Assembly (NCBI GenBank): GCA_964510165.1
Contig: CAZEBC010000075.1
Coordinates: 1-17,312, forward strand
Reading direction: 5' to 3'
Source of the DNA: an uncultured bacterium
GTDB taxonomy: Bacteria; Abyssobacteria; SURF-5
Length of the DNA stretch: 17,312 nt
Positions 1-17,312 of the stretch are shown here, piece by piece; the first letter of the stretch is position 1, and each line of letters opens with the position of its first letter. The notes under the pieces were generated by a model, which had not been told where the DNA came from, did no database searches, and saw nothing but the letters and a program-made list of their open reading frames with translations. The position numbers and the translations under genes are program-made.

Positions 1-192
1 AACTCGCCCAACACTTCGTCCTTTTTCCTGAGCTTGGCCTCAAGACGGGCGATCCGCTCCTCCTCGCGCCTGCTCTTTTTCTCCCACCGCCGCTCGAATG
101 CCGCCGCGCCGCACTCAAAGAGGTGCTTTTGCCAGCGATAAAACACCGTGGGCGAAAGCCCGTGTCTGTCGCACACCTCCGACAGCGGCGCC
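1..192 (-). mobile_element. IS3-family transposase OrfA (HTH) fragment, 5'-truncated or fused, running off the left edge
   Basis: Manual minus-strand translation gives ...APLSEVCDRHGLSPTVFYRWQKHLFECGAAAFERRWEKKSRREEERIARLEAKLRKKDEVLGE. This is an HTH with the FYRW motif followed by a coiled coil, typical of IS3 OrfA. The frame is open back to ATG 344 or 410, but the part upstream of about 192 does not look like OrfA and no terminal inverted repeat is evident. Not in the ORF track. Confidence 0.75.
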
Positions 193-390
193 CCGCCCGA
201 TTCCACTCTCGCGGTCGAGCGATTTTCGGGGGCAACCTTGGGGTTTGTCTGCCCTCGCTGCCGGAACAAGGTTTTCCTCCATACGAATCCACGTACGGTC
301 ACCAGACGGCTGCGCATCTCGCTCGAGATCGCCTGGCTCGGCATAGTCAATTTCTTCCGCAGAATCACCCGCTTCCGTTCGCGGGAATAG
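193..390 (+). pseudogene. Probable 3' remnant of a gene with a CPRC motif, abutting the IS3 fragment
   Basis: The frame of ORF 148..390 reads ...LGFVCPRCRNKVFLHTNPRTVTRRLRISLEIAWLGIVNFFRRITRFRSRE* with GC3-rich codons. It ends just before REP-like palindromes, and its apparent start lies inside the IS sequence. Confidence 0.3.
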
Positions 391-396
391 TTAGAA

Positions 397-428
397 TAGG
401 GACACAGCATGCCGCATGGTGTCCCCAC
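397..428. repeat. Degenerate GTAG-type REP-like palindrome
   Basis: TAGGGACACAGCATGCCGCATGGTGTCCCCAC; arms GGGACAC/GTGTCCC; similar to the element at 7427-7451. Confidence 0.55.
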
Positions 429-490
429 TATAACTCGGGCTTCCCGCAACCCGCATAGCCATAACAAGATTTTGGTACGCCGCGCCTTGT

Positions 491-515
491 GCAGGGGCGG
501 CCCTTGTGGCCGCCC
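491..515. repeat. GTAG-type REP-like palindrome, possibly the 3' hairpin of the lexA operon
   Basis: GCAG-GGGCGGCC-CTTGT-GGCCGCCC, an 8-bp perfect stem ending 13 nt beyond the stop at 529. Confidence 0.6.
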
Positions 516-528
516 GCTCGGCAAACCA

Positions 529-795
529 TCATTCGCACATCTCTTTTTCCAGTTCGTCAATTCGCTGTTTCAGCAGCGCGATTGTCTTTTGGTGTTCCAG
601 CAGGATAGCCATGAAGATGGATTCCATCGGGACCGGGCGCGAGGCATAGGAGCAGGCAGCGGAATGGTACCTGGCCGTGTCAAATATCTCATCGAAGGCA
701 GCCTGGTCCTCTTTCCTGAGAACTCGCCGAAATTTCGCCCATTCCTCGCGTTCCTGCTGAATGACTTGCGCGATGGGCAACACCGTTCTTCCCAC
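529..795 (-). CDS. Small helical protein of the PolB2-associated type (PPB2/arCOG07300-like), 88 aa
   Basis: GTG start at 795 with RBS GGAGGT (803-808) overlapping the upstream stop. Sequence MGRTV...EREEWAKFRRVLRKEDQAAFDEIFDTARYHSAACSYASRPVPMESIFMAILLEHQK matches the recalled MGRT...W..FRR.L...D...FD...P.P.E...M.ILLE pattern. It sits next to an iRadA-like gene. Confidence 0.75.
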   Translation of the reverse strand: MGRTVLPIAQVIQQEREEWAKFRRVLRKEDQAAFDEIFDTARYHSAACSYASRPVPMESIFMAILLEHQKTIALLKQRIDELEKEMCE

Positions 796-800
796 TGCCC

Positions 801-1493
801 TCACCTCCAATCCCACTGGCGCTGGTAATGCCTCGGAAGCTCGGGCATTCGAAGCCGGTTATACAGCTTTCTTCGCGGTTTTTCCAGAGCGAACCGGGCT
901 TCGCCCTCGCCGCCTTCGCTCCTGAGCACCGTGGAGGAAATTCGTATGAGATGGTCCCGGAACCGCCTTTGCCTCGCCTCGAGCGGCAACCGGCTGTCAG
1001 GGCATACGATGAGGATACGGGTGCCTTTCCCGGCCAGCCTCATGAATTCCGCCGTAGTGGTTTCGAGCAGATCATACGCCTCGCCGAATGGAACGTCCTC
1101 ATCGTAAAACGTATCGAGCAGTCCCGATGCTACCGCAACATTCGTGTTGAATCGGCGAAACGCGCACTCCAGCCGATCCACCACGAGCGCCTGCATCTGA
1201 TGACACGTAAAGGCGCGCGAGATGTGGATGCGCCTCAGCAGGTCTTCGGACGAAAGCCCCATCTTTTGGGCAAACTTGGCTATGAAGAACGGGTTGAATG
1301 AGTTGGAGCCGTCGAGATACACGACGGGCTTCTCGCGGGCGACCCCCGCAAACGTCATGTAGAGCGCAAGGTAGGTCACCGAAAAAGCCGGCGCGCCGTA
1401 TGCCAGCACAATGCCGGCGGGCGGCTGGGCCTTGAGGTCGGCGCGGATTCTCTCGAGCGTCCCGTCCGCCGGACATGTCAGATGCTTCTCCAT
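801..1493 (-). CDS. Inactive RadA/RecA-fold protein (iRadA/ImuA-like), 230 aa
   Basis: RadA/Rad51-core motifs VVYLDGSNSFNP, L.RIHISRAFTCHQ and GLLDTFYDEDV. Walker A is degenerate (YGAPAFSVT, no GKT). The start overlaps the end of lexA. Confidence 0.8.
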   Translation of the reverse strand: MEKHLTCPADGTLERIRADLKAQPPAGIVLAYGAPAFSVTYLALYMTFAGVAREKPVVYLDGSNSFNPFFIAKFAQKMGLSSEDLLRRIHISRAFTCHQMQALVVDRLECAFRRFNTNVAVASGLLDTFYDEDVPFGEAYDLLETTTAEFMRLAGKGTRILIVCPDSRLPLEARQRRFRDHLIRISSTVLRSEGGEGEARFALEKPRRKLYNRLRMPELPRHYQRQWDWR

Positions 1494-2080
1494 ACTCCCA
1501 CAACCTTTCCGACGACCCGGAACGACGCCCCTTTCTCAACCTCTATCGGCTCCATGCGCTTGTTTTCGGGTTTCAGGATGATGCGGTCTTCCTCAATGAT
1601 AATTCGCTTGACGGTGGCCTCGTCATCAAGCAGGGCAACCACTATATCGCCGTGCTCGGCGGTCGCCTGCTGCTTGACGACGACAAAGTCGCCCGAACAA
1701 ATGTGGGCATCCACCATGCTGTCGCCTTCGACCCGCAGCAGGAAGCAGTCATTGTCATGGACCCACGCGTCCGGGAGCATGACGACGCCCTCGATGTTCT
1801 CGACCGCCAGCACAGGCTCACCCGCTGCCACGCGGCCCACAATCGGCAGTTCCCGCAGACCGCGCCTGCCCGAGCCGACCACCTCCAGCGAGCGCGCCTT
1901 CCTCGATTTTCTGGCGAGATATCCCTTCTGTATCAGCGCGCTCACGTGATTGGCCGCCGCATGCGGAAGGAACCCGAACCGCCCGCATATCTCGCGTACC
2001 GTGGGCGGATAGCCGTTCTCACCGATGAAATCCTTGATGAACTCGAGGACCTCTTTTTGCCGGTCTGTCAGCGTTCGCAT
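1478..2080 (-). CDS. lexA: SOS transcriptional repressor LexA
   Basis: N-terminal LTDRQ..VLEFI...GYPPTVREI winged helix, cleavage site VGRVAAG, catalytic Ser in GDSM and Lys in ATVKR. Confidence 0.97.
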   Translation of the reverse strand: MRTLTDRQKEVLEFIKDFIGENGYPPTVREICGRFGFLPHAAANHVSALIQKGYLARKSRKARSLEVVGSGRRGLRELPIVGRVAAGEPVLAVENIEGVVMLPDAWVHDNDCFLLRVEGDSMVDAHICSGDFVVVKQQATAEHGDIVVALLDDEATVKRIIIEEDRIILKPENKRMEPIEVEKGASFRVVGKVVGVWRSI

Positions 2081-2129
2081 CGCCTTTCTCCACGAGACTC
2101 AGTTTCGTTGGGATATTTTCTTCTGCCAA

Positions 2130-2158
2130 ATTATACTATACATTTGTATACTTGTCAA
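2130..2158 (-). promoter_or_regulatory. Consensus sigma70 promoter of the lexA operon
   Basis: Minus strand reads TTGACA (2158-2153), 17-nt spacer, TATAAT (2135-2130), about 50 nt upstream of the lexA ATG. Confidence 0.9.
2137..2150. promoter_or_regulatory. Candidate LexA operator TATACA-N2-TGTATA
   Basis: 6-2-6 palindrome TATACATTTGTATA filling the -35/-10 spacer of the lexA promoter. Confidence 0.7.
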
Positions 2159-2249
2159 GACCATCTCCGAATGACCCATGCAAAGTCGCTGAGTCGCAAA
2201 GAGATAAGACTTGCCAACATGCCTTGCCTGTCTGCATACTGGACTTACA

Positions 2250-2258
2250 TGTTATAAT
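2250..2258 (+). promoter_or_regulatory. Extended -10 promoter for the E2 gene
   Basis: TGtTATAAT about 75 nt upstream of ATG 2331; no good -35. Confidence 0.5.
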
Positions 2259-2296
2259 GCCACCCATAAGAATGACCACCAGTGAACACCGGAGTA

Positions 2297-2317
2297 AACT
2301 CTAAACCCTGAACCCGG
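2297..2317 (+). repeat. Degenerate heptamer tandem repeat (3 copies)
   Basis: AACTCTA AACCCTG AACCCGG immediately before the E2 RBS. Confidence 0.4.
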
Positions 2318-2330
2318 TAGAGGAACCCCT

Positions 2331-3518
2331 ATGGCAACCGAATTCAAGTTTCCCGATGTCGGCGAAGGAATCACCGAGGGCGAGGTCGTGCTGTGGCTCG
2401 TGGAAGAGGGCGAGCGCGTCGAGCGGGACCAGCCGATGGTACAGGTGGAAACCGATAAGGCGGTCGTCGAGATACCCTCTCCGCGCGCCGGCGTCATCCT
2501 GAGAATCAATTTCCGCGAGGGCGAGATCGTGAAGGTGGGCGAGACGCTCGTTGTCATCGGCGACGAAGGCGAAAAGCTGGAGGAAAAGGCGCCGGAGGAA
2601 AAAGAAGAGAAAAAGGAATACGTCGGCATTGTGGGCGCAATCGAGGAGGAAAAGCCGAAAGGGGCCGCGAGGCCGCGCGCTCTTGCCGTGCCCGCCGTCC
2701 GCAAACTCGCCCGCGAACTCGGGGTGGACATCGATGCGGTGAGGGGGACCGGAGAGGGCGGCCGCGTCACCGAGGAAGATGTCCGCCGCCACGCCGAGCG
2801 GGCGCAGGTCAAGGAAGAGGAGTACGGCGAAGTCGAGCGCGTGCCCATCATGCGTGTGCGTCGCAGCATCGCGCAGAAAATGGTTCGCTCGAAGTTCTCG
2901 ATCCCGCACGTCACGCATATGGACCTGGCGAACGCCTCGGAACTCGTCAAACTGAAGAATCGACATTCCAAGGAAGCGAAGGCCAAGGGCATCCATCTGA
3001 CGTATCTGCCGTACATCATGAAGGCTGTCGCGCTCTCGCTCAAGAAGCATCCCTACCTCAACTCATCCATCGACACCGAGCGAAACGAGATCATCCTCAA
3101 GAAATACATCAATATCGGATTCGCAGCCGAGACCGAGGACGGCCTGCTCGTGCCCGTCGTGAAGGATGTCGACAAGAAATCCGTTTTCGAACTCGCGGAG
3201 GAGACCCGCCGCCTCAGCGACCTGGCGCGCCAGAGGAAAATCGCGCTCGCCGACCTGAAGGGCGGCACATTCAGCATCACCAACATAGGCAGCATCGGCG
3301 GCATCTATGCGACGCCCATCATCAACCATCCCGAATCGGCGAACTTGGCCGTCGGCAGAATCCGCCAGATGCCCTGGGTTGTTGACGGGGAGGTCGGAAT
3401 AATTCACGGCGTGTACCTGTCGCTCTCGTTCGATCACCGCATCCTCGACGGCGCCGACGCCGCCCGGTTCACGAACGAGGTCATCGGTTACATCGAGCAT
3501 CCCGAGACGATCACCTGA
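2331..3518 (+). CDS. Dihydrolipoamide acyltransferase (E2) of a 2-oxoacid dehydrogenase complex
   Basis: Single lipoyl domain (PDVGEGITEG...VETDKA), subunit-binding domain (PAVRKLARELGVDI..V.GTG.GGRVT.EDV), catalytic domain GGTFSITNIG and FDHRILDG; RBS GAGG. Confidence 0.96.
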   Translation: MATEFKFPDVGEGITEGEVVLWLVEEGERVERDQPMVQVETDKAVVEIPSPRAGVILRINFREGEIVKVGETLVVIGDEGEKLEEKAPEEKEEKKEYVGIVGAIEEEKPKGAARPRALAVPAVRKLARELGVDIDAVRGTGEGGRVTEEDVRRHAERAQVKEEEYGEVERVPIMRVRRSIAQKMVRSKFSIPHVTHMDLANASELVKLKNRHSKEAKAKGIHLTYLPYIMKAVALSLKKHPYLNSSIDTERNEIILKKYINIGFAAETEDGLLVPVVKDVDKKSVFELAEETRRLSDLARQRKIALADLKGGTFSITNIGSIGGIYATPIINHPESANLAVGRIRQMPWVVDGEVGIIHGVYLSLSFDHRILDGADAARFTNEVIGYIEHPETIT

Positions 3519-3534
3519 GCGAGAGCCGAATGCG

Positions 3535-4041
3535 ATGGCAATAGAACTGATAAGAGCGTCACGAGAGCAACAGCCGCTCCTGGAGCGACTCTTGCAGTTA
3601 TATTTGTACGATTTCAGCGAGTTCGGAGGGTTTGACGTCGGTCCCGACGGCGTCTTTGACGCCTCGTTGCTCAGACTCGACTCGTATTGGACCGAATCAG
3701 ACCGGGTTCCCTTCCTTGTCTATGTCGAGGGCGAGATCGCAGGTTTTGTGCTCGTCAATTCGTACACGTGCCTTGACGAGAACAGTGGTGGCAGGTCGAT
3801 CGCCGAATTCTTCATCATGCGCAAGTACCGAAGACAGGGAGTTGGCAAGGCGGCAGCGTTCCAAGTCTTCGAGAGATTCCGGGGCAAATGGGAAGTCAGG
3901 CAGCTCAAGATAAACGGCGTCGGCCAGCGGTTTTGGAGACGCGTCATTCGCGAATACACCCGAGGGCGATTCCGGGAAACGCTTCTGGACAACGACTCCT
4001 GGCGCGGCCCGGTACAGAGTTTCGATAATGGCGGGCGCTGA
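3535..4041 (+). CDS. GNAT family N-acetyltransferase
   Basis: L..LLQLYLYDFSEF N-terminus, acetyl-CoA motif A IAEFFIMRKYRRQGVGK, and N..GQRFW. Confidence 0.92.
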   Translation: MAIELIRASREQQPLLERLLQLYLYDFSEFGGFDVGPDGVFDASLLRLDSYWTESDRVPFLVYVEGEIAGFVLVNSYTCLDENSGGRSIAEFFIMRKYRRQGVGKAAAFQVFERFRGKWEVRQLKINGVGQRFWRRVIREYTRGRFRETLLDNDSWRGPVQSFDNGGR

Positions 4042-4047
4042 GAGAAG

Positions 4048-4446
4048 CTACTTGTTCTTTTTCTTCGTCTGTCCCGGCGGATACTTTTTCTTGTGTTCGT
4101 CGGCTTTCAGATAGGGCTTGTCGGAGTCCGATTCGATCACCACGTACTCGTCCAACTGGACGCTCAGATGCACCGGCAACGAGCCCGATACTCTCCATTC
4201 GCCGTCCTCGTAATAAAAATACAGGCCCCTCGCCGGCTCAAAATACACCTGCGCTCCCGGATAATAATGATACATGTGCTTGGCCCTGTATCCCCATGCC
4301 GGCGCATGGGGTGGCGGCCCCTGCTTTACCTCAGGCTCCGTCCCCACGTACACCCCGCCCTCCGTCGAAGCGCAGGCGAGAGACGTAACGGCCAACAGCA
4401 GGCAGCATAACACAATACCCCACTTCGAGACGGGTATGCGTTCCAT
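4048..4446 (-). CDS. Small lipoprotein of unknown function (GPPPHAPAWGYR / KKYPPGQ type), 132 aa
   Basis: ATG 4446 with GGGGGA RBS; hydrophobic signal ending in lipobox SLAC; GPPPHAPAWGYRAKH, YYYP..QVYF...RGLYFY and C-terminal YPPGQTKKK. Confidence 0.8.
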   Translation of the reverse strand: MERIPVSKWGIVLCCLLLAVTSLACASTEGGVYVGTEPEVKQGPPPHAPAWGYRAKHMYHYYPGAQVYFEPARGLYFYYEDGEWRVSGSLPVHLSVQLDEYVVIESDSDKPYLKADEHKKKYPPGQTKKKNK

Positions 4447-4640
4447 CTTCAATCCCCCATTCGTCGAGCGCAATAAATTGCGCCCTCTACACCGAAACCT
4501 TGTTACAGAAATGTCATGTTCCTGTCATGAATCGTTATCGGCGCCGATCAGCACCAAGCCTTTTCGTCAAATTCGCCTTTTCATTGCGGCGAAGCTCAGC
4601 CTTAGGGAGCAAATGCCGTGCCACCGACCCAGCACCTGTT

Positions 4641-4680
4641 TCTTGGTGACTCTTTGTGTCCTTGGTGATTGGGTGGTTGA
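4641..4680 (-). repeat. Dispersed CACCAAGACACAAAG-type intergenic repeat
   Basis: Reverse complement TCAACCACCCAATCACCAAGGACACAAAGAGTCACCAAGA resembles 9180-9210. Confidence 0.6.
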
Positions 4681-4702
4681 AGCGACGCCATATCGGTCGC
4701 CC

Positions 4703-5401
4703 TTACGGCAGCCAGAACGGCCCGGTTTTCCCGATCTCCTTCAGCGTCATCAGAAAGCCTCCGACATATCCCTGCATATGCGAAAGGTAGTCCGGGTCCA
4801 GCCGCCTCCGGAAAAAATCGGCCGAAAACAGCTTCACGAGATCCTCGAACGGGATGATGCCCGCCTCTTTCTCCGCATCAAAATGGGCCCAGTTCCTCAG
4901 ATGTTCTTCCGACCGGAAGAAATGCATCGTGCTTCAGGCAAAACCGGGGTCTTCCATCCACTTCAGGAATGGAACCGACACGTGACCGATCACGGTCTCG
5001 GGGTCCTTGCGGAGAACTTTCCCGTCTTTCATCTCGACGCGGACCGGCTCGCCGCAGTCGAGGCACGGGGAATCTATACGAACGGTTTTGCCCGGCAAGA
5101 GCCAGCAGACCGCCAGCGATTCAAACGCTCACTGGCCAAACCATTTCTGCTGACCATCTACGGTGATGCGGTACTGATTCGGAAGGTTGTGAAAGGGGGC
5201 CATTGACACGATCAGGTCGGTCTTGGGGTACAGCCAGCCGGGAACGCCCGAATTCATGAGATCGTGAAGCGCCCTCCTGCCTTCCTCCATCGAAAGGCCG
5301 AGTTGTCTCGCGATCTCCGTGTAGTGCGGCGCCTGCCCGGTTTCCACCATTCGTCGCATGATGACGTTGAACGTCCTATCCAGCATGGTAGGCTCGCTCA
5401 T
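4703..5401 (-). CDS. MerB (organomercurial lyase)-like selenoprotein with two selenocysteines (U91, U156), 232 aa
   Basis: ATG 5401 with RBS AAGGAGGT. One frame joins ORF-track pieces 5129..5452 and 4703..4927 through in-frame TGA at 5131-5129 and 4936-4934: ...QQKWFGQ-U-AFESLAVCWLLPGKTVRIDSPCLDCGEPVRVEMKDGKVLRKDPETVIGHVSVPFLKWMEDPGFA-U-STMHFFRSEEH... These match MerB WC96ALD, SxC...G.PV and C159..VHFF.S. The true stop is TAA at 4705-4703. Confidence 0.9.
4900..4928 (-). promoter_or_regulatory. Candidate bacterial SECIS element for the second UGA
   Basis: mRNA after UGA: AGCAC-GAUG-CAU-UUCUUCC-GGUC-GGAAGAA-CAUC. 7-bp perfect upper stem plus 4-bp lower stem; apical loop starts with G at +20. 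Confidence 0.8.
5099..5122 (-). promoter_or_regulatory. Candidate bacterial SECIS element for the first UGA
   Basis: mRNA after UGA: GCGUUUGAAUC-GCUGGC-GGUCU-GCUGGC-UC. 6-bp stem with two G-U pairs; apical loop starts with G at +18 and has the same GGUC as the second element. Confidence 0.7.
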
Positions 5402-5436
5402 GGGGTGTTCACCTCCTTGGGGTTTGTCCGGACGGC

Positions 5437-5465
5437 ATAATATCAGAGACACACGCGCGTTTCAA
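5437..5465 (-). promoter_or_regulatory. Sigma70-type promoter for the MerB-like gene
   Basis: Minus strand TTGAAA, 17 nt, TATTAT, with an extended -10 TG. Confidence 0.65.
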
Positions 5466-5501
5466 GCGAGAAGCGGGGATACCCGTTTCTCTCGCAGATG
5501 T

Positions 5502-5530
5502 TTGACAACGATGACTCCCGCACATATACT
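5502..5530 (+). promoter_or_regulatory. Sigma70-type promoter for the acyl-CoA dehydrogenase
   Basis: TTGACA (5502-5507), 17 nt, TATACT (5525-5530). Confidence 0.75.
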
Positions 5531-5590
5531 TGCTTCAACACACATCCATAACGAAACTTGCGTTCCAAACCCCATACGAGAGGTGAAAAT

Positions 5591-7288
5591 ATGTTGTTGA
5601 ACCCCAAGAAACACGTTCGTGAATATCCTGACGAAACATCCAGAGAAATCATGCGCAAGACCATCAAGTTCTTCGAGAAAAAGGGAAAGAACAAGATCAA
5701 GGAGGACGACCACAAGAAAGTCTGGTACGCGGATTTTCTTGATTTCGTCAAGCAGGAGAAGATCTTCGCCACACTTCTCACGCCCTCCAGTTATGGCGAC
5801 GGACCAGACTTTCGCTGGGACACCTGGAGAAACTGCGAGTTCAATGAGATTCTCGGTTTCTACGGCCTCTGCTATTGGTACACCTGGCAGGTCTCCATCC
5901 TGGGGCTCGGCCCCATCTGGATGAGCGACAACGAGGAACTTAAGCTGAAAGCGGCGCACCTGCTCAAACAAGGCGCCATCTTCGCGTTCGGCCTCTCCGA
6001 GAAGGAACACGGCGCGGACGTCTATTCGACCGGAATGACGCTTACGCCTCAGCCCGACGGGACCTTCAAGGCCAACGGCGAAAAGTATTACATCGGCAAC
6101 GCCAATGAGGCGCCCATGATCTCGACCTTCGGCAAGATGGCCGACACCGGCGATTACGTTTTCTTCGTGGTCGACTCAAGACACGAGAAGTTCGAGCTCA
6201 AGAAGAATGTGGTCGATTCCCAGAATTATGTCGCCAATTTCGCGCTCAACGATTATCCCATCACCAAGGCCGATATCCTGCTCATGGGCAAGGACGCCTG
6301 GAACGCCGCGCTCAACACCGTCAATGTCGGCAAGTACAACCTCGGCTGGGCCTCCATCGGAATATGCACTCATGCCATGTACGAGGCCATCAACCACGCC
6401 GCCAACCGCCGCCTTTACAACATGTATGTGACCGACTTCCCGCATGTCAAACAGATGTTCACCGACGCCTACGCGCGGCTCATGGCGATGAAACTCTTCG
6501 CGCTCCGGGCTGCCGATTACATGCGCACCGCCTCTCCCGCCGACAGACGCTACCTGCTCTACAATTCCGTCGTCAAGATGAAGGTCACCACCCAGGGCGA
6601 GGAAGTTATAACGCTCCTCTGGGATGTCATCGCCGCCAAGGGGTTCGAGAAGGACATGTATTTCGAGATGGCCGCCAGGGACATACGCGCGCTGCCCAGG
6701 CTCGAGGGCACCGTCCACGTCAACATCGCCCTCATCCTGAAATTCATGCCGAATTACTTCCTCAATCCCGGGCAACTCCCCGACATATCAAGACAGATGG
6801 AACCCCGCAGCGACGACTTTCTCTTCAGGCAGGGACCCACGCGCGGCCTGGGGAATGTCCAGTTCCACGACTACAACATCGCCTACGACAGCTATGACCT
6901 GCCCAACGTCAACAGGTTCAAGGAGCAGATTGAGGTATTCAAGGAGTTTTTGATGACCGCCCCGCCCACCGCCGAACAGCAGCAGGACACCGATTTCATC
7001 ATGAGCCTGGGCGAGTTGTTCACCTTGATAGTGTACGGGCAGCTTATTCTCGAGAACGCGAAGATTTACAGCGTTGAGAATGACCTGGTGGACCAGATGT
7101 TCGATTTCATGGTGAGGGATTTCTCAAAGTACGCACTCGATGTCCATGGCAAGCAGAGCAGCACACCCGAGCAAATGGCCCTCTGTATGAAGATGATTCG
7201 CAAGCCCGTGGCCAACGGGGATCGCTACAGCAACGTCTGGCAAAACCACGTGCTCGCGCTCAAGAACCTGTATGAGATGAATCCGTGA
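5591..7288 (+). CDS. Acyl-CoA dehydrogenase (extended, about 565 aa)
   Basis: ATG 5591 after GAGAGGTG; AFGLSEKEHGAD, NGEKYYIGN, and C-terminal catalytic-Glu region RDIRALPRLEGTVHVN. Confidence 0.95.
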   Translation: MLLNPKKHVREYPDETSREIMRKTIKFFEKKGKNKIKEDDHKKVWYADFLDFVKQEKIFATLLTPSSYGDGPDFRWDTWRNCEFNEILGFYGLCYWYTWQVSILGLGPIWMSDNEELKLKAAHLLKQGAIFAFGLSEKEHGADVYSTGMTLTPQPDGTFKANGEKYYIGNANEAPMISTFGKMADTGDYVFFVVDSRHEKFELKKNVVDSQNYVANFALNDYPITKADILLMGKDAWNAALNTVNVGKYNLGWASIGICTHAMYEAINHAANRRLYNMYVTDFPHVKQMFTDAYARLMAMKLFALRAADYMRTASPADRRYLLYNSVVKMKVTTQGEEVITLLWDVIAAKGFEKDMYFEMAARDIRALPRLEGTVHVNIALILKFMPNYFLNPGQLPDISRQMEPRSDDFLFRQGPTRGLGNVQFHDYNIAYDSYDLPNVNRFKEQIEVFKEFLMTAPPTAEQQQDTDFIMSLGELFTLIVYGQLILENAKIYSVENDLVDQMFDFMVRDFSKYALDVHGKQSSTPEQMALCMKMIRKPVANGDRYSNVWQNHVLALKNLYEMNP

Positions 7289-7330
7289 CCGCCGGGATTT
7301 ACAACCTGTGGCGACGTTTTCCGCAACTGA

Positions 7331-7352
7331 GTAGGTGCGAATTTGTTCGCAC
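7331..7352. repeat. GTAG-type REP palindrome
   Basis: GTAG-GTGCGAA-TTTG-TTCGCAC; a degenerate relative lies at 11931-11952 (GTGGGCGCCCATTCATTCGCAC). Confidence 0.7.
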
Positions 7353-7363
7353 GAATGAAGTTA

Positions 7364-7396
7364 ACCCTCTCCCTCTGGGAGAGGGTCTGGGTGAGG
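7364..7396. repeat. CCCTCTCCC-N3-GGGAGAGGG REP-like palindrome
   Basis: ACCCTCTCCC-TCT-GGGAGAGGGT followed by CTGGGTGAGG. Confidence 0.75.
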
Positions 7397-7426
7397 CAAA
7401 CAAAAGAACAAGCACCACCGTCCCTT

Positions 7427-7451
7427 TAGGGGCGCAGCATGCTGCGCCCTA
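7427..7451. repeat. REP-like perfect palindrome between convergent genes
   Basis: 20-bp perfect palindrome GGGCGCAGCATGCTGCGCCC (7430-7449) flanked by TAG...TA. Confidence 0.75.
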
Positions 7452-7461
7452 GATGAGCCCA

Positions 7462-9084
7462 TTACTTGAACAGCACAGCCTCGATCTCCGGGTCCTGCGG
7501 CTTCACTCTTACCTTCATCGCTTCGGCGGAGTATGAACTGGCCAGCCGATTCCTTGCATCGGGACTCAGCGTCTCGAAGAATCTCTTCGTGAACGCCATT
7601 TGTCCTTTTCCGGCACTGCTGCACATGCGCGCCGCGTTATTCACCACGGCGCCTATCAGCGTATAGTCCAGCCGCACCTCTTGTCCCATATCGCCCATAA
7701 TCACCTCTCCGAAGTCGCACCCGATGCCGACAGGGAGCAAGCCGCCGCTTGCAATGGCCTCGTGTATCTTCATGGACGCGACAGCGCAGTCGGAGAGCTT
7801 GTAGTCGGGGAAATATGCCAGTATGCCGTCACCCATGAGCTTATTGACACGGCCTCCGCACGAATTTATTGTTCTCGACGTGAGTTCGTATTGCCTGTTA
7901 AGCATCAGCACCACGTCGTCGGGGGATCTGTCGGCGCTCCATTTCGTGAACTCTCGAATATCTATGAACATGACGGCCACGTTTGTCTTGAAAGCCTGCA
8001 AGCCGCGCTTCACCACGTCGCCGACCTTCGTATCGGTCCCGAAGCGCATGCCGTATTGCCTGCTTAGGAACCTCCTCCGAATGGAGTCCAATATCTGCGT
8101 GGTTTGTAGAGACCAGATGTTGTTCCACTCATGCTCCTGGCTGTATGTCAACGGATTCGCGACGCCCAATTCCTTCGCCTTTTCTGATACGGTGTCTATC
8201 AACAGCGCGAGCGTCGACGGCCCTTCCGCCATCGCCGCCTTCATCAGTTCCTGCAATGTGCCCGCGTCTATCTCCTTCTTCAACCAATACTCAAGCCATG
8301 CCTTTCCCACTCTGTAAAGCTCCTCTATCCTTCCGGTCGAAGGTTTGTTCCTTAATTCCTGCACGAGCTGTCCCGGCTCGACCTCAAGCAGCATGTTCAG
8401 GAACTTTTCGACGTTATCCTGTATGATCCCGCCATGCTGCGGCAGTATCCTTTCCAGCTTGAGAGTCTTGATCTTCTCATACGCATACAGCACCGGCTCT
8501 TTCGCTGCGATATAGTGCTCGATGAAACTTTTGGCCAGCGGCACGTACGACTCGTCCGCGTACAGGCTCCATTCCCGGCTGAACACCGCGAAGATATCGC
8601 TCGAGAACAAGGACGCCGTCTTCTCGTCGTAACTCATCATGTTGCCCGCAAAATGGAGATACGGCGCATGATAAAAGAAGATTCGCCTGCCCGACTTCAT
8701 CCTCAGCGAGTCGCCGTCACCCAGCGGCAGCACGCCCTTCCTGACCCCGTAATACGGAACGAACAGCGAGGTCCTCGGATGACTCATGATCACGAGGTCG
8801 GGGTGCAGCGAATTCTCGATGAAGGGGATCAATCCGCACAAGTCGGGGTCCTGATGATGGACAACGATATACTTTATCCGCTCCGGACTCACCACCTGCT
8901 CGATCTTTTGAAGGATAAGGTCCCGGAAAAGCGGATGGCCCGGCCCCGGATCGAAGAGCACGGCCTCCTCCTCATCCACCAACAAATAGGGGTTGTTCGA
9001 GAAGCCAGCCTCGTAATCCGCAAACCCCACCCACCAGATGTCATCCGCTATCTTGATAGCATTCGAGTCATCAAGCTTCCTCAT
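7462..9084 (-). CDS. ODP-like (MBL-fold di-iron) sensor domain fused to a class III adenylate cyclase, 540 aa
   Basis: ATG 9084 with RBS GGAGG. N-terminal: IWWVG, NPYLL...LFDPG, HHQDPDLCG, HFAGN, LFSSDIF, PQHG. C-terminal: MFIDIREFT, VNKLMGDGILAYF, GIGCDFGEVIMG, DYTLIGAVVNNAARM. Confidence 0.9.
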   Translation of the reverse strand: MRKLDDSNAIKIADDIWWVGFADYEAGFSNNPYLLVDEEEAVLFDPGPGHPLFRDLILQKIEQVVSPERIKYIVVHHQDPDLCGLIPFIENSLHPDLVIMSHPRTSLFVPYYGVRKGVLPLGDGDSLRMKSGRRIFFYHAPYLHFAGNMMSYDEKTASLFSSDIFAVFSREWSLYADESYVPLAKSFIEHYIAAKEPVLYAYEKIKTLKLERILPQHGGIIQDNVEKFLNMLLEVEPGQLVQELRNKPSTGRIEELYRVGKAWLEYWLKKEIDAGTLQELMKAAMAEGPSTLALLIDTVSEKAKELGVANPLTYSQEHEWNNIWSLQTTQILDSIRRRFLSRQYGMRFGTDTKVGDVVKRGLQAFKTNVAVMFIDIREFTKWSADRSPDDVVLMLNRQYELTSRTINSCGGRVNKLMGDGILAYFPDYKLSDCAVASMKIHEAIASGGLLPVGIGCDFGEVIMGDMGQEVRLDYTLIGAVVNNAARMCSSAGKGQMAFTKRFFETLSPDARNRLASSYSAEAMKVRVKPQDPEIEAVLFK

Positions 9085-9178
9085 CGCCTTACCCTCCTCT
9101 CCTGGTGACACGCAACAACACATCAATTAAATTATGCCACCAAAATGACGGATATGACGGAGGGACGCGAAGATGTCA

Positions 9179-9241
9179 TTAACCACCAAGACACAAAGAG
9201 CACCGAGAACTCACGAAGTTCTTGGTGCCGCCGGTGGTTAA
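9179..9241. repeat. Long hairpin-forming CACCAAGACACAAAG-type repeat element (possible terminator)
   Basis: Outer arms TTAACCACC/GGTGGTTAA, inner arms GCACCGAGAACT/AGTTCTTGGTGC; starts about 10 nt past the VOC gene stop. Confidence 0.65.
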
Positions 9242-9250
9242 GAATACTCG

Positions 9251-9829
9251 CTACTCGCCCAGCGCGTCCTCCAGGTCCTTCGCCATGTCCCTTATCTCTT
9301 CCCTGCTCATCGAAAGCTTCAACTCGGTTCCGCCCGGATGATGAAGGCTCAGCTCGTAGCCGTCCCCATCGGGCTTGATCTTCCAGCGTTTCCCTTGTGC
9401 GCGTTTGACCGGCTCCACGGTGTGATACTCCGGGCCAGCCTGGAAAATCTGAATGAGCACCCCAAATGCGTCTCTCGGATGAATGAAAAGCTCCGACCAG
9501 AGTTCCGGATATTCCGTGAACCCGAAGTATGGAATGCCTTTTTCCTCCAGATGCTTCTTGAACTCGTGGATGTCCGGCGTCTCCATGGTGATATGATGCG
9601 CGCCGCCGTCCCTCTCCTTCAGGAAATTCTTCAAAAAGCTTTGCTCGCCCGTCGGCGTTATCAGCTCAAGCCGCGACATGTCTCCCATCGTAAAGATATC
9701 CCAGAAATAGTGCAGAACCGAATCCTCCATCGAGGCGACCGATCTCGCCCCGAACGCCTTCTCAAAAAACGCTCTGGCACGCTCGTAATCCTTCACCGCT
9801 ATCGAAACATGGTCAATCCTCGTTATCAT
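9251..9829 (-). CDS. VOC family protein, methylmalonyl-CoA epimerase-like, with a C-terminal extension
   Basis: RIDHVSIAVKD, RLELITP, FL..FLKER.GGAHHIT and FIHPRDAFGVLIQ, then about 55 extra residues. Confidence 0.85.
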   Translation of the reverse strand: MITRIDHVSIAVKDYERARAFFEKAFGARSVASMEDSVLHYFWDIFTMGDMSRLELITPTGEQSFLKNFLKERDGGAHHITMETPDIHEFKKHLEEKGIPYFGFTEYPELWSELFIHPRDAFGVLIQIFQAGPEYHTVEPVKRAQGKRWKIKPDGDGYELSLHHPGGTELKLSMSREEIRDMAKDLEDALGE

Positions 9830-9888
9830 CGTGTCATTCTCCCAACTCCCTTTGCGTCTTGGCGGTGAAAAGAAATCTTGTCCGGAAC

Positions 9889-11889
9889 CTACAGCTTTCT
9901 CCCCGCCGCGTGGCCCTGATGGACCGCCTCGAAGGCCGTGCCCACCTGGCCGGCGTCGCCCACTACCTCATACGGGATGCCCGTTTTGTCAAGCATTTCC
10001 TTCAGCGGATTGTACGAGCGGGCGCCCGCCGCAATGACTACCGTGTCCGCCGGCATCTCCTCAACTGCGCCGTTCCGCTCGACCTTCACGCCGGTCTCCG
10101 TTATTTCGAGCGCGCGCGTCTGAACGTCGGTCACAACGCCGAGCCGCGACAAGTCCTGCAGCATTCCCCAGCGCGTGGACCGGCCGATGTCTTTGCCCAC
10201 CTTGTCAATCATCTCGATGACCGTCACCTGCTTTGTCCCGCGCGACGCCAGTTCATACAGCGTGTCGGCGTCCTCGGCCTTGTTCAACAGGAGGAACTTG
10301 AGCGCGTCGCCGGGGAGCGTGCCCTTCTCGGCGAGGAACAGTGCGGTCTCCACGCCCACGGCGCCGCCGCCGATGACGACCACCCTGCGGCCCGTCACGA
10401 CTTTGTCCAGCAATACGTCCCACGCCTGAACCACATTGGGAAGGTCCGAACCCGGAATGGGAGGCGCAAGCGGTTCCGCTCCCGTCGCGACTATGATCGC
10501 GTCGGGCTTCTCTTTCTTGATGAGCTTCGCGTCCACCGCCTGGTTGAGCGCCACGCGCACGCCTTTCACGGCAAGCTGTTTCTCAAGGTCTCTCGCGAGT
10601 TCCAAAAACTCCTCGCGCCCCGGCGGGGCCGATGCAAGATGTAGCTGTCCGCCCAGGCTGCCGGTCTTCTCATACAGGGTGACCGAATGCCCTCTCTCCT
10701 TGGCCGCCAGCGCGGCGCTCATCCCCGCCGGTCCGCCCCCAATCACCATCACCTTCTTGGATTTCCGCGCCTTCCTCACCTTATATTCCGCTTCGTGGCC
10801 GGCCTTCGGATTGCACATGCACTCAACTGGCTTCAACTCGAACAGATGATCGAAACACCCCTGCGCGCATGCGATGCAGTGAACGATCTCGTCATCCCTT
10901 CTGGCCTTCATCTTTTTCGGCAAATGCGGGTCGGCAATGAGGCTCCGGCCCATCCCCACCATGTCGCACATGCCGTCGGCGATAAGCTGCCTCGCGACCG
11001 CCGGATCGTTTATCCGATGACTCGCGATGACCGGCACGTTCACCTTCTCTTTGATTCCCCTCGAGAGATAGGCGAATGCGGCGCGCGGCACAAACGAGAC
11101 TATCTGAGGGACTCTCGCCTCGTGCCAGCCCACGTTGATGCACAATGCGTCAACGCCGTTCTTGACGAGCGCCTCGGCGTACTGCCGAAGTTCATGACGC
11201 CCCTGCCCGCCCGGCATGAAATCGTTTCCATTCATCCGGACAATCAACGGGTAATCGTTTCCCACCTTCGCGCGGATCGCGCGCACGATCTCAAGCCCGA
11301 ACCGCATCCGGTTCTCATATGATCCCCCATATTCGTCGGTGCGCTGGTTCGTGATGGGGGAGAGGAACTCGCTTATCAGATAGCCGGTGCCGCTCAGCAC
11401 CTCGACCGCCTCAAAGCCCGCCTTCTTCCCCCGTGCCGCCGCCAGGGCGAACGCCTCGATCGTCTGCTTGATCTCGTCAATCGTCAACTCGCGCGGCGTC
11501 TCCTTCGTCATCCGCGAGGCCACCGCCGAGGGGGCGACGGGCTGCTTGCCGCCCATGAAAAACGAAATATTGTAGCGGCCTGCATGGTTGATCTGCATCG
11601 CGGCCCGCGCGCCATTCTTCTTGATGGCCCCGGCCAGCCGCGACAGGCCGGGGATGAACTCATCCTTGTGCGCGCCGATGTTCTGCGTGTTGCCCGAGTA
11701 CTCATCCACCGTGGCGTAACCCACGCAGATCATGCCCGCTCCGCCTCGGGCGCGCTCGGCATAGAACTCCACAATCTGGTCGGTCACCTCGAAATCGGCC
11801 GCCATCCCCAGGTGCATCGCAGGCATATAGATTCGGTTCTTGATTTCCAGTTTGTTGATCTTGATAGGTTCGAATACTGGGTCTTTCAT
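9889..11889 (-). CDS. FadH-like 2,4-dienoyl-CoA reductase / OYE-family flavin Fe-S oxidoreductase
   Basis: OYE barrel (KNRIYMPAM, ERARGG, GYLISEFLSP..N.RTDEYGGS.ENRMRF, GWHEARVP), 4Fe-4S motif CIACAQGC...C, FAD GGGPAG, NAD(P) GGGAVG; RBS AAGGAGG. Confidence 0.92.
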   Translation of the reverse strand: MKDPVFEPIKINKLEIKNRIYMPAMHLGMAADFEVTDQIVEFYAERARGGAGMICVGYATVDEYSGNTQNIGAHKDEFIPGLSRLAGAIKKNGARAAMQINHAGRYNISFFMGGKQPVAPSAVASRMTKETPRELTIDEIKQTIEAFALAAARGKKAGFEAVEVLSGTGYLISEFLSPITNQRTDEYGGSYENRMRFGLEIVRAIRAKVGNDYPLIVRMNGNDFMPGGQGRHELRQYAEALVKNGVDALCINVGWHEARVPQIVSFVPRAAFAYLSRGIKEKVNVPVIASHRINDPAVARQLIADGMCDMVGMGRSLIADPHLPKKMKARRDDEIVHCIACAQGCFDHLFELKPVECMCNPKAGHEAEYKVRKARKSKKVMVIGGGPAGMSAALAAKERGHSVTLYEKTGSLGGQLHLASAPPGREEFLELARDLEKQLAVKGVRVALNQAVDAKLIKKEKPDAIIVATGAEPLAPPIPGSDLPNVVQAWDVLLDKVVTGRRVVVIGGGAVGVETALFLAEKGTLPGDALKFLLLNKAEDADTLYELASRGTKQVTVIEMIDKVGKDIGRSTRWGMLQDLSRLGVVTDVQTRALEITETGVKVERNGAVEEMPADTVVIAAGARSYNPLKEMLDKTGIPYEVVGDAGQVGTAFEAVHQGHAAGRKL

Positions 11890-11968
11890 GCTGCCTCCTT
11901 ATGGATTTCAAAATATGTCAAAGCTCGGCTGTGGGCGCCCATTCATTCGCACATCTCTCGATACCACG

Positions 11969-11998
11969 ATAATATGTTCTCCCGAACCGATAAGTCAA
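11969..11998 (-). promoter_or_regulatory. Possible sigma70 promoter for the FadH-like gene
   Basis: TTGACT, 18 nt, TATTAT on the minus strand. Confidence 0.45.
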
Positions 11999-12116
11999 AC
12001 TCCATCGCGCCCATCGCTTATCCATTGCATTTATTCTCAAACAAGGACACAATTTTACTAAGTGTATCGCCTCGCACTGGACCATTCAAACGCCGCCATT
12101 GGTTAATGGAGAATAC

Positions 12117-13196
12117 ATGGATATGGACAACTGTCGCGACTCACAAGACATAAACGAGAAGACTGGGAAATCAGACCGCAGAAGATTCATCGCGTATTCT
12201 GTCGGGGCCGGCGCTGTACTGGCCGGCGTCGCTCTCGGAGCGCGGCATTTCAACGGTTCAACCAAGGAGTCAAACGCCCAAGTCTTGCCCCAGGCCGCGG
12301 CGCCCACCGGCGCAGCCCGCGTGGTCGTCGTGCGAAACGCCAGTCTTTTCGGGGGCGGCGGGCAACCGCACCTCGAACAACTGCGGAAGATGCTCAGGGT
12401 CGGAATGAACGGCCTGTTTGAGAGCGGGGAAGGCACAGCCGCGTGGCGAAGCCTGTTCTCTCCCGATGATGTGGTCGGCATCAAGGTCAATTGCATCGCC
12501 GGGCCTAACCTCTCCAGTCATCCTCTCCTCATAGAGGCGATTGTCTCCGAACTCGAAAAAGTGCCGATTCCCAGAGAGCGTATCATCGTATGGGACCGCA
12601 CCAACAAGGAACTCACCTCAGCCGGATACCGAATCAATGTTGACAGGCAAGGCCTCAGATGCTACGGCACCGACGCCGTCGGCTATGAGGAAAAGGCATC
12701 AGCCCGGCGCAGCTTCAACGGACGCCTGAGTAAGATTTTGACTCGCCGCATCAACGCCCTCATTAACGTGCCCATCCTGAAAAACCACGGCGGCGCGGGC
12801 GTCACCATCGCAATGAAGAACCATTACGGCTCGTTTCACAATCCGGCCGCCCATCACGGAAAGCAATGTGATCCGCACATCGCCGACCTGAATTCGCTCG
12901 ACGACATCAAGTCCAAGACCAGGCTCATTGTGTGCGACGCCACCCGCGCCGCCTGCAACGGCGGGCCGGGCCATAATCCGGCCTTTACATGGCAATACTC
13001 GGGAGTGGTCGTTTCCCGGGATCCCGTCGCCCTGGACACCGTGGGAACAAAGATCATCGAGGAGCGGCGCGCAGAGGTGCGCCTGCTCACCCTCGCCGAG
13101 AAAGGCCAATATCCCCGACAACTCGGCTCCGCCGACGAACGCGGCCTCGGCGTCTCCGACCTCAGCCGCATTGACCTGCGCACCCTTATGATATGA
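12117..13196 (+). CDS. Tat-exported DUF362 domain protein
   Basis: ATG 12117 after GGAG; twin-arginine DRRRFI plus hydrophobic stretch; DVVGIKVNC, LINVPILKNHGGAGVTIAMKNHYG and SRDPVALD. Confidence 0.88.
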   Translation: MDMDNCRDSQDINEKTGKSDRRRFIAYSVGAGAVLAGVALGARHFNGSTKESNAQVLPQAAAPTGAARVVVVRNASLFGGGGQPHLEQLRKMLRVGMNGLFESGEGTAAWRSLFSPDDVVGIKVNCIAGPNLSSHPLLIEAIVSELEKVPIPRERIIVWDRTNKELTSAGYRINVDRQGLRCYGTDAVGYEEKASARRSFNGRLSKILTRRINALINVPILKNHGGAGVTIAMKNHYGSFHNPAAHHGKQCDPHIADLNSLDDIKSKTRLIVCDATRAACNGGPGHNPAFTWQYSGVVVSRDPVALDTVGTKIIEERRAEVRLLTLAEKGQYPRQLGSADERGLGVSDLSRIDLRTLMI

Positions 13197-13327
13197 CGGC
13201 GTGGCGCTCGGCCCGTTCTGGATTTTCGCGCGAATTGGTGCTAGAATGTCGCCATCGTGTCGCTGTGTCACGCAATATCCTTTTCCGTTCACGTCGTATT
13301 CTTATCATCAAGCGTCGGAGGTCTGTC

Positions 13328-13774
13328 ATGACCATCAAGGAAAAAGTAGAGGCTGGCATCAAGGACGCGATGAAGGCGAAGGACCCCGAGCGACTTTCCG
13401 CCCTGCGAATGATCAAGGCCGAACTCCTGCTCAAGGAAAAGGAGACGGGCAAGAAACTCGAGGACGCCCAGGCCGAAGATGCGCTCCAGAAGATGTTCCG
13501 GAAATATAAGAAGGCCAAGGAGGAATACGAATCGCTCGGCAAGACCGACGTCGTCCAGCAGTACGAGCGCGACCTGAAGATTATCGAGAGCTTCATGGCC
13601 GCGCCCATGATGGACGAGGGCGCCATTCGCCAGGAGTTGGAAAAGCTGGCGGCGGACATGAGCGCCGTCCCCAAGGACTTCGGCAAGGTGATGAAAGCGT
13701 TCATGGCCGAGCACAAGAACGCCGACGGCAGAGTAGTTTCTTCGATACTAAGAGAAATCCTGGAAAAAACATAG
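13328..13774 (+). CDS. GatB/YqeY domain protein, 148 aa
   Basis: ATG 13328 after GGAGG; KDAMKAKD..RLSALRMIKAEL and KDFGKVMK...ADGR.VS. Confidence 0.9.
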   Translation: MTIKEKVEAGIKDAMKAKDPERLSALRMIKAELLLKEKETGKKLEDAQAEDALQKMFRKYKKAKEEYESLGKTDVVQQYERDLKIIESFMAAPMMDEGAIRQELEKLAADMSAVPKDFGKVMKAFMAEHKNADGRVVSSILREILEKT

Positions 13775-15481
13775 ATGCCCGCTCCTCCAACCAGAAACCA
13801 GAGACCAGAGACTAGAGACCCTCAAGATGTTTACCTCCGCGCCCTCTACAAAGCCGCTAACTATTCAGATGACGATCTGAAGAAACCGCTTATCGCAATC
13901 GCGAATTCCTGGAACGAACTCAACCCCGGCCATGTCCATCTTCGCGAGACCGCTGCCCGAGTGAAAGAGGGTATCTGGCGGGCGGGCGGCATGCCCGCCG
14001 AGTTCAACACCATCGGGCCGTGCGACGGCATCGCCCAAGGCCGTGGCATGCACTACGTGCTTCCCTCGCGCGACGTGGTGGCGGCCTCCGTCGAATGCAT
14101 GGGGGGCGCACACCAGGTCGCCGGACTTGTCTTCATCGGCACATGCGACAAGATCATCCCCGGCATGCTCATGGCCGCGCTCAGGCTCGACGTGCCCTGC
14201 ATATTCTTTACCGGCGGCATCATGCTCCCGCGCGGCGATATGGTCACCTGCGACATCAAGGAAGCCATCGGGCGATTCACCGCCGGAGAAATCACGCAGG
14301 AGGAATTTGAGAAGATCGAATCGGAAACCTGCGCGAGCGTCGGCGGATGCAACATGATGGGCACCGCGAGCACGATGTGCTGCCTGCTCGAAACGCTCGG
14401 GCTTGCGCTCCCCGGAACCACCACCCTCGCGGCGGTCGACCCCGCTCGCGCGCGCCTCGCACGCGAGGCCGGAAAGCTGGCGGTCAGCCTCGTTAAGAAG
14501 AACATCAGACCTTCGCGCATTCTGACGCGCGCTTCGTTCGAAAACGCGATCCGCGTCCTCCTCGCGTTTGGCGGCTCCACTAACGCGCTCCTGCATCTGC
14601 CGGCTGTCGCCGCCGAAATCGGCGTGGACCTGCCGCTCGAAGTATTCGACCGCCTCAGCCGCGCGACCCCGCTCTTGTGCAAGTTCAAGCCGGCCTCGAA
14701 ATTCAACCTGCTCGATTTTCATAACGCCGGCGGCGTACCGGCGCTCATGCGCGAGCTTTCTCCCCTGCTTCACCTTGACCAGCCGACTGTCTCCGGCAAG
14801 ACGCTGAAGCAGATTGTGCGCTCGGCGAAGAAGCCCGACCGAACAATCATCGCGACGCTTGACAAGCCGCTCGCCAAGGAAGGCGGCATCGCCATCCTGC
14901 GCGGCAACCTCGCGCCGGGCGGAGCCGTCGTCAAGACGAGCGGCGTCAGCCCAAACATGATGACCCATCGCGGCCCCGCAGTCGTGTTCGATTCCGAGGA
15001 GGAAGTGCGGGAGCACCTGGCCAGGCGCAAAGTCAAGCCCGGCAGCGTGCTCGTCATCCGCTATGAAGGCCCGCGCGGCGGACCGGGTATGCGCGAGCTT
15101 TCGATTCCGGCCGCGATGCTCGTGGGCATGGGCCTCGGCGATTCGGTCGCGATGATTACCGACGGGCGTTACTCCGGCGCGACGCGCGGCCCGTGTATCG
15201 GCCACGTCTGCCCCGAGGCCGTCGAGGGAGGCCCGCTCGCCATCGTGCGCGACGGCGACATCATCGAAATCGACATCCCGAACCGAAAGTTGGGCGTTGA
15301 CCTCACAAAATCGGAAATCAAGAATCGCCTGAAACACTGGAAGCCGCCACCCCCAAGAATTGATAAGGGCTTTCTCTCCCTATACCAGAAGATCGTCGGG
15401 AGCGCCTCCACCGGCGCCCGCTTGGCCCCGGAACAACGGTCGGAACCAGGAGACACTCGCAATGAAGCTGACAGGTGGTGA
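13775..15481 (+). CDS. ilvD: Dihydroxy-acid dehydratase (IlvD/Edd family)
   Basis: [91 protein letters not shown]. Confidence 0.9.
13790..13820 (+). repeat. Heptamer tandem repeat inside the 5' end of the ilvD-family gene
   Basis: ACCAGAA ACCAGAG ACCAGAG ACTAGAG ACC. Confidence 0.75.
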
Positions 15482-17261
15482 AATTGTTGTTGAATATCTA
15501 ATCAAAGAAAACGTGCCGTACGCGGTGGGGATACCCGGGCACGGGTGCCTCGGGCTTGTGGACGCGCTGCTCAAGGCGAAGGACCGCATTTCCGTGATAC
15601 AAGTGCGCCAGGAGATGAGCGCCGTGCACCTCGCCGACGGATACTACCGCGTCTCCGGCAAGCCGCTCGCGGTATTCACCTCGATCGGGCCGGGCGCGAT
15701 CAACACCGCCATCGGGCTTGCGACCGCCTACGTGGATTCGACCGCCGTGCTCGCGCTTACCGGCGACACGCATGTCCACATGTTCGGACGCGGCGTGCTT
15801 CAGGAGATCGAGCGCACGCACAGCGCCAACTTCCCGCGCGTACTCGAGCCGATCGTCAAACGCTACTGGCAAGCGGTCGACGCCGCTCAGCTTCCGCACA
15901 TCATGCAGCGCGCGTTCAGCCAGATGCTCTGCGGCAGGCGCGGCCCCGTCCTGATAGACCTTCCGATGGACGTGCAGGCCGATTCGGCTGACGTGAAGAT
16001 TCCCGAGCCGTCACATCGCAAGTGCTCGGCGCGGGTGAAGCCCGACCCCTCCGCCATCGAGCAGGCCGCCCGACTTCTGATTGCCGCGAAACGGCCGGTC
16101 ATCCTCGCGGGCGGCGGCATCCTCTCTTCGGGTGCGTGGAACGAACTGAAGGACTTGGCCGAATACCTGGGCGCGGCGGTCGTGACCACCATGATGGGAA
16201 AAAGCTGCTTTCCTGAGAACCATCCGCTCTATGGCTGGCACGCCGGCAGCAAGGGAACGACCGTCGGCAACACGCTGTGCTCGAAGGCGGACGTGATATT
16301 GGCGGTCGGATGCCGGTTCGCCGATGAGACCGCGTCATCGTATCGGCACGGCGTCAGCTTCTCGATCCCGCCGACCAAACTCATCCACGCCGACATAGAC
16401 TCCGCCGAGATCGGCAAGAACTATCCCGTCGAGGTCGGCATCGTCGGCGACGCCCGAAACGTGCTCGCCGACCTGCTCAACGCCTGCGTGCAAGCCGCTC
16501 CGAAACGCGGCAAGAAAAAGAACGAATATTTCAGCGAGATACAGGCGCTCAGAAAGAAATGGCTGTCATCGGTTGCGAAGCTGCAAAGCTCAACCCGCAC
16601 GCCGCCGACCATCTCGCGCGCGCTCAAGGAGCTTCGCGACGAATTGCCGGAAGAGACGATCGTCGCCTGTTCATCCGGCAACTCGCAGGCCCAGATTCTG
16701 CAGGAGTTCCCCTTCACAAAGCCGAAGACGCTTTTGACGACCGGCGGATTCTCCACGATGGGATGGGCGCTTCCCGCCGCGATGGGCGCAAAGCTGGCCC
16801 AGCCGAATACGCCCGTGGTCGCCGCCATCGGCGACGGCGACTTCATGATGACCATGCAGGAACTCGCGACGGCGGTCCAATATGACATCCCCGTGATCGT
16901 GTTCCTCGTGAACAATTTCGGGTGGATTTCGATCAAGGACCTGCAGATGGGCGCATACGGCGAGGACCGCGCATACGCATGCGATTTCGAGAAAAGTGGC
17001 AAGCCGTACTCGCCCGATTTCGAGAAGGTGGCCTTTGCGTTCGGATGCCATTCCGAGCAGGTGACCAAGGCCGAAAAGATCAGGCCCGCCGTGAAACGCG
17101 CGCTCGAAAGCGGAAAGCCCGCCCTGATCGAGGTCATCGTGAACCGCCAATACCCGCACACCGGCAGCCCCGCCGTCGGCTGGTGGGACGTGCCCGTGCC
17201 CGCGTACCTGTCCGCCCGCCGCAAGGAATATGAGAAGGCACGGTCGGAGGAAGTGTTGTAA
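15462..17261 (+). CDS. Thiamine diphosphate-dependent enzyme (acetolactate synthase-like superfamily), 599 aa
   Basis: ATG 15462 after AGGAG, overlapping the ilvD end; [35 protein letters not shown] and ThDP motif GDGDFMM...NN. Confidence 0.92.
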
Positions 17262-17312
17262 GAAGTGGGCCGCCAAAGGATTTATTGGGGGCATGATGAA
17301 GTATCGTGTCCC

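Follow-up and report, generated by a model that had tools for sequence, protein, structure and literature searches.

A lexA-iRadA-PPB2 operon, probably the regulatory and accessory half of a PolB2 mutasome cassette, with its polymerase gene at an unlinked locus

Genes and flanking elements of the lexA-iRadA-PPB2 locus

The window, i.e. the whole stretch of 17,312 nucleotides that was analysed, is one entire contig (C75) of a MAG of 4.17 Mb in 325 contigs, 97% complete and with 1.6% contamination. Its segment under study harboured three coupled minus-strand genes, lexA, iRadA and PPB2, all of them at the positions given in the initial annotation, with a promoter on one side and repeats and part of an insertion sequence on the other (Table 1). 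The end of lexA overlapped the next start, as had also been proposed, the stretch from the iRadA ATG (1493-1491) to the lexA stop (1480-1478), 16 nt long, being common to both genes. At the following junction, a GGAGG (808-804) abuts the iRadA stop TGA (803-801), 8 nt before the GTG of PPB2. The longest ORF of this small gene has 95 aa and begins at a GTG at 816; the start was placed at GTG 795-793 (88 aa) because the N-terminus of the family, MGRT, fixes it.

Table 1 Features of the locus, of the polB2 gene of the same genome and of the contiguous cassette of a relative.
Sequence	Feature	Position	Strand	Basis
C75	Analysed stretch (promoter, lexA, iRadA, PPB2)	529-2158	-	
C75	Operon promoter, TTGACA-17 nt-TATAAT	2130-2158	-	12/12 sigma-70 consensus matches
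C75	LexA-type operator AGTATACAAATGTATAGT, AGTATAC-N4-GTATAGT	2135-2152	-	fills promoter spacer
C75	lexA, cassette-type LexA paralog, 200 aa	1478-2080	-	TIGR00498 and domain matches
C75	iRadA, RadA/Rad51 ATPase core, 230 aa	801-1493	-	fold, motif, family alignment
C75	PPB2, small helical protein, 88 aa, GTG start	529-795	-	MGRT motif, homologs, model
C75	Stable GC-rich stem-loop without U-run, directly after PPB2 stop	476-528	-	RNA fold -33.9 kcal/mol, z -2.87
C75	REP-like palindromic repeat	390-434	.	28-54 nt matches on at least 10 other contigs, some in both orientations
C75	IS3-family transposase orfA, 5' part (ATG 344-342), running off the contig end	1-344	-	HTH_Tnp_1, E 2e-7
C79	polB2, 727 aa, no stops	4368-6551		genome search
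L004/G001	lexA	7408-8016		
L004/G001	iRadA	8001-8681		
L004/G001	PPB2	8672-8953		
L004/G001	PolB2	from 9004		

The lexA product scored 224 bits against TIGR00498, for which the curated cut-off is 110.95, and showed a LexA_DNA_bind domain (PF01726, 5.5e-21) and a Peptidase_S24 domain (PF00717, 9.9e-36). VAAGEP, GDSM and TVKR all occur in its sequence; we take the first to be the cleavage site and the other two to be the Ser/Lys dyad of LexA. A second full-length LexA, 42% identical to that of the cassette, is encoded on contig C102 of the same genome and has a different operator, the direct repeat CTTTCGCCT-N3-TTTCGCCT.

Sequence searches with iRadA returned weak Rad51/RadA matches. When its structure model (pLDDT 89.5) was compared by Foldseek, the approach suggested with the initial annotation, the best 50 matches were all RadA/RAD51 cores, with E values down to 7e-11, a TM score of 0.65 and 16-18% identity. 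The protein is devoid of the N-terminal helical domain and, at 230 aa, is as large as the aligned monomeric RadA core chains (217-228 aa). Moreover, the Walker A lysine is missing (GAPAFSVT aligned to GPESSGKT of RecA), and a GK[ST] was found at this position in 0 of the 22 iRadA rows inspected from the 64-sequence family alignment. The fold match and the missing lysine thus bear out the description of the middle protein as a RadA core with a dead Walker A.

With PPB2 as the query, 306 homologs were retrieved at E<=0.001, and all 120 among the matches listed carried PF26485.1; PPB2 itself hit no family in the Pfam/NCBIfam scans, PF26485.1 being absent from the Pfam set scanned. Residues G2, R3 and T4 were invariant in the family (58 sequences) and M1 was present in at least 90% of it. 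The model obtained (pLDDT 84.8) consisted of an arm (1-7) and three helices (8-25, 28-50 and 56-87), so length, motif and modelled helices agree with the 88-aa helical MGRT protein anticipated. Position 9 is not Arg in this bacterial group; a conserved Arg has been published nearby, in a numbering that may differ. [quoted passage not shown] Sigma factors were absent among the best 50 matches of our monomer model in a wide VIA-align search, where the best Z was 4.9 and the hits were to generic long helices. Taken together, the fold, the motifs, the family and the existence of relatives with PolB2 encoded directly after the pair identify both proteins as the iRadA and PPB2 of the PolB2 system, as had been suggested.

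Beyond PPB2, the core of the stem-loop (489-516) is a repeated element with 96% matches at two places on contig C8, and Logan contigs branch at position 512; a canonical intrinsic terminator was not found after PPB2. Together with the REP-like repeat and the first 114 codons of the IS3-like orfA, these are the hairpins and the IS3 fragment noticed before. Window positions 1-93 recur with 98.9% identity at the end of contig C83, and it is to the IS3-like repeat that we attribute the assembly break at the left end of C75, past whose position 1 Logan contigs extend by 238-712 nt. The PPB2-repeat-IS junction is unbroken in a 647-nt contig from another study (window 25-674). Since the window is an entire contig, whose left end falls inside the repeated IS3-like gene, the earlier remark that no polymerase follows covers 528 nt only: none is encoded within that distance to the left of PPB2, where the contig stops.

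LexA operators and the polB2 gene

The TATACA-N2-TGTATA box initially pointed out was located in the spacer of the operon promoter. An identical promoter and palindrome precede lexA in L002 and L003; L004 has a variant there, CTGTACATATGTTCAG, the palindrome being kept in 4 of the 4 family genomes examined. Across the 4.17-Mb genome it is the sole site with one mismatch at most to the palindrome, and its PWM score, 31.3, compares with 21.2 for the next-best site. Autoregulation of LexA would be expected to leave such a predicted operator in the promoter of its own gene. Other candidate sites for this LexA (C20:31291, C140:10257, C8:16881 and C54:7785) were discarded, all of them being inside unrelated coding regions or where such regions start, and none was found upstream of recA or dinB in a genome-wide search.

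PolB2 mutasomes are recently recognised translesion polymerase complexes, mostly known in silico, which bacteria got from archaea. Searching the genome for the polymerase returned exactly one PolB2 match, an intact gene on contig C79 (Table 1). Its product was colinear with the proteins of G001 and G005 and 66% identical to either of them over the full-length alignment (67% by genome search), and the PolB2 relative in L004 matches DNA_pol_B at 4.6e-37. The motifs DFASMYPAIM and HAIVDSLWV are kept, D504 being invariant in 62 sequences; the IVD of the latter motif can be read, by analogy with 401-IID-403 of S. islandicus, as a DxD whose first Asp has been replaced. In a metagenome contig search with this PolB2, 2 short loci were recovered.

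The upstream neighbour of polB2 is a divergent amidohydrolase-like gene, the genes before polB2 are unrelated, and no PPB2 or iRadA remnant was found upstream of it on C79. iRadA and PPB2 adjoin on C75 and polB2 lies on C79, a departure from the known cassette, where the three genes are adjacent in the order iRadA-PPB2-PolB2. Synteny was uninformative about an insertion of polB2 between its C79 neighbours, the orthologs of the flanking genes lying on different contigs in all relatives. The polB2 locus has its own weak promoter-like site. Its upstream region scored -1.4 with the PWM of the cassette LexA, against 25.6-31.3 for true sites (8.6% of random windows equal it), and lacks the direct-repeat box of the second LexA, the best match having 8 mismatches out of 17; these operator motifs were built from 4 and 4 sequences, so that a diverged site, or the site of a third regulator, would be missed at polB2.

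Three fates had been envisaged for the polymerase. Encoding in trans agrees with the single intact polB2 on C79 and with the separation likewise seen in the closest relative, and the same 727-aa gene refutes a loss. Replacement by DinB found no support, as the single Y-family gene (PF00817) is on another contig without an operator upstream.

Separation of polB2 from iRadA and PPB2 in related genomes

In three more distant family members, iRadA is followed by polB2 after 0.3-1.5 kb of the same contig; the cassette of L004/G001 is given in Table 1, and G005 and G004 also have polB2 on the contig of iRadA. The closest relative, the NCBI MAG Kow0099, shows 84% identity for iRadA and PolB2. Its iRadA-PPB2 pair (locus tags 18530 and 18540) is found on a contig of 78,654 nt, and another contig, of 87,791 nt, encodes its PolB2. 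As these different contigs are long, the split is real. Pairs of iRadA and PPB2 apart from polB2 were also found in three further genomes, two bacterial and one archaeal, and the split layout has thus been seen in the Abyssubacteria lineage, an Ignavibacteriales MAG, a Chitinophagales MAG and a Bathyarchaeia MAG. The layout is recurrent but little-noted, although solo cases may stand in the supplementary tables of PMC11791011.

Considering what was obtained directly, namely the gene identities, the uniqueness and conservation of the operator, the unlinked intact polB2 and the same separation in the closest relative, we regard it as very probable that the segment 529-2158 represents one half, regulatory and accessory, of a bacterial PolB2 mutasome cassette whose intact polymerase gene is at an unlinked locus. 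The alternative that fares best is a decaying cassette, in which repeat or IS activity would have broken the ancestral lexA-iRadA-PPB2-polB2 operon, leaving the accessory genes, the relocated polymerase gene or both heading for loss and no longer cooperating. An IS3-like gene and REP-like repeats indeed come directly after PPB2, the LexA operator context is gone at polB2, and the cassette is also interrupted in two related MAGs, G007, with no PPB2 in the 196 nt between iRadA and the contig end, and G009, where PPB2 directly precedes polB2 and no iRadA occurs in the 300 nt before PPB2. Nevertheless, none of the four ORFs is disrupted or has lost the family-invariant residues, and the split with intact genes persists in a relative at 84% identity. 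Furthermore, strains differ at 15 places within PPB2 and iRadA, with 10 synonymous changes and no indels, as opposed to 6 indels in the flanking non-coding/IS part, and for this reason the two genes look maintained. Decay therefore seems unlikely to us.

Even less probable is an artefact of assembly or binning, with polB2 really following PPB2 beyond the IS and C79 being chimeric or derived from another population. The MAG is fragmented, C75 ends 528 nt beyond PPB2, inside a multi-copy repeat, and downstream of iRadA at short distance is where polB2 resides in the three family members mentioned above. On C79, however, polB2 is flanked by unique sequence, 4.3 kb before it and 10.4 kb after it, it is the only copy in the genome, and the GC content and tetranucleotide usage of both C75 and C79 are typical of the bin. 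In addition, the 90%-identity cluster of this PolB2 has members on two JGI contigs (38,251 and 37,902 nt) that do not encode iRadA (for the corresponding iRadA cluster, no contig longer than 17,312 nt was seen), and Kow0099 separates the pair from PolB2 on contigs of 78.7 kb and 87.8 kb. A polB2 just left of the window is thus very unlikely, though the contig ends in a repeat, because the single copy sits in a unique context elsewhere. Similarly hard to credit is a LexA-controlled role of iRadA-PPB2 independent of PolB2, whether of its own or with another polymerase partner, for which the extra two-gene iRadA-arCOG07300 operons without polymerase reported in several haloarchaea (PMC4104785) and the other detached pairs could be invoked, since every examined genome with such a pair (the present one, G041-G045 and Kow0099) also has PolB2, the only Y-family gene of the genome has no operator, and binding of PolB2 is reported to be specific to iRadA (PMC11791011, section 3.3.2).

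Relation to known systems and proposed operation

Bacterial operons of the type (lexA)-iRadA-PPB2-PolB2 have been described by Makarova, Krupovic & Koonin 2014 (PMC4104785), with Leptospirillum ferriphilum LFML04_0990-0993 as an example, and by Timinskas, Timinskas & Venclovas 2025 (PMC11791011), so that the cassette, lexA included, is already published. Common to them and the present system are the set of three accessory and regulatory genes, its order and orientation, the inclusion of lexA in the operon, an iRadA without N-terminal domain and ATPase lysine, a PPB2 of about 90 aa with an MGRT arm, and a PolB2 whose DxD is replaced by IVD. The locus departs from them in that polB2 is outside the operon, on another contig, with no related gene within 4.3 kb and no LexA operator. 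An accessory pair without adjacent polymerase is also what the haloarchaeal operons of iRadA (arCOG07763) and arCOG07300 consist of, but these archaeal pairs are described as extra copies beside a full operon (PMC4104785), whereas here the copy is the sole one, bacterial and headed by lexA. What we have here is a known damage-response gene set whose split layout is uncommon, and nothing new in kind.

Pseudomonas putida and its relatives reportedly possess a lexA2-imuA-imuB-dnaE2 mutagenesis cassette. There too, a second, dedicated LexA with its own operator is said to head an SOS operon that starts with a RecA-fold accessory gene, the differences being a C-family DnaE2, a Y-family-like ImuB and other accessory proteins. 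In the present operon it is PPB2, not imuB, that follows the RecA-fold gene, and no imuB-like second Y-family gene was found in the genome, where PF00817 has a single match on another contig. E. coli Pol V (UmuD'2C-RecA) is likewise a translesion polymerase under LexA control, made up of several subunits, among them a member of the RecA/Rad51 family and, according to the models in PMC11791011, a small subunit with an N-terminal arm that reaches the active site; it differs in that the polymerase belongs to the Y-family, RecA is an active housekeeping protein and umuD and umuC are co-transcribed.

By analogy with these systems, the dedicated LexA paralog would repress its own lexA-iRadA-PPB2 operon through the palindrome inside the consensus promoter, and DNA damage would release transcription of iRadA and PPB2 by RecA-stimulated self-cleavage of LexA. 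The catalytic subunit would be the PolB2-type family-B polymerase encoded on C79 and lacking a recognisable LexA operator, with iRadA as the presumed ATPase-dead RadA-core subunit and the MGRT arm of PPB2 inserted, as the literature predicts, between the polymerase and iRadA. A PolB2:iRadA:PPB2(3) complex has been modelled, the published evidence for it being in silico (PMC11791011), and its counterpart here may likewise carry out translesion or mutagenic synthesis. Because polB2 is unlinked and has no operator, such a complex would be built from the products of two loci, with damage control falling on the accessory subunits.

Two related genomes thus offer a natural case in which the accessory genes are under a dedicated LexA and the polymerase gene is unlinked and operator-free. 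Provided that the proteins still assemble, such an organism makes two questions testable: are iRadA and PPB2 the components that are regulated and limit the complex, and does PolB2 also act without its accessory proteins, as suggested by its activity on its own in vitro? A further proposal, which we put forward tentatively and with considerable doubt, is that the split is a maintained regulatory design which has arisen more than once, with a LexA-independent polB2 promoter and LexA gating the accessory subunits only; damage would then decide whether the mutasome assembles or becomes active, and not whether the polymerase is made. As a rough measure of how strict the linkage is, among the PolB2 loci of other species (n=62) both partners were directly upstream in 57 and about 5.4 kb upstream, the cassette being interrupted, in 2, and were unlinked, on separate stretches, in the other 3.

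Gene content of the lexA-iRadA-PPB2 operon

The cassette lies in the window, which makes up all of contig C75 in a MAG (G000) of 4.17 Mb in 325 contigs, with 97% completeness and 1.6% contamination. As initially annotated, its three genes are tightly coupled: lexA overlaps the iRadA gene by 16 nt, and a GGAGG (808-804) abuts the iRadA stop, 8 nt ahead of a GTG codon from which the third protein begins MGRT. We placed the PPB2 start at this GTG because of the GGAGG spacing and because MGRT is the family N-terminus, G2, R3 and T4 being invariant in a 58-sequence alignment.

Features of the PolB2 system in G000 (positions in the window unless another contig is named)
Feature	Position	Strand	Remarks
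lexA (LexA-1)	1478-2080	minus	TIGR00498, 224 bits (cut-off 110.95); LexA DNA-binding and S24 peptidase domains
iRadA gene	801-1493	minus	starts within lexA
PPB2 gene	529-795	minus	preferred start GTG 795; longest ORF 95 aa
operon promoter	2158-2130	minus	TTGACA-17-TATAAT, 12/12 consensus positions
polB2	C79:4368-6551		sole PolB2 match in G000; 727 aa, no stops
second LexA gene (LexA-2)	C102:3140-3751	minus	full-length, 203 bits, 42% identical to cassette LexA

Sequence searches with the middle protein returned weak Rad51/RadA matches only. Every Foldseek hit listed for its structure model (pLDDT 89.5) was a RadA/RAD51 ATPase core (E down to 7e-11, TM 0.65); the protein itself lacks the N-terminal domain. 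In a HMMER alignment GAPAFSVT stood opposite the RecA Walker A motif GPESSGKT, and GK[ST] was absent at this position from the 22 sequences listed of the 64-sequence iRadA family alignment. Judged from sequence and model, the middle protein is an inactivated RadA, in line with the RadA core and dead Walker A proposed for it. The small protein had 306 homologs at E≤0.001, with PF26485.1 on all of the 120 listed, and its model (pLDDT 84.8) has residues 1-7 as an extended arm, after which come three helical segments. A fold search with this model matched nothing specific; the arm, the helices and the invariant G2/R3/T4 are consistent with the PPB2 described by Timinskas et al. 2025 (PMC11791011), as the initial annotation had suggested.

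A polymerase gene unlinked from its accessory operon

The polymerase had been proposed to be encoded in trans, lost, or replaced by another partner. Loss is contradicted by the single intact polB2 on contig C79, and encoding in trans is supported by that gene and by the same separation in Kow0099, the closest relative. The G000 protein is colinear with, and 66% identical in full-length alignment (67% by genome search) to, those of G001 and G005, and retains DFASMYPAIM and HAIVDSLWV, with IVD replacing DxD. The gene is in the interior of its contig. Its upstream neighbour, 158 nt away, is the end of a divergent amidohydrolase-like gene; farther out are genes for a flavin reductase and a hemerythrin-domain protein, and a long ORF on the minus strand without an assigned family. 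A genome search found no PPB2 or iRadA remnants elsewhere in G000. Among the family genomes, a 727-aa family-B polymerase gene starts 50 nt past PPB2 of the same cassette in G001 (locus L004), iRadA and PolB2 are about 0.3-0.5 kb apart in G005 and 1.5 kb apart on one contig in G004, polB2 is directly preceded by PPB2 in G009, and the contig stops at the cassette in G007 and G002. The PolB2 genes of G004 (L002 3801-7055) and G009 (L009 810-3788) encode some 990-1,085 aa, with insertions within the polymerase that in G009 are charged, low-complexity stretches.

At its left end the window runs into the 5' portion of an IS3-type orfA. The terminal 93 nt of this portion are found again where contig C83 ends; the remainder of the element is unassembled, so that the assembly stops here, inside the element. 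An artefactual split is nevertheless disfavoured by several observations. The polB2 flanks on C79 (4.3 kb and 10.4 kb) are unique, and the 90%-identity cluster of the G000 PolB2 has members on two JGI contigs (38,251 and 37,902 nt), the contigs seen for the iRadA cluster being all of 17,312 nt or less. In Kow0099, an NCBI MAG whose iRadA and PolB2 are each 84% identical to the G000 proteins, iRadA and PPB2 (Kow0099_18530 and 18540) lie on a 78,654-nt contig and PolB2 on a separate one of 87,791 nt. The PPB2-repeat-IS junction was reproduced in Logan contigs from 4 runs of 3 studies, the best of which may be the source sample and then non-independent, and window positions 25-674 are covered by one 647-nt Logan contig from another strain. 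Composition of the cassette contig and of C79 was ordinary for the bin. Strain differences in PPB2 and iRadA comprised no indels and were synonymous in 10 of the 15 listed (3 more are unlisted); those in the non-coding/IS portion included 6 indels.

Two REP-like palindromic repeat families (window 390-434 and 489-516), spread over many G000 contigs, are branch points of the Logan contigs. Unrelated repeat-like sequence interrupts the cassette at contig ends beside iRadA or PPB2 in G007 (L003 8706-8901) and G009 (L009 1-300), suggesting that the locus is a frequent repeat target in the family.

We then surveyed PolB2 loci of species-representative genomes (the best 80 of at least 594), 62 of which extended 1,500 nt or more upstream of polB2. 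PPB2 and iRadA both lay upstream on the same strand in 57; the other 5 had neither within the locus, even at relaxed thresholds, with HMMs built from close homologs of this lineage that could miss a very divergent iRadA. All 5 genomes encode PPB2 elsewhere. Two of them have the iRadA-PPB2 pair on the polB2 contig, 5.3 and 5.5 kb upstream of the polymerase gene and just past the surveyed flank; in the other three (Ignavibacteriales, Chitinophagales and Bathyarchaeia MAGs) it occupies a stretch not overlapping the polB2 locus, and in the first two of these MAGs about 1.5 kb downstream of PPB2 contained no PolB2 match. An unlinked polB2 is thus a recurrent minority state (3/62, among the best 80 of at least 594 loci).

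Two LexA proteins and their putative operators

The spacer of the operon promoter contains the palindrome AGTATACAAATGTATAGT. Promoter and palindrome are nearly identical ahead of lexA in L002 and L003, with the variant CTGTACATATGTTCAG in L004. In G000 this is the sole site with at most one mismatch; it scored 31.3 with the PWM against 21.2 for the next-best site, and the remaining high-scoring sites fall in unrelated coding regions. The box was found upstream of neither dinB nor recA in G000, and the polB2 upstream region reached a PWM score of just -1.4, equalled by 8.6% of random windows; a promoter-like site there (9/12 matches) lies 17 nt before the ATG. Cassette-type lexA occurs in 7 of the 10 family genomes and adjoins iRadA in 6; in the seventh (G008) it lies near a contig start and no iRadA was found. 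Given this linkage and the uniqueness of the G000 site, the cassette LexA looks like a dedicated autoregulator. It resembles in this the lexA2 that the Pseudomonas imuA-imuB-dnaE2 cassette has of its own.

The second lexA type is present in 5 of the 10 genomes; in G000 it and a DEAD_2 (XPD/DinG-like) helicase gene are divergently arranged. The consensus-like promoter of this lexA (upstream to ~3820) contains the direct repeat CTTTCGCCT-N3-TTTCGCCT, kept in 4/4 family genomes examined, which differs from the cassette palindrome and is reminiscent of direct-repeat LexA boxes. This repeat was not found upstream of polB2 (best match, 8/17 mismatches). Its next-best occurrence (C204, ~4561; 2/17 mismatches) is upstream of two minus-strand genes (2882-4450 and 2063-2863) whose translations, by eye, resemble topoisomerase VI subunits B and A.

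Proposed working of the system and neighbouring genes

With the parts list and the genomic separation observed and the operator predicted, LexA-1 would repress lexA-iRadA-PPB2. Published work, itself computational where bacteria are concerned, leads us to infer that DNA damage would lift this repression, and that iRadA and three PPB2 subunits, as a trimer, would associate with the PolB2 made from its own locus in an active translesion mutasome as modelled by Timinskas et al. The system is of an already known kind: a lexA-linked bacterial iRadA-PPB2-PolB2 operon is described in 2014 (PMC4104785) and again in 2025 (PMC11791011), and iRadA-arCOG07300 pairs without polymerase are described in haloarchaea (PMC4104785). 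Particular here, within a limited literature search and with the PMC11791011 supplements possibly listing cases, are the full unlinking of the accessory operon from the polymerase gene, kept in two related genomes, and a polB2 apparently free of operator control.

Elsewhere in the window, two short adjoining minus-strand ORFs of 54 and 74 aa (4703-5098) could together represent a merB-like gene that has been split or has degraded, the 54-aa ORF matching MerB (alkylmercury lyase) at 24.7 bits, below the cut-off of 27. A further minus-strand gene (7462-9126) encodes a 554-aa fusion of an ODP-family metallo-beta-lactamase-fold domain and an adenylate/guanylate cyclase catalytic domain.

Follow-up and report, generated by a model that had tools for sequence, protein, structure and literature searches.

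A MerB-like gene with two conserved in-frame UGA codons at the catalytic cysteine positions in an uncultured bacterium of the Abyssobacteria

Results

A single reading frame interrupted by two UGA codons

The DNA analysed here, hereafter the window, is a stretch of 17,312 nucleotides from an uncultured bacterium of the lineage Abyssobacteria SURF-5 (contig CAZEBC010000075.1, assembly GCA_964510165.1). On its minus strand, from 5401 to 4703, translation with TGA read as selenocysteine (Sec, U) gives one frame of 232 codons that ends with TAA at 4705..4703 and is interrupted solely by TGA at codons 91 and 156. An earlier note on this DNA, which left the strand unnamed, had proposed such a TGA-interrupted frame, and the translation bears it out. 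Together with the Pfam MerB match, an AlphaFold2 model and Foldseek comparisons described below, it identifies 4703..5401 as the predicted coding sequence of a MerB-like selenoprotein.

With genetic code table 11, the list of open reading frames shows the frame as two entries, 5129..5452 and 4703..4927 (both minus strand), separated by 64 unlisted codons. In that list no start codon is given for the fragment that follows TGA-91, and gene callers split the gene into three pieces. Read directly from the sequence, a ribosome-binding site, AAGGAGGTG, lies 8 nt upstream of the ATG (5410..5418, minus strand). A consensus scan further finds a promoter-like TTGAAA-17-TATTAT with a TG extension (5437..5465, minus strand; 10/12 matches), a pattern match only, in the divergent intergenic region that this gene shares with an acyl-CoA dehydrogenase gene.

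The predicted protein consists of an N-terminal winged-helix-like region (about residues 1-60), a MerB core (residues 73-191, Pfam) and a C-terminal helical extension (about residues 192-232). Its putative active-site positions, located by translation and alignment, are the UGA codon 91 (U91, 5129..5131), the GAA codon 94 (E94, 5120..5122), a CxxC motif, C-L-D-C, at codons 113-116 (5054..5065) and the UGA codon 156 (U156, 4934..4936), all on the minus strand. In contigs from further public runs the gene differs at 9 and 5 bases, with no indels and no listed difference at either TGA; both TGAs are thus retained in the contigs of two other strains.

Both TGA codons are conserved among relatives

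We aligned the window gene with the best 80 homologous loci from other GTDB species. TGA stands at both aligned codons in 80/80 of these loci, and U91, E94, U156 and the sequence PCLDCG are invariant in all 81 sequences. In the best 80 loci the conservation of the protein runs past both TGAs to the C-terminus. The earlier note had considered two chance nonsense mutations at exactly these sites implausible, and the gene intact; the 80/80 count supports this view, as does conservation that continues beyond the first TGA.

In a sample of 401 Desulfobacterota-type genomes we counted as matches those with at least 44% identity, or with two TGAs over a partial match. Exactly two TGAs are present in 42 of the 44 matches; one match has a third TGA near the C-terminus, which is likely its stop, and one (G368) has decayed and contains a TAA as well as Val at the second site. 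The two-Sec form occurs in 38 of the 401 sampled species (about 9.5%). Among 35 match rows from a Chloroflexota-type sample, 19 have one TGA (one of them from the unpublished genome G715) and six have two. Across the GTDB representative-genome collection of 185,579 species, relatives of the protein are encoded in 453 stretches. The same two TGAs recur in several phyla that use the standard code, and the carriers belong mainly to anaerobic lineages, as judged from record titles.

Relatives with cysteine also exist, as expected for Sec sites: P0027 and P0035 are Cys/Cys and L112 is Cys/Sec. The earlier note had proposed a tBLASTn search for homologues with either TGA or Cys at both positions, and these relatives are of that kind. 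In the tree, the two Cys/Cys proteins are nested within the two-Sec clade. Asp or Glu follows at +3 from the first Sec position in most of the wider relatives. Several database proteins show Trp at both sites, most probably the product of table-4-style gene calls of TGA.

Each UGA is followed by a SECIS-like hairpin

Hairpin 1 (5096..5122, minus strand) has an upper stem GCUGGC / GCUGGC (5117..5101) closed by a GGUCU loop, starts 11 nt past UGA-91 and is flanked by a weaker lower stem. It is recognised from its sequence, pairing counts and synonymous entropy: 91.7% of cells are paired, compared with 24.6-68.0% in slid controls, pairing survives one-sided changes, and its codons show a synonymous entropy of 0.67 bits vs 1.41 in 117 other conserved codons.

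Hairpin 2 (4900..4928, minus strand) starts 12 nt past UGA-156 and consists of a stem UUCUUCC / GGAAGAA (4921..4904) with a GGUC loop, lengthened in the window sequence by GAUG / CAUC. Besides its fold, it is marked by invariance, pairing and covariation. The stretch CUUCCGGUCGGAAGA is invariant, and codons 162-165 are each represented by one codon in 81/81 sequences; 97.8% of cells are paired, and the pair 16-33 is C-G in 29 sequences, U-A in 28 and U-G in seven. The covariation score was reached by 0/500 shuffles, and synonymous entropy falls to 0.20 bits, against the same 1.41 elsewhere.

When the 60 nt downstream of each UGA were folded as single sequences, the energies were unexceptional against shuffles (z -1.07 and +0.20), and the minimum-energy fold after UGA-91 picks a pairing other than hairpin 1. 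Up to an E of 1, no Rfam family matched anywhere in the window, which leaves the hairpins outside the curated SECIS families. In their spacing and loop both hairpins are reminiscent of the SECIS of E. coli fdhF, which has an 11-nt spacing and a GGUC loop.

Selenocysteine machinery and genetic code

The earlier note had named selA, selB, selD and tRNA-Sec as the machinery to be confirmed in the genome. The three protein genes are present, with profile matches above the cut-offs (selA 581 bits, selB 340 bits, cut by a contig end, and selD 394 bits), and the selD is itself Sec-containing (U in GGUACK). The tRNA-Sec, on the other hand, was not found in the draft assembly with Rfam RF01852, ARAGORN or cmscan on the best candidates. 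These candidates were rejected as tRNA-Leu, Trp and Ser, the best RF01852 match (45.9 bits, cut-off 47) being a tRNA-Leu. Of the 40 tRNAs in the draft, none is for Ile, indicating that its tRNA set is incomplete, and a tRNA-Sec is present in 5/5 genomes of the same family (66.9-68.6 bits). In these relatives it lies away from selA/selB, and the contig break after selB is therefore no explanation for its absence from the draft.

TGA ends five of ten neighbouring genes and is thus a normal stop here; long table-11 reading frames look normal throughout the window. Co-occurrence with selA is uninformative, because 369 of the 401 Desulfobacterota-type genomes have a selA above the cut-off. No selA match is listed for three two-Sec carriers (G191, G403 and G407).

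The predicted protein has a MerB fold and a MerB-like active site

MerB catalysis uses Cys96, Asp99 and Cys159, with Asp99 as the proton donor. The Pfam MerB search suggested in the earlier note gave a clear match (PF03243, 81.1 bits against a cut-off of 27, E 8.9e-23) over the core. The AlphaFold2 model of the protein has a pLDDT of 95.9 and a pTM of 0.90. With Foldseek against the PDB, the top 11 matches are MerB or MerB2 throughout (E 9.9e-11 to 7.8e-7, target TM 0.58-0.74); the match after these has an E of 0.18.

The translation contains the motifs Q-U-A-F-E-S, S-P-C-L-D-C-G-E-P-V and A-U-S-T-M-H-F-F-R-S-E-E. The earlier note had read them as mirroring Cys96, Asp99, the Cys117 region and Cys159, and HMMER alignments to MerB and MerB2 chains of solved structure agree: U91 falls on Cys96, E94 on Asp99 and C113 on the structural Cys117, C116 being a cysteine additional to those of MerB. 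The alignments with MerB2 and with C160S put U156 on Cys159. Against wild-type MerB, a one-residue gap places it on Cys160, and the ungapped register to the HFF motif returns it to Cys159. The spacing between the catalytic sites is also as given there, 65 residues vs 63 in MerB. Taken together, the predicted model and the alignments show a MerB fold and a MerB active-site arrangement in this protein.

The two-Sec protein differs from SaoL and from canonical MerB

A MerB-like selenoprotein has been described before. SaoL, the "selenocysteine-assisted organometallic lyase" (NCBIfam NF040728), is presented in the accessible text of Haft and Gwadz (bioRxiv 10.1101/2022.07.06.499078) as a cytosolic MerB-fold protein of anaerobes that has Sec at the position of MerB Cys159, is truncated in databases at the UGA and acts on a presumed organometallic substrate, in all of which it is like the protein studied here. 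According to the same text, however, the single Sec of SaoL belongs to a Cys-Sec (CU) dipeptide, its Cys96 position is still a cysteine, and the gene is the marker of a nine-gene SAO locus that includes an ABC transporter (SaoABP, SaoX, SaoE, SaoC, SaoT, SaoD). The two-Sec protein reads Q-U-A-F-E and A-U-S-T-M and lacks a CU dipeptide; it has Glu instead of Asp and carries a 40-residue C-terminal extension, and none of the window reading frames scanned with Pfam is an SAO-type gene (transporter, thioredoxin-like or DsrE-like). In the tree, the SaoL-like sequence L119, which has the CU motif, lies outside the two-Sec clade. The search with the SaoL model, also put forward in the earlier note, gave a weak match of 37 bits against a cut-off of 140; with no CU motif and no SAO locus, we rejected the identity with SaoL in favour of a different MerB-like selenoprotein. 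The caution of that note about novelty was apt, given that SaoL is described, albeit with one Sec in a CU motif.

Canonical MerB and MerB2 (PDB 3f0o, 3f0p, 1s6l, 5c17) share the fold over about 200 residues, the N-terminal winged-helix-like region and the alignment of three active-site positions and a structural cysteine. Their identity to the two-Sec protein is 18-23% in the Foldseek matches, and Sec-Glu-Sec is chemically analogous, not identical, to Cys-Asp-Cys. Assignment as canonical MerB was rejected as well (NF033555, 44.5 bits vs 200; NF009710, 45 vs 193), and the operon context of canonical MerB (merR, merT, merP, merA) does not accompany the gene.

The single-Sec (Cys/Sec) and Cys/Cys relatives share the architecture of the subfamily and have the LFRSEEH motif and a C-terminal extension with an RLxPDY...FW tail; the single-Sec proteins also have the SECIS at the same position after the second site. 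Both differ in having Cys at the first site, as N-C-A-W-D or Q-C-G-L-E. NosL is a copper chaperone, a Cu(I)-binding lipoprotein. No NosL chain is among the Foldseek matches with E of 0.001 or better, and NosL is named as the sole known protein structurally similar to MerB in the available parts of two papers (PMC10114901, PMC8261052). A two-Sec MerB-like form is described neither in the available portions of two selenoprotein catalogues and of the mer-gene survey PMC8261052 nor in NCBIfam 20.0. Judged by its sequence, the predicted protein is a MerB-like selenoprotein distinct from both SaoL and canonical MerB.

Genomic neighbourhood and mercury context

The window neighbours of the gene encode an acyl-CoA dehydrogenase, a GNAT protein and a 2-oxoacid dehydrogenase E2, and Pfam finds no merR, merT, merP or merA among the 17 window reading frames. 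For MerA, the best model match in the genome (375 bits) is under the cut-off of 454, and no HgcA motif occurs in this genome. When reading frames of 90 aa or longer, up to 4 kb to either side, were clustered over the 81 loci, no conserved neighbourhood emerged. The commonest cluster, CCG/HdrD-like, is found in 12 loci; FAD_binding_4 recurs in 10, acyl-CoA dehydrogenase in eight, and molybdopterin oxidoreductase and pyridine-nucleotide disulfide oxidoreductase in six each.

The 401 Desulfobacterota-type genomes were searched with a back-translated pattern of a presumed HgcA cap-helix motif. It is present in 18/38 carriers of the two-Sec form vs 91/363 non-carriers, a modest enrichment (odds ratio 2.7, nominal p 0.006) by a statistic uncorrected for phylogeny or genome size.

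The genome also has a second two-Sec paralogue, which adjoins a gene for an MtaA/CmuA-like methyltransferase and a cluster for TonB-dependent uptake.

Discussion

The comparison of sequences shows that both UGAs are conserved coding positions accompanied by SECIS elements and that the gene is real, and we consider it nearly certain that the product is a genuine two-Sec selenoprotein. An intact gene would yield a 232-residue cytoplasmic MerB-fold protein through the decoding of two in-frame UGAs as selenocysteine, each under the control of a separate SECIS hairpin that lies within the coding sequence, 11-12 nt further on, and presents a GGUC loop to SelB. The gene stands alone, outside any mer operon or SAO locus, under a putative promoter of its own.

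The selenols of Sec91 and Sec156 would then stand where MerB has its two catalytic, metal-binding cysteines, and Glu94 where it has the proton-donating Asp99. The mechanism would most likely follow that of MerB: an organometallic substrate, most probably methylmercury or another organomercurial, is gripped at its metal by the two selenolates, and Glu94 protonates the leaving carbon, so that the hydrocarbon is released and the metal is left between two seleniums. Selone mimics of the organomercurial lyase are described as cleaving Hg-C bonds faster than their sulfur analogues (PMC11639659, available part). The enrichment of the HgcA motif among carriers in the Desulfobacterota-type sample also speaks, modestly, for such chemistry. 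Taken as a whole, an intact two-UGA gene of MerB fold with a MerB-like organometal lyase mechanism is the explanation that we mildly favour. Organometal lyase activity by itself we consider about evenly balanced, and mercury as the physiological metal is a more tentative suggestion.

Several observations count against a lyase, namely the missing mer context, the lack of a MerA above the cut-off, the lack of a conserved neighbourhood and of an HgcA motif in the genome, and the fact that redox enzymes are the majority of bacterial selenoproteins. Release of the very tightly bound metal product is a step that we infer for the lyase reaction; a metal on two selenolates would be held so tightly that it is difficult to see how the enzyme could turn over unless a partner took part. 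The same problem of product release is raised for MerB without MerA in the accessible text of Christakis et al. (PMC8261052).

That the TGAs are real stops, in a pseudogene, in three small reading frames or through an assembly error, is extremely improbable. The locus is split by gene callers, a tRNA-Sec was not found in this assembly and the relative G368 has decayed at the second site; against this stand the TGAs at both sites in 80/80 of the best loci with the protein conserved across and beyond them, hairpins conserved with covariation, contigs of other strains that keep both TGAs and a fragment after TGA-91 that has no listed start codon. Nearly as improbable is the reading of UGA as Trp or Gly in a deviant code, or the loading of Cys on tRNA-Sec. 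The database proteins with Trp at both sites would fit it, but TGA terminates half of the ten neighbouring genes, long table-11 frames are normal in the window, the same two TGAs recur across several standard-code phyla at positions where relatives have Cys, each with a SECIS-type hairpin, and the selD of the genome has a classical Sec site.

Two further explanations accept the selenocysteines and assign them another role. In a redox enzyme that reuses the MerB fold as a scaffold, Sec91 and Sec156 would cycle between diselenide and selenols and thereby reduce a substrate or a partner protein or molecule. Such an enzyme, which we think unlikely, would agree with the mostly redox character of catalogued bacterial selenoproteins (PMC9312934, PMC13188914, in their available parts), with redox enzymes as recurring neighbours (CCG/HdrD-like in 12/81 loci, FAD_binding_4 in 10/81, and others) and with the invariant CxxC of C113 and C116. 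Yet C113 is the counterpart of a structural residue, MerB Cys117, every neighbour is confined to 15% of loci or fewer, and the acidic residue at +3 of the first Sec, for which a pure redox couple has no need, is Glu in 81/81 sequences. We regard it as quite unlikely that the protein is instead non-catalytic and, like NosL, takes up a soft metal (for example Hg(II), Cu(I), Cd or Ag) with very high affinity, whether as a simple binder, a chaperone or a sink. In favour of this, a metal on two selenolates would be bound extremely strongly and released slowly, no partner that could take away the product accompanies the gene, the copper chaperone NosL is reported to be similar in structure to MerB (PMC10114901, PMC8261052, available parts), and PDB entry 5c0t, judged by its title, shows the D99S mutant of MerB and comes from research into altered metal binding. 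A binder would on the other hand hardly account for the full catalytic triad kept in the alignment, including the acid residue; two costly Sec insertions seem wasteful for stoichiometric binding, and the N-terminus, read by eye, has no signal peptide or lipobox of the kind found in NosL.

Returning to the organometal lyase, a bolder form of it, which we consider possible but rather doubtful, is that the family represents the long-sought mer-independent methylmercury-degrading enzyme of anoxic sediments, or a variant that cleaves other metal-carbon bonds. A di-selenolate lyase might capture methylmercury at its natural picomolar to nanomolar levels and cleave Hg-C faster than a thiol enzyme, leaving the mercury locked to selenium. 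Alternatively, the site with two Sec residues might be retuned for methyl-cobalt, tin, lead or arsenic bonds; the paralogue beside the MtaA/CmuA-like gene and the TonB cluster hints at such other metal-carbon bonds.

For natural methylmercury levels, degradation counts as much as formation. Surveys of mer genes, as described in the available text of PMC8261052, demand Cys96, Asp99 and Cys159 and start from called proteins, and a gene cut in three by two UGAs is therefore invisible to them. In the accessible part of the largest such survey (PMC8261052) selenium has 0 occurrences and 10 MerB-bearing Deltaproteobacteria are reported. At the least, annotation pipelines should join the fragments of the two-Sec gene. 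If active, the protein would be a concrete, clonable candidate for anaerobic organometal cleavage and a natural experiment on swapping both metal ligands for selenium, and, if the proposal is true, it would tie the cycles of selenium and mercury together in the very anaerobes that produce methylmercury.

Reading frame and selenocysteine machinery

With TGA read as selenocysteine (Sec, U), the minus-strand frame 5401..4703 translates into 232 residues before a TAA stop. Its sole interruptions are the in-frame TGAs at codon 91 (U91, 5131..5129) and codon 156 (U156, 4936..4934), as the earlier note had claimed. The standard code leaves two listed ORFs, 5129..5452 and 4703..4927 (both minus), and the 64 codons between them unlisted. 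A strong ribosome-binding site (AAGGAGGTG) lies upstream of the ATG on the same strand, and the divergent intergenic region contains a promoter-like TTGAAA-17-TATTAT (5465..5437, minus), which is a pattern match only. On the plus strand, an antisense ORF of 310 codons (4274..5206) overlaps most of the gene and exceeds every sense-strand fragment of it in length. This ORF is probably spurious and could mislead gene callers, being called in place of the real gene.

The Sec machinery presupposed by the earlier note was recovered in its protein part, namely selA (581 bits), selB (340 bits; gene cut by a contig end) and selD (394 bits, one in-frame TGA). The tRNA-Sec was not found in the 325-contig draft of the window's genome, where the best Rfam candidates turned out to be ordinary tRNAs. 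With 40 tRNAs in all and no isoleucine tRNA, the tRNA set of the draft is incomplete; a tRNA-Sec of 95 nt is present in all five same-family genomes tested (66.9–68.6 bits, cut-off 47). The selD gene (G000:C52 about 8480, locus L009 of the window's own genome) itself encodes a selenoprotein, its in-frame TGA translating to the classical G-G-U-A-C-K site. A TGA-sense genetic code was rejected, since TGA terminates five of the ten genes neighbouring the MerB-like gene.

Family, fold and active site

We compared the translated protein with profile models and solved structures. The MerB affinity proposed earlier is upheld by the Pfam MerB model, which matches residues 73–191 (E 8.9e-23, 81.1 bits, cut-off 27), whereas the SaoL model gives 37 bits against a cut-off of 140 and the curated NCBI true-MerB models 45 bits (cut-off 193) and 44.5 bits (cut-off 200). 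Judged by these scores, the predicted protein is inside the MerB superfamily and outside both named families, true MerB and SaoL.

The top sequence match among solved structures is MerB2 (5c17, E 4.2e-9). Alignment to MerB/MerB2 chains pairs U91 with Cys96, E94 with Asp99, C113 with Cys117 and U156 with Cys159, confirming the catalytic correspondence (U91, E94, U156) drawn by the earlier note. One of the three printed alignments shifts U156 to Cys160 through a one-residue gap; the ungapped register to H-F-F gives Cys159. AlphaFold2, given a 37-sequence alignment, produced a model with pLDDT 95.9 and pTM 0.90. When this model was searched against the PDB with Foldseek, the top 11 matches were all MerB/MerB2 chains (E 9.9e-11 to 7.8e-7, target TM 0.58–0.74). 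The twelfth (E 0.18), a LexA DNA-binding domain, covers the N-terminal winged-helix part only.

Conservation of the two TGA codons

One genome per GTDB species was scanned, which gave 529 matching stretches, 453 of them encoding a relative, and the best 80 of these 453 (62–79% identity to the window protein) were aligned. Their record titles name Deltaproteobacteria, Syntrophaceae, Desulfobacterales, Chloroflexia, Acidobacteriota, Thermoleophilia, Candidatus Poribacteria and Candidatus Abyssobacteria MAGs. The expectation that homologues would carry TGA or Cys at both positions and remain conserved past the first TGA holds: both aligned codons are TGA in 80 of these best 80 loci, Cys appears in some wider relatives, and protein conservation among the 80 reaches the C-terminus. 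The motifs Q-U-[AGS]-[FI]-E, P-C-L-D-C-G and U-[STA]-T-M are practically invariant in this set. In the window's own small phylum, 9 of 11 genomes have a match, seven of them full-length with two TGAs each; in another (G009) the gene is divided between two contigs, one TGA per half.

The phylum of a Syntrophaceae MAG was sampled evenly at 401 genomes, 48 of which gave 58 match rows. Exactly two TGAs occur in 42 rows and three in one row, whose third TGA, near the C-terminus, is probably the true stop; the others are one decayed copy, two N-terminal partial matches, nine distant matches without stops and three distant matches with one TGA. By tally of match rows, the two-Sec form is found in 38 of the 401 species (9.5%). 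The decayed copy (L120, G368:C14:3800-5000) keeps the first TGA; Val replaces the second Sec, and a TAA stands near codon 23. A Chloroflexota-type sample, also of 401 genomes, yielded 35 rows from 31 genomes, with two TGAs in six rows, a single TGA in 19 and none in ten. One of the 19, from the unpublished genome G715, was left out of further analysis.

Two contigs from other public runs were compared with the window, and one run's sample may be the window's source sample. X1 spans the whole stretch with nine differences and X2 spans 4699-5479 with five; the listed differences spare both TGAs, and there are no indels.

SECIS-like hairpins

Downstream of UGA-156, CUUCCGGUCGGAAGA is identical in all 81 sequences (the window and the best 80 loci). 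This second hairpin begins 12 nt past the UGA and has a 7-bp stem, UUCUUCC / GGAAGAA, closing a GGUC loop. Each residue of F-R-S-E (codons 162–165) is written with one and the same codon (TTC CGG TCG GAA) in 81 of 81 sequences, despite the six available for Arg and for Ser. Among 72 distinct rows, 97.8% of cells pair, compared with 42.5–63.7% when the partner is slid by 1–3 columns. The closing pair covaries (C-G 29, U-A 28, U-G 7, other 8), and none of 500 shuffles reached the covariation score.

The first hairpin begins 11 nt past UGA-91, its stem GCUGGC / GCUGGC closing a GGUCU loop. Pairing holds in 91.7% of cells over 76 distinct rows (24.6–68.0% when slid), and the substitutions observed, five of U·G to C·G and five of G·U to A·U, preserve or reinforce it. 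The shuffle test gave 209 of 500, the variation being too small for it to be informative. Synonymous-codon entropy averages 0.20 bits over five codons of the second hairpin region and 0.67 bits over seven codons of the first; the mean for 117 other conserved codons is 1.41 bits. Single-sequence folding after both UGAs gave unremarkable energies, and an Rfam scan found no matching family for the hairpins. Both presumably recall the E. coli fdhF SECIS, with its 11-nt spacing and GGUC apical loop. At window 5096 (alignment column 36 of the first hairpin), the X1 strain has C for G on the coding strand, a variant that would convert the unpaired G10/G36 of the lower stem to a G-C pair.

Relatives, phylogeny and annotation

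The single-TGA relatives fetched as L112-L116 and L118 (genomes G686, G771, G664, G776, G507 and G442) have Cys at site 1 (codon 91) and Sec at site 2 (codon 156). They form a separate one-Sec MerB-like group, whose site 2 reads Y-T-U-x-T-M-x-L-F-R-S-E-E without a CU dipeptide and whose type makes up 19 of the 35 Chloroflexota-type rows, one from the unpublished G715. Another single-TGA relative, L119, carries the CU dipeptide of SaoL. Relatives with Cys at both sites are 24–57% identical to the window protein and share its C-terminal extension.

A quick maximum-likelihood tree of 60 rows combined the window, every third of the 80 loci (27 taken, 53 omitted) and 32 others: two two-Sec paralogues, the two-Sec L121, six Cys/Sec, one SaoL-like, 21 Cys/Cys and one canonical MerB. 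The main two-Sec clade comprises 31 rows (SH-aLRT 98), with the Cys/Cys proteins P0027 and P0035 nested within it and the SaoL-like row outside. L101 and the second copy of the window's genome are two-Sec lineages placed elsewhere, the latter on a long branch about whose placement the program warns. Four changes are needed for the two-Sec state, at least three of them forced by starred branches. The window gene is placed by its sequence in a large clade apart from SaoL and canonical MerB.

The genome's second copy, P0298 (G000:C39:18386-19189; L110:5387-6190, minus), is 25% identical to the window protein and has U-A-V-D at site 1, F-U-R-E at site 2 and a GGUC-loop hairpin after its second UGA. 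It lies downstream of genes for a TonB-dependent receptor, ExbB, ExbD and an MtaA/CmuA-like (URO-D family) methyltransferase. The same genome has a C-terminal piece of a canonical Cys-type MerB (G000:C143:7-159, L111; ...F-C-D-K-V-H-F-F-S-S..., 37 bits to Pfam MerB), which may be a remnant, as the upstream frame is broken.

That pipelines would split such a gene is borne out by the public protein sets, which hold the family mostly as fragments (residues 1-90, 92-155, 159-232 or 1-155) named only "hypothetical protein" or "Alkylmercury lyase". "Full-length" entries have W at both sites; we attribute it to table-4 translation of TGA, since all genomic loci inspected (other loci than those entries) have TGA. 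The two-Sec clade is systematically mis-annotated.

Gene context and HgcA

No mer genes were found within the window, and its genome gave no MerA match at or above the cut-off. Among the neighbours are a 2-oxoacid dehydrogenase E2, GNAT, a divergent acyl-CoA dehydrogenase, an ODP-domain cyclase, glyoxalase, an old-yellow-enzyme-type reductase, DUF362, YqeY, IlvD and a TPP enzyme. Across the 81 loci there is no conserved neighbour (CCG-domain protein 12, FAD_binding_4 10, acyl-CoA dehydrogenase 8).

The cyclase gene (7462-9126, minus) fuses an ODP-family metallo-beta-lactamase-like (flavodiiron-type) domain to an adenylate/guanylate cyclase domain, and its predicted product could be a gas- or redox-sensing cyclase. 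Also on the minus strand are LexA (1478-2080), a 230-aa protein with weak Rad51/RecA-like similarity (801-1493) and, at the window edge, a transposase HTH ORF (3-560); the stretch 3-2080 is a possible mutagenesis or mobile cassette under LexA control.

For HgcA we used a pattern that we take to be its cap-helix motif, and found no match in the window's genome. In the Syntrophaceae-phylum sample, 18 of 38 two-Sec carriers match it versus 91 of 363 non-carriers, an odds ratio of 2.7 with a nominal p of 0.006 that ignores kinship and genome size. The reversed pattern, run as a control, gave 0 matches.

Relation to SaoL and proposed function

As the earlier note stated, MerB-like selenoproteins of the SaoL type are already described. 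SaoL, encoded within the nine-gene SAO locus, has just one Sec, which lies in a CU motif at the position of MerB Cys159, and its Cys99 and Asp102 correspond to Cys96 and Asp99 (Haft and Gwadz); the portion of that paper covered here makes no mention of a two-Sec MerB. In contrast to SaoL, with one Sec and Cys at the Cys96 position, the window protein has Sec at both positions. SaoL is the sole MerB-like family, with one Sec, in the parts covered of two prokaryotic selenoprotein catalogues (PMC9312934, 2022; PMC13188914, 2026). The two-Sec form was found neither in those parts nor in NCBIfam 20.0, where no model claims the window protein. Supplements aside, full-text searches for a selenoprotein or selenocysteine link to MerB, alkylmercury or organomercurial lyase found no other relevant paper, and a large mer-gene survey (PMC8261052) has 0 occurrences of "seleno".

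We infer from its sequence that the window gene is a real, intact two-selenocysteine gene of predicted MerB fold. Its two selenolates and Glu94 would carry out a MerB-like protonolysis, a reaction favoured because of the conserved triad, the fold and a review passage on lyase mimics, in which selenium analogues break Hg-C faster than sulfur ones (PMC11639659). A difficulty for such a mechanism would lie in releasing the product from a bis-selenolate. The best-supported reading, as yet unproven, is that the protein is a putative organometal lyase, probably acting on organomercurials.
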